In this document: positions 1-24,300 of the stretch, one piece after another
Position numbering within the stretch: the first letter of the stretch is position 1
Layout of the letters: each line of letters begins with the position of its first letter
Source of the DNA: Candidatus Hydrogenedens sp.
GTDB taxonomy: Bacteria; Hydrogenedentota; Hydrogenedentia; Hydrogenedentales; Hydrogenedentaceae
Direction of reading: 5' to 3'
Assembly: GCA_049968235.1 (NCBI GenBank)
Contig: JBMFRC010000032.1
Coordinates: 1 to 24,300, forward strand
Length of the DNA: 24,300 nt
Made by a program: the position numbers and the translations under genes
Notes under the pieces: generated by a model
Seen by the model: only the letters and a program-made list of their open reading frames with translations
Databases searched by the model: none
Told to the model about the DNA's origin: nothing

Positions 1-69
1 ATGGTCCACATGTCCTATCGTTCCAATGTTCACATGCGGCTTCTTCCGCTCAAATTTCTGCTTCGACAT
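1..69 (-). CDS. tuf: Elongation factor Tu, 5' end only (gene runs off the left edge of the window)
   Basis: Reverse complement of 1..69 translates to [23 protein letters not shown], the canonical EF-Tu N-terminus including the start of the G1 region. The ATG is at 69..67 with a GGAG Shine-Dalgarno about 8 nt upstream. It sits immediately downstream of fusA, as in the str operon. Confidence 0.85.
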
Positions 70-163
70 CGCTGTATCTCCTATGTCTTGATTGTTTTAA
101 TTTAACTTCGTGTTAATTATTTTAACTTTTTATATTTCAAGCAGAGTTCCTTACACTCTGTAT

Positions 164-2263
164 TTATGGTTCAAAACGGTAACTACTTCCTATCCGTTCC
201 ATGATACGATTCCCTACTTCCACAGGGACATCTTCGTATCGTTCAAATTCCATAGCATAATTGGCTCTTCCTTGACTGCATGACCGGAGGTCATTGGCAT
301 AGCCAAAGAGTTCCGCCAGAGGCGCCAGGGCATGTATGATTTGTCTTTGCCCATCTACTTCCATGTTTAACATCCGTCCCCGACGATGGTCTAAATCATT
401 GATAATATCGCCGGTATATTCCGGAGGTGTATCTATCTCTAACCGCATAATAGGTTCGAGTAGAATAGGTCGGGCATTCATAACGGCTTCCTTCACTGCC
501 ATTGATGCGGCAATCTGGAATGCCAAATCCGACGAATCAACTTCATGATAAGAACCAAAGGTAAGTATAATTTTTACATCCACCATCGGATAACCCGCTA
601 CAATTCCTGTTTCGAGGGCTTCTTTACATCCTTTCTCTACAGCAGGAATATAGTTTTTCGGGATAACTCCACCTGTGGTCTTATCCTCAAAAATAAATCC
701 GGAACCTCGTGGTAATGGTTCAAGGGTCAATACGACATGTCCATATTGTCCACGACCACCTGTTTGTCGGACAAATTTTTTGTCCGCCGTAGCAGACTGG
801 CGGATTGTTTCGCGATATGCAACTACAGGCTTTCCTACATGAGCCTCGACACCAAACTCTCGTTTCATACGGTCAATAATAATTTCGAGGTGTAGTTCGC
901 CCATCCCTGCAATAATCGTTTGCCCTGTTTCTTCGTTAACCCGAACACGGAAAGTAGGGTCTTCATCTGCAAAACGATGCAAGGCATTCGACAAACGGTC
1001 CTGGTCTGCTTTTGTCTTTGGTTCAATTGAGATATGAACCACTGGCTCCGGAAAAGTCAGGGGCATAAGTGCAATAGGATGTTTAGGAGCACAGAGTGTA
1101 TCGCCCGTTAGAACACTTTTACAGCCAATCACAGCGCCGATGTCGCCGGTCCTTAATTCTTTAATTTCCGTTCGTTCATCCGCATGGAGTTCTACAATCC
1201 TACCCAGTCGTTCTTTCATTCCGGTTCGTGTATTCATAAGGGTTTGTCCCGTTTCAATCACACCGGAATATACCCGCACAAAGGTTAGTTTGCCTACATG
1301 CGGGTCGCTCAGGATTTTGAACGCCAATGCTGAAAATGGCTCATCATCCGAAGGATGGCGTAGCACTTTTTTGTTGGGGTCTTGGGGTAATGTTCCCTCA
1401 TACGGCGGTAAATCGATTGGAGATGGTAGATAATCTACTACCGCATCCAGAGTTAGCCGTATTCCCTTATTTTTAAGTGCACTACCACATAGTACCGGCG
1501 TACCTATTCGGTTGATACAAAGTCTGCGAATTGCTTTTTTGAGTAAATCTACCGGAATTTCTTTTCCCTCGAGATATAACTCGAGGATATCTTCGTCATG
1601 GTTGGCAACCACTTCGATAAGGTGCATCCTCCAGAAATGAGCATCATCATGATACTCTTCCGGAATTTCTTCCGATACCTGAACACAATCTACAGTTTCT
1701 CCAACCCAGGTAACCATTCTTTGATTGAGCAAATCAATAACTGCTCGGAAATTTTCTTCACTACCGACAGGAATTTGGACAGGAAGTGTTAATGCGTGGA
1801 GGCGATGCTCGATGGATTCTATGGCTTGAAAAAAATTGGCGCCAACCCGGTCCATCTTGTTAATAAAAGCAATTCGCGGAACTTTATATTTTTCCGCCTG
1901 TCTCCACACGGTTTCGGACTGCGGTTGAACGCCTGCAACACCACAAAAAACGATGATGGCTCCATCGAGAACCCTCATACAGCGTTCTACTTCTGCGGTG
2001 AAATCAATGTGACCCGGTGTATCAATGATATTTATCCGATGTCCTTTCCATTCACACGCCGTCGCTGCAGAGGTTATGGTGATACCGCGCTCCCGTTCCT
2101 GCTCCATGTAGTCCATGGTAGCGGCACCGTCATGGACCTCGCCCACGCGGTGCACCCGGCCGGAGTAGTACAAGACGCGTTCAGTAACGGTGGTCTTGCC
2201 GGCATCAATGTGGGCCGCTATTCCTATATTACGGATATTTTCTAACGGGTATTTGCGTGGCAT
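164..2263 (-). CDS. fusA: Translation elongation factor G
   Basis: The track ORF 164..2329 shows EF-G hallmarks (AHIDAGKTT, DTPGHIDF, NKMD and the full domain II-V sequence). The start is trimmed to the ATG at 2263 (MPRKYPLENIRNIGI...), which has a GGAG Shine-Dalgarno 10 nt upstream. The 22 upstream codons in the track have no homology. Confidence 0.95.
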   Translation of the reverse strand: MPRKYPLENIRNIGIAAHIDAGKTTVTERVLYYSGRVHRVGEVHDGAATMDYMEQERERGITITSAATACEWKGHRINIIDTPGHIDFTAEVERCMRVLDGAIIVFCGVAGVQPQSETVWRQAEKYKVPRIAFINKMDRVGANFFQAIESIEHRLHALTLPVQIPVGSEENFRAVIDLLNQRMVTWVGETVDCVQVSEEIPEEYHDDAHFWRMHLIEVVANHDEDILELYLEGKEIPVDLLKKAIRRLCINRIGTPVLCGSALKNKGIRLTLDAVVDYLPSPIDLPPYEGTLPQDPNKKVLRHPSDDEPFSALAFKILSDPHVGKLTFVRVYSGVIETGQTLMNTRTGMKERLGRIVELHADERTEIKELRTGDIGAVIGCKSVLTGDTLCAPKHPIALMPLTFPEPVVHISIEPKTKADQDRLSNALHRFADEDPTFRVRVNEETGQTIIAGMGELHLEIIIDRMKREFGVEAHVGKPVVAYRETIRQSATADKKFVRQTGGRGQYGHVVLTLEPLPRGSGFIFEDKTTGGVIPKNYIPAVEKGCKEALETGIVAGYPMVDVKIILTFGSYHEVDSSDLAFQIAASMAVKEAVMNARPILLEPIMRLEIDTPPEYTGDIINDLDHRRGRMLNMEVDGQRQIIHALAPLAELFGYANDLRSCSQGRANYAMEFERYEDVPVEVGNRIMERIGSSYRFEP

Positions 2264-2470
2264 AGTATTTCTGCTCCTCAGCATCCTTTGCTCCGCTATA
2301 CCCGGGGCCCTGGCACATGCTGTATTCAATTGTCAAGTATGATTTCCTGTCTATTTATAGCAGGACAATCGGTTATTTATTCCTACAGCTGTGCAACGCC
2401 CCGATAATACGGAGCGTATTGCTCAGCCTGTTGTTCTTATTCTCCTATGTTCTTCTTTAGAACTCATATA

Positions 2471-2944
2471 TTAATATCGGAAATGGATAAACGCCTTGTT
2501 AGCTTCTGCCATTCGGTGTGTATCCTCGCGTTTCTTTATTGTATTTCCCTGTTTGTTATAACAATCCATCAACTCCGCCGCTAACCGTTCTTCCATGGTC
2601 TTCTCACCACGGTTTCTTGCATAACTCCGAATCCAGCGAAAAGCAATTGATGTTCGTGTATTCGGTTCTATTTCCACTGGAACTTGATAGGTAGCACCAC
2701 CAATACGGCGTGATTTTACATGCACCAACGGTTTTGCGTTTTCGACTGCCGCCGTAAAAACTTCCAGGGGGTCTTTGTCCGGAACTTTCTTTTTTAATAT
2801 CTCTAATGCGTTATATACAATCTTTTCTGCCACACTCTTTTTGCCGTTTGTCATAACAATATTTATAAACTTTGCTACCAGAACACTATTATACTTTGGG
2901 TCGGGCAAAACTTCTCTTTTTTGCACTTCTCTTCTTCTTGGCAT
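2471..2944 (-). CDS. rpsG: 30S ribosomal protein S7 (uS7)
   Basis: [20 protein letters not shown]... at 157 aa is a typical uS7 sequence and length, sitting between rpsL and fusA. Confidence 0.95.
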
Positions 2945-2960
2945 CGCTTATCCTTCGTAA

Positions 2961-3386
2961 CTATGATTGTTTCGGTTTCTTTACACCATATTTGGAACGG
3001 CTTACCCAACGACCGGCATGCACTTTCTTCCCGCCTTCATCTTTAACACTGGCGGTTCCACCCATATCACCCATAGCATCTAAAACACCACGGATTAGAT
3101 GGTAACGGACACCCGGAAGGTCTTTTACACGACCACCACGAACCAATACTTGTGAGTGTTCCTGTAAATTATGACCTACACCCGGTATATAAACCGTTAC
3201 TTCATATCCGTTCTTTAGACGAACACGAGCCACTTTACGCAAAGCGGAATTGGGTTTCTTCGGCGTCATGGTATATACACGAGTGCATGTTCCCGAGGCT
3301 TGCGGACATGCTTTCAATGCCGGAGCTTTTGTCCGATTGGGTCTCGGTTTACGAGCACCTTTTAATAATTGACCTATCGTTGGCAA
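2961..3386 (-). CDS. rpsL: 30S ribosomal protein S12 (uS12), with a C-terminal insertion of about 17 aa
   Basis: [15 protein letters not shown]...[12 protein letters not shown]...GHNLQEHS...[14 protein letters not shown] is unmistakably S12. It is 141 aa versus about 124 aa in the E. coli and Bacillus forms. The extra residues ([21 protein letters not shown]) lie between the LDxxG motif and the SRSKYG tail. Confidence 0.95.
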
Positions 3387-3501
3387 TGATAATCCTCCTG
3401 TTCATTAAAACAGAATTATTCATTTTTTTCTTTATGGATAATTGATTTTTTGCTGTGGGCAAAATAGTATATCAAAAATAAAAATACGATTTCAACTTCG
3501 T

Positions 3502-3600
3502 ATTACTTATCCGTCTTTTTACTCACTTTCTTGGGTCGTGTCTTTCCATAAGAGCCACGCCAGATTTTACCGCGTTTTGTTCTACGGTCTCCTTTACCCA
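3502..3600 (-). CDS. 30S ribosomal protein bTHX (Thx / PSRP4 family), 32 aa, not in the ORF track
   Basis: Reverse complement of 3502..3600 reads ATG GGT AAA GGA GAC CGT AGA ACA AAA CGC GGT AAA ATC TGG CGT GGC..., giving [32 protein letters not shown]. This matches the Thermus Thx signature [25 protein letters not shown] nearly residue for residue. An AGGA sits about 14 nt upstream. It lies directly upstream of rpsL on the same strand. Confidence 0.8.
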
Positions 3601-3663
3601 TAAATATATATTTAATCCTTTGTTAAATTAGATAAAAAATTTTCGTTAGGGATAAAATGAAAA

Positions 3664-3692
3664 AGAGATAATATTATATACAATATTCAACT
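3664..3692 (-). promoter_or_regulatory. Sigma-70-like promoter for the bTHX-rpsL-rpsG-fusA-tuf operon
   Basis: The minus strand reads TTGACA (complement of 3687..3692), a 17-nt spacer, then TATATA (complement of 3664..3669), about 65 nt upstream of the bTHX ATG. Confidence 0.45.
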
Positions 3693-3710
3693 CAAATGTC
3701 AAATGTTATC

Positions 3711-5393
3711 TTAGAAATTCAAATTCTTTTTTAATTCCTGAATTTTGCGAATCTGCTCTTTTACTTCTTTGATGAGTTTTTCATATTCTACAAACGGATT
3801 CATAATATCCGGCAGGCAATCGATAAACTGTTTCATCATTTTTTTTCGCACACCTCTTGCACTAATATATACAACCTTATCATATATCCAGAAACTAACC
3901 CATATACTAATTAAAAATACAATACAAGAATGAATAATAAAATTTGCTCCTTGATAATAACCCAGGAAATAGCCCGGAATAATTTGCCAGAAAAAATATA
4001 CCAATACCGTATACATAGGTACATAAAACAATTCCACTAAAAAATAGTTTGACAGACACCTTGCCTTCTTTACGAGATAAGAATCCACTCGCTCTTTCAA
4101 GAAATCAACTCCACTCTTGAAAAAATTTGATACAAAATTTTCAGATATAGATGGAACAGCATCTTTGCGAATCTGGGCTTTATCGAGAGCAAAGGCAAGG
4201 TCATATTGAACATTTTCTAATTCACGATTACATTTGTTTGATATTTGCATTGCTATTTCATGAACAATCTCATTAATTTTCCTTTCAAAATAAGTCATCT
4301 CTTCTTTATGGGGTTGAACCATCTCTCTTACAATGTTCCATGGACGGATTACTTTAGAAAGGGTTCTCAAAACACCGGATAAACGATTCCGTATCTGTGC
4401 AAGTAATAAAAAAATACCATGTAATTCAAATGCAATTTCATCCTTCAACAGATGGTAGAAGGTCCCTGCCTCCTTTCCAAACTCTGTCCGAATGATTCGT
4501 GCCTGTTGTTTTACTAATTCTACTTTTTTCCTATCTATAAATTCTTTCATTTCATTGACTGCAGGCTCCGTTTCCTGCAAAAAATCATCTATTCTCGCTA
4601 TCATCTTTCCTATCAACCCATGAACATTTGCCGTTTTTATCTGACGGATTTTTGTATCGGTAAGTTGTTGGGCAAGGAAATTTTCTAACTTTGTAAAATC
4701 AAATTCATTTGTTTCCGTATCCTCCGATTTTGTTCCTAATTTCCTATTCAATGCACGAAGTGCATTTATACAAAAATAAGCAAGCGGTTCTATCCCATCC
4801 AATCTTAATCTCTTTAACCAGTCATCCATGATAGATGGAATTTCTGATGTCATCTTTGTTTCCACCAGAACAAAACCCCGTTCTTTACTCACTTCACGAA
4901 TGATACTCCATGTTGCTTCTTCAAGGTATTTATCTCCATTGCCACAAAGCAGGATAAGGTCACATTTTTCTATCATCTTCTTTGTAAAATTGCGATGCTC
5001 CTTAATAACAGTATCGGTATCAGGGGTATCAATAAGAACAATATTATCGAGAGCGGAGCGGGCATATAATTCGCATTCTCCCTTCAATTCCGAATACGGT
5101 TCCCAATCCGGAGGATAATAGATAATAGGTCTATTTGTGCAGGGTCTCATTTCTGATGTCCTTGCAATTTTATCGCCAGCAATAGCATTAATCAGTGTTG
5201 ATTTACCTACCCCTGAACCGCCTACAATTGCAACGATTAATAGAGCATCAATTTTACTACTTCTTTCTTTTATTTCTTTAATACCCCCTTTTAACTTCTC
5301 CGCTATCGGTAAGAAACCTTCCCAATTCCCTTTATAATCCGCTATCTCTTCCAATTGATGGATAATTTTTTCTAAGTTTGCTTTAGGGAACAT
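3711..5393 (-). CDS. Bacterial dynamin-like GTPase B (Dynamin_N-type G domain plus helical stalk plus C-terminal two-helix membrane hairpin)
   Basis: G1 is GGSGVGKST and G3 is DTPD. The G4-equivalent is TKMT (aligned to NKVD in the upstream paralogue). A long helical region follows, then two hydrophobic helices (LVELFYVPMYTVLVYFFWQII... and FIIHSCIVFLISIWVSFWIY) near the C-terminus. The GAGGAG Shine-Dalgarno overlaps the stop of the upstream GTPase, with a 12-nt gap. Confidence 0.8.
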   Translation of the reverse strand: MFPKANLEKIIHQLEEIADYKGNWEGFLPIAEKLKGGIKEIKERSSKIDALLIVAIVGGSGVGKSTLINAIAGDKIARTSEMRPCTNRPIIYYPPDWEPYSELKGECELYARSALDNIVLIDTPDTDTVIKEHRNFTKKMIEKCDLILLCGNGDKYLEEATWSIIREVSKERGFVLVETKMTSEIPSIMDDWLKRLRLDGIEPLAYFCINALRALNRKLGTKSEDTETNEFDFTKLENFLAQQLTDTKIRQIKTANVHGLIGKMIARIDDFLQETEPAVNEMKEFIDRKKVELVKQQARIIRTEFGKEAGTFYHLLKDEIAFELHGIFLLLAQIRNRLSGVLRTLSKVIRPWNIVREMVQPHKEEMTYFERKINEIVHEIAMQISNKCNRELENVQYDLAFALDKAQIRKDAVPSISENFVSNFFKSGVDFLKERVDSYLVKKARCLSNYFLVELFYVPMYTVLVYFFWQIIPGYFLGYYQGANFIIHSCIVFLISIWVSFWIYDKVVYISARGVRKKMMKQFIDCLPDIMNPFVEYEKLIKEVKEQIRKIQELKKNLNF

Positions 5394-5405
5394 CGTTCTC
5401 TCCTC

Positions 5406-7229
5406 TTATGATTTTTGCTCTTCTATAATCTCATTGTTCTGTAGGCTATCTATTTGCAATTGCTCTATATTTCCCTCTTGCGAAATAAATCCCCCATTAA
5501 AAATATTCCGAACTTCTTTATCAAATTCCTCTGCAAAACTTATATATTTATATATATCCTGTAAAACATACTGTAGAACTTCTTCCTTTAATATCTGCTG
5601 AAGTTCTCCCTGTTTCTCTATTATCCATTTTTCATAAAGTGAATTTATGCTCTTCTGGAATCTTTTATATTCAACAGTTTCAATAAATGCCGAACCTCCA
5701 AGCATTCCTCCTCCAGCTATTATTTCCGCCCAGGGTCCAACATATGGCATTCCCCAAAACATGGAAATCATACCCGCACCCAAAAGCAGAAAAGACATAA
5801 TTCGCTTGCCATAAAAGCCATTCAAATTCGGAGAATCTAAAAAATCGGCGACAATCTTTTCAATTTCTTTTTGTATCCATTCAGGTTTTACAGAGAGCGC
5901 GTTTTCCATTCGTGTAATGATTTTCATTTTTACTACATCTCGATTGTTATGTAATTCATGCAATCGTTTATTTATATTTTCATCTATGTAATCAATATCG
6001 GAACTAAATTCTAATTTCAGCAACCAATCCAAGAGTTCATTAAAACATTTTTCTATCATTTCATTATGTTTTTGTTTTATCTCTACTTCTGCCCCTTCTG
6101 TGCTTATTTCCAACTTCTTGATTTCACTTCGATATCCGGAAAAAATAGAGGTGGGGAATAAAATCAAGTATGTAAAATAACCAATATGTTTCCTTAACTC
6201 GTATTTAATTTCTTCTACTAACCGAATCCAGCGGAATGGGATAAACTCCCTACTGATAATGGTATTTTCCAGATAATCTTCACAGAATCTTACCTTTGAT
6301 AGGGAAATATCTAAAAGTTTTAAAAATTTATTCTTATACCATTGTCCAAATTTTTCTTGAAAACTACTTATGGTTTTTTCTAAGATTTTTACTTTTGTTT
6401 CCTGCACAGGGAAAGAATAAATATACTCCCTTAATTCGGGAGCAACTTCTGTCAGCGGTTTAATAGGAGCATTTAAATAATTTTCATTGTAAGGATATTT
6501 AGGAAAGTAAAAACGGGGCAGATTATCATCCATTCCTACTTTTTTCATAAATTCTCTTATCTGTTTGTCTGCAATTTGAAGTGCTTTGGGATTATCAATA
6601 TCAACCTTGTTCATCACAGGAATCACGATCTTCCCTTCTTCATAAGCATGTCGGAAAAATTTGATTACCGCATCATCCATATACTTAGAATCATTTGTAA
6701 CCGCAATAATAATATCCCCAGCGGATACAATTTTATCTGCTATCTCCCAATGTTCCTTCGCAATAGAATCAATATCCGGAGTATCTAAATACAAATAAGT
6801 ATTGGGGATAGATTTTTCTTCCTTAACTAAAAGAATATGATTCGGGAGGGAATCGCTAATTGCCTCTTCTTTACTTTTCATCTCTCTCGCTTCAAATTCA
6901 AGAAACATATTGTTATCCAAACATTGTTTCGCCTTCTGTTCAGAGGCAATAATAACAGGTCTTTTGGTCGCCGCAGCATAAGGGTCTGTTGCAGTTAATT
7001 CTTGCTTCATTAAAACATTTAATATAGTGGACTTCCCTGTATTGGTTCCTCCGGCTACAGCAACAATAAGGCATCCTTCCCTTTCTAAATGAGGAACAAG
7101 TTTCCCCAAAAATAATTTCTCCCACGCAGACAAATCTTCCCCGTTTAATACATTTAAATCCAATTCCATTATCTTATTCTTAAACCGCTTCCATACATCA
7201 GCAAACAGGTCTATCCAATTACTTTCCAT
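5406..7229 (-). CDS. Bacterial dynamin-like GTPase A (Dynamin_N-type G domain plus helical stalk plus membrane hairpin)
   Basis: G1 is GGTNTGKST, G3 is DTPD and G4 is NKVD, with dynamin-like spacing. At 607 aa it has a helical middle region and a hydrophobic paddle (IMSFLLLGAGMISMFWGMPYVGPWAEIIAGGGMLGG). An AGAGGGAG Shine-Dalgarno lies 5 nt upstream of the ATG at 7229. Confidence 0.8.
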   Translation of the reverse strand: MESNWIDLFADVWKRFKNKIMELDLNVLNGEDLSAWEKLFLGKLVPHLEREGCLIVAVAGGTNTGKSTILNVLMKQELTATDPYAAATKRPVIIASEQKAKQCLDNNMFLEFEAREMKSKEEAISDSLPNHILLVKEEKSIPNTYLYLDTPDIDSIAKEHWEIADKIVSAGDIIIAVTNDSKYMDDAVIKFFRHAYEEGKIVIPVMNKVDIDNPKALQIADKQIREFMKKVGMDDNLPRFYFPKYPYNENYLNAPIKPLTEVAPELREYIYSFPVQETKVKILEKTISSFQEKFGQWYKNKFLKLLDISLSKVRFCEDYLENTIISREFIPFRWIRLVEEIKYELRKHIGYFTYLILFPTSIFSGYRSEIKKLEISTEGAEVEIKQKHNEMIEKCFNELLDWLLKLEFSSDIDYIDENINKRLHELHNNRDVVKMKIITRMENALSVKPEWIQKEIEKIVADFLDSPNLNGFYGKRIMSFLLLGAGMISMFWGMPYVGPWAEIIAGGGMLGGSAFIETVEYKRFQKSINSLYEKWIIEKQGELQQILKEEVLQYVLQDIYKYISFAEEFDKEVRNIFNGGFISQEGNIEQLQIDSLQNNEIIEEQKS

Positions 7230-7293
7230 TCATACTCCCTCTTTTTTATGTCATAAAAACAGGCTCATAATTTTTTATGTAATATTCTTAAAC

Positions 7294-7944
7294 TCACACG
7301 TTCAATTTAGGGCAGGAAGCCCTTAACATTTTAATTACGAATTCATTGATTTGTTTTTCATCTTCGGGGTCCATCCCCACAAATTTAAGGCTTACTTTAT
7401 TTTCCTTCCCTGTAAATAACACGTGCGTTACTGAACCTAATAAGTGAAACCATTGTTCTTTCCCTGTAACAAAATGCCTCAGTGAAAAGAATACCTCTAC
7501 ACTTTCTCCTACTTCCAGAGGTTCTTCAATGCTAATTAACATTCCTCCCGCGCTAATATTATGAACAATCGCTCTAATCTTTCGTGGGTGAGCATGAGGC
7601 TTTATCTCCGCAGGTAAGTTAATGGGCATCCTCCAGAACTGACGCAGAAATATACTTGATAAACTTTCTGGAATAGATATAACAATTCCTTCTTCTGCGG
7701 AGTCAGAAACCTCAATAATTTCTGTCTGCAAAACAAGGCAACCCCGATTGCTACACAATTCAAGTGCTACCTGCATCCCTGAGAAAAGTTCATTGGAAAA
7801 TTTCGTCTGTGATATACGGATATAGCCCCGAGTAACGGAAATAATCGTTACAGGACATAACTTCCCTTCAAAACTCAATACACCGATTGTTCCTGTTTTC
7901 AATGTTTCCTGAAGAATCTGTTCTATCTCTTTTTTTCTGTCCAT
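7294..7944 (-). CDS. PilZ-domain c-di-GMP receptor (YcgR-like architecture: PilZN-type N-domain plus PilZ)
   Basis: The C-terminal half carries both PilZ motifs, RQFWR (RxxxR) followed about 25 aa later by NISAGG ((D/N)xSxGG). The protein is 216 aa. A 64-nt gap separates it from the first dynamin-like gene on the same strand. Confidence 0.7.
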   Translation of the reverse strand: MDRKKEIEQILQETLKTGTIGVLSFEGKLCPVTIISVTRGYIRISQTKFSNELFSGMQVALELCSNRGCLVLQTEIIEVSDSAEEGIVISIPESLSSIFLRQFWRMPINLPAEIKPHAHPRKIRAIVHNISAGGMLISIEEPLEVGESVEVFFSLRHFVTGKEQWFHLLGSVTHVLFTGKENKVSLKFVGMDPEDEKQINEFVIKMLRASCPKLNV

Positions 7945-8047
7945 CCTTTGTTAACCTTTTCAAACACAACTAATAATTACTTTTCTCAACAAAAAATCCA
8001 TTACAATAAGTTATACCGTAATACCTTGGATTTCATTTTAATCGAAA

Positions 8048-10681
8048 ATGTTAAAAAATAACAAAAAAGGAATATTTTTTTTGTCGCTATCAATGCTTAG
8101 CACAGGAATACCTGAATTTGACCGAATATTAAGAGGGCTAATTGCTGGAGATAATGTTGTTTTTCGAGGAAGTTCTATTGTAGATTACCGTAAGTTTGTA
8201 ATACCTTTTGTGCAACATGGACATGAAACAGCCCGTCCTGTCGTATATTTTAGATACGGGAAACATCAACCTTTATTAAAAGAATCTGAAGTATCTACAT
8301 ACGCAAATGTGGACCCGAATGAAGGATTTGAACCTTTCATCAGTCAGTTGCATCAGGTTATAAAAAATACAGAACGTCGTGCTTTTTATGTTTTTGACCG
8401 ATTATCAGACCTTTCCCTCACCTGGTTCAGTGATACAATGCTTTGTAATTTCTTTATGCTAACCTGCCCCTATTTATTTGACCGTGGCGATTTAGCATAT
8501 TTTTTCCTCGACCGTTCCCAACATACACCTGAATCCGTTACACCTATACAACAGACCGCACAAATCGTCATTGAATTGTATGACCACAATGATGACCTGT
8601 TTATTCGTCCCGTAAAGGTTCAACAGAGGCACTCCCCTTCCATGCATATGTTACATCTATGGCAAGATGGGAAAATGACCCCTATTACAGAAAGCCATAT
8701 TATGGCAAAGGTATTATCATCTATCCTCAGCACGACTCTTAGCCCGGGAGAAGGACCCACAGATATATGGAACCGTATTTTAGGAGAAGCCAAGTATGTT
8801 ATCCGTTTAGGGGACGAAAAGATTAAACAAGAACTGATGGAAATTCTCATCAAAATGATGATAACACGGGAAAAACGAATGACCGAACTATTCCTTCAAA
8901 ATTTCTCTTTAGAAGACCTTGTAGAAATAGGTAGGCGTGTTATTGGCACAGGAATGATAGGCGGAAAATCTGTAGGTATGTTACTGGCACAGGCAATATT
9001 ACGAAAAAGCAATCCCAAATGGAACCAAAAGTTAGAAAAACATGATAGTTTTTATGTTGGGTCCGATGTATATTATACCTTTCTCGTTCGTAACGGTTGT
9101 TGGTGGGCACGAGAACAACAAAAAGAGTTGGAAAGTTTTCTTCCCGGAGCAGAACGCATCCGCAGACGTATCATTACTGGGGAATTTCCCGAAGATATTG
9201 AAATGAAGTTTGAACAGATGCTTGAATATTTTGGTTCTTCACCTATCATTGTTCGTTCCAGCAGTTTATTGGAAGATAATTTCGGAAATTCCTTTGCCGG
9301 AAAATATGAAAGTGTATTTTGTGCCAATCAAGGTTCTACAAGGCAAAGACTGGAAGATTTCAAAGCGGCTGTTCGCACGGTATATGCCAGTACTGTAAGC
9401 GAAGAAGCGTTATATTATCGGAAACGGCGGGGACTTTTGGACAAAGATGAACAAATGGCTCTTTTAGTCCAACGCGTATCCGGATCCCAGCATGCACGAC
9501 TATATTTCCCGAATATTGCAGGGGTAGGTTTCTCATACAATCCCTATGTCTGGTCTGCGGAAATTGACCCTAAGGCAGGAATGTTACGTTTAGTATTTGG
9601 ATTGGGCACACGAGCGGTTGACCGTTCGGATGACGATTACACGAGAATCGTTGCTCTCAATGAACCTCTATTGCGGCCCGAAGGCTCTACCAAAGAACAG
9701 AAAAAATACTCCCAACAAAAAGTAGATGTTATTGATTTAGACGGGAACCGACTCGTTTCCATGCCCGTGCAGGAAATTGTTCCTCAATGTGAAGGGATTC
9801 CCTTAGAACTTTTTGTATCTCAGGATGTGGAAGCAGAACGATTCTATAAAGAACGCGGACAAAAAATGCCTCCTCAATGGAAAATCCGTTTTGATTCTCT
9901 CCTTACCGAAACCTCATTTGTAGAAGATATGCATGAGATTCTCATTACACTGGATAGGACATATCAGAACCCTGTAGATGTAGAATTTACCGCAAATTTT
10001 AAGAATAATAAAGATTTCTATATAGATATTGTTCAATGCAGACCTTTACAGGTCAGTGACCGTTCGGAACTCCTTTCAGAACCTGTTATTGAGGATAAGA
10101 CCAACCTAATTATTCAAACAGATGGTCCTATTATCGGAAGAAGCCGTTCTAATCAGGTACATCGAATTATCTATGTTGTCCCTCATACCTATGGAGAATT
10201 GCCAATATCTGAACGTTATGCTATTGCTCGTGCTATCGGCATCTTAAATCAAATACCTCCACTTATTACAGGCGACCCTATTGTGGTTCTTATAGGACCT
10301 GGACGTTGGGGAACCAGCGCACCTTCGTTAGGAGTATCCGTTAGTTTCTCTGAGATTAGTTCGGTCTCCTTCTTGTGTGAAATTGTTGCTATGAGAGAAG
10401 ACCTCACTCCAGATGTATCCTTGGGGACCCATTTTTTTAGCGAATTGGTAGAATCGGATTTGTTGTATTTCGTCCATTTTCCCGCTAAAGAAACTCATTA
10501 TTTCAATGAACAATTATTAACTCAACTGCCCAACAAATTAAAGGAAATATCAGCCGGATTGGAAAAATACGAAAACATTATTAAGGTATATGATTTTCTA
10601 TCTGATTCCGGAAAAACATGCCATATTTACGCAAATACTTTCGACCAGAAGCTGTTTTTATATCTCAATAATGAAGAATAA
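8048..10681 (+). CDS. Large fusion protein: degenerate KaiC/RecA-like N-terminal domain plus PEP-synthase/PPDK-type ATP-grasp nucleotide-binding domain (PPDK_N), with no recognisable phosphohistidine swivel domain
   Basis: The N-terminus reads TGIPEFDRILRGLIAGDNVVFRGSS...VVYFRYG, mimicking the KaiC/RadA TGIPxLDxxLxGG...LYVS layout but without a GxxGxGKT Walker A. Residues around 300-470 carry the PEP-utilising ATP-binding hallmarks GTGMIGGKSVGMLL and IIVRSSSLLEDNFGNSFAGKYESV. No GGRTSHAAI-type motif is present. The start codon is uncertain: there is no Shine-Dalgarno at 8048, and an alternative ATG near 8093 (MLSTGIPEF) exists. Confidence 0.6.
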   Translation: MLKNNKKGIFFLSLSMLSTGIPEFDRILRGLIAGDNVVFRGSSIVDYRKFVIPFVQHGHETARPVVYFRYGKHQPLLKESEVSTYANVDPNEGFEPFISQLHQVIKNTERRAFYVFDRLSDLSLTWFSDTMLCNFFMLTCPYLFDRGDLAYFFLDRSQHTPESVTPIQQTAQIVIELYDHNDDLFIRPVKVQQRHSPSMHMLHLWQDGKMTPITESHIMAKVLSSILSTTLSPGEGPTDIWNRILGEAKYVIRLGDEKIKQELMEILIKMMITREKRMTELFLQNFSLEDLVEIGRRVIGTGMIGGKSVGMLLAQAILRKSNPKWNQKLEKHDSFYVGSDVYYTFLVRNGCWWAREQQKELESFLPGAERIRRRIITGEFPEDIEMKFEQMLEYFGSSPIIVRSSSLLEDNFGNSFAGKYESVFCANQGSTRQRLEDFKAAVRTVYASTVSEEALYYRKRRGLLDKDEQMALLVQRVSGSQHARLYFPNIAGVGFSYNPYVWSAEIDPKAGMLRLVFGLGTRAVDRSDDDYTRIVALNEPLLRPEGSTKEQKKYSQQKVDVIDLDGNRLVSMPVQEIVPQCEGIPLELFVSQDVEAERFYKERGQKMPPQWKIRFDSLLTETSFVEDMHEILITLDRTYQNPVDVEFTANFKNNKDFYIDIVQCRPLQVSDRSELLSEPVIEDKTNLIIQTDGPIIGRSRSNQVHRIIYVVPHTYGELPISERYAIARAIGILNQIPPLITGDPIVVLIGPGRWGTSAPSLGVSVSFSEISSVSFLCEIVAMREDLTPDVSLGTHFFSELVESDLLYFVHFPAKETHYFNEQLLTQLPNKLKEISAGLEKYENIIKVYDFLSDSGKTCHIYANTFDQKLFLYLNNEE

Positions 10682-10699
10682 TATCAATAGAATTATTCG

Positions 10700-11446
10700 C
10701 TAATTGGGCTTGATTTTACCAAGGTCAATAGTAGATGCGGGAGGAATTTTTATTTCTTTGATTTCCAATATCATTCCGCGTTCGGTTTTTAGACGAAGGT
10801 TATACATACCGGCAGGAATAGGTTTGAAATGGATATTGCCTGCTTCATCGGTATGCCCATCACAGGGCCACCAGGGACCCAATTTCGGGTGAAACATCAT
10901 CAAGCCTACATTCTCATTTTTTACAGGCTGGTCATCTTTATCAAACAATTGTAATTCAATAATACTGGCTTCCAGCATCAATACTTGCATATCTTCAAGG
11001 GAATCCGCATCGGTAGGTGGAATCTCAAAATAGTTGTTGGGAAAATAATGAAGGATAGGGTCCCAGGCACGGATAAACACACCTTTGTTCTTAGGAATTT
11101 GAATGGTGCTAATCCCATCGGGACCGCTTAAATTTCCGCGGGCAATAGGTTCATCAAAGGCATTCGGTTTTTCAGTCGCAATACCCGCCATATTTTCCAG
11201 AGGCATACCTGCACTGTTTATAATCATGATTTTCCCGAAAACCCAGGAACTGGAAGCCGATGTATTTGGAACCTGTGTTTGACTTTGTACCACCTCCGTT
11301 TGAGAAGAATTCCCTACGGATGTTTTTTTAGGTTCGGATACTGTCGGCTGAGGTGCAGTATTTTTCTGACTGCACGAATTGAATACCAGAAACAATAAAA
11401 TGAGCCATACATTTATATATTTATTGTGCGGTTGTTTCATAGGCAT
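10700..11446 (-). CDS. Lipoprotein of unknown function (possible carboxypeptidase-regulatory/transthyretin-like fold)
   Basis: It has an N-terminal signal peptide with a lipobox-like LVFNSC and a low-complexity S/T/Q-rich linker. The C-terminal beta-rich segment is GMYNLRLKTERGMILEIKEIK. Its 5' end overlaps the ABC exporter's 3' end by 20-26 nt, indicating co-transcription. The start is ambiguous between 11446 and 11440. Confidence 0.55.
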   Translation of the reverse strand: MPMKQPHNKYINVWLILLFLVFNSCSQKNTAPQPTVSEPKKTSVGNSSQTEVVQSQTQVPNTSASSSWVFGKIMIINSAGMPLENMAGIATEKPNAFDEPIARGNLSGPDGISTIQIPKNKGVFIRAWDPILHYFPNNYFEIPPTDADSLEDMQVLMLEASIIELQLFDKDDQPVKNENVGLMMFHPKLGPWWPCDGHTDEAGNIHFKPIPAGMYNLRLKTERGMILEIKEIKIPPASTIDLGKIKPN

Positions 11447-13403
11447 TACGGAATTGATGTTGGTAAAGTTGATAGTAAATTCCCTGGTGTTTTAATAACT
11501 GTTCATGAGAACCCTGTTCTACAATTTTTCCACGGTCCAGCACTAAAATACGGTCTGCATTCATAATTGTAGATAGACGATGTGCAATGATAATACTGGT
11601 TCGCCCTTTCAGGAAAGTCGTCAGGGCTTCCTGTATATATTTTTCACTTTCAGAATCCAGATTGGAGGTTGCCTCATCGAGAAGTAATACTTCGGGATTT
11701 TTTAGAATAGCACGGGCTAAAGCGAGGCGTTGTCTCTGCCCGCCGGAGAGTAATTGTCCAAACTCCCCCAGATTGCTATCCAATCCTTTAGGCATTTGAG
11801 CGACAAACTCCTTTGCATGTGCCATAACAAGAGCCTGCTCAATTTGTTCATCTGTTATACCTGTATTTCCCCCCGTCAGATTATCACGGACTGAACCTGA
11901 AAAAAGAATTGTTTCCTGAGTAACAATTGCAATTTGCTTTCGCAGGCTCTCTAATGTAACCTTGCGAATATCCGTATCATCAAAATAAATAGTGCCTTCT
12001 TTTACATCATAAAAACGTGGGATAAGTTTAACGAGTGTCGTTTTACCTGAACCACTGGGACCAACCAGTGCAACCCTCTCCCCTCGACGGATAGAAAAGT
12101 TTAAGTTATCAAGGACAATTTTTTTACCATCATAAGAAAAGGAAATATTTTCAAACCTTATTTCTTTAGATAACGGTTCTAATGAAATAGCATGAGGGGC
12201 ATCCTGAATATCGGGTTTGAGGTCCAGATATTCAAAAACACGCTCCGCACTGGCAACACTCGTTTGTATCAGATTGTTTACCGTAGATAACTTACGGACA
12301 GGGTCAAGAATCATTGCCAGTGCAAGATATACCTGTAATAAGTCGCCCATATCCAGCCGATAAGTAATCACACGATAGCCACTGAATAGGATAAAACCAG
12401 AGAAACCTACCACAAGGATAAATTCTGTAATGGGTTCCGTTGCGGAATCTGCTTTAACCATTTTTCGTAAAAACCTCCGCAATCGATTTGCCTCGACATC
12501 ATATCGCTGTTTCAAAAATTCCTCCATTTGAAAACCTTTAATGATAAGAATACCCCGGGTTGTTTCATTAATAAGCGAAGCAAGGTCAGCAACTTTCATA
12601 AGTGAACGACGAACACTTTTGCGAACATACAGCCCTAACTGAATTAACGCATAACCCAGGGGGGGTAAAACACATATCCCTACAAGTGTTAACCACGGGT
12701 CCACACTAATAGCAACGGCAAGAAATGTTAATGCCTTGAAAGGTTCTCGAAGCACTTTAATAAAGGCGTTGGATAAACCACGATTCACCATAAATATATC
12801 ATTGCTAAAACGAGCAACCACATCCCCTGACGAATGGGATTCAAAAAAACCTAATGATTGGGTCATTATATTCTGATACATCTTCCGGGATAAATCAACA
12901 GAAACAAAGGCACCCACAGAACCTGCAAAATATTCCTGAAAAAAACGAGCACAACCACTGATAAAAGTAAGTAGGATAACAATAATAATGGCAATAGACA
13001 AAGCAAATAATTTGTGGGCTCTCATTTTTTCCACGAATAGAAGGAATGTTTTATCCCATTCTGCTGGCGATGTATTCAACCATTTATGAATTTGTGTATC
13101 CCATTTCTGAACTTCATGTGCGTATTTAATGGCAGGGTCCTCTTCCGGATTAAAAACTGTTTTTTTCTGCATTTCAGGAGGTTGATATAGAGTAAGTTTT
13201 ACAGCAGTTCCTAAACCTACTATCATCGTTCCGAAAGAAAAAGCAATAACAAGGGAAAGAGCAATAGATAAAAGGAGTCGTGTCTTATATATCAGTGCAT
13301 ACCGGATAAGACGGGCATAAACTTTCCACCCGGAACTCCTTCCTCGATGTTCAGACAATAGAGAATCAACTATAGGCTCTGTATTTACAGGTAAAGGTTC
13401 CAT
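11421..13403 (-). CDS. ABC exporter, fused permease-ATPase (MsbA/lipid-A-exporter-like)
   Basis: Six predicted N-terminal TM helices, then an NBD with Walker A GPSGSGKTT, the signature LSGGQRQRLALARA and Walker B LLLDEATSNLD. There is an unusual insertion of about 75 aa between TM1 and TM2 (LYQPPEMQKK...WDKTF). Confidence 0.9.
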   Translation of the reverse strand: MEPLPVNTEPIVDSLLSEHRGRSSGWKVYARLIRYALIYKTRLLLSIALSLVIAFSFGTMIVGLGTAVKLTLYQPPEMQKKTVFNPEEDPAIKYAHEVQKWDTQIHKWLNTSPAEWDKTFLLFVEKMRAHKLFALSIAIIIVILLTFISGCARFFQEYFAGSVGAFVSVDLSRKMYQNIMTQSLGFFESHSSGDVVARFSNDIFMVNRGLSNAFIKVLREPFKALTFLAVAISVDPWLTLVGICVLPPLGYALIQLGLYVRKSVRRSLMKVADLASLINETTRGILIIKGFQMEEFLKQRYDVEANRLRRFLRKMVKADSATEPITEFILVVGFSGFILFSGYRVITYRLDMGDLLQVYLALAMILDPVRKLSTVNNLIQTSVASAERVFEYLDLKPDIQDAPHAISLEPLSKEIRFENISFSYDGKKIVLDNLNFSIRRGERVALVGPSGSGKTTLVKLIPRFYDVKEGTIYFDDTDIRKVTLESLRKQIAIVTQETILFSGSVRDNLTGGNTGITDEQIEQALVMAHAKEFVAQMPKGLDSNLGEFGQLLSGGQRQRLALARAILKNPEVLLLDEATSNLDSESEKYIQEALTTFLKGRTSIIIAHRLSTIMNADRILVLDRGKIVEQGSHEQLLKHQGIYYQLYQHQFRNAYETTAQ

Positions 13404-13433
13404 ACAATATCAATACGTAGATAGAATATATCG

Positions 13434-14420
13434 TTAATTGTTTTTGATGGCTATTTTATTGAGTTTTTCAAGTATTTGTTCCGCTTGTGTCATTATATCG
13501 TTAATAATCTCTGCTATACTCTTTATTTCGTAAATTCTACCAACGACCTGACCGCAAGCAATACATCCACGGTTTACATCTCCACTAAGATACGCCTCTC
13601 GCCCTACCTTACCCGAGATAACCGGCAAAAGTTCCTCAAGTGTCGCTCCTTCCTTCTCCATATTTGCAACCGTCATAGCCGCTTCATTCTTTATTATCCT
13701 CGCCGGATTGCGAATAGAGCGTTCTACAACCATAGTATCTGTTTCCTGCGCCTGTACGAGCCACCGCTTAAAATTTTCATGCATAGGACATTCCTTCGAA
13801 GCCATAAATCGTGTCCCCATAAGAATGGCTTCCGCACCTAAACATAAAGCGGAAATTAATCCTTTACCATCACAAAATCCTCCCGCAGCAACAACAGGAA
13901 TTGATACCGTCTCGGCAGTTTTCGGTAATGCAATGAGTGTCGGGACTTCATTCATTCCCGGATGACCACCACATTCAAAACCTACGATGGTTACCGCATC
14001 TACACCAACTCGCTCCGCTTTCTGGGCAAAACGCACTGCTGGAACTTTGTGAATGACCTTCACCCCAGCAGATTTTAGTTTCGGTAGATACGGTTCCGGA
14101 TTCCTTCCTGCAGTTTCCACTACAGGGATTCCCTCCTCGCAAACAATATCAACATAAGTCTCCGTCATATCATTAGGCATAATCACAGGAAGCATGGAAA
14201 TATTTACACCGAACGGTTTATCGGTCATATCACGCGTCCTTCTGATTTCTGCCCGTAATTCTTCTCCACCGGGAAAAGAAACCGCCGTAATGAAACCCAT
14301 CCCACCTGCATTCGAAACAGCGGATACCATTTCTGCTTTGGCTAACCATTGTAACCCTCCCATCAAAATGGGATATTTTATGCCTAACATCTTTGTAATT
14401 CGTGTTTCAAAAGTAAACAT
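13434..14420 (-). CDS. FMN-dependent oxidoreductase of the nitronate monooxygenase / enoyl-ACP reductase II (FabK) family
   Basis: MFTFETRITKMLGIKYPILMGGLQWLA...AGGMGFI...KPFGVNI...IPVVAAGG aligns along its length with S. pneumoniae FabK. The start is trimmed to the ATG at 14420, which has a GAAGGAAAG Shine-Dalgarno. The track start at 14462 is a GTG with no Shine-Dalgarno. Confidence 0.85.
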   Translation of the reverse strand: MFTFETRITKMLGIKYPILMGGLQWLAKAEMVSAVSNAGGMGFITAVSFPGGEELRAEIRRTRDMTDKPFGVNISMLPVIMPNDMTETYVDIVCEEGIPVVETAGRNPEPYLPKLKSAGVKVIHKVPAVRFAQKAERVGVDAVTIVGFECGGHPGMNEVPTLIALPKTAETVSIPVVAAGGFCDGKGLISALCLGAEAILMGTRFMASKECPMHENFKRWLVQAQETDTMVVERSIRNPARIIKNEAAMTVANMEKEGATLEELLPVISGKVGREAYLSGDVNRGCIACGQVVGRIYEIKSIAEIINDIMTQAEQILEKLNKIAIKNN

Positions 14421-14465
14421 TCTTCTTTCCTTCTGTTGGTGATAATATAAATGTATAAACACATA

Positions 14466-16319
14466 CTAATCAATATCCAGTTCTTCCTCATCCAGCCCTT
14501 CCTCTGTAATTTCTTCACCTGGGAGCGATTCTTCTTCTGTTTCTTTCATAACAGACACTTTTACAATTCTCCCCATAAAACGATTTAAAATTGATTGAAT
14601 CTTCGGGTCCTGCTTTATTTCCTGTGCCAGTTCCTGTGGAACAAGGTCATTTAACAATCCCCTACGTGGAGATTGCACAGAAGATTCGTTTTGTTTTATT
14701 TCTCGATGAACAATTTGTATTTGCTTACCCGGAAAACCAAGTTCAGTAACCGTTTCGAAAATATACCGTTTTGTCTCTTCCTTCGCAAGGCATGAAAGTG
14801 CATTATTATCCGAAGGATTAACATGTATAACTACTGTTTCCGTTATTGCATCATAATGAATCTGCACATCTTTCAAAAACAACGATAATGTTGCCTTTTT
14901 TTTACTAAGTTCACGAAGCACCTTTTTAGTAAAATTTTTATCTGAATCACTCCGTTTCACGGATAAAGTACCGGATGGAGAAAGTTCCGTAGTGGGTGTA
15001 GATACTCCCGATATTGAGGATAACGATGTGGATTTTATATTTTTTTCTACCTCTGTTTTTTCAATAGAGGGGGTTTTTATCTTTTTTTTTTCCGAGGTAT
15101 TCTCCTGCTGAGAATATGCGGAACGATTTTCCTGAACCGTTTTTATCTTTGAAAATTGGATAGAGTCCTCAAGTTGCATTAATTTTTCCAGAATAGACTC
15201 AATAGATAATTCAGCACCTACCTTACAATTTTTAATAAAGAATGCTTCTAAGGCGGTTCGGTGAGAAAGTTGCGAGGTAAAATTTTGATTTAATTCCGCT
15301 AATTGCTCAACAAACTTCATAAGTTGAATTATTGTAAACTTTGCAGATTGTTCTTTTAATCGTTTTACATCTTCTTCCGGAAGGAAAAAGATATCCTCCT
15401 GTTGAGTTGTTTTAAGAATAAGTAAGTTTCTAATGTGTCGAATAAACTCCTCCACAAACTGATTCAGGTCTTTTCCGGAAGTTGAAACCTCATCAATTAT
15501 CGAGAGAACCTTAGATATATCTTTATCCTGTAACGCATATACCAACTGGTCAATCTTATCTGTCTCTATAAGCCCCAGAACATCCTGAACATCTTTATAG
15601 GTAATTTCCCCTTCACAATAGGTCATTAGTTGGTCAAGAATACTTTCCGCATCGCGAACCCCACCATCCGCAGAGCGAGCGATTGCAAACAACGCCTCTT
15701 GGGTTGCTTTCCTCTTTTCCGCTTTTACAATCTGTTCCAATAATTTTACAATATCCGGCACAGCAACTCTTCGGAAATCATACCTCTGACAGCGGGAAAT
15801 AATCGTTGCAGGGATTTTGTGGGCTTCTGTTGTGGCAAGAATAAAAACCGCATGAGCCGGAGGTTCTTCCAAAGTTTTCAACAGAGCATTAAAAGCTGCA
15901 GAAGATAACTGATGAACTTCGTCAATGATATATACCTTATATCGTGCATGTGCAGGAGCCAGACGAACCGCTTCGCGAATTTCACGGATATTATCTACAC
16001 TATTATTAGAAGCCCCATCAATTTCCTGAACATCCAAATGAGTACCCTTACTTATTTCTATACAGTTATCACACTTATCGCAAGGCTCGGGAACAGGCTT
16101 ATCCGAACTTTGACAATTTAATGCTTTAGCAAGAATACGAGCAGTAGTCGTCTTCCCAATTCCTCGCGAACCAATAAATAATAACGCATGATGTATCCGC
16201 CCAGAAGAAACAGCATTTTTTAGTGTTCGGGTAATATGTTCCTGTCCAACGACCTCATCAAATTGTTGAGGTCTCCATTTTCGAGCAAGAACATGATATA
16301 CATCATTCGGTTTCGGCAT
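14466..16319 (-). CDS. dnaX: DNA polymerase III subunits tau/gamma
   Basis: MPKPNDVYHVLARKWRPQQFDEVVGQEHI...GSRGIGKTTTARILAKALNC with a Zn-finger CDKCDNC, clamp-loader AAA+ motifs and an acidic C-terminus. The start is set at the ATG at 16319. The track extension to 16391 begins at a GTG and runs into the SRP RNA gene. Confidence 0.95.
   Translation of the reverse strand: MPKPNDVYHVLARKWRPQQFDEVVGQEHITRTLKNAVSSGRIHHALLFIGSRGIGKTTTARILAKALNCQSSDKPVPEPCDKCDNCIEISKGTHLDVQEIDGASNNSVDNIREIREAVRLAPAHARYKVYIIDEVHQLSSAAFNALLKTLEEPPAHAVFILATTEAHKIPATIISRCQRYDFRRVAVPDIVKLLEQIVKAEKRKATQEALFAIARSADGGVRDAESILDQLMTYCEGEITYKDVQDVLGLIETDKIDQLVYALQDKDISKVLSIIDEVSTSGKDLNQFVEEFIRHIRNLLILKTTQQEDIFFLPEEDVKRLKEQSAKFTIIQLMKFVEQLAELNQNFTSQLSHRTALEAFFIKNCKVGAELSIESILEKLMQLEDSIQFSKIKTVQENRSAYSQQENTSEKKKIKTPSIEKTEVEKNIKSTSLSSISGVSTPTTELSPSGTLSVKRSDSDKNFTKKVLRELSKKKATLSLFLKDVQIHYDAITETVVIHVNPSDNNALSCLAKEETKRYIFETVTELGFPGKQIQIVHREIKQNESSVQSPRRGLLNDLVPQELAQEIKQDPKIQSILNRFMGRIVKVSVMKETEEESLPGEEITEEGLDEEELDID
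15081..15091 (-). other. Candidate programmed -1 frameshift / transcriptional-slippage site in dnaX (mRNA G GAA AAA AAA AAG AUA)
   Basis: Ten consecutive T on the plus strand (15082..15091) give A10 followed by G in the dnaX mRNA, containing the A AAA AAG heptamer used by E. coli dnaX. It falls at residue about 411-413 of 617, the canonical gamma/tau boundary. The -1 frame stops after 6 codons (UGA at 15063..15061) and the other shifted frame stops after 1 codon. Confidence 0.5.
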
Positions 16320-16349
16320 AAATATATCCCTGCCATTTATGTAAAAAGT

Positions 16350-16622
16350 GCTCGCGCACCCACCTTCGAACGATACGCCCAGAACGACCACGGAGCAGTT
16401 AGCTCGGGCCCGGCGACCCTACAGCACACAGACAGAATCAACTACGGCTGCTTCCTTCCGGACCTGACCGGGTTTGTTGCCTGCCTGTTGAGTAGGACCA
16501 AGCCGTCAACACCACTTACTCCGCGCCAGCTAAAGGACATACCGCCCTCGGGAGGGAATTCAGCCTCGCTAAAGCGGATTTGCGAGTTCAGGAACGCCGC
16601 TTCGTTCCCACCTAGCGCGAGC
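16350..16622 (-). ncRNA. ffs: Signal recognition particle RNA, long Bacillus-type with Alu domain (about 273 nt)
   Basis: The minus strand carries the universally conserved domain IV sequence GGUCAGGUCCGGAAGGAAGCAGCC. It also has blocks near-identical to B. subtilis scRNA (UAAGUGGUGUUGACG, AAUCCGCU..GAAUUCCCUCCCGAGG, GGGCCCGAGCUAACUGCU). The 5' GCUCGCGC pairs with the 3' GCGCGAGC to close the terminal helix. The region is a GC-rich island in AT-rich DNA, sits directly upstream of dnaX (classic synteny), and is preceded by a consensus promoter. Confidence 0.85.
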
Positions 16623-16628
16623 ACTATT

Positions 16629-16657
16629 ATTATAACGATTTTCCAGCAAAAAGGCAA
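16629..16657 (-). promoter_or_regulatory. Sigma-70-like promoter of the SRP RNA gene
   Basis: The minus strand reads TTGCCT (complement of 16652..16657), a 17-nt spacer, then TATAAT (complement of 16629..16634). This places the transcription start about 7 nt downstream at the G of GCUCGCGC. Confidence 0.5.
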
Positions 16658-16676
16658 CAAAGGATTATTGTATATT

Positions 16677-18236
16677 TTACTGCCCAATTCTTAAAATTTT
16701 ACTAAATTTTTGTATAGATGGTAAGTGGTTTGCATTTAAAAACATAGGGAAGGTTTTGATTGTACCCCATATAGACCTTCGCTGAGAACGGTAAATCATT
16801 CTTAGTGCGGTCAAAGGCATAAGAACTGTTTTTGTAATAATATCCATGCCAATAATAATTGATTTTAAAACCAAACTCCGGGGATTCTTTTTTAGTCTTT
16901 CTACGAGAGCCATAATTATTTTGGGTGAAACAAAACAGGCAGAACGAATAAGGCGGTTATCTTCCGTTGTCTTCCAGAGAAAAAAGTCTTCATATACAAC
17001 AGTATTTTCCTTTATGATACCTTCCTCTATAGCTCTTGTGCGTATTTCAGTTCCGGGATAAAACCGTAGAGAGAAGAACAAAGGCATAAATGGTCGGGGC
17101 GTTTTTGATAATGTAATAACAGTATTTAATCGGTCTTCTGGCGTTTCAAATGGATTATCTAAAATAATGTCGTAATAAATACCCACAGGATACTCCGAAA
17201 CAATTTGTGCTGCTTTTAAGAATGTTTCCGATTTTGTAGGGCGTTTATAAATCTCTAAACAGGTACGGTCACTTCCACTTTGCAAGCCCATATTGGTCCA
17301 GGTCATCCCCGCATCTACAAGAATAGACATTCGTTCATGGGATACCTCTCGAGCCGTTGTTTTCGCAATAAAAGGTAAACCGATACGCTTTTTATAAACT
17401 TCGCAAAATTCCTTTATATATTCCATATCGGATGCAAAGAAACAGTCATCAATAATGTCCACATAAAAAATCGGGGGACCTTCTTTCATCGCCAATTCTA
17501 ATTCCCGGATAAAATGCTGAACACTCCGATGTCTCACAGGCCAGGTCCCATATAATTTACGCAAAAATCGATTACAACAATAAGCACACCCGTAAGGACA
17601 ACCCCGTGAAGTCATGATTTTATAGACCTGCCCACGATACCTCTTATACCGCATGAGATGTTCAACCCGTACAGGTTCTATTTTTGTCCCTGTATCCACA
17701 TAACTACGCTCAGGTATTTGTCTCAAAGGAGGGAGCATATCTAGGTCTGAAATAAGGGGAGAAATAGGATTTGTTTGTAATATTCCCTCTTCATCGAAAT
17801 AGGCAAGATTATTAATTTTCTTCAGGTCATCTTTATTTGCACCACTCTTTACAGATGAAAGAAATGCTTTTAGGGACAGTTCCCCTTCACCGATACAAAC
17901 AAAGTCCGCTATCTTAGCACAGCGGTCGGGTTCTGTTGTTGCTTCAATTCCTCCCCAGATAACATAAGTTTCGGGCAACACTTCGCGAATTATACGGGTT
18001 ATTTCCGATGCAACCTGAAAATCCTCAGCAGTTAAACTGATGCCAACTACTTTTGGATTTTCTTCCATTAAAAATCTTTTTACATGTTCATGTTGATTTC
18101 TACCCGCATACTTTTTAAAGACGGGAAAATACAAAAGGACAGAATCAAATCCTTCTTGACGAAGGTATAAATGTAATCCCTTTAACCCTAAAATATCCAG
18201 ATTAGGCTGAGCAGAAACCAGACATATATCTGTCAT
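16677..18236 (-). CDS. B12-binding domain-containing radical SAM enzyme (class B radical SAM family)
   Basis: The N-terminal Rossmann-like cobalamin-binding region runs to about residue 130. It is followed by a radical SAM core with CPYGCAYC (CxxxCxxC). The protein is 519 aa. Confidence 0.85.
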   Translation of the reverse strand: MTDICLVSAQPNLDILGLKGLHLYLRQEGFDSVLLYFPVFKKYAGRNQHEHVKRFLMEENPKVVGISLTAEDFQVASEITRIIREVLPETYVIWGGIEATTEPDRCAKIADFVCIGEGELSLKAFLSSVKSGANKDDLKKINNLAYFDEEGILQTNPISPLISDLDMLPPLRQIPERSYVDTGTKIEPVRVEHLMRYKRYRGQVYKIMTSRGCPYGCAYCCNRFLRKLYGTWPVRHRSVQHFIRELELAMKEGPPIFYVDIIDDCFFASDMEYIKEFCEVYKKRIGLPFIAKTTAREVSHERMSILVDAGMTWTNMGLQSGSDRTCLEIYKRPTKSETFLKAAQIVSEYPVGIYYDIILDNPFETPEDRLNTVITLSKTPRPFMPLFFSLRFYPGTEIRTRAIEEGIIKENTVVYEDFFLWKTTEDNRLIRSACFVSPKIIMALVERLKKNPRSLVLKSIIIGMDIITKTVLMPLTALRMIYRSQRRSIWGTIKTFPMFLNANHLPSIQKFSKILRIGQ

Positions 18237-18428
18237 TCCCAGAAAATTCCTTAATTATAAAAATAACCATCTAATATTTTTGCATTCTATTCGTATAAAC
18301 AATTGCAAGAATGCTAAAATTTCATATTACTTCATTATATAAATTATATAAAATTACTTAGGAATGTTTATAATAATAGTTTCGTTCTTATATTTGTATT
18401 TTATATATACAACAGAAGAGAGGTATAT

Positions 18429-19187
18429 ATGAATTTTCGCAATATGGCAATTTATTCAAGCACTTTTGTAATCTTATTTGCCTTTTTATATGGCTGTGTT
18501 AATGAGGAAAAAATAGAAATTGTTCAAAAAAGAATGGTTTCTTCTACGGAAAAACCAATAATTCCATTACCAGCCCCACAGAGACTACGATTACTACCCA
18601 CAGATTTAGATAATCGGGGACAATTAGATACAGGTTCTCTATCAGGTATTTCCCCTGAAGAAATTACAACAAAAAAAGAAGAACAGGATACAGGGAATTC
18701 CGGAATGAAACCGGATATGCGAAATACATCTCTTGCCGAAGGTGGTTTTGGAAAGTTGGAATTGGAATGGGTAACGCCGGCAGGTTGGCAAGAAGATACA
18801 AACAAGCCTATGCGAGTCGTATCCTTTAATACCGGTGATAATTCCACATGGGAATGCTACATTAGTGTGCTGATGTCGCAAGCAGGTGGAGTAGAAGCCA
18901 ATCTAAAACGCTGGGCAAATCAGATGGGAAAACGAGATATTGATACTCAGACTATCGAACAACTTACGGATGTTACTATTTTGGGGAAACAATGCAAACT
19001 TTTAGATATTACAGGTAATTACGAAGATATGCAGGGGATTACCCATGAGAATTATCGTCTATTAGGTGCTGTTTGCTCACTGGGGAATCAGACCTTGTTT
19101 GTTAAAATGATAGGACCTGAAAAAGAAGTTGCTCTTCAAAAGGATAACTTTATTAAATTATGTAATTCACTTACACTAAAAAATTAA
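18429..19187 (+). CDS. Lipoprotein of unknown function
   Basis: Signal peptide with lipobox LYGC. An AGAAGAGAGG Shine-Dalgarno precedes the ATG at 18429. It has no CxxCH or CxxC motif. It ends 25 nt before ccsB on the same strand. Confidence 0.55.
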   Translation: MNFRNMAIYSSTFVILFAFLYGCVNEEKIEIVQKRMVSSTEKPIIPLPAPQRLRLLPTDLDNRGQLDTGSLSGISPEEITTKKEEQDTGNSGMKPDMRNTSLAEGGFGKLELEWVTPAGWQEDTNKPMRVVSFNTGDNSTWECYISVLMSQAGGVEANLKRWANQMGKRDIDTQTIEQLTDVTILGKQCKLLDITGNYEDMQGITHENYRLLGAVCSLGNQTLFVKMIGPEKEVALQKDNFIKLCNSLTLKN

Positions 19188-19212
19188 AAACAGTGGATAT
19201 GGAAGTAATGAG

Positions 19213-20355
19213 ATGAAAGAAATTTTCCGTTTTTTAGGATCGTATAAATTATCGGTTGTAATACTTTTCTTCCTGATGGTAATTGTATTTTTAGGAACGC
19301 TGGCTCAAACCGAGCATGGTATTTATGAAATTCAAAACAAATACTTTGAATCCGTATTTGTTTTGCACTGGCTCGGGAATTACATACCTCTTCCTCTACC
19401 GGGAGGGGGATTACTTATGGTTCTTCTGTTACTAAATTTATTTATTGGCGGAGTTCTTTTAGCCCCGAAAAGTATAAAAAAGCCCGGTATGCTCATCGCA
19501 CATGGTGGTGCTATTTTACTCATCCTTGGTGGATTTTGGGGCGAGTTCTGGGGAGATTATGGTCAAATTTCTTTGCTTGAAGGCGAGACAAAAAATACAT
19601 TTGAAAACACAAAAAATTGGGAAATTTATATCTGGAAATTGGATAAGGAAAAAAAGATACCTATTACTGAATGGATTATTCCCCAACAACACTTCTCCAA
19701 ACTAAAAGGAGCCATGCGAAGGAGTTTCTTTTCAAAAGAGTTCCCTTTTGAAATAACTCTGATGCGATTTATGACAAATGCCAAACCTCGATTTACCATT
19801 CCCGGTGTAGAACAAGGTATTCAAGGAGTCCTTTTAGAACCTGCACCTTCGGAACGGGAAGAAGAATTAAATCTTGCTGGTATTTATGTAGAAATTTCTG
19901 CAAATGAACAGCATCACCTGGGCATACTCTGGGGTGGAGAAAAACAACCATGGACTTTTGAGATAGGAAATGAATTGTATTCAATGGGGATACGACACCA
20001 GAGAATGGAACTTCCGTTTTCCATAAAATTGGAAAAATTTATTAAAGAATTTTATCCCCGAACCAACAAACCGCGATTCTTTGCAAGTGAAGTAGTATAT
20101 GCTACAGGAAATTGGGAACAGAGGACCGTGATACGAATGAATGAACCCCTTCGTTTCCAGGGTTTTACAGTCTATCAAGCATCATGGGGAACTGTAAATG
20201 ACAGCCCCTCTGCACCTGTCTTCTCCGTTCTTGCGATAACAAAAAACCCGGCGGAACAGGTCCCCTTATATTCGTGCATAATCATTTCCATAGGTTTATT
20301 ACTACATTTTTCCCAAAAACTAATAAGATTTCTGAAAAGTTCGAGAGGAGCATAA
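19213..20355 (+). CDS. ccsB: Cytochrome c biogenesis protein CcsB/ResB (System II)
   Basis: Four predicted TM helices with conserved histidines in TM3 (LIAHGGAILL) and the last TM (LLLHFS). A periplasmic domain lies between them, in the ResB-like layout. ccsA follows 9 nt downstream. Confidence 0.75.
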   Translation: MKEIFRFLGSYKLSVVILFFLMVIVFLGTLAQTEHGIYEIQNKYFESVFVLHWLGNYIPLPLPGGGLLMVLLLLNLFIGGVLLAPKSIKKPGMLIAHGGAILLILGGFWGEFWGDYGQISLLEGETKNTFENTKNWEIYIWKLDKEKKIPITEWIIPQQHFSKLKGAMRRSFFSKEFPFEITLMRFMTNAKPRFTIPGVEQGIQGVLLEPAPSEREEELNLAGIYVEISANEQHHLGILWGGEKQPWTFEIGNELYSMGIRHQRMELPFSIKLEKFIKEFYPRTNKPRFFASEVVYATGNWEQRTVIRMNEPLRFQGFTVYQASWGTVNDSPSAPVFSVLAITKNPAEQVPLYSCIIISIGLLLHFSQKLIRFLKSSRGA

Positions 20356-20363
20356 GTAGTTTC

Positions 20364-22307
20364 ATGACTTTCTTTCTAATATCATCCATCATTCTTTCCG
20401 GATATGTTTCTTTGAACACTGTAGAGTTAACTACAGAAACCCATCAATCTCCAAAATTAACCATACCTCAATGGGATAAAGAAATAATAACCATTGCAGA
20501 GAAGTTACCCATTCAATCCGATGGCCGAATAAAACCATTGAGTACTCATGCAAGATTTTTACTATTAAAATTAAGTGGGAAGACATCCATAAAAAGTCCA
20601 GAAGGAAAAAGTTTGTCTCCGACAGAGTGGTTCTTACATTGTATTTTTTATCCTGACATTGCTAAAAAATACCCGGTCTTTATTGTTCATGACCTGTCGG
20701 TATTGGAAAACCTTGGATTGCAAGGACACGAAAAAAAACGAGACCGATACACTTACAACGAACTACTTCCCGCTCGTGAAGAATTGATGAATCAAGCCCA
20801 GAAGTACTCCCAGATACCTCCTGCTCAGCGAACCCGTATTCAAGAACAGGTTCTTAACTTAGCGGATAATCTACTAACTTTTGAAGAAATCATTGCTTAT
20901 CTGGACTTTGCCCGATACAAATATTCCATCCCTCCAAGTTCCCTGCTTTCACAATTTTTCCCTAATAAAAAAGAACCTTTTTTATCAGAAATTATTGAAA
21001 TATTTCCGGAATTCAAGAAAAAACTCAAAGAAATTTCGCCAACCTTAAACGAAGAACAAACTAAAGAAATATTATCAACCATTCGAAATTTATTAGGGGA
21101 TGTAAATCAACTTGTTGTAAAAGCAGAACATTTTACAGTTATTCCTTCCGATGAACTATCAAAAAAAGCGTGGCTCTCTCCTTTAGATATTGCTATTCAA
21201 ATTTTTGACCCATCTACAGAAAATATACCTGACATTCATCTTTTTATGCTTTTTACAAAACTGGAACAGGAAAAAGGAATCCCAGAACAATTCAAAAAAT
21301 TATTTACACAATTAGTCGAAGAAATTACGCAGAAAGCAGAGGCAAGAGGAGAAGGAAAAAAGATAAATCTGGAAGTTTTGTATTATAAAGGAAAATTCTT
21401 ATTTTATAGCCAGTGGATATTCTTCCTCGCTGTGATTTTAACTGCAATATGGTGGCTTTCAATTAAAAACAAAGTATTGAAATTTAGTGTTTTTTCTGTC
21501 AACACAATCGCTTTATTATTACTCATTATCGCCATTACTTTTCGTTGCATTATCCGTGGTCGTCCTCCCGTAACAACCCTTTACGAAACCATTTTGTTCA
21601 CTACAGCCACCGCAGTTCTTCTGGCTTTTATCATGGAACGATTTACCCGAGATAATATTTCATTAAGCCTTGCCAGTTTTTTAGGATTATTAGGTCTATT
21701 TCTGGCTAACCGTTACGAGATGAAAGAAGGTACAGATACCATGCCCAGTCTTGTAGCGGTATTAGATACAAATTTCTGGCTTACCATTCATGTAACAACG
21801 ATTGTAATCGGATATGGAGCAGGTTTATTAGCCAGTGCTTTTGGACATGTCTGGATTTTAGGGAAAATATTAAGACTTAAGAAAAATGATGCAACCTTTT
21901 ACAAACGGCTTTCGCGAGGAATATACGGAACAATTTGCTTTTGTTTCTTCTTTTCTTTTATAGGCACAGTATTGGGGGGAATCTGGGCTTTGCAGAGTTG
22001 GGGACGTTTCTGGGGTTGGGACCCAAAAGAAAACGGGGCTTTGCTCATTGTTCTCTGGTGTCTAATTGTAATTCATGCTCATTTAGGGAAAATTATAAAT
22101 AGCCTTGGTATAACATTAGGTTCTATCATTTTAGGTATTGTCGTTTCCTTCTCCTGGTGGGGAGTAAACTTATTAGGCGTGGGCTTACATAGTTATGGCT
22201 TTACCCGGGGAGCATGGAATTCCCTTCTGATATTCTGGATTATTGAAATATTGCTTATCTTTTCCGGTACCTATATAAACCTGATAGAAAAGAAACAACA
22301 AACATAA
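20364..22307 (+). CDS. ccsA: Cytochrome c-type biogenesis protein CcsA/ResC (heme-handling WWD protein) with an N-terminal extension of about 340 aa
   Basis: The C-terminal polytopic core has the tryptophan-rich WWD motif WGRFWGWDPKENGALL and conserved His residues. The start is trimmed to the ATG at 20364 (MTFFLISS...), which has a GAGGAG Shine-Dalgarno. The track ORF begins at 20274, overlapping ccsB. Confidence 0.85.
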   Translation: MTFFLISSIILSGYVSLNTVELTTETHQSPKLTIPQWDKEIITIAEKLPIQSDGRIKPLSTHARFLLLKLSGKTSIKSPEGKSLSPTEWFLHCIFYPDIAKKYPVFIVHDLSVLENLGLQGHEKKRDRYTYNELLPAREELMNQAQKYSQIPPAQRTRIQEQVLNLADNLLTFEEIIAYLDFARYKYSIPPSSLLSQFFPNKKEPFLSEIIEIFPEFKKKLKEISPTLNEEQTKEILSTIRNLLGDVNQLVVKAEHFTVIPSDELSKKAWLSPLDIAIQIFDPSTENIPDIHLFMLFTKLEQEKGIPEQFKKLFTQLVEEITQKAEARGEGKKINLEVLYYKGKFLFYSQWIFFLAVILTAIWWLSIKNKVLKFSVFSVNTIALLLLIIAITFRCIIRGRPPVTTLYETILFTTATAVLLAFIMERFTRDNISLSLASFLGLLGLFLANRYEMKEGTDTMPSLVAVLDTNFWLTIHVTTIVIGYGAGLLASAFGHVWILGKILRLKKNDATFYKRLSRGIYGTICFCFFFSFIGTVLGGIWALQSWGRFWGWDPKENGALLIVLWCLIVIHAHLGKIINSLGITLGSIILGIVVSFSWWGVNLLGVGLHSYGFTRGAWNSLLIFWIIEILLIFSGTYINLIEKKQQT

Positions 22308-22339
22308 AATATATTTAAATTACACCACAATCCTTATCG

Positions 22340-22369
22340 TTGACAGAACGAGACCCACAGATATATAAT
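22340..22369 (+). promoter_or_regulatory. Near-consensus sigma-70 promoter-like element on the plus strand, oriented antisense to aat
   Basis: TTGACA at 22340..22345, a 17-18 nt spacer, then ATATAA/TATAAT at 22363..22369. It lies in the 86-nt convergent gap between ccsA and aat. No plus-strand ORF of meaningful size follows. Confidence 0.3.
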
Positions 22370-22393
22370 TTATTTTACAATTATTACACTATA

Positions 22394-23152
22394 TTATTTA
22401 TCTCGCTTTGATGAAGATTGCTCTGAACCACTTTTCTTTAAATATAATACTGCTTCATAAACTTTATCCATATCCATTTGCCATCGCTCTGTAGGAAGAT
22501 TTTCAGACAAATTAACTCTAAGCCAACTTAAATACTTTTTTCTCGGGACAGCAAAAACGCCAAATTGTTCCAGATGTTCGGAAAATACCTGACAATCAAT
22601 AAGTTTAATCCCATGCAGAAATGAGAAACCACACAATGCAAGAAAAGCAATTTTAGAAGCATTTGAGGTATGATAAAACATAGATTCTCCAACAAATAAA
22701 GGTCCCAATTGAACACCATACAAGCCTCCTACCAGTGTTTTATCCTTCCAGCATTCTATAGAGTGGGTATAACCCAGTTCATGTAAACGGATATAGTTCT
22801 GTTGAATATCCGTAGTAATCCATGTCCCATCTTCCCATTTTCGAGGTGTTCTTGCACATTCGTAAATAACCTCCTGAAAAGATGTGTCCGCAGTAATATA
22901 AAAAGGCTTCTTTTTCCATTCACGCCAGAGCCGATGTGGAATATGTAGTAAATGTGTCGGCAGAACTGCTCTTGGGTCAGGGGAACACCATCGAATAGGT
23001 TCTCCCTCGCTATACCAGGGGAAAATACCTTTTCGATAGGCATCTATCAATCGGGTAGGAGACAGGTCTGCACCATAAGCAACAACCCATCCCTGCCAGT
23101 ATTTTTCCGCAGGAAAAGGGTCATCCGGTTTTAACCATACTACACTTCGCAT
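22394..23152 (-). CDS. aat: Leucyl/phenylalanyl-tRNA--protein transferase
   Basis: GIFPWYSEGEPIRWCSPDPRAVL and the GESMF...NASK block are diagnostic. The N-terminus MRSVVWLKPDDPFPA aligns with E. coli Aat MRLVQLSRHSIAFPSP, so the start is set at the ATG at 23152. The track start at 23179 is a TTG that overlaps the upstream gene. Confidence 0.85.
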   Translation of the reverse strand: MRSVVWLKPDDPFPAEKYWQGWVVAYGADLSPTRLIDAYRKGIFPWYSEGEPIRWCSPDPRAVLPTHLLHIPHRLWREWKKKPFYITADTSFQEVIYECARTPRKWEDGTWITTDIQQNYIRLHELGYTHSIECWKDKTLVGGLYGVQLGPLFVGESMFYHTSNASKIAFLALCGFSFLHGIKLIDCQVFSEHLEQFGVFAVPRKKYLSWLRVNLSENLPTERWQMDMDKVYEAVLYLKKSGSEQSSSKRDK

Positions 23153-23162
23153 ATACCTTGTT

Positions 23163-23816
23163 TCAAAGAATAGTTCCAAATATATCTACATGTCGGTCAG
23201 TAACACATTTTACAGATAAATTTTGCAATCCACATTCTGCCAATTGTTCCTGAATTTCCTCAGGGGTAAATGCGGATAATAACGAACGATAATATTCTTG
23301 CTTCAGTAAGTCCGATGCATCCCCCGCATATAACTCTACTATTTTTTTTGCTTGCTCTTCTGATTCCGGACGGAACAAATCCCGAAGAAAAATAAATCCG
23401 CCGGATTTAATCACCCTTACAATTTCCATCCATAACAACATTGGGTCCAAAAGGTGATGAAGCAGACTATTACTAAAAATAACATCTACAGACTTGTCCA
23501 TAAAAGGCAAGTTTTTAGCATCTGCCAATATCCATGTTAAACTACGAGAACCACTTTCTTTTTGTGCAAATCGAAGCATGGATAGAGAACCATCAACCCC
23601 TATAATTTTATACTGTTCACAACAAAGATGCATACGATAAGTAATATCACCCGGACCACAACCTAAATCTAACATTAACAAATTTCCTGATAAAGGCAAT
23701 GTGTCGCAAAACACCTCCACAAATTTCTTATTTACATCTGAAAAATCAGTTACAGAGTACGCCTCTGCCTCTAATGGGTCATCCATTAATTCAGGTTCTG
23801 GCTTCCTTTCTAACAT
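23163..23816 (-). CDS. Class I SAM-dependent methyltransferase
   Basis: Motif I is LDLGCGPGDIT, and the Rossmann-fold MTase layout continues with a DASVDVIFSN-like motif II. It ends 10 nt upstream of the aat start, so the two are probably co-transcribed. Confidence 0.85.
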   Translation of the reverse strand: MLERKPEPELMDDPLEAEAYSVTDFSDVNKKFVEVFCDTLPLSGNLLMLDLGCGPGDITYRMHLCCEQYKIIGVDGSLSMLRFAQKESGSRSLTWILADAKNLPFMDKSVDVIFSNSLLHHLLDPMLLWMEIVRVIKSGGFIFLRDLFRPESEEQAKKIVELYAGDASDLLKQEYYRSLLSAFTPEEIQEQLAECGLQNLSVKCVTDRHVDIFGTIL

Positions 23817-23968
23817 ACCAACATTCTTTCCCTGTTCCAGAAATTAAATCCCTATTACAATAACACCAAATTATATGTAAAAATCAAATAAATCTTTTAG
23901 AGAATAAAATGCTTCTCATCTCTCCCATACATTCTCCCTCCTGTTTTGCTGTTCAGTTACTATCCCTT

Positions 23969-24014
23969 AAAAAACGCCCCCCCACAGGACTATCTCCTGT
24001 AGGGGGCGGGCGTT
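23969..24014 (-). terminator. Rho-independent terminator for the upstream minus-strand gene
   Basis: The minus-strand RNA reads AACGCCCGCCCCCUACAGGA-GAUAG-UCCUGUGGGGGGGCGUU followed by UUUUUU. This is a 15-17 bp GC-rich stem plus U-tract, located 17 nt after the stop at 24031. Confidence 0.7.
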
Positions 24015-24030
24015 AAGGTATCAAAGTATT

Positions 24031-24300
24031 TTATCTCTCCTGTCTCACAGGATGAAGCATCACCACAATACCGAACAAGCCTATCAACACTATCAACAAA
24101 ATGTAACCGTATCCACCTATTGCCGATAAACCCGTTTCCGTATGAACCGTTAAGGCATATTCTCCCACATACTCAGGAGCATAGTTGCCCGCCGAATCTA
24201 CTGCCGTTCCCGGCTGTATGTGTAACGCTACCTCGCCATGTCCTTCTATATTGTTCAGCACTATCTCATACTCCGCTTCGCTATCCTTGGTCAATTGCAC
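24031..24300 (-). CDS. Hypothetical protein, C-terminal fragment, with a C-terminal transmembrane anchor (the gene continues beyond the right edge)
   Basis: The open frame reaches the window edge. It ends with a hydrophobic helix YGYILLIVLIGLFGIVVML followed by a basic tail HPVRQER. The preceding sequence looks like a secreted/surface domain. A strong terminator follows it. Confidence 0.45.
   Translation of the reverse strand: MQLTKDSEAEYEIVLNNIEGHGEVALHIQPGTAVDSAGNYAPEYVGEYALTVHTETGLSAIGGYGYILLIVLIGLFGIVVMLHPVRQER

What the first reader, a model, noticed from the sequence alone, without database searches (positions are those of the whole stretch)
3711..7944. PilZ + tandem membrane-anchored dynamin-like GTPase operon
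Two paralogous dynamin-family GTPases of 607 and 560 aa are encoded back to back with a 12-nt gap. The Shine-Dalgarno of the second overlaps the stop of the first, which implies translational coupling. Each ends in a two-helix hydrophobic hairpin, the bacterial DLP membrane paddle. A PilZ c-di-GMP receptor sits 64 nt upstream on the same strand. Tandem DLP pairs are known (Campylobacter DLP1/2, Mycobacterium IniA/IniC, LeoA/LeoBC; the last is reported as the Eleos anti-phage system). To my knowledge, a DLP pair that appears co-transcribed with a dedicated c-di-GMP sensor has not been characterised. This would be a second-messenger-gated membrane remodelling or defence module. Its position directly upstream of the str operon promoter also deserves attention.
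Basis: partly seen in the sequence, partly recalled or inferred. Interest (0 to 1): 0.7.

Follow-up and report, generated by a model that had tools for sequence, protein, structure and literature searches.

The report
Dynamin-like GTPase pair beside PilZ gene
This is an ordinary, native pair of bacterial dynamin-like membrane GTPases found across the phylum Hydrogenedentota; the c-di-GMP-binding PilZ gene upstream is a neighbour in only one small clade and has not been shown to control the pair.

Summary
On the minus strand lie a 216-aa PilZ protein (7944..7294), a 607-aa GTPase (DLP-A, 7229..5406) and a 560-aa GTPase (DLP-B, 5393..3711). The gaps are 64 nt and 12 nt, and a GAGGAG ribosome-binding site abuts the first GTPase's stop codon.

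Pfam Dynamin_N hits and AlphaFold models place both GTPases in the dynamin superfamily, of the BDLP/mitofusin type. Each has a hydrophobic helical hairpin near, but not at, the C-terminus.

The source is a Candidatus Hydrogenedens MAG. DLP-B follows DLP-A in 60 of 61 evaluable Hydrogenedentota loci, usually with overlapping reading frames and among housekeeping genes. The pair is therefore a core heterotypic BDLP pair, not a defence island.

The PilZ protein has intact c-di-GMP-binding motifs. It sits next to the pair only in the Hydrogenedens-level clade. One subclade has split it from the pair with both kept intact, and its nearest out-group relatives have no DLP neighbours.

Co-transcription in this genome is plausible: no terminator or promoter was found in the 64-nt gap. 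A dedicated c-di-GMP-gated module is not supported, though it is not excluded. The str operon link is conserved synteny with separate conserved promoters, and a Thx gene lies in between.

The parts
7294..7944 (-). Two-domain PilZ protein of 216 aa. The N-terminal ~96 residues belong to no known family. The C-terminal PilZ domain spans residues 100-204.
   Evidence: Pfam PilZ E=4.6e-15, 56 bits against a cut-off of 22.5. The N-terminal domain has no Pfam hit even at E<=10. There are 16 orthologues at 49-100% identity.
7543..7644 (-). c-di-GMP-binding motifs of the PilZ domain: RQFWR (residues 101-105) and NISAGG (residues 129-134).
   Evidence: A regex and an alignment show both motifs invariant in all 16 orthologues.
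8035..8064 (-). Weak promoter-like site (TTGTTA-18-TAAAAT, 9 of 12 matches) upstream of PilZ, in the region shared with the divergent PPDK_N-like gene.
   Evidence: Consensus scan only. The match is at chance level.
7230..7293 (-). The 64-nt PilZ/DLP-A spacer. It holds an AGAGGGAG ribosome-binding site, with no terminator-like and no promoter-like site.
   Evidence: In orthologous loci the gap is 22-90 nt.
5406..7229 (-). DLP-A, a 607-aa bacterial dynamin-like protein.
6501..7070 (-). DLP-A G domain (about residues 54-243). G1 is GGTNTGKS, G2 is T88, G3 is DTPD and G4 is NKVD.
   Evidence: Motif conservation across 26 homologues. The alignment to IniA places its DTPG against DTPD here.
5670..5804 (-). 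DLP-A hydrophobic, Gly-rich helical hairpin (about residues 476-520) at the helix-loop-helix 467-492/500-555.
   Evidence: Kyte-Doolittle maximum 1.6 here and up to 2.2 in homologues. Secondary structure.
5394..5405 (-). The 12-nt DLP-A/DLP-B junction, with a GAGGAG Shine-Dalgarno site abutting the TAA stop.
   Evidence: In relatives the two ORFs mostly overlap by 10-35 nt.
3711..5393 (-). DLP-B, a 560-aa bacterial dynamin-like protein and paralogue of DLP-A.
   Evidence: Pfam Dynamin_N 45.9 bits. The AlphaFold2 model has mean pLDDT 84.1. All top 50 Foldseek PDB hits are dynamin superfamily: BDLP 1.4e-11, IniA 1.2e-9, Cj-DLP1/2 5e-9, LeoA 3e-7.
4764..5240 (-). DLP-B G domain (about residues 52-210). 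G1 is GGSGVGKS, G2 is T86, G3 is DTPD and G4 is degenerate (TKMT).
3864..4046 (-). DLP-B two-helix hydrophobic hairpin (about residues 450-473 and 481-510).
   Evidence: Kyte-Doolittle maxima 1.6 and 2.25, conserved in 32 homologues. Helices 450-477 and 483-525 in the model.
3673..3702 (-). Boundary of the unit: a perfect TTGACA-18-TATAAT promoter 8 nt after the DLP-B stop. It drives Thx (3601..3503), and a second promoter at 3495..3466 precedes rpsL.
   Evidence: Both promoters are conserved in 7 loci, including distant L005 and L006.

Best explanation
The core of the locus is a native, phylum-wide, translationally coupled pair of bacterial dynamin-like proteins of the BDLP/mitofusin type.

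Both proteins share one architecture: two N-terminal helices, a G domain, a long helical neck and trunk, a hydrophobic helical hairpin at the tip, and a returning C-terminal helix.

By analogy with characterised pairs (Cj-DLP1/2, IniA/IniC, DynA/DynB), the two proteins most likely assemble into a heterotypic complex on the cytoplasmic membrane. That complex would use nucleotide binding and hydrolysis to tether, fuse or repair membrane. This step is inferred.

In the Hydrogenedens-level clade only, a two-domain PilZ protein gene lies directly upstream. It has intact c-di-GMP-binding motifs. In this genome it is probably transcribed with the pair, because no terminator or promoter lies in the 64-nt gap. 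This step is also inferred.

PilZ is not an obligatory component of the system. At most it is a lineage-specific regulatory add-on, and it may be no more than an inherited neighbour.
For: Fold:
- Pfam Dynamin_N is above cut-off for both proteins.
- The AlphaFold2 models are confident, with mean pLDDT 80.7 and 84.1.
- The best structural matches are all dynamin superfamily, with full-length alignments of about 650 columns.

Hairpin:
- The hydrophobic hairpin is conserved in 26 and 32 homologues respectively.

Pairing:
- DLP-B follows DLP-A in 60 of 61 evaluable Hydrogenedentota loci.
- The projected spacing is mostly -10 to -35 nt.
- Here the gap is 12 nt with a Shine-Dalgarno site at the stop codon.

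Native, housekeeping context:
- GC3 is 0.30, the same as the neighbours.
- Neighbours across the phylum are GHMP kinase, ABC1 kinase, the str operon and similar genes.

PilZ:
- The motifs are invariant.
- Adjacency to the pair was seen directly in 8 lineages of the clade. Two of these have a changed flank: L083 lacks the str operon and L082 lacks PPDK.

PilZ is dispensable as a neighbour:
- None was found next to the pair in L005-L081.
- A monophyletic subclade (P0197, P0198, P0200) has PPDK-PilZ without the pair.
- In the same samples, FGGY|DLP-A-DLP-B-Thx-S12 lies on another contig.
Against: - No experiment exists for any member of this family.
- Sequence-only searches rank Era/EngA P-loops above dynamins, so the dynamin assignment rests on Pfam plus predicted folds.
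- The G3 motif is DTPD, not DxxG. The G4 Asp is not conserved, so GTP specificity and the catalytic mechanism are uncertain.
- Heterodimerisation was not modelled.
- PilZ-DLP-A adjacency is ancestral in the clade and survived two flank rearrangements. This is mild evidence that PilZ is more than a bystander.
- The split-subclade argument assumes that contigs from the same samples belong to one organism.
Confidence: 0.75

Rival explanations
1. PilZ, DLP-A and DLP-B form one dedicated three-gene module. c-di-GMP-bound PilZ binds the DLP complex and gates membrane remodelling.
For: - All three genes are on the same strand with a 64-nt gap. There is no terminator or promoter-like site between PilZ and DLP-A.
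- The c-di-GMP-binding motifs are intact.
- Adjacency is ancestral in the clade. It is kept in L082 and L083 although one flank changed in each.
- Gaps are short, 22-90 nt, in all adjacent cases.
- A functional link between a dynamin-like GTPase and c-di-GMP signalling exists in E. coli (RdcA/RdcB activating DgcE; PMC6510439, PMC13463826), although there the signal flows the other way.
Against: - PilZ is absent beside the pair in all 77 loci outside the clade, L005-L081.
- One subclade separated PilZ from the pair, and both stayed intact with motifs conserved.
- PilZ stays with the PPDK_N-like gene in more contexts than with the DLPs.
- The nearest out-group full-length relatives of the PilZ protein are not next to DLPs.
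- No interaction evidence exists.
Confidence: 0.2
2. The PilZ protein is functionally tied to the divergently transcribed 877-aa PPDK_N-like enzyme (8048..10681, + strand), or is a free-standing receptor. Its position next to the DLP pair is incidental.
For: - The PPDK(-)/PilZ(+) divergent pair is kept in the window, L002-L004, L083, L085-87, L091, L092, L097 and L098. It is broken only in L082.
- The pair persists where the DLPs have left.
Against: - Divergent neighbours in close relatives can also reflect plain inheritance.
- L082 keeps PilZ-DLP-A without PPDK.
- No mechanism is known by which PilZ would act on a PEP-utilising-type enzyme.
Confidence: 0.15
3. The pair is an Eleos-like (LeoA/LeoBC) anti-phage defence system.
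For: - PADLOC LeoA and LeoBC models give hits at E of about 1e-9. These include a match of DLP-B residues 233-420 to the LeoBC stalk region.
- LeoA (4aur) is among the structural matches, E=3e-7.
Against: - The scores are only 33-36 bits and the matches are partial. BDLP, IniA, Cj-DLP and the mitofusins match better.
- The pair is conserved in nearly every Hydrogenedentota locus examined, in housekeeping contexts and with native composition.
- No defence-island neighbours are present.
Confidence: 0.04
4. The two proteins are Era/EngA/RsgA-type ribosome-associated GTPases, functionally linked to the adjacent Thx-rpsL-rpsG-fusA operon. This is what source annotations such as '50S ribosome-binding GTPase' imply.
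For: - MMR_HSR1 is above cut-off. The NCBIfam and PDB sequence hits are to Der and Era P-loops.
- Adjacency to the str operon is conserved in L001-L006, L088 and L098.
Against: - Those matches cover only 35-50 residues around the P-loop.
- Most of the phylum has the pair away from the str operon.
- The Thx and rpsL promoters are independent and conserved.
Confidence: 0.03

Closest known systems
Campylobacter jejuni Cj-DLP1/Cj-DLP2 heterotypic BDLP pair (PDB 5OWV, 5OXF; PMC6104087)
   Same: - Side-by-side paralogous DLP genes in one operon.
- About 25% identity between the partners.
- G domain plus helical neck and trunk.
- Full-length Foldseek matches, E=5e-9 to 1e-7.
   Different: - Only 11-15% sequence identity.
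- The proteins here are shorter.
- Each carries a markedly hydrophobic hairpin.
- G3 is DTPD.
- No equivalent of the DLP1 assembly domain was tested.
- The heterotetramer is not shown for this pair.
Nostoc punctiforme BDLP1 (2J68, 2J69) and the mitofusins/Fzo1
   Same: - A membrane-binding element at the trunk tip, followed by a returning C-terminal helix. This corresponds to the paddle in BDLP and the transmembrane hairpin in mitofusins.
   Different: - The hairpin here is intermediate. DLP-B is TM-like (Kyte-Doolittle 2.25), while DLP-A is Gly-rich and only moderately hydrophobic.
- BDLP1 was studied as a homo-oligomer.
- The canonical DxxG motif is present in those proteins.
Mycobacterial IniA/IniC (6J72)
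   Same: - A tandem DLP pair in an operon.
- The G3/G4 region aligns directly.
   Different: - IniA has DTPG and TKTD.
- The iniBAC operon is stress-induced and includes IniB.
- c-di-GMP acts on iniBAC through a transcription factor (HpoR, PMC13413693), not through a neighbouring PilZ.
E. coli RdcA (YjdA)/RdcB-DgcE system (PMC6510439, PMC13463826)
   Same: The only characterised functional link found between a bacterial dynamin-like GTPase and c-di-GMP signalling.
   Different: - The direction is opposite. There the DLP senses GTP and activates a diguanylate cyclase.
- RdcB is not a DLP.
- RdcA is soluble.
- No PilZ is involved.
Eleos (LeoA/LeoBC) defence system
   Same: A dynamin-like tandem pair, with weak PADLOC hits.
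   Different: - The hits are partial, 33-36 bits.
- The pair here is core and chromosomal, in a housekeeping context.
YcgR-type two-domain PilZ receptors
   Same: - Size of about 215-250 aa.
- An N-terminal domain plus a C-terminal PilZ domain with RxxxR and D/NxSxxG motifs.
   Different: - The N-terminal domain gives no hit to the Pfam PilZN/YcgR models.
- No flagellar context.

Membership tests
Dynamin superfamily / bacterial dynamin-like proteins | Large G domain recognised by the Dynamin_N profile | tested here: met
   PF00350 scores 43.6 bits (DLP-A, profile positions 1-167 of 168) and 45.9 bits (DLP-B), against a cut-off of 27.
Dynamin superfamily / bacterial dynamin-like proteins | Canonical G1-G4 motifs (GxxxxGKS/T, T, DxxG, N/TKxD) | tested here: inconclusive
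   G1 and the G2 Thr are invariant. G3 is D-T-P-D in 26 of 26 and 32 of 32 homologues, with Asp in place of Gly. The G4 Asp is not conserved.
Dynamin superfamily / bacterial dynamin-like proteins | Helical neck (BSE/HD1) and trunk (stalk/HD2) bundles built from N-terminal, middle and C-terminal helices | tested here: met
   [not shown]
Dynamin superfamily / bacterial dynamin-like proteins | Membrane-binding element at the trunk tip | tested here: met
   A conserved hydrophobic helix-loop-helix lies at residues 476-520 (DLP-A) and 450-510 (DLP-B). Actual membrane insertion was not tested.
Dynamin superfamily / bacterial dynamin-like proteins | Nucleotide-dependent oligomerisation and membrane remodelling | not testable with these tools
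   Requires biochemistry.
Heterotypic BDLP operon pair | Two paralogous DLP genes side by side, with the arrangement conserved | tested here: met
   60 of 61 evaluable loci have the pair, and the ORFs mostly overlap.
Heterotypic BDLP operon pair | Physical heteromer | not testable with these tools
   No multimer prediction tool was available.
PilZ c-di-GMP receptor | PilZ domain with RxxxR and (D/N)xSxxG motifs | tested here: met
   PF07238 scores 56 bits against a cut-off of 22.5. RQFWR and NISAGG are invariant in 16 orthologues.
PilZ c-di-GMP receptor | c-di-GMP binding | not testable with these tools
   Requires ITC, DRaCALA or a similar binding assay.
YcgR-like (PilZN + PilZ) | N-terminal PilZN/YcgR domain | tested here: not met
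   No Pfam hit for residues 1-99 at E<=10. hhalign of the N-terminal against the C-terminal domain gives 4% probability.
Dedicated PilZ-DLP-DLP module (proposed) | Single transcription unit | tested here: inconclusive
   There is no terminator-like or promoter-like site in the 64-nt gap. This is a consensus scan only. The split lineage L088 has a TATAAT box upstream of DLP-A.
Dedicated PilZ-DLP-DLP module (proposed) | Co-occurrence of PilZ with the pair across genomes | tested here: not met
   Adjacency is present only in the Hydrogenedens-level clade, in 8 lineages. It was lost in a 3-lineage subclade and is absent from the other 77 loci, L005-L081.
Eleos (LeoA/LeoBC) | Full-length matches to the LeoA and LeoBC profiles | tested here: not met
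   Scores are 33-36 bits and the matches are partial. The LeoA match covers only residues 49-75.
Eleos (LeoA/LeoBC) | Defence-island or variable genomic context | tested here: not met
   Neighbours are housekeeping genes, the pair is conserved across the phylum, and GC3 is native.
Era/EngA/RsgA TRAFAC ribosome GTPases | Family-level profile score and accessory domains (KH, second G domain, OB fold) | tested here: not met
   NCBIfam scores are 28-32 bits against cut-offs of 237-307, and the matches are limited to the P-loop. The folds lack those domains.

The most novel reading that the evidence does not exclude
In the Hydrogenedens lineage, a clade-specific two-domain PilZ receptor was recruited upstream of the phylum-wide BDLP pair. 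It couples c-di-GMP levels directly to a dynamin-like membrane-remodelling machine. This would be the first post-translational c-di-GMP input into a bacterial dynamin. In addition, the family's invariant DTPD G3 motif and non-conserved G4 Asp would mark a mechanistically divergent, and possibly not GTP-specific, branch of BDLPs.
Probability: 0.18. Interest if true: 0.6.

Novelty: new member of a known kind. Interest (0 to 1): 0.3.

Why it matters
Bacterial dynamin-like pairs are a known kind of system. [quoted passage not shown] This locus adds an uncharacterised, phylum-wide subfamily from the uncultured Hydrogenedentota, with weaker relatives in Planctomycetota and Bdellovibrionota.

Two things give it modest value:
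- The subfamily has an invariant DTPD in place of the canonical DxxG. That makes a clean test case for how the switch-II glycine contributes to dynamin catalysis.
- In one clade a PilZ gene sits immediately upstream. This offers a cheap, testable hypothesis for c-di-GMP input into a dynamin-like machine.

The comparative evidence gathered here lowers the prior for the second idea rather than raising it.

Tried and rejected
- Sequence-only searches against the PDB, using a DLP-A profile and the single DLP-B sequence, returned only P-loop matches led by EngA and Era. They could not classify the proteins. Classification needed predicted folds.
- NCBIfam gave no family-level assignment.
- An HMM built from 4 PilZ orthologues, plus a PilZ motif regex, was run over all ORFs of 81 loci. 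It found PilZ next to the pair only in L001-L004. One unrelated stand-alone PilZ 3.9 kb away in L022 served as a positive control.
- Clustering of neighbour ORFs looked for a conserved third component. It found only housekeeping genes, such as GHMP kinase in 16 loci and ABC1 kinase.
- hhalign of the PilZ N-terminal domain against its C-terminal domain, and a lenient Pfam scan, gave no identification of the N-terminal domain.
- Literature searches for PilZ plus dynamin-like, Hydrogenedentota plus dynamin, and Eleos/LeoA found no direct precedent.
- A horizontal-transfer or island reading was rejected on GC3.
- I planned a Pfam scan of all flanking ORFs in alignment mode.

Full report
**1. Observation**

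The window is an entire 24.3-kb contig of a Candidatus Hydrogenedens sp. MAG. The same genes lie on GCA_049969095.1.

Three minus-strand ORFs are present exactly as described:
- a PilZ protein, 7944..7294, 216 aa;
- DLP-A, 7229..5406, 607 aa;
- DLP-B, 5393..3711, 560 aa.

The PilZ/DLP-A gap is 64 nt. The DLP-A/DLP-B gap is 12 nt and reads TAAGAGGAGagaacgATG, so the ribosome-binding site starts at the stop codon.

Pfam gives PilZ at E=4.6e-15. It gives Dynamin_N above its gathering score for both GTPases, and MMR_HSR1 also passes. The two GTPases share 25% identity over the G domain, E=2e-15.

- The hydrophobic hairpins are subterminal, at residues ~476-520 of 607 and ~450-510 of 560. Each is followed by a 50-90-residue helix.
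- A 32-aa Thx gene with its own promoter lies between DLP-B and rpsL.

**2. Are they dynamins?**

Sequence searches alone are ambiguous. NCBIfam and PDB sequence searches return only 35-50-residue P-loop matches, led by Der and Era.

AlphaFold2 models built on 26 and 32 homologues are confident, with mean pLDDT 80.7 and 84.1. Both models show the same layout:
- two N-terminal helices;
- a G domain;
- a long helical region;
- a helix-loop-helix that coincides with the hydrophobic segment;
- a final helix.

For DLP-B, all top 50 Foldseek PDB hits are dynamin-superfamily proteins aligned over about 650 columns. They include BDLP 2j69 (1.4e-11), IniA (1.2e-9), Cj-DLP1/2 (5e-9), Drp1 and LeoA (3e-7).

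It is not met. Both proteins are BDLP/mitofusin-type dynamin-like proteins.

A family-specific peculiarity is the G3 motif. It is D-T-P-D in every homologue examined, 26 of 26 and 32 of 32, where IniA aligns DTPG. The guanine-specifying Asp of G4 is also not conserved.

**3. The pair is a conserved core feature of the phylum**

Of these, 550 encode a relative. The 80 best loci are nearly all Hydrogenedentota. Some of those MAGs are labelled Nitrospirales. A weaker tail comes from Planctomycetota and Bdellovibrionales.

DLP-B follows DLP-A in 60 of 61 evaluable loci (L001-L069). The projected spacing is mostly -10 to -35 nt, so the ORFs overlap. Two loci carry a ~1.3-kb insertion.

Neighbours elsewhere in the phylum are housekeeping genes:
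- GHMP kinase, in 16 loci;
- ABC1 kinase;
- a zinc alcohol dehydrogenase-family protein (ADH_N/ADH_zinc_N);
- a glycosyltransferase.

In the window, GC3 of the DLP genes is 0.30, the same as dnaX, the ABC transporter and ccsA.

PADLOC LeoA and LeoBC hits are partial and weak, at 33-36 bits.

This is the signature of a native heterotypic BDLP pair. Paired DLP genes within operons are the rule in bacteria (PMC6104087). It is not the signature of a mobile defence system.

**4. PilZ**

The protein carries RQFWR (residues 101-105) and NISAGG (129-134). Both are invariant in 16 orthologues at 49-100% identity. So are a KPHAHP motif and four cysteines. The N-terminal ~96 residues match no Pfam family and do not resemble the PilZ domain.

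*Synteny outside the clade.* A PilZ gene beside the pair exists only in the Hydrogenedens-level clade. None was found in L005-L081, either with an orthologue HMM or with a PilZ motif regex. The regex did recover an unrelated PilZ 3.9 kb away in L022.

*Synteny inside the clade.* The ancestral block is PPDK_N-like(-) | PilZ | DLP-A-DLP-B | Thx-rpsL. Each junction has been broken at least once, except DLP-A/DLP-B:
- L083 lost the str operon side.
- L082 lost the PPDK side.
- A monophyletic subclade (P0197, P0198, P0200) keeps PPDK-PilZ but has unrelated genes downstream (L085-87, L091, L092).
- In the same two samples as L085 and L086, FGGY(-) | DLP-A-DLP-B-Thx-S12-S7-fusA lies on other contigs, L088 and L089.

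PilZ in the split lineages keeps every conserved residue.

*Adjacent cases.* Direct adjacency was seen in eight lineages: the window, L002-L004, L082, L083, L097 and L098.

*Wider relatives.* An exhaustive HMMER scan found about 40 more distant, full-length, two-domain relatives at 23-34% identity. The three nearest sit beside permeases, beside amidase and ProRS genes, or beside a secreted protein. None is beside a DLP.

*Conclusion on PilZ.* The adjacency is ancestral to one small clade and mostly retained. That is compatible with a lineage-specific functional recruitment. It is equally compatible with inherited gene order, and PilZ is not a required part of the DLP system.

**5. Transcription**

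No terminator-like hairpin and no promoter-like site of 9 of 12 matches or better lies between PilZ and DLP-A. A weak promoter-like site precedes PilZ at 8064..8035. Co-transcription of the three genes is therefore plausible here, but it is not demonstrated.

Eight nucleotides after the DLP-B stop there is a perfect TTGACA-18-TATAAT at 3702..3673, ahead of Thx. A TTGAAA-18-TATACT site at 3495..3466 precedes rpsL. Both promoters are conserved in seven loci, including the distant L005 and L006.

The str-operon adjacency is therefore conserved synteny that runs deeper than the PilZ adjacency. The transcription units are separate. No terminator lies between them, so read-through into Thx is possible.

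**6. Mechanism**

*Shown:*
- dynamin-like folds (predicted);
- a conserved hydrophobic tip hairpin;
- obligate pairing, with gene spacing that fits translational coupling;
- intact PilZ motifs.

*Inferred:*
- DLP-A and DLP-B form a heteromer at the cytoplasmic membrane. They carry out nucleotide-driven tethering, fusion or repair, as shown for Cj-DLP1/2, IniA and DynA.
- DLP-B has a TM-like hairpin (Kyte-Doolittle 2.25) and may be the permanent anchor. DLP-A has a Gly-rich, less hydrophobic hairpin and may act more like a paddle.

*Speculative, about 0.2:* c-di-GMP-bound PilZ modulates the complex in Hydrogenedens.

The only characterised links between c-di-GMP and dynamin-like proteins found in the literature work differently:
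- E. coli RdcA/RdcB activates the cyclase DgcE (PMC6510439, PMC13463826).
- Mycobacterial HpoR controls iniBAC transcription (PMC13413693).

**7. Verdict**

This is a real but ordinary BDLP pair: a new, uncharacterised, phylum-wide subfamily with a non-canonical G3 motif. The PilZ-gated-module interpretation is only partly supported. Adjacency and probable co-transcription hold in one clade, while co-occurrence across genomes fails. The defence and ribosome-GTPase readings are disfavoured.

Interest is 0.3. Novelty: new member of a known kind.

Noticed in passing
window 3503-3601 (-), promoters 3673-3702 and 3466-3495 (-): A 32-aa ribosomal protein Thx gene (Pfam Thx, E=1.6e-13) lies between DLP-B and rpsL. 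It is preceded by a perfect TTGACA-18-TATAAT promoter 8 nt after the DLP-B stop. Both this promoter and the rpsL promoter are conserved in 7 loci. No terminator separates DLP-B from Thx.
   Followed up: yes
window 6766-6777 (DLP-A residues 149-152) and 5019-5030 (DLP-B residues 122-125): The G3 motif is D-T-P-D in all 58 homologues examined, with Asp replacing the canonical Gly of DxxG. IniA aligns DTPG at this position. The G4 Asp is not conserved in either paralogue family, so nucleotide specificity and the switch-II mechanism may differ from canonical dynamins.
   Followed up: partly
window 7294-7944 (-): The PilZ protein has four invariant cysteines: C38 and C210 in Cys-Pro dipeptides, plus C71 and C77. 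It also has an invariant KPHAHP between the two c-di-GMP motifs. These could form a metal, redox or haem-type site. The N-terminal ~96-residue domain matches no known family.
   Followed up: partly
window 8048-10681 (+): An 877-aa protein has a PPDK_N (PEP-utilising, ATP-grasp) domain only at residues 303-674 and unassigned N- and C-terminal regions. It is the most stable neighbour of the PilZ gene, as a divergent pair kept in all PilZ contexts examined except L082. Its only PDB sequence match is PEP synthase, E=6e-4.
   Followed up: partly
window 10700-13403 (-); L057 11322-14100; L063 8190-8720: An ABC exporter (ABC_membrane+ABC_tran, 660 aa) overlaps by 26 nt a 248-aa probable lipoprotein (N-terminal ...LVFNSC, no Pfam family). 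Homologues of the lipoprotein lie immediately downstream of the DLP pair, in convergent orientation, in distant loci L057 and L063. L057 also has the ABC exporter beyond it. This may be a recurrent neighbour of the pair.
   Followed up: partly
window 2961-3386 (-): rpsL starts with TTG after an AGGAGG site. It encodes a 141-aa S12 with an insertion of roughly 15-20 residues (…[23 protein letters not shown]…) before the conserved C-terminal [11 protein letters not shown]. The insertion is conserved at 85-99% identity in related loci.
   Followed up: no
window 16352-16620 (-): A bacterial large SRP RNA (Rfam RF01854, 172.8 bits) overlaps the first 40 nt of the longest dnaX ORF (14466..16391, GTG start). 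The real dnaX start is probably further downstream.
   Followed up: no
L005 7118-7540 (+): In the closest out-group that still has the pair next to the str operon, the upstream same-strand gene encodes a bacterial PH-domain (bPH_2) protein instead of PilZ. It lies 428 nt from DLP-A.
   Followed up: no
L003, L005, L017, L020, L023, L030, L031 and others (record titles): Many GTDB MAGs titled 'uncultured Nitrospirales' or 'Nitrospiraceae' carry loci collinear with Hydrogenedentota, including the DLP pair and the str operon at 85-94% S12 identity. One is titled Bathyarchaeia (L058). These are probably mislabelled or contaminated bins.
   Followed up: no
L070-L081: Planctomycetota and Bdellovibrionales relatives match DLP-A at 30-39% identity over the G domain. 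They occur both as pairs (L070, L075, L076, L080) and apparently as single genes (L071-74, L077-79, L081).
   Followed up: no

What the first reader, a model, noticed from the sequence alone, without database searches (positions are those of the whole stretch)
3711..7229. Non-canonical G motifs in both dynamin-like GTPases (G3 DTPD; G4 TKMT in the second)
Both paralogues carry DTPD where dynamin-superfamily G3 is DxxG (LDTPDIDS and IDTPDTDT). The glycine that contacts the gamma-phosphate is replaced by Asp in both. In the downstream paralogue, the position aligned to the upstream NKVD (G4) reads TKMT, losing the Asp that confers guanine specificity. This pairing of one conventional and one specificity-relaxed G domain with a shared unusual G3 suggests altered nucleotide specificity or a regulatory pseudo-GTPase partner.
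Basis: seen in the sequence. Interest (0 to 1): 0.5.

Follow-up and report, generated by a model that had tools for sequence, protein, structure and literature searches.

The report
DynA/DynB-type dynamin pair, Asp-for-Gly G3
Two adjacent genes encode a membrane-remodelling dynamin-like protein pair whose odd nucleotide-binding motifs are real, but they are the conserved signature of a large bacterial family that includes the studied Streptomyces cell-division proteins DynA and DynB.

Summary
ORF A (5406..7229, minus strand, 607 aa) reads GGTNTGKS / DTPDIDS / NKVD. ORF B (3711..5393, minus strand, 560 aa) reads GGSGVGKS / DTPDTDT / TKMT. Profile alignment to E. coli CrfC places the second Asp of DTPD on the Gly of DTPG, and TKMT/NKVD on NKFD. 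Neither G domain contains another DxxG.

Both predicted structures best match Fzo1, mitofusin, BDLP, Cj-DLP1/2, IniA and SynDLP.

The motif is not a local oddity. D-x-P-D-x-D-[ST] is invariant in 110/110 B-type and 74/74 A-type homologues. It is also present in both genes of 78 tandem pairs from four phyla. The actinobacterial pairs are Streptomyces dynA/dynB, as shown by exact matches to published primers.

G4 varies by lineage:
- Desulfobacterota: canonical in both subunits.
- Actinomycetota: lost in DynA, NQxD in DynB.
- This window: NKVD in A, TKMT in B.

B keeps an invariant P-loop, switch-I Thr and Mg-binding Asp, so it is not a decayed pseudo-GTPase. Altered base specificity remains possible but untested.

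Verdict: a new, distant (Hydrogenedentota) member of a known kind. The family-wide loss of the G3 glycine is the point worth a biochemical test.

The parts
5406..7229 (-). ORF A, 607 aa: first subunit, DynA-like dynamin-like protein (G domain plus helical stalk; weakly hydrophobic Gly-rich tip around aa 477-520)
3711..5393 (-). ORF B, 560 aa: second subunit, a dynamin-like protein with a C-terminal hydrophobic hairpin (architecture like DynB)
7029..7052 (-). A G1/P-loop, GGTNTGKS (aa 60-67)
   Evidence: G60, T62, G65 and K66 are invariant in 74/74.
6966..6968 (-). A G2 switch-I Thr88 (AAATKRP)
   Evidence: Invariant in 74/74. Aligned to RPMT of CrfC.
6765..6785 (-). A non-canonical G3/switch II, DTPDIDS (aa 149-155); D152 replaces the canonical Gly
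   Evidence: D149, P151, D152 and D154 are invariant in 74/74, and S155 is kept in 72/74. Aligned to DTPG of CrfC.
6675..6686 (-). A conserved K-Y-x-D motif (aa 182-185) in the loop after beta4
   Evidence: Y183 and D185 are invariant, and K/R182 is 74/74. The Tyr is invariant across four phyla. Its function is inferred only.
6600..6611 (-). A G4, NKVD (aa 207-210); canonical here
   Evidence: N207 is kept in 73/74, but the Asp in only 16/74 and strict [NT]KxD in 9/74.
5394..5405 (-). 12-nt A-B spacer with a GAGGAG ribosome-binding site; the two genes are probably co-transcribed
   Evidence: Sequence TAAGAGGAGAGAACGATG. In relatives the A stop and B start overlap (L001, L002, L084).
5199..5222 (-). 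B G1/P-loop, GGSGVGKS (aa 58-65)
   Evidence: G58, G61, V62, G63, K64 and S65 are invariant in 110/110.
5136..5138 (-). B G2 switch-I Thr86 (within RPCT; R83 invariant)
   Evidence: T in 106/110 (S in 4), R83 in 110/110. Resembles NPCT of BDLP in the HMMER alignment.
5010..5030 (-). B non-canonical G3/switch II, DTPDTDT (aa 122-128); D125 replaces the canonical Gly
   Evidence: D122, P124 and D125 are kept in 110/110 and D127 in 109/110. Aligned to DLPG of IRGB10 and to DTPG of CrfC.
4923..4931 (-). B conserved K-Y-L (aa 155-157), part of the [KR]-Y-x-[DE] motif after beta4
   Evidence: K155 in 104/110 and Y156 in 108/110.
4848..4859 (-). B degenerate G4, TKMT (aa 179-182); the specificity Asp is replaced by Thr
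   Evidence: Family pattern is [TN]-[KR]-x-x with Asp in only 23/110. Aligned to TKID of IRGB10 and NKFD of CrfC.
3864..4046 (-). B hydrophobic helical hairpin (aa ~450-510), a likely membrane anchor or paddle
   Evidence: Kyte-Doolittle peaks at 450-469 and 481-510 (maximum 2.25). AF2 helices 450-477 and 482-525. Streptomyces DynB is reported to have two transmembrane segments (PMC8748795).

Best explanation
The locus encodes a co-transcribed heterotypic bacterial dynamin-like protein (DLP) pair of the DynA/DynB type. The first subunit, A, is largely cytoplasmic. The second, B, is anchored by a C-terminal hydrophobic hairpin.

Both subunits keep the phosphate- and Mg-binding core: the P-loop GxxxxGKS, the switch-I Thr and the G3 Asp. 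Switch II, however, is the clade-defining D-x-P-D-x-D-[ST] rather than DxxG, and G4 changes readily between lineages. The unusual motifs are therefore an ancient, selected feature of a large family. They are not decay of one partner.

Inferred mechanism:
- Nucleotide binding to both P-loops drives association of the A and B G domains at the membrane, as P-loop mutants indicate for Streptomyces DynAB.
- The backbone NH of the Asp that replaces Gly can still sense the gamma-phosphate.
- The two extra carboxylates, and the invariant [KR]-Y-x-D loop after beta4, take part in cation or water positioning or in G-G interface contacts. That loop lies where dynamin has its trans-stabilising loop; I place it there from remembered dynamin sequence, not from an alignment run here.
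- Base recognition is canonical in some lineages and relaxed in others. In this window A (NKVD) is probably guanine-specific, and B (TKMT) is less specific or reads the base in another way.

Shown: identity, fold, motif positions, conservation, operon structure, and kinship with Streptomyces dynAB. Inferred: everything about catalysis, specificity and cellular role.
For: - Motifs and coordinates.
- Dynamin_N hits.
- Confident AF2 models with a G domain plus long helical stalk.
- Best structural matches are all fusion-type DLPs (Fzo1, MFN1/2, BDLP, Cj-DLP1/2, IniA, SynDLP, OPA1).
- Full-length G-domain profile hits to IniA (1e-9), MFN2 (1.2e-9) and Cj-DLP1 (4e-8).
- hhalign to E. coli CrfC places D-x-P-D on DTPG and G4 on NKFD.
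- Invariance of G1, the G2 Thr and D-x-P-D-x-D in 110 B-type and 74 A-type homologues.
- Both genes of 78 tandem pairs from Hydrogenedentota, Planctomycetota, Desulfobacterota and Actinomycetota carry the motif.
- 135 of 138 scorable top cluster representatives carry it, and none has Gly.
- The A-then-B gene order is conserved.
- The actinobacterial pairs are dynA/dynB. Published S. coelicolor and S. venezuelae primers match the loci exactly at the gene start and end. The K74A and K129A primers encode STGAG(K)STLVN and AGATGSG(K)STLFN.
- Streptomyces P-loop mutants of both subunits impair function.
- Desulfobacterota pairs combine DxPDxDS with canonical NK[AV]D in both subunits, so the Asp-for-Gly change coexists with a canonical guanine-reading G4.
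Against: - No biochemical data for any member were accessible. The 2017 Streptomyces paper is not held, and the 2025 preprint only infers GTP hydrolysis by analogy.
- Replacing the G3 glycine is expected, from Ras, G-alpha and EF-Tu mutagenesis (my own knowledge), to cripple the GTP-driven switch. Normal turnover therefore cannot be assumed.
- One-to-one orthology of B with DynB is not shown: B scores 77 bits against the DynA HMM and 54 against the DynB HMM.
- The proposed roles of the carboxylates and of the KY-x-D loop rest on position alone. No model coordinates or complex prediction were available.
Confidence: 0.72

Rival explanations
1. Altered nucleotide specificity. Subunits lacking the G4 Asp (B here, DynA in Actinomycetota, most A-type proteins with NKAN) would use ATP or any NTP rather than GTP. 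The pair would then be a mixed GTPase/ATPase or a general NTPase machine.
For: - The G4 Asp is absent in 87/110 B-type and 58/74 A-type homologues.
- Actinobacterial DynA reads DRVP, with no N, K or D.
- From my own knowledge, YchF/OLA1 has NxxE in place of NKxD and prefers ATP.
Against: - From my own knowledge, EHD keeps NKxD yet binds ATP, so G4 sequence is a poor predictor of specificity in either direction.
- Desulfobacterota members keep NKxD in both subunits and DynB keeps NQxD plus an SALTGEG-like G5, so guanine reading is the likely ancestral state.
- No binding data exist.
Confidence: 0.3
2. Pseudo-GTPase partner. B would be a catalytically dead, possibly nucleotide-free regulatory subunit that only scaffolds or regulates A.
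For: In this window B lacks both the G3 Gly and the G4 Asp. Heterodimers of an active and an inactive P-loop protein are known in other families (my own knowledge).
Against: - B's P-loop (G58, G61, V62, G63, K64, S65), R83, T86 (106/110), D122, P124 and D125 are invariant or nearly so across homologues down to about 17% identity. That is the pattern of a site under functional constraint, not a relaxed one.
- A carries the same G3 change, so the G3 variant does not single out B.
- In Streptomyces, the P-loop Lys of both DynA and DynB affects function.
Confidence: 0.08
3. Nucleotide-binding but hydrolysis-poor switch. The whole DxPD clade would bind GTP stably and use binding rather than turnover to control A-B assembly, like the RGK small GTPases whose G3 is DxWE.
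For: - The G3 Gly is universally absent.
- The only functional data accessible concern binding-site (P-loop) mutants, not hydrolysis.
- The RGK precedent of a non-DxxG G3 comes from my own knowledge.
Against: - The switch-I Thr and the Mg-coordinating Asp, both needed mainly for catalysis-competent geometry, stay invariant.
- Three conserved acidic or hydroxyl residues in switch II look like a rebuilt active site rather than a lost one.
- Other paired bacterial DLPs hydrolyse GTP (cited).
Confidence: 0.25
4. Mis-assigned motifs. The true G3 and G4 would lie elsewhere and be canonical.
For: None found.
Against: - A contains no DxxG at all. B has only DYKG at aa 19, before the P-loop, kept in 13/110 homologues.
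- Three independent alignments (CrfC, IRGB10, Der) and the predicted strand order all place DTPD at G3.
Confidence: 0.01

Closest known systems
Streptomyces DynA/DynB (S. venezuelae vnz_12105 = DynB; Schlimpert et al. 2017; bioRxiv 10.1101/2025.06.23.661029; PMC8748795)
   Same: - A tandem first-then-second gene pair.
- Both subunits carry D-x-P-D-x-D-S in place of DxxG, plus the [KR]-Y-x-D motif.
- The second subunit has two C-terminal hydrophobic or transmembrane segments.
- A is specifically DynA-like: blastp 2e-20, and 99.8 versus 63.9 bits against the two HMMs.
   Different: - Identity is only about 26-28%, and confined to the G domain.
- B is not clearly orthologous to DynB.
- The G4 asymmetry is reversed: DynA DRVP / DynB NQxD, against A NKVD / B TKMT here.
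- The phylum differs (Hydrogenedentota).
- No SepX, SsgB or FtsZ context is visible in the window.
- The preprint describes DynAB as conserved in filamentous actinobacteria.
Campylobacter jejuni DLP1/DLP2 and Nostoc BDLP1 (PDB 5owv, 5oxf, 2j68/2j69)
   Same: Best or near-best fold matches for both models. They share the G domain, helical neck/trunk and membrane-binding tip. Cj-DLP1/2 is also an operon-encoded heterotypic pair.
   Different: The related DLPs that could be aligned residue by residue here (CrfC DTPG/NKFD) have canonical G3 and G4. Sequence identity to these structures is 12-16%.
Mitofusin / Fzo1 (PDB 6jfk, 5goe, 9kfd)
   Different: They are eukaryotic, with canonical DxxG and N-x-x-D G4 (my own knowledge: MFN1 DSPG / NRWD). 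They have heptad-repeat domains, and no paired operon.
E. coli CrfC / YjdA (now annotated RdcA)
   Same: A bacterial DLP. hhalign gives probability 96.6% over the whole G domain, with G1 to G4 in register.
   Different: Canonical DTPG and NKFD. It has a large insertion between G2 and G3. Its partner gene is the unrelated rdcB rather than a second DLP.
GTPases with non-canonical G3 or G4 (RGK family DxWE; YchF/OLA1 NxxE; EHD ATPases). All from my own knowledge.
   Same: They are precedents that a G-fold protein can lose the G3 Gly or the G4 Asp and still bind nucleotide, sometimes with changed specificity.
   Different: They are unrelated subfamilies, and none has D-x-P-D-x-D-[ST]. They are analogies, not relatives.

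Membership tests
Dynamin superfamily / bacterial dynamin-like proteins | Large G domain recognised by the Dynamin_N profile, with G1 GxxxxGK[ST] | tested here: met
   PF00350 at 43.6 bits (A) and 45.9 bits (B), against a cut-off of 27. P-loops GGTNTGKS and GGSGVGKS are invariant in homologues.
Dynamin superfamily / bacterial dynamin-like proteins | G2 switch-I threonine | tested here: met
   A T88 in 74/74; B T86 in 106/110. Aligned to RPMT of CrfC.
Dynamin superfamily / bacterial dynamin-like proteins | G3 DxxG (Gly amide contacts the gamma-phosphate) | tested here: not met
   DTPD in both. The Asp aligns on the Gly of DTPG (CrfC), DLPG (IRGB10) and DTGG (Der). The same holds for every family member examined. 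The Mg-binding first Asp is kept.
Dynamin superfamily / bacterial dynamin-like proteins | G4 [NT]KxD | tested here: inconclusive
   Met in A (NKVD) and not met in B (TKMT). Across the family it is kept in a minority only.
Dynamin superfamily / bacterial dynamin-like proteins | Helical neck/stalk bundle after the G domain, a membrane-binding tip, and overall fold similarity to solved DLPs | tested here: met
Dynamin superfamily / bacterial dynamin-like proteins | GTP binding and hydrolysis, nucleotide-dependent G-domain dimerisation, membrane binding and remodelling | not testable with these tools
   Requires biochemistry.
DynA/DynB-type DLP pair (Streptomyces) | Two DLP genes in tandem on one strand, closely spaced or overlapping | tested here: met
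   12-nt spacer with a ribosome-binding site. The same order is seen in L001-L005, L084, L085 and 67 actinobacterial loci. Streptomyces dynA stop and dynB start overlap as GTGA.
DynA/DynB-type DLP pair (Streptomyces) | Shared sequence signature D-x-P-D-x-D-[ST] plus [KR]-Y-x-D in both subunits (a signature defined in this analysis, not in the literature) | tested here: met
   The Streptomyces loci were identified as dynAB by exact primer matches.
DynA/DynB-type DLP pair (Streptomyces) | Second subunit anchored by two transmembrane segments; first subunit without them | tested here: met
   B has hydrophobic peaks at 450-469 and 481-510. A has only one marginal peak (1.58). The DynB transmembrane statement is in PMC8748795.
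DynA/DynB-type DLP pair (Streptomyces) | One-to-one orthology of each subunit | tested here: inconclusive
   A is clearly DynA-like (99.8 versus 63.9 bits). B scores higher against the DynA HMM than the DynB HMM (77 versus 54 bits). No phylogeny was made.
DynA/DynB-type DLP pair (Streptomyces) | Role at the divisome (FtsZ-ring stabilisation; interaction with SepX and SsgB) | not testable with these tools
   No division genes are in the window. The neighbours are a PilZ gene and the rpsL-rpsG-fusA operon.
Pseudo-GTPase (nucleotide-free or catalytically dead G domain) | Loss or relaxed conservation of phosphate- and Mg-binding residues (P-loop Lys/Ser, switch-I Thr, G3 Asp) | tested here: not met
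   All are present and invariant or nearly invariant in B and in A.
EHD-type ATPase | Dynamin-like G domain plus a C-terminal EH domain; ATP-specific pocket | tested here: not met
   No EH domain or any further Pfam domain. The EHD4 similarity covers the G domain only. Pocket specificity is not testable.

The most novel reading that the evidence does not exclude
The D-x-P-D-x-D-[ST] switch II, together with the invariant [KR]-Y-x-D loop, would define a mechanistically distinct branch of the dynamin superfamily that includes Streptomyces DynAB. In this branch the universally conserved G3 glycine has been traded for a carboxylate-based active site, for example a second cation or direct water activation, possibly completed in trans within the A-B G-domain heterodimer. 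Base specificity is asymmetric between the two subunits. On this reading the 'dynamin-like GTPase' label for the whole clade is only partly correct.
Probability: 0.3. Interest if true: 0.65.

Novelty: new member of a known kind. Interest (0 to 1): 0.45.

Why it matters
The G3 glycine is one of the most conserved residues in the GTPase fold. Here a clade of more than a thousand 50%-identity clusters across at least four phyla lacks it in both subunits of an operon-encoded pair. One member pair, Streptomyces DynAB, already has genetics and cell biology.

This gives a concrete, cheap test of whether these proteins really hydrolyse GTP and how: D-to-G and D-to-A/N mutants, and GTP versus ATP assays on DynAB or on this pair.

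It also extends DynAB-type pairs well beyond the filamentous actinobacteria to which the 2025 preprint ties them, into Hydrogenedentota, Planctomycetota and Desulfobacterota. This bears on the claim that DynAB is an adaptation to multicellular development.

For genome annotation, D-x-P-D-x-D-[ST] is a simple diagnostic for this DLP subfamily. Its members are currently named 'GTPase', '50S ribosome-binding GTPase', 'GTPase Era' or 'EcfA2'.

Tried and rejected
- A full-text search for 'DTPD' with 'GTPase' found nothing relevant. A broader motif query was swamped by G-quadruplex papers. I therefore cannot say whether the Asp-for-Gly G3 has been remarked on in print.
- The key Streptomyces paper (Schlimpert 2017; DOI and PMC5544309) is not held.
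- Single-sequence phmmer against PDB gave only P-loop-level hits to Era, EngA and LepA. Family profiles and hhalign were needed.
- NCBIfam has no specific model for either protein, or for Streptomyces DynA/DynB. There were only sub-threshold Era, Der and CrfC P-loop hits.
- The afdb50 fold library was unavailable.
- Classifying B as a DynB orthologue with HMMs was ambiguous, so I do not claim it.
- PilZ as a conserved third operon member was rejected. It is present in a 54%-identity relative but absent at 38% identity and beyond.
- The alternative that the true G3/G4 lie elsewhere was rejected.
- My first crude A/B typing by P-loop regex mislabelled some second-gene proteins. I redid the count by gene order and phylum.

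Full report
**What is in the sequence.**
The finding's coordinates enclose two minus-strand ORFs.
- A: 5406..7229, 607 aa.
- B: 3711..5393, 560 aa.
- They are separated by 12 nt carrying a GAGGAG ribosome-binding site.

- A: GGTNTGKS (7029..7052), YLDTPDIDS (6765..6791), NKVD (6600..6611).
- B: GGSGVGKS (5199..5222), LIDTPDTDT (5010..5036), TKMT (4848..4859).

Both proteins pass Pfam's Dynamin_N threshold and also hit MMR_HSR1. The contig is from a Candidatus Hydrogenedens MAG: P0001 is 100% identical to B.

**Are DTPD and TKMT really G3 and G4?**
Yes. I built a G-domain profile from 17 sequences of four phyla (A3) and compared it by hhalign with E. coli CrfC/YjdA, an accepted bacterial dynamin-like protein fetched from MG1655. 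The result was probability 96.6% and E 6.8e-10, with all four motifs in register:

| Motif | This family | CrfC |
|---|---|---|
| G1 | GgTGtGKST | GTMKAGKST |
| G2 | RPtT | RPMT |
| G3 | LlD-PD-DS | LLDTPGPNE |
| G4 | Vlnkvd | VNKFD |

HMMER alignments independently place the motif on DLPG of IRGB10, with VETK-x on VRTKID, and on DTGG of Der. A contains no DxxG anywhere. B has only DYKG at residue 19, before the P-loop, kept in 13/110 homologues.

**What the proteins are.**
The AF2 models are confident: B has pLDDT 87.9 and A has 84.3. Each is a G domain followed by a long helical stalk.
- Foldseek, A: best hits are BDLP 2j69 and the C. jejuni DLP1/2 pair 5owv, followed by Drp1, SynDLP, OPA1, Fzo1 and IniA.
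- The B family profile hits BDLP 2j68 at E 7e-10 across stalk and paddle.
- The G-domain profile aligns end to end with IniA, MFN1/2, Cj-DLP1 and Fzo1.
- B has a strongly hydrophobic helical hairpin at about aa 450-510. A has only a marginal hydrophobic, Gly-rich, low-confidence tip.

**Conservation.**
Among 110 B-type and 74 A-type homologues:
- The P-loop, the switch-I Thr (74/74 in A, 106/110 in B) and D-x-P-D-x-D are invariant or nearly so.
- Asp at the Gly position is present in 110/110 and 74/74.
- A further motif, [KR]-Y-x-[DE] after beta4, is almost invariant. Its Tyr is invariant across phyla.
- G4 is not conserved. The Asp is kept in 23/110 B-type and 16/74 A-type proteins, and strict [NT]KxD in 9/74 A-type.

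An exhaustive profile search found 1,109 50%-identity clusters at E<=1e-30 and 6,821 at E<=0.001. Of the best 146 listed that were new to the session, 138 had a locatable motif. Of those, 135 have Asp, none has Gly, and the other three are regex mis-hits.

**The pair is old and widespread, and includes Streptomyces DynA/DynB.**
The A-then-B order, often with overlapping stop and start, recurs in several groups:
- distant Hydrogenedentota (L001, L002, L004);
- Pirellulales and other Planctomycetota (L003, L005, L007, L008);
- Desulfobacterota (L059, L068);
- 67 actinobacterial genomes, including many Streptomyces.

The Streptomyces loci are dynA/dynB, on the evidence of primers listed in Table S2 of bioRxiv 10.1101/2025.06.23.661029:
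- The S. coelicolor dynA start primer (GTGGTGACCTTGGACGTACGG) and the dynA 3'-end primer match many loci exactly, at the predicted start and end of the first gene.
- The S. venezuelae start primer matches L077 and L082 exactly.
- With that start, the P-loop Lys is residue 74.
- The K74A and K129A primers encode STGAG(K)STLVNSLVG and IAIAGATGSG(K)STLFNALAG, which are the two P-loops seen in the loci.

Streptomyces DynA therefore carries LLDAPDIDS, and DynB carries L[VI]DLPDHDS.

Window A is specifically DynA-like: blastp 2e-20, and 99.8 versus 63.9 bits against the actinobacterial first- and second-gene HMMs. B matches both about equally. I therefore claim family membership and shared architecture, not one-to-one orthology, for B.

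**G4 by lineage (78 pairs).**

| Phylum | First gene | Second gene |
|---|---|---|
| Desulfobacterota | NK[AV]D | NK[AV]D |
| Actinomycetota | [DSN]RV[PQ] | NQxD, with an SALTGEG-like G5 |
| Planctomycetota | N[MF]V[DN] | [ST][HQ]A[STV] |
| Hydrogenedentota | NK[AV][NDK] | [TS]K[AV][EDS] |

The Asp-for-Gly G3 coexists with fully canonical G4 in Desulfobacterota. It is therefore not tied to loss of guanine reading. G4 erosion is secondary and lineage-specific, and it is often asymmetric between the two subunits, but which subunit erodes varies.

**How it most likely works.**

Shown:
- two co-oriented, closely spaced DLP genes;
- intact phosphate- and Mg-binding residues in both;
- a rebuilt, acidic switch II under absolute conservation;
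- a membrane hairpin in B.

From the literature on the Streptomyces members:
- DynB is membrane-anchored by two transmembrane segments and partners with DynA (PMC8748795).
- P-loop Lys-to-Ala changes in either subunit compromise function at native expression, and the double mutant loses activity.
- GTP hydrolysis itself is only inferred there, by analogy.

Inferred:
- NTP binding to both subunits drives G-domain-mediated association of A and B on the membrane.
- The main-chain NH at the Asp can still contact the gamma-phosphate.
- The carboxylates at +3 and +5, and the K-Y-x-D loop, contribute to cation or water positioning or to trans contacts. From my recollection of the dynamin-1 sequence, that loop lies where dynamin has its trans-stabilising loop; no alignment to dynamin was run.
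- In this window A is probably guanine-specific and B less so.

**Rivals.**
- A decayed pseudo-GTPase B is unlikely. Its catalytic-core residues are invariant across homologues down to about 17% identity, and A shares the same G3.
- Altered or relaxed base specificity for the subunit without the G4 Asp is plausible but untested. G4 sequence is a weak predictor, since EHD keeps NKxD yet uses ATP and YchF with NxxE prefers ATP (both from my own knowledge).
- A clade-wide 'binding without much hydrolysis' switch, as in RGK GTPases with DxWE (my own knowledge), cannot be excluded.
- Mis-assigned motifs are excluded.

**Comparison with the known, and novelty.**
The locus is a new and distant member, in a new phylum, of a known kind: operon-paired bacterial DLPs, and specifically the DynA/DynB-type clade.

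Within what I could search, I did not find two things described in the literature. One is that this clade, DynAB included, universally replaces the G3 glycine. The other is that it has an unstable G4. The central 2017 paper was not readable, so this is stated with caution. The 2025 preprint ties DynAB to filamentous actinobacteria. The present data show pairs with the same signature in Hydrogenedentota, Planctomycetota and Desulfobacterota.

**Context in the window.**
- Downstream on the same strand lie a 32-aa Thx-like ORF (3503..3601), rpsL, rpsG and fusA. This synteny holds in relatives of 54% and 38% identity.
- Upstream lies a PilZ-domain gene (7294..7944). It is conserved only in the closer relative.
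- The window contains no cell-division genes.

**Scores.**
Interest is 0.45. The locus itself is nonetheless an ordinary member of an existing family.

Noticed in passing
window 3503..3601 (-): A 32-aa ORF ([32 protein letters not shown]) lies between B and rpsL and looks like ribosomal protein Thx. A 38%-identity relative (L085) has a called 40-aa gene with Pfam Thx (PF17070) in the same position. It is too short to appear in the ORF lists used.
   Followed up: partly
window 164..3386 (-) and L084, L085: The DLP pair sits directly upstream of rpsL-rpsG-fusA on the same strand. This synteny is kept in Hydrogenedens-clade relatives of 54% and 38% identity, but not in more distant Hydrogenedentota (L001, L002). 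Whether the pair is co-transcribed with the str operon is unknown. The B-rpsL spacer of about 320 nt contains the Thx-like ORF.
   Followed up: partly
window 7294..7944 (-): A PilZ-domain (c-di-GMP receptor type) protein is encoded 64 nt upstream of A on the same strand. It is conserved, together with the divergent PPDK_N gene, in the 54%-identity relative L084 but not in L085 or beyond. E. coli's DLP YjdA/CrfC is now annotated rdcA, 'regulator of diguanylate cyclase'. That is a loose parallel between DLPs and c-di-GMP signalling, and it was not tested.
   Followed up: partly
window 8048..10681 (+): An 877-aa protein has a PPDK_N (PEP/pyruvate-binding, ATP-grasp) domain at aa 303-674. Its roughly 300-aa N-terminal region has no Pfam match. 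It is divergently oriented to the PilZ gene.
   Followed up: no
L046 3764..7276 and P0293, P0298, P0317 (1072-1343 aa): Some family members may be fusions. In an actinobacterial MAG one open frame carries both P-loop/DxPD sets, and several cluster representatives are about twice the normal length. This recalls the two-headed B. subtilis DynA. In high-GC genomes stop-to-stop frames can mislead, so this is unverified.
   Followed up: no
L059 and L068 (Desulfobacterota MAGs): These pairs combine the DxPDxDS G3 with fully canonical NK[AV]D in both subunits. That makes them the best candidates for testing whether Asp-for-Gly alone affects GTPase chemistry.
   Followed up: partly
window 10700..11446 (-) and 18429..19187 (+): Two ORFs of 248 and 252 aa have no Pfam match at E<=1e-5.
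   Followed up: no

What the first reader, a model, noticed from the sequence alone, without database searches (positions are those of the whole stretch)
7294..7944. YcgR-like PilZ protein with intact RxxxR and NxSxGG motifs upstream of the GTPases
RQFWR followed about 25 residues later by NISAGG is the complete c-di-GMP-binding signature. The N-terminal half of about 100 aa resembles a PilZN/YcgR-N beta-barrel. YcgR-type proteins normally act on flagellar motors. Here the only plausible partners encoded nearby are the dynamin-like GTPases, suggesting a different output.
Basis: partly seen in the sequence, partly recalled or inferred. Interest (0 to 1): 0.5.

Follow-up and report, generated by a model that had tools for sequence, protein, structure and literature searches.

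The report
PilZ c-di-GMP receptor beside dynamin-like GTPases
This is a small, well-conserved sensor protein for the bacterial signal molecule c-di-GMP; in one narrow group of uncultured bacteria (Candidatus Hydrogenedens) it always sits directly in front of two membrane-remodelling dynamin-like GTPase genes, which hints at, but does not prove, a new output for this signal.

Summary
ORF 7294-7944 (minus strand, 216 aa) is a canonical PilZ protein (Pfam E 4.6e-15). RQFWR (residues 101-105) and NISAGG (129-134) are invariant in all 16 orthologue clusters.

An AlphaFold model has two beta-barrels. Its best matches are MotI/DgrA, YcgR, VCA0042, MrkH and PlzA, so the YcgR-like architecture is real. 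The N-domain itself hits no Pfam model.

The two downstream genes are genuine bacterial dynamin-like proteins (Pfam Dynamin_N; fold match to BDLP).

PilZ -> DLP-A -> DLP-B, on one strand with gaps under 100 nt, is kept in every orthologue context I could read. That covers about five lineages and three different sets of flanks.

The link is narrow. Of 80 species-level loci with the DLP pair, only three carry this PilZ. Two sister lineages lack it without any remnant. More distant relatives of the PilZ protein sit next to neither DLP genes nor flagellar genes.

Most likely this is a clade-specific c-di-GMP adaptor that modulates the DLP pair. That is inferred from gene context only. I rate it a new variant of a known kind, of moderate interest.

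The parts
7294..7944 (-). PilZ-protein gene, 216 aa. It is 100% identical to an NCBI record named 'PilZ domain-containing protein [Candidatus Hydrogenedens sp.]'.
7648..7944 (-). N-terminal part, residues 1-99. It consists of a short helix (residues 3-14) and a beta-barrel of the YcgR-N/PilZNR kind. It carries the clade-specific invariant cysteines C30, C64 and C69.
7333..7647 (-). Canonical PilZ domain, residues 100-204.
7630..7644 (-). RxxxR motif (RQFWR, residues 101-105) at the junction between the two domains.
   Evidence: Read from the sequence; invariant in 16 orthologue clusters and in 29 wider relatives.
7585..7602 (-). KPHAHP, residues 115-120. Invariant in the clade; it appears as K-x-H-V-H-P-R in the wider family. 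This family-specific motif lies between the two c-di-GMP motifs.
7543..7560 (-). [D/N]xSxxG motif (NISAGG, residues 129-134).
   Evidence: Read from the sequence; invariant in the orthologues.
5406..7229 (-). DLP-A, a 607-aa bacterial dynamin-like GTPase. It starts 64 nt downstream of the PilZ gene and has one hydrophobic segment around residues 477-495.
   Evidence: Pfam Dynamin_N 43.6 bits; AlphaFold pLDDT 79.6; Foldseek BDLP 2j69 E 7.7e-10, plus SynDLP, Cj-DLP1/2, IniA, Fzo1 and LeoA; hydropathy.
3711..5393 (-). DLP-B, a 560-aa paralogous dynamin-like GTPase. It starts 12 nt after DLP-A and has two strongly hydrophobic segments around residues 450-510.
   Evidence: Pfam Dynamin_N 45.9 bits; sequence; hydropathy. 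It is paired with DLP-A in nearly all 80 species loci.
8048..10681 (+). Divergently transcribed 877-aa protein. The PPDK_N (ATP-grasp) domain covers residues 303-674; the N-terminal 300 aa and C-terminal 200 aa are unassigned. It is a conserved neighbour of the PilZ gene and an alternative partner.
   Evidence: synteny
7945..8047 (.). 103-nt divergent intergenic region between the PilZ gene and the PPDK_N-like gene. A weak sigma-70-like site on the minus strand spans 8064-8035.
   Evidence: This is a consensus match only, and the region as a whole has fewer such sites than shuffled sequence.
3673..3702 (-). Perfect TTGACA-18-TATAAT promoter-like site just after the DLP-B stop codon. It probably drives rpsL-rpsG-fusA and so marks the 3' limit of the pilZ-dlpA-dlpB unit.
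   Evidence: 12 of 12 matches

Best explanation
The gene encodes a soluble c-di-GMP receptor of the YcgR/MotI architectural class: an N-terminal PilZN-like barrel followed by a canonical PilZ barrel, with the RxxxR motif at the junction. In the Candidatus Hydrogenedens lineage it is the first gene of a three-gene unit, pilZ-dlpA-dlpB.

The most likely mechanism is as follows. When c-di-GMP binds across the RxxxR and NxSxGG motifs, the two barrels close, as they do in MotI, YcgR and MrkH. The closed adaptor then docks on the membrane-anchored heterotypic DLP-A/DLP-B pair and changes its GTPase cycle or assembly. Membrane remodelling (tethering, fusion, repair or vesicle formation) would thereby come under second-messenger control.

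**Shown:** domain identity, motif conservation, fold, dynamin-like nature of the neighbours, conserved adjacency.
**Inferred:** c-di-GMP binding (very likely, about 0.85), co-transcription (likely), physical coupling to the DLPs (about 0.4).

PilZ is an accessory, lineage-specific regulator and not a core part of the DLP machine.
For: **PilZ domain and motifs.**
- PilZ HMM at E 4.6e-15.
- RxxxR and NxSxGG invariant in 16 orthologue clusters spanning 49-100% identity.

**Architecture.**
- The profile hits B. subtilis MotI/YpfA 5vx6 in register, residues 87-205 against 87-208.
- AlphaFold model at pLDDT 83.

**Neighbours are DLPs.**

**Gene order.** The order PilZ -> DLP-A -> DLP-B on the same strand is kept in the window, L012, L003/L014, L001/L013 and L005 (contig ends inside DLP-A). 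PilZ-to-DLP-A gaps are 22-90 nt, and the outer flanks differ:
- rpsL operon downstream in the window and L003;
- pseudopilin-like genes downstream and glycine-cleavage genes upstream in L001;
- glycosyltransferase genes upstream in L005.

**Transcription signals.** No terminator-like site lies between PilZ and DLP-A, and a strong promoter follows only after DLP-B.

**Phylogeny.** PilZ-linked DLP-A sequences form their own clade in a neighbour-joining tree.

**Precedent.** A DLP system already talks to c-di-GMP signalling in E. coli, in the opposite direction: RdcA/RdcB activate the cyclase DgcE (PMC6510439, PMC13463826).
Against: - The evidence is gene context only, in one narrow clade. Only 3 of 80 species-level DLP loci (L012-L014) carry this PilZ.
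- Sister loci L015 and L016 keep the DLP pair without any PilZ remnant, and L016 shares its flanks with the PilZ-bearing L005.
- More distant relatives of the PilZ protein (21-28% identity, same two-domain layout) sit in five unrelated contexts with no DLP nearby.
- I found no insertion or extension in DLP-A that tracks PilZ presence.
- The PPDK_N-like neighbour is almost equally conserved.
- PilZ adaptors often act on targets encoded elsewhere in the genome.
- No paper in the searched library links a PilZ protein to a dynamin-like protein.
Confidence: 0.45

Rival explanations
1. It is an orphan c-di-GMP adaptor whose target is encoded elsewhere, such as a flagellar stator or rotor (as for MotI and YcgR), type IV pili, or a polysaccharide synthase. 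Its position in front of the DLP genes would be inherited gene order within a young clade, without functional coupling.
For: - The best structural and sequence match is the flagellar clutch MotI.
- Its wider family occurs as stand-alone genes in unrelated contexts.
- The DLP pair functions without PilZ in 76 of 80 species loci and in sister lineages.
- Some genomes labelled Hydrogenedentes carry flagellins (PMC7018530), and Ca. Abyssubacteria are predicted to be motile (PMC6121073).
Against: - Adjacency and strand are kept down to 49-52% protein identity, while everything outside the module is rearranged.
- Intergenic gaps are short and no terminator-like site was found.
- No flagellar, pilus-motor or exopolysaccharide-synthase gene lies next to it in any locus examined.
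Confidence: 0.3
2. The partner is the divergently transcribed PPDK_N-like protein. On this reading the PilZ adaptor regulates this ATP-grasp (phosphotransfer-type) enzyme, or both genes share a bidirectional control region, and the DLP genes are bystanders or further downstream.
For: The PPDK_N-like gene lies head-to-head with the PilZ gene, 53-121 nt apart, in the window, L001, L003, L012, L013 and L014. It is absent from all PilZ-less DLP loci.
Against: - L005 keeps PilZ and DLP-A but has no PPDK_N-like gene upstream.
- The gene is on the opposite strand, so it cannot be co-transcribed with PilZ.
- The function of this protein is itself unknown: only the PPDK_N domain is recognisable.
Confidence: 0.12
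3. The signal flows the other way, or forms a loop, as in E. coli RdcA/RdcB-DgcE. The DLP pair would act as a GTP- or energy-state sensor that controls c-di-GMP signalling, with the PilZ protein as feedback receptor or scaffold for a cyclase encoded elsewhere.
For: There is a published precedent for a DLP working as a GTP-sensing switch on a diguanylate cyclase (PMC6510439, PMC13463826). DLP-B gives a weak NCBIfam hit to CrfC (E 2.2e-4); that CrfC is the same protein as RdcA/YjdA is from my own knowledge, not checked here.
Against: No GGDEF, EAL or HD-GYP gene is present in the window or in the flanks of the related loci. A PilZ protein is a receptor, not a producer, of c-di-GMP.
Confidence: 0.08
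4. The protein is a degenerate PilZ that no longer binds c-di-GMP and serves as a structural subunit only.
For: None specific. Such non-binding PilZ proteins do exist (for example the Xanthomonas type II PilZ 3ph1, a weak hit).
Against: Every residue of both binding motifs is present and invariant across the clade. The domain scores far above the Pfam threshold.
Confidence: 0.05

Closest known systems
MotI / DgrA (YpfA) of Bacillus subtilis, PDB 5vx6
   Same: - Same length (216 aa) and same two-barrel layout.
- The RxxxR motif sits at the domain junction, followed by NISAGG.
- It is the only PDB sequence hit of the family profile (E 1.7e-4, in register).
- 7 of 29 distant relatives hit Pfam PilZNR, the MotI-type N-domain.
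   Different: - Only 17-20% identity.
- The query's own N-domain hits no PilZN or PilZNR model.
- From my own knowledge, MotI acts on the flagellar stator MotA. Here no flagellar gene is nearby and the conserved neighbours are DLPs.
- Four invariant cysteines and a C-terminal CPKL tail are specific to this clade.
YcgR (E. coli, 5y6f/5y6h), PlzD/VCA0042 and PP4397
   Different: No Pfam YcgR/PilZN (PF07317) hit. No association with flagellar genes in any locus.
MrkH (Klebsiella) and PlzA (Borreliella): two-domain PilZ proteins
   Same: Same architecture; full-length Foldseek hits. MrkH is deposited as a c-di-GMP-dependent transcription regulatory factor, which shows the YcgR-like scaffold has been re-used for a non-motor output.
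   Different: From my own knowledge, both proteins bind nucleic acids. Nothing here suggests DNA binding, and the conserved partner genes differ.
RdcA(YjdA)/RdcB-DgcE system of E. coli
   Same: It is the only documented functional link between a bacterial dynamin-like GTPase system and c-di-GMP signalling (PMC6510439, PMC13463826).
   Different: The direction is opposite: there the DLP activates a cyclase. No GGDEF protein is present here, the third component here is a receptor (PilZ), and RdcB is not a GTPase paralogue.
Paired bacterial dynamin-like proteins: Nostoc BDLP, Campylobacter Cj-DLP1/2 (5owv), LeoA/B/C, IniA/IniC, DynA/DynB
   Same: - The neighbours DLP-A and DLP-B have a GTPase domain, a long helical stalk and hydrophobic membrane segments.
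- They are encoded as a tandem pair.
- Fold hits at E 8e-10 to 5e-5.
- Weak PADLOC LeoA and LeoBC hits.
   Different: - To my knowledge, and in the papers searched, none of these systems has a PilZ or other c-di-GMP receptor in its operon.
- In this family the switch-II motif reads DTPD rather than DxxG.

Membership tests
PilZ domain (Pfam PF07238) | Sequence match to the family HMM above the curated threshold | tested here: met
   56.2 bits against a cut-off of 22.5, E 4.6e-15, residues 100-204, covering 100 of 102 profile positions.
PilZ domain (Pfam PF07238) | RxxxR motif followed 20-30 residues later by [D/N]xSxxG | tested here: met
   R101-R105 and N129-G134, 24 residues apart. All motif residues are invariant in 16 orthologue clusters.
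PilZ domain (Pfam PF07238) | Six-stranded beta-barrel fold | tested here: met
PilZ domain (Pfam PF07238) | Binds c-di-GMP | not testable with these tools
   Needs DRaCALA or ITC on purified protein.
YcgR/MotI-like two-domain c-di-GMP receptors (PilZN or PilZNR + PilZ) | N-terminal PilZ-like barrel recognised by PF07317 (YcgR/PilZN) or PF12945 (PilZNR) | tested here: inconclusive
   The query has no hit, even with residues 1-98 scanned alone at E<=10. Relatives that HMMER aligns over both domains (profile positions about 15-212) hit PilZNR in 7 of 29 cases, best E 3.5e-5.
YcgR/MotI-like two-domain c-di-GMP receptors (PilZN or PilZNR + PilZ) | Two-barrel fold with RxxxR in the interdomain linker | tested here: met
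YcgR/MotI-like flagellar brake/clutch (functional class) | Genomic association with flagellar or motility genes | tested here: not met
   None in the 24.3-kb window or in the flanks of the orthologous loci or of wider relatives.
YcgR/MotI-like flagellar brake/clutch (functional class) | Host has flagella; protein binds MotA, FliG or FliM | not testable with these tools
The literature shows only that some 'Hydrogenedentes' have flagellins.
Bacterial dynamin-like proteins (for the two neighbours) | Dynamin_N GTPase domain above the Pfam threshold | tested here: met
   45.9 and 43.6 bits against a cut-off of 27.
Bacterial dynamin-like proteins (for the two neighbours) | GTPase + helical neck/trunk + membrane-binding paddle architecture | tested here: met
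   DLP-A model at pLDDT 79.6. Top fold hits are BDLP, SynDLP, Cj-DLP1/2, IniA, Fzo1/mitofusin and LeoA. Hydrophobic segments near the C-terminus. DLP-B was not modelled.
Bacterial dynamin-like proteins (for the two neighbours) | Canonical G1-G4 nucleotide motifs | tested here: inconclusive
   G1 (GxxxxGKS) is present in both. G3 reads DTPD instead of DxxG in both paralogues and across the family. G4 is NKxD in DLP-A of the window but TKMT in DLP-B.
RdcA/RdcB-DgcE type DLP-cyclase module | A GGDEF cyclase partnered with the DLP | tested here: not met
   No GGDEF or EAL domain in the window or the related flanks.

The most novel reading that the evidence does not exclude
c-di-GMP directly gates a bacterial dynamin machine. 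On this reading a YcgR/MotI-type adaptor has been re-targeted from the flagellar motor to a membrane-anchored DLP-A/DLP-B pair. The second messenger would then switch membrane tethering, fusion, repair or vesiculation on or off. The clade-specific four-cysteine cluster (C30, C64, C69, C211) might add a metal or redox input. This would be a new output class for c-di-GMP and the first small-molecule regulator known for a bacterial dynamin.
Probability: 0.3. Interest if true: 0.7.

Novelty: new variant of a known kind. Interest (0 to 1): 0.4.

Why it matters
What bacterial dynamin-like proteins do, and what switches them on, is still largely open. The known outputs of c-di-GMP are motility, adhesins, exopolysaccharides, transcription and the cell cycle; to my knowledge, and in the papers searched, membrane remodelling by dynamins is not among them.

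A PilZ adaptor hard-wired to a DLP pair would give a testable handle on both questions. Adding c-di-GMP and the adaptor to purified DLPs on liposomes would be a direct experiment. It would also complement the E. coli RdcA/RdcB-DgcE case, where the information flows from the DLP to c-di-GMP.

The limits are real. The organism is uncultured, the link is confined to one genus-level clade, and it rests on gene order alone.

Tried and rejected
1. **Pfam and NCBIfam on the N-terminal 98 residues.** No hit, so membership of PilZN or PilZNR could not be shown by sequence for the query itself.
2. **Word-indexed homologue search with the wider alignment A2.** It returned almost only the protein's own clade and gave no taxonomic names for the distant relatives. 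The listing of cluster members gave no names either.
3. **The search for related loci with A2.** It failed because the alignment has no sufficiently conserved stretch. I used the single genome scan for the DLP-A alignment instead.
4. **Search for a PilZ remnant in the PilZ-less sister loci L015 and L016 by tblastn.** None found.
5. **Search for a DLP-A insertion, deletion or extension that tracks PilZ presence, as a possible docking site.** Nothing convincing. There were only two short insertions of 5-6 residues, one shared with the PilZ-less sisters, and 25 clade-specific substitutions, most of them also shared with the sisters.
6. **Independent PilZ-DLP adjacency elsewhere.** L038 has a divergent single-domain PilZ ORF 116 nt upstream of its DLP pair, and L032 has one 4 kb away. 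One adjacent case in 76 loci is roughly what chance would give if these genomes carry around 10-20 PilZ genes each, which is my assumption. I do not count it as support.
7. **Anti-phage defence reading.** PADLOC gave only weak LeoA and LeoBC GTPase-domain hits, nothing for PilZ, and no other defence genes nearby. Rejected as unsupported.
8. **c-di-GMP riboswitch or other RNA element near the operon.** Rfam finds only the SRP RNA at 16352-16620.
9. **Flagella in Ca. Hydrogenedens from the literature.** No statement found for this genus.
10. **AFDB structure library.** Not available.

Full report
**1. What is at the coordinates**

The minus strand of 7294-7944 holds an ATG-initiated ORF of 216 aa. 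It is 100% identical to an NCBI protein named 'MAG: PilZ domain-containing protein [Candidatus Hydrogenedens sp.]', so the window comes from the candidate phylum Hydrogenedentota.

Pfam places a PilZ domain at residues 100-204, with E 4.6e-15 and 56.2 bits against a gathering score of 22.5.

Reading the DNA directly:
- nt 7630-7644 encode RQFWR (residues 101-105);
- nt 7543-7560 encode NISAGG (residues 129-134);
- N129 lies 24 residues after R105.

**2. Conservation**

The word-indexed search found 16 clusters at 49-100% identity, all 216-222 aa long. In their alignment R101, R105, N129, S131, G133 and G134 are invariant.

Three further features are invariant in this set:
- KPHAHP at residues 115-120;
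- four cysteines (C30, C64, C69, C211);
- a C-terminal CPxL tail.

The exhaustive profile search of 1.84 billion representatives found only two representatives above 1e-30, both from the protein's own clade. It also found about 250 weaker hits. Many of those are 200-230 aa proteins aligned over both domains (profile positions about 15-212).

In an alignment with 26 of these relatives plus two members of the own clade (20-28% identity for the distant ones), R101, R105, G68 and G134 stay invariant. The HxHP[R/K] motif is shared. The four cysteines are replaced by F, H, Y and similar residues, so the cysteines are an innovation of the clade studied here.

**3. Architecture**

The N-terminal 99 residues hit no Pfam or NCBIfam model, even when scanned alone at E<=10. 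Three lines of evidence still show a YcgR/MotI-type two-barrel protein.

1. The family profile's only PDB sequence hit is B. subtilis YpfA (MotI/DgrA, 5vx6). That protein is also 216 aa, and the match is in register (87-205 against 87-208, E 1.7e-4).
3. Seven of the 29 sequences in the wider alignment hit Pfam PilZNR (PF12945), best E 3.5e-5.

'YcgR-like' is thus correct as an architectural statement. Membership of the PilZN or PilZNR sequence families is shown only transitively and by fold.

**4. The neighbours**

On the same strand, DLP-A (5406-7229, 607 aa) starts 64 nt after the PilZ stop codon. DLP-B (3711-5393, 560 aa) starts 12 nt after DLP-A.

Both pass the Pfam Dynamin_N threshold. 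By sequence they are too divergent to hit any solved dynamin.

The AlphaFold model of DLP-A (pLDDT 79.6) shows a GTPase domain, long helical bundles and a low-confidence hydrophobic loop. Its best matches are:
- Nostoc BDLP (E 7.7e-10);
- SynDLP;
- the Campylobacter DLP1/2 pair;
- IniA;
- Fzo1/mitofusin;
- LeoA.

DLP-B has two strongly hydrophobic segments near residues 450-510, and DLP-A has one near 477-495.

A perfect TTGACA-18-TATAAT site at 3702-3673 follows the DLP-B stop codon and precedes rpsL-rpsG-fusA. No terminator-like site lies between PilZ and DLP-A. The simplest reading is a pilZ-dlpA-dlpB transcript that ends before a separately promoted str operon. This is inference from consensus scans only.

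Upstream and divergent, 103 nt away, lies an 877-aa protein (8048-10681). Only its central PPDK_N ATP-grasp domain is recognisable.

**5. Is the adjacency conserved?**

Contexts of the orthologues:

| Locus | PilZ identity to window (best-matching cluster) | Gene order | Other flanks |
|---|---|---|---|
| L012 (Ca. Hydrogenedens terephthalaticus) | 84% (P0002) | PPDK_N-like <-> PilZ -> DLP-A -> DLP-B | not examined |
| L003/L004/L014 | 65% (P0011) | same | same flanks as the window |
| L001/L002/L013 | about 52% (P0015) | same | different: glycine-cleavage genes and a methyltransferase upstream, pseudopilin-like genes downstream |
| L005 | 49% (P0016) | PilZ -> DLP-A (contig ends) | glycosyltransferase genes upstream, no PPDK_N-like gene |

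PilZ-to-DLP-A gaps are 22-90 nt throughout. The PilZ-DLP adjacency thus survives three different flank arrangements, down to about 50% identity. That argues for selection on the linkage.

**6. How wide is the link?**

I aligned DLP-A homologues and scanned one genome per GTDB species. This returned 80 loci, mostly Hydrogenedentota, with some Planctomycetota and Bdellovibrionales. I then searched their ORFs with local HMMs.

The DLP-A/DLP-B pair is present almost everywhere. This PilZ, together with the PPDK_N-like gene, occurs only in L012, L013 and L014. Four further DLP pairs looked up individually also lack it.

In a neighbour-joining tree of DLP-A, the PilZ-linked loci form one clade. Its sister clade contains L005 (with PilZ) and L015 and L016 (without). 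The placement of L005 rests on only 99 aligned residues.

L016 shares the glycosyltransferase, the 430-aa gene and the small ORF with L005. Between them and DLP-A it has about 400 nt of non-coding DNA and no PilZ remnant by tblastn.

So the DLP pair is the ancient, self-sufficient unit. PilZ was added at the base of a genus-level clade and later lost, or was inserted after the split. It can only be an accessory regulator.

The distant relatives of the PilZ protein sit in five unrelated, non-flagellar, non-DLP contexts.

**7. Mechanism**

- **Shown:** a complete, conserved c-di-GMP-binding signature on a MotI/YcgR-like scaffold; bona fide DLP neighbours; conserved same-strand adjacency.
- **Inferred here:** the target is the DLP-A/DLP-B pair, so c-di-GMP would tune GTP-dependent membrane tethering, fusion, repair or vesiculation.

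I put about 0.85 on c-di-GMP binding and about 0.4 on DLP coupling.

Rivals:
- an orphan adaptor acting on a target encoded elsewhere, possibly a flagellar motor (0.3);
- the PPDK_N-like protein as partner (0.12);
- an RdcA/RdcB-DgcE-like arrangement with the information flowing from the DLP to c-di-GMP (0.08);
- a non-binding PilZ (0.05).

**8. Comparison with what is known**

No paper in the searched library links a PilZ protein to a dynamin-like protein.

The nearest precedent is E. coli RdcA/RdcB, a DLP system that activates the cyclase DgcE in response to GTP and (p)ppGpp (PMC6510439; PMC13463826). That is a link between DLPs and c-di-GMP, but in the opposite direction and without a PilZ protein.

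MrkH, deposited as a c-di-GMP-dependent transcription regulatory factor, shows that YcgR-like scaffolds have been re-targeted to a non-motor output. A re-targeting to DLPs would therefore be a new variant of a known kind, not a new category.

**9. What could not be settled**

Whether Ca. Hydrogenedens has flagella could not be settled, because the tools give no whole-genome access. The literature only shows flagellins in some 'Hydrogenedentes' and predicted motility in Ca. Abyssubacteria. Ligand binding, co-transcription and protein-protein contact also remain open.

**10. Verdict**

This is a canonical PilZ receptor with a plausible, clade-restricted and so far unreported partnership with a bacterial dynamin pair. 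The evidence is comparative-genomic only. Interest 0.4.

Noticed in passing
window 8048-10681 (+): An 877-aa protein with a central PPDK_N ATP-grasp domain (residues 303-674). No PEP-utilizer (mobile phosphohistidine) domain was detected. The N-terminal 300 aa and C-terminal 200 aa have no Pfam hit. It lies head-to-head with the PilZ gene in 5 of 6 contexts and is absent from PilZ-less DLP loci. Its function is unknown.
   Followed up: partly
window 7294-7944 (-), residues C30, C64, C69, C211: Four cysteines are invariant in all 16 orthologue clusters but replaced by F, H or Y in the wider family, together with a conserved C-terminal CPxL tail. This could be a zinc or redox site tying the C-terminal helix to the N-domain. 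I could not measure distances in the model.
   Followed up: partly
window 5406-7229 and 3711-5393 (-); loci L012-L091: In both DLP paralogues the switch-II (G3) motif reads DTPD instead of the usual DxxG. This holds in 63 of 80 DLP-A and 68 of 77 DLP-B homologues. The G4 motif of DLP-B is TKxx without the Asp. The catalytic and nucleotide-specificity consequences are unknown.
   Followed up: partly
window 3673-3702 (-): A perfect sigma-70 consensus (TTGACA-18-TATAAT, 12 of 12) lies in the 325-nt gap between DLP-B and rpsL. It is presumably the str-operon promoter.
   Followed up: no
window 16352-16620 (-): Large bacterial SRP RNA (Rfam RF01854, 172.8 bits) lies immediately upstream of dnaX. 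The mechanically called dnaX ORF (14466-16391, GTG start) overlaps it by 40 nt, so the true dnaX start is probably further downstream.
   Followed up: no
L038 5058-5507 (-), next to DLP-A at 5623: In a distant Hydrogenedentota MAG, an unrelated single-domain PilZ ORF with RRYPR and NISGNG motifs lies 116 nt upstream of the DLP pair and divergent from it. One such case in 76 loci is about what chance would give.
   Followed up: partly
L005 5275-5559 (-) and L016 about 5230-5480 (-): A small conserved ORF (80-94 aa) with CxxC...CPxC and a hydrophobic segment lies between the glycosyltransferase cluster and the PilZ/DLP genes in both the PilZ-bearing locus and the PilZ-less locus.
   Followed up: no
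window 10700-11446 (-) and 18429-19187 (+): Two roughly 250-aa ORFs with N-terminal lipoprotein-like signal sequences and no Pfam or NCBIfam hit. The first overlaps the upstream ABC-transporter gene by 26 nt and is conserved in L003. The second precedes the ResB/CcsA cytochrome c assembly genes.
   Followed up: no
window 164-2329 (-): The fusA ORF is called with a TTG start at 721 aa, whereas the orthologue in L003 is 699 aa. The mechanical start is probably too far upstream.
   Followed up: no

What the first reader, a model, noticed from the sequence alone, without database searches (positions are those of the whole stretch)
15061..15092. A10G slippery run in dnaX at the gamma/tau boundary with immediate out-of-frame stops
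The dnaX mRNA contains G GAA AAA AAA AAG AUA (ten A then G; plus-strand T10 at 15082..15091). It includes the A AAA AAG heptamer that drives the -1 frameshift in E. coli dnaX. It lies at codons about 411-413 of 617, proportionally where gamma ends in E. coli (431 of 643). A -1 shift reads D K N P L Y then UGA (stop at 15063..15061). The other shifted frame hits UAA after one codon. A CCUCU...AGAGG hairpin lies just downstream. This fits either ribosomal frameshifting or Thermus-style transcriptional slippage producing a truncated gamma subunit.
Basis: partly seen in the sequence, partly recalled or inferred. Interest (0 to 1): 0.6.

Follow-up and report, generated by a model that had tools for sequence, protein, structure and literature searches.

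The report
Conserved slippery A-run in dnaX

Summary
dnaX (16319..14466, minus strand, 617 codons) reads GAA AAA AAA AAG ATA at codons 410-414. The A10 run is at 15091..15082. The -1 frame stops at TGA 15063..15061 and the +1 frame at TAA 15079..15077.

In this window alone the run is no more than chance. Comparison makes it significant. Ten related Hydrogenedens-like dnaX genes (61-89% local identity) all carry G-A9 at the same codons. It is the longest invariant nucleotide stretch in the gene and lies in an otherwise variable linker. It is also the only position where all 11 genes close both shifted frames within a few codons.

The E. coli-type features are specific to this window. These are the in-phase A_AAA_AAG heptamer, an AGGAG 14 nt upstream and a weak hairpin. 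No RNA structure is conserved and Rfam's DnaX frameshift element does not match.

The best reading is Thermus-type transcriptional slippage. It would yield tau (69.7 kDa) plus gamma-like products of 413-419 aa (about 47 kDa). A minor ribosomal -1 contribution is possible in this lineage.

A9-A11 runs occur at this position in 19 of 80 diverse dnaX genes examined. This is a new member of a known kind, and nothing has been tested experimentally.

The parts
14466..16319 (-). dnaX coding sequence (tau, 617 aa, 69.7 kDa), single open frame through the slip site
   Evidence: NCBIfam dnaX equivalogs match (PRK05563 at 514 bits, TIGR02397 at 458 bits). Pfam finds delta2/AAA, lid and domain III up to residue 366. 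The ATG at 16319 was chosen as the start because the longer GTG ORF from 16391 overlaps the SRP RNA.
15082..15091 (-). A10 run in the mRNA sense (T10 on the plus strand), spanning codons 410-413 (GAA AAA AAA AAG); the proposed slippage tract
   Evidence: Read directly from the sequence. It is the only homopolymer of 9 or more in the window. G-A9 is invariant in 11 of 11 related genes and is the longest invariant nucleotide stretch in the gene.
15081..15087 (-). In-phase A_AAA_AAG heptamer (E. coli-type -1 shift site), present only in this lineage
   Evidence: The 10 relatives have ACG or ACA instead of AAG, so their run is A9 followed by C. The same in-phase heptamer occurs 8 more times in the window's genes.
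15077..15079 (-). UAA stop in the +1 frame (read after loss of one A): product ...E K K R stop, 413 aa
   Evidence: A UAA or UAG stop sits at exactly this position in 11 of 11 relatives, although the overlapped residues vary (I/V/L then K/E/D). Only 22% of I/V/L codons in these genes create such a stop.
15061..15063 (-). UGA stop in the -1 frame (read after gain of one A or a ribosomal -1 shift): product ...E K K K D K N P L Y stop, 419 aa
   Evidence: A -1-frame stop lies 3-8 codons after the last all-A codon in 11 of 11 relatives.
15102..15106 (-). Shine-Dalgarno-like AGGAG, 14 nt upstream of the heptamer; specific to this window
   Evidence: The relatives have CAAGAG, CAAGAA, AATGTA and similar sequences at this position.
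15050..15070 (-). Weak downstream hairpin CCUCU-A-UU/AA-C-AGAGG, starting 10 nt after the heptamer
   Evidence: Its energy is -5.7 kcal/mol, z = -2.2. RNAalifold finds no conserved pair across the 11 sequences. The E. coli stem-loop folded the same way gives about -19 kcal/mol and starts 5 nt after its heptamer.
15090..15123 (-). Upstream hairpin (UUCCG..UAUUCUC-AGCAG-GAGAAUA..CGGAA) whose 3' arm ends on the first two A's of the run; specific to this window
   Evidence: -14.6 kcal/mol for the 61-nt upstream segment, and z = -3.4 for the 96-nt region containing both hairpins. It is not conserved.

Best explanation
The A-run is a conserved programmed recoding site of the Thermus thermophilus dnaX type.

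Proposed mechanism (inferred, not shown):
- RNA polymerase transcribing the T10 template tract lets the nascent A-tract realign. This produces a mixture of mRNAs with 10 A's, or with one or a few A's more or fewer.
- Ordinary translation of in-frame transcripts gives full-length tau (617 aa, 69.7 kDa).
- Transcripts with one A fewer end at UAA after ...EKKR (413 aa, 46.8 kDa).
- Transcripts with one A more end at UGA after ...EKKKDKNPLY (419 aa, 47.5 kDa).

The short products keep the ATPase, lid and domain III modules of the clamp loader. They lack the C-terminal third of tau. In E. coli that region binds the replicative helicase and the Pol III core, so the short products correspond to gamma.

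Shown here: the sequence anatomy, its position after domain III, and strong nucleotide-level conservation of the run and of both out-of-frame stops.

Inferred: that slippage happens, at what level, and what gamma does.

In this lineage a C-to-A change (ACG to AAG) lengthened the run from A9 to A10 and created A_AAA_AAG. Some ribosomal -1 frameshifting may therefore add to the 419-aa product.
For: 1. The gene is dnaX, and the run lies about 45 codons after the end of the Pfam domain III match, in the variable linker.

2. All 10 genus-level relatives recovered from metagenomes carry GAA AAA AAA AC(G/A) (A/G/T)TA at the same aligned codons.

3. Across the 11 genes, E-K-K is the only run of three or more codon-invariant columns. 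Only 33 of 295 columns with an invariant amino acid are also codon-invariant.

4. G-A9 (10 nt) is the longest invariant nucleotide stretch in the whole gene; the next longest is 8 nt. It sits in a linker where only 6 amino-acid columns between 385 and 520 are invariant.

5. Of 608 aligned codon positions, only the two at the end of the run have, in all 11 genes, a -1 stop within 8 codons and a +1 stop within 2 codons.

6. The +1 stop is kept through I/V/L and K/E/D replacements, whereas only 22% of I/V/L codons create such a stop. A site that needs both alternative frames closed fits slippage, which both adds and removes A's. Thermus dnaX likewise has nearby stops in both non-zero frames (PMC5009743; PMC1088944).

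7. No stimulator of ribosomal frameshifting is conserved. RNAalifold finds 0 pairs upstream and 0 downstream. Rfam DnaX RF00382 gives no match even at E<=10, but scores 96.8 bits on the E. coli control.

8. Runs of 9 or more are otherwise avoided. This is the only one in the 24.3-kb window. In 57 kb of related loci, 13 lie in dnaX and 2 outside it.

9. The feature is widespread.
- A sister clade has A9 or A8 at aa 413-414 (L086, L087).
- Two other Hydrogenedentota contigs (L093, L094) have A10 followed by a 0-frame stop, with the tau C-terminus in the -1 frame. There tau can only be made by slipping.
- 19 of 80 diverse dnaX genes have a run of 9 or more A's at aa 365-435, including genes of 54-66% GC. 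Only 3 such runs lie elsewhere in those genes.
Against: - There are no transcript or protein data for this organism or any relative.
- In the window alone an A10 run is expected by chance (68 of 100 shuffles). AAA is the preferred Lys codon (368 AAA against 144 AAG).
- An in-phase A_AAA_AAA or A_AAA_AAG heptamer lies within every such run. Ribosomal -1 frameshifting therefore cannot be excluded from sequence.
- The genome is AT-rich (39% GC). Baranov et al. 2005 caution that some AT-rich bacteria may have RNA polymerases that slip less on 9 A/T.
- High-GC Hydrogenedentota dnaX genes (L001, L003, L004) lack any run, so the device is not universal in the phylum.
- The conserved peptide E-K-K-T-(I/V/L) could in principle be a protein-level motif.
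- The exact protein of this window was not found in another assembly. The A10G state rests on this one sequence.
Confidence: 0.62

Rival explanations
1. E. coli-type programmed -1 ribosomal frameshifting is the main mechanism. Ribosomes slip on A_AAA_AAG (A_AAA_AAA in relatives) and terminate at the -1 frame stop, giving the 419-aa gamma.
For: - The heptamer is in the correct phase in the window, and an in-phase A_AAA_AAA exists in all relatives.
- A -1-frame stop is conserved 3-8 codons after the last all-A codon.
- The window has AGGAG 14 nt upstream and a hairpin 10 nt downstream.
- From my own knowledge of Larsen et al. 1994, not checked here: SD-like stimulators of -1 shifting act at about 10-14 nt.
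- A_AAA_AAG alone gives about 14-16% frameshifting in E. coli cell-free systems (10.1101/2025.10.02.679949).
Against: - AAG, the AGGAG and both hairpins are absent from the 10 relatives, and no structure is conserved.
- A_AAA_AAA is much less shift-prone than A_AAA_AAG in E. coli (PMC5009743).
- The downstream hairpin is -5.7 kcal/mol, against about -19 kcal/mol for E. coli. It starts 10 nt after the heptamer rather than 5 nt.
- RF00382 does not match.
- The strictly conserved +1-frame stop has no role in a -1 shift.
- Seven other in-phase A_AAA_AAG heptamers sit in six ordinary genes of the window, plus a second one further down dnaX. The heptamer alone is evidently tolerated.
Confidence: 0.15
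2. There is no recoding. The run is a by-product of a Lys-rich linker in an AT-rich genome, or E-K-K-T-I is conserved as a peptide motif. Gamma is then absent or made another way, for example by proteolysis as in Caulobacter.
For: - A10 is not unexpected in the window.
- AAA and GAA are the preferred codons: 430 AAA against 133 AAG, and 495 GAA against 145 GAG.
- Out-of-frame stops are frequent in this gene, with median distances of 8 and 10 codons.
- High-GC relatives lack the run.
- The literature records proteolytic generation of gamma in Caulobacter.
Against: - Codon-level invariance exceeds that of the catalytic core.
- The +1 stop is conserved across amino-acid replacements.
- The site is unique among 608 positions in closing both frames in all 11 genes.
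- The same device occurs at the same place in GC-rich dnaX genes of other phyla.
- Split dnaX genes (L093, L094) need the slip to make essential tau.
Confidence: 0.1
3. The feature is a DNA-level length-variable tract (phase variation) or an assembly error at a homopolymer, rather than an RNA- or ribosome-level event.
For: - Homopolymers are prone to replication slippage and to sequencing errors.
- Related contigs show both single-ORF and split dnaX forms.
- The window's exact protein was not found in another assembly.
Against: - The window differs from its relatives by a substitution (ACG to AAG), not an indel, and the frame is intact.
- Ten independent assemblies agree on A9.
- From general knowledge: dnaX is essential, so on/off switching at the DNA level is implausible.
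Confidence: 0.03

Closest known systems
Thermus thermophilus dnaX programmed transcriptional slippage on an A9 run (Larsen et al. 2000; summarised in PMC1088944 and PMC5009743)
   Same: - Same gene.
- Tau is encoded in one open frame.
- A sense-strand A run of 9-10 lies after the gamma-equivalent part.
- Stop codons lie close by in both non-zero frames.
- No dependence on a conserved RNA structure.
   Different: - Different phylum (Hydrogenedentota), and a mesophile-like 39% GC genome.
[quoted passage not shown] - This window has A10 followed by G rather than A9.
- Slippage has not been demonstrated here.
E. coli / Salmonella dnaX -1 programmed ribosomal frameshift (A_AAA_AAG + upstream SD + downstream stem-loop; Rfam RF00382)
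   Same: - Same gene and the same outcome (gamma lacking the tau C-terminus).
- Identical in-phase heptamer in this window.
- Proportional position 413/617, against 430/643 in E. coli.
- An SD-like AGGAG lies upstream.
   Different: - The heptamer's AAG, the SD-like motif and the hairpins are not conserved in relatives.
- The hairpin is far weaker and further away.
- There is no RF00382 match.
- The -1 stop lies 6 codons after the shift rather than 1.
- The +1 frame is also closed, and conservedly so.
Two-ORF dnaX genes with A10, where tau requires slippage (Antonov et al. 2013, PMC3711429)
   Same: - A poly-A tract of 9-10 at the domain III/linker boundary of dnaX.
- The same presumed transcriptional realignment.
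- This arrangement exists in other Hydrogenedentota (L093, L094) and in Opitutia and Leptospirales dnaX genes (L042, L077, L080, L051).
   Different: In the window the zero frame stays open for 617 codons. Standard decoding therefore gives tau and slippage gives gamma, which is the reverse arrangement.
Caulobacter crescentus DnaX processing by ClpXP
   Same: It produces a gamma-like form from full-length tau, showing that bacteria make two DnaX forms by several routes.
   Different: It is post-translational and needs no slippery nucleotide tract. Nothing in the window bears on it.

Membership tests
Thermus-type dnaX transcriptional slippage site | Homopolymeric A run of 9 or more on the sense strand of dnaX | tested here: met
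   The window has A10 at 15091..15082. All 10 relatives have A9.
Thermus-type dnaX transcriptional slippage site | The run lies after the gamma-equivalent modules (domains I-III) and before the tau-specific C-terminal part | tested here: met
   The Pfam domain III match ends at residue 366 and the run is at codons 410-413. The conserved C-terminal block (G-R-I-V-K-V) follows at about residue 583.
Thermus-type dnaX transcriptional slippage site | Tau is encoded by one uninterrupted frame through the run | tested here: met
   The ORF 16319..14466 is open for 617 codons.
Thermus-type dnaX transcriptional slippage site | Stop codons lie close to the run in both non-zero frames | tested here: met
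   The +1 frame reaches UAA after one codon and the -1 frame reaches UGA after six. Both are conserved in 11 of 11 genes, and this is unique among 608 positions.
Thermus-type dnaX transcriptional slippage site | A heterogeneous A-tract length in the mRNA, and two protein products | not testable with these tools
   This needs RNA-seq or cDNA sequencing plus Western blot or mass spectrometry.
E. coli-type dnaX -1 ribosomal frameshift element (RF00382) | In-phase A_AAA_AAG heptamer | tested here: met
   It is met in the window at 15087..15081. It is absent from all 10 relatives, which have A_AAA_AAA followed by C.
E. coli-type dnaX -1 ribosomal frameshift element (RF00382) | Shine-Dalgarno-like stimulator about 10 nt upstream | tested here: inconclusive
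   AGGAG lies 14 nt upstream in the window but is not conserved in relatives. In E. coli, AGGGAG lies 10 nt upstream.
E. coli-type dnaX -1 ribosomal frameshift element (RF00382) | Stable stem-loop starting 5-6 nt downstream of the heptamer | tested here: not met
   There is only a -5.7 kcal/mol hairpin 10 nt downstream, against about -19 kcal/mol in E. coli. RNAalifold finds no conserved pairs. The covariance model gives no hit at E<=10, while the E. coli positive control scores 96.8 bits.
Two-ORF dnaX (tau by slippage; Antonov 2013) | Zero-frame stop directly after the A run, with the tau C-terminal domains in the -1 frame | tested here: not met
   In the window the zero frame continues to codon 617. 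The feature is met in the related-phylum contigs L093 and L094.
Proteolytic gamma (Caulobacter type) | ClpXP-dependent partial degradation of tau | not testable with these tools
   No sequence signature was available to test.

The most novel reading that the evidence does not exclude
This lineage is an evolutionary intermediate between the two known dnaX recoding mechanisms. An ancestral A9-C transcriptional slippage site was converted by one substitution into A10-G. That created the E. coli heptamer. An AGGAG 14 nt upstream and hairpins flanking the run accompany it. Gamma would then be made by RNA polymerase slippage and ribosomal -1 frameshifting together at one site. A broader version of this reading is that single-ORF A9/A10 sites are present in roughly a quarter of diverse dnaX genes, far more than the literature I read describes.
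Probability: 0.15. Interest if true: 0.5.

Novelty: new member of a known kind. Interest (0 to 1): 0.3.

Why it matters
- Two forms of DnaX (tau and gamma) are made by at least three unrelated routes in bacteria, and why gamma is needed remains debated.
- This finding places an uncultured candidate phylum (Hydrogenedentota) among the users of the poly-A route.
- Conservation here is clean enough to serve as a template for annotating such sites. Standard pipelines annotate only tau, or split the gene.
- The survey made along the way suggests the single-ORF poly-A arrangement is common across several other bacterial phyla (19 of 80 genes). It is invisible to frameshift finders that look for broken ORFs.
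- It does not open a new mechanism.

Tried and rejected
- **Rfam.** A gathering-threshold scan of the window, and a permissive scan (E<=10) of 14900..15250, gave no DnaX element, only noise hits.
- **Conserved structure.** RNAalifold on 60 nt upstream and 60 nt downstream of the run in 11 genes predicted no pairs. I therefore dropped the idea of a conserved stimulatory hairpin, whether acting on the ribosome or on the nascent RNA.
- **Genome-contig scan.** I reused those loci as a background sample.
- **Independent copy of the window's protein.** The exact-sequence look-up found nothing, so the A10G state could not be replicated.
- **tRNA genes.** None lie in the window. Whether the organism has one or two tRNA-Lys species, which bears on AAG slipperiness, could not be checked.
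- **Upstream hairpin as a Roseiflexus-IS630-like stimulator of polymerase slippage**. I did not adopt this because the hairpin is absent from the relatives.
- **Second A8 run at 14896..14903 as a second site.** It is not conserved in position among the close relatives.
Full report
**The observation**

The minus strand at 15125..15030 reads ...CAG CAG GAG AAU ACC UCG GAA AAA AAA AAG AUA AAA ACC CCC UCU AUU GAA AAA ACA GAG G....
- The ten A's occupy 15091..15082 and the following G is at 15081.
- Counted from the ATG at 16319, GAA is codon 410 and AAG is codon 413 of 617.
- The heptamer A_AAA_AAG (15087..15081) is in the phase needed for tandem -1 slippage.
- The -1 frame reads D K N P L Y and stops at UGA 15063..15061.
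- The +1 frame reads AGA then UAA at 15079..15077.
- The CCUCU/AGAGG hairpin lies at 15070..15050.

**Gene and organism**

The ORF is dnaX.
- NCBIfam matches are PRK05563 at 514 bits and TIGR02397 at 458 bits.
- Pfam finds the delta2/AAA module, the lid, and domain III ending at residue 366.
- The mechanical ORF starts at a GTG at 16391. That start overlaps a bacterial large SRP RNA at 16352..16620 on the same strand (172.8 bits). The ATG at 16319, which begins the conserved MPKPND N-terminus, is the likely start.
- The closest database proteins are labelled Candidatus Hydrogenedens / Hydrogenedentota.
- The window has 39% GC.

**Significance within the window alone**

Taken alone, the run is not significant.
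- 68 of 100 dinucleotide-preserving shuffles of the window contain an A10/T10 run.
- AAAAAAG occurs 24 times.
- The in-phase A_AAA_AAG heptamer occurs nine times in 17 genes. Seven of these lie in six ordinary genes outside dnaX.
- 4.9% of codon positions in this dnaX have equally close stops in both shifted frames.

What stands out in the window is only that this is the longest homopolymer and the sole run of 9 or more.

**Comparative evidence in close relatives**

I recovered the DNA of ten related dnaX genes from metagenome assemblies (L081-L085, L088-L092). They share 61-89% amino-acid identity with the window around the site.
- All ten read GAA AAA AAA AC(G/A) (A/G/T)TA (A/G).. at the aligned codons. 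That is G-A9-C, and the window differs by a single substitution, ACG to AAG.
- In a codon alignment of the 11 genes, only 33 of 295 columns with an invariant amino acid also have an invariant codon. E-K-K at the run is the only stretch of three or more consecutive codon-invariant columns in the gene.
- G-A9 (10 nt) is the longest invariant nucleotide stretch. The ATPase core reaches only 8 nt. The run nevertheless lies in a linker where just six amino-acid columns between 385 and 520 are invariant.
- The +1-frame stop (UAA or UAG) is at exactly the same place in all 11 genes, although the residues it overlaps change (Ile/Val/Leu, then Lys/Glu/Asp).
- Only about 30% of Ile, Val or Leu codons in these genes are xUA, and only 22% of them create such a stop.
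- A -1-frame stop follows 3-8 codons after the last all-A codon in all 11 genes.
- Of 608 aligned codon positions, the two at the end of the run are the only ones where every gene closes the -1 frame within 8 codons and the +1 frame within 2.

That test is failed decisively.

**Ribosome or RNA polymerase?**

The E. coli-like features are private to this window.
- The relatives have C, not G, after the run.
- They have CAAGAG, CAAGAA or AATGTA where the window has CAGGAG.
- They have no equivalent of either hairpin.
- RNAalifold predicts no conserved pair in the 60 nt upstream or downstream.
- The window's downstream hairpin is -5.7 kcal/mol and starts 10 nt after the heptamer. The E. coli stem-loop, folded the same way, is about -19 kcal/mol and starts 5 nt after its heptamer.
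- Rfam's DnaX frameshift element finds nothing in the window even at E<=10. It scores 96.8 bits on the E. coli control.

What is conserved is a run of at least nine A's and closure of both alternative frames. That is the description of Thermus thermophilus dnaX.
- There, RNA polymerase slippage on A9 gives mRNAs with variable A number.
- Nearby stops in both non-zero frames yield gamma at about 1:1 with tau (PMC5009743; PMC1088944).

A -1 ribosomal shift has no use for the +1-frame stop. I therefore favour transcriptional slippage (confidence 0.62) over ribosomal frameshifting as the main route (0.15). Every such run also contains an in-phase A_AAA_AAA, so sequence alone cannot exclude the ribosome.

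In this window the AAG codon, the AGGAG at 14 nt and the flanking hairpins could add some ribosomal shifting. The 96-nt region holding both hairpins folds better than all 200 shuffles (z = -3.4).

**Predicted products**

| Transcript or event | Product | C-terminus |
|---|---|---|
| In-frame (A10) | tau, 617 aa, 69.7 kDa | full length |
| One A fewer | 413 aa, 46.8 kDa | ...EKKR |
| Two A's more | 414 aa, 46.9 kDa | ...EKKKR |
| One A more, or a -1 ribosomal shift | 419 aa, 47.5 kDa | ...EKKKDKNPLY |
| Two A's fewer | 418 aa, 47.4 kDa | ...EKKDKNPLY |

- The short forms retain domains I-III and lose the C-terminal third.
- A gain of one A and a -1 ribosomal shift give the same protein. A Western blot therefore cannot separate the mechanisms.
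- The ...EKKR end, or cDNA length profiling, can separate them.

**Wider distribution**

- A sister clade of low-GC Hydrogenedentota has A9 (GUA AAA AAA AAU, L086) or A8 followed by G (L087) at residues 413-414, again with close out-of-frame stops.
- Two other Hydrogenedentota contigs (L093, L094) have A10 followed within two codons by a zero-frame stop. The tau C-terminal region, including the VVDIFKGRI block, continues in the -1 frame. This is the two-ORF arrangement of Antonov et al. 2013, in which tau itself depends on slippage.
- High-GC members (L001, L003, L004) have no run.
- Among 80 diverse dnaX genes returned by the genome scan, 19 carry a run of 9 or more A's at residues 365-435. 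Only three such runs lie elsewhere in those genes.
- Four of the 19 are of the two-ORF type (L042, L051, L077, L080).
- Many of the 19 genes have 54-66% GC, where such runs cannot be compositional.

**Comparison with what is known, and novelty**

- The site meets every sequence-testable criterion of the Thermus-type class.
- It fails the stem-loop criterion of the E. coli class.
- It is not of the two-ORF type.

It is therefore a new member of a known kind, in a phylum where it has not been described in the papers I could read. The mildly unusual point is the derived A10-G state, which superimposes the E. coli heptamer on a Thermus-type run. I give a probability of 0.15 that this reflects a real dual or transitional mechanism.

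**Caveats**

- All evidence is comparative.
- The A10G state rests on this single sequence.
- The tRNA-Lys complement is unknown.
- Some AT-rich bacteria may slip less on A9.
- The 11 sequences are related, so the counts are not independent events. The comparison with the rest of the same alignment controls for this.

Noticed in passing
window 16352-16620 (-): A bacterial large SRP RNA gene (Rfam RF01854, 172.8 bits) lies immediately upstream of dnaX on the same strand. The mechanical 641-aa ORF starting at GTG 16391 overlaps it, so the ATG at 16319 is the likely dnaX start.
   Followed up: partly
window 14896-14903 (-), dnaX codons 473-476: There is a second A-run (A8) forming another in-phase A_AAA_AAG (AGU AAA AAA AAG GCA) further down the tau linker. 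Its shifted-frame stops are 14 and 7 codons away. L084 and L091 have a second A9 at residues 453-455 and L092 an A8, but not at the aligned position.
   Followed up: partly
window 15090-15123 (-): A window-specific hairpin (7-bp UAUUCUC/GAGAAUA plus outer UUCCG/CGGAA) has its 3' arm ending on the first two A's of the run. Its geometry recalls the nascent-RNA hairpins that stimulate polymerase slippage in Roseiflexus IS630. It is absent from all relatives.
   Followed up: partly
L081-L092, codon after the A9 run: The Thr codon that ends the run is ACG in 9 of 10 relatives, although ACG is the rarest Thr codon in these genes (69 of 461). I have no explanation.
   Followed up: no
L093:2722-2731 and L094:2695-2704: Other Hydrogenedentota dnaX genes are split at an A10 run. 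The zero-frame stop comes two codons later and the tau C-terminal domains lie in the -1 frame. This is the two-ORF arrangement in which tau needs slippage.
   Followed up: yes
L002 (about 2550-2700) and L095:1503-1512: L002 (58% GC, Hydrogenedentota) has a dnaX ORF ending at residue 407 with the tau C-terminus in the -1 frame, but no A run nearby. L095 has A10 at residue 394, but the -1 frame has a stop before the tau part; this contig has 1.9x coverage. Either could be a different recoding site or an assembly error.
   Followed up: no
L008, L022, L030 (Kiritimatiellales, Lentisphaerae and Pontiella dnaX): These GC-rich dnaX genes carry two A9/A10 runs 21-26 codons apart (residues about 382 and about 404-408). 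Each run has close stops in both shifted frames.
   Followed up: no
L001-L080: 19 of 80 diverse dnaX genes have a run of 9 or more A's at residues 365-435, and 15 of them are single-ORF (Thermus-like). The papers read here describe only Thermus and the two-ORF set, so the single-ORF type may be under-reported.
   Followed up: partly
window 13434-18236 and loci L086, L087, L089-L092: Gene order is largely conserved around dnaX: B12-binding radical SAM gene, (SRP RNA), dnaX, FabK-like/NMO oxidoreductase, MsbA-like ABC exporter. The usual ybaB-recR partners of dnaX are not adjacent. The radical SAM protein's best NCBIfam hit (TIGR04072, 'ladder' lipid rSAM) is far below its cutoff.
   Followed up: no
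window 3711-5393 and 5406-7229 (-): There are two tandem large P-loop GTPase genes with only weak matches to Era, Der and dynamin-like families.
   Followed up: no
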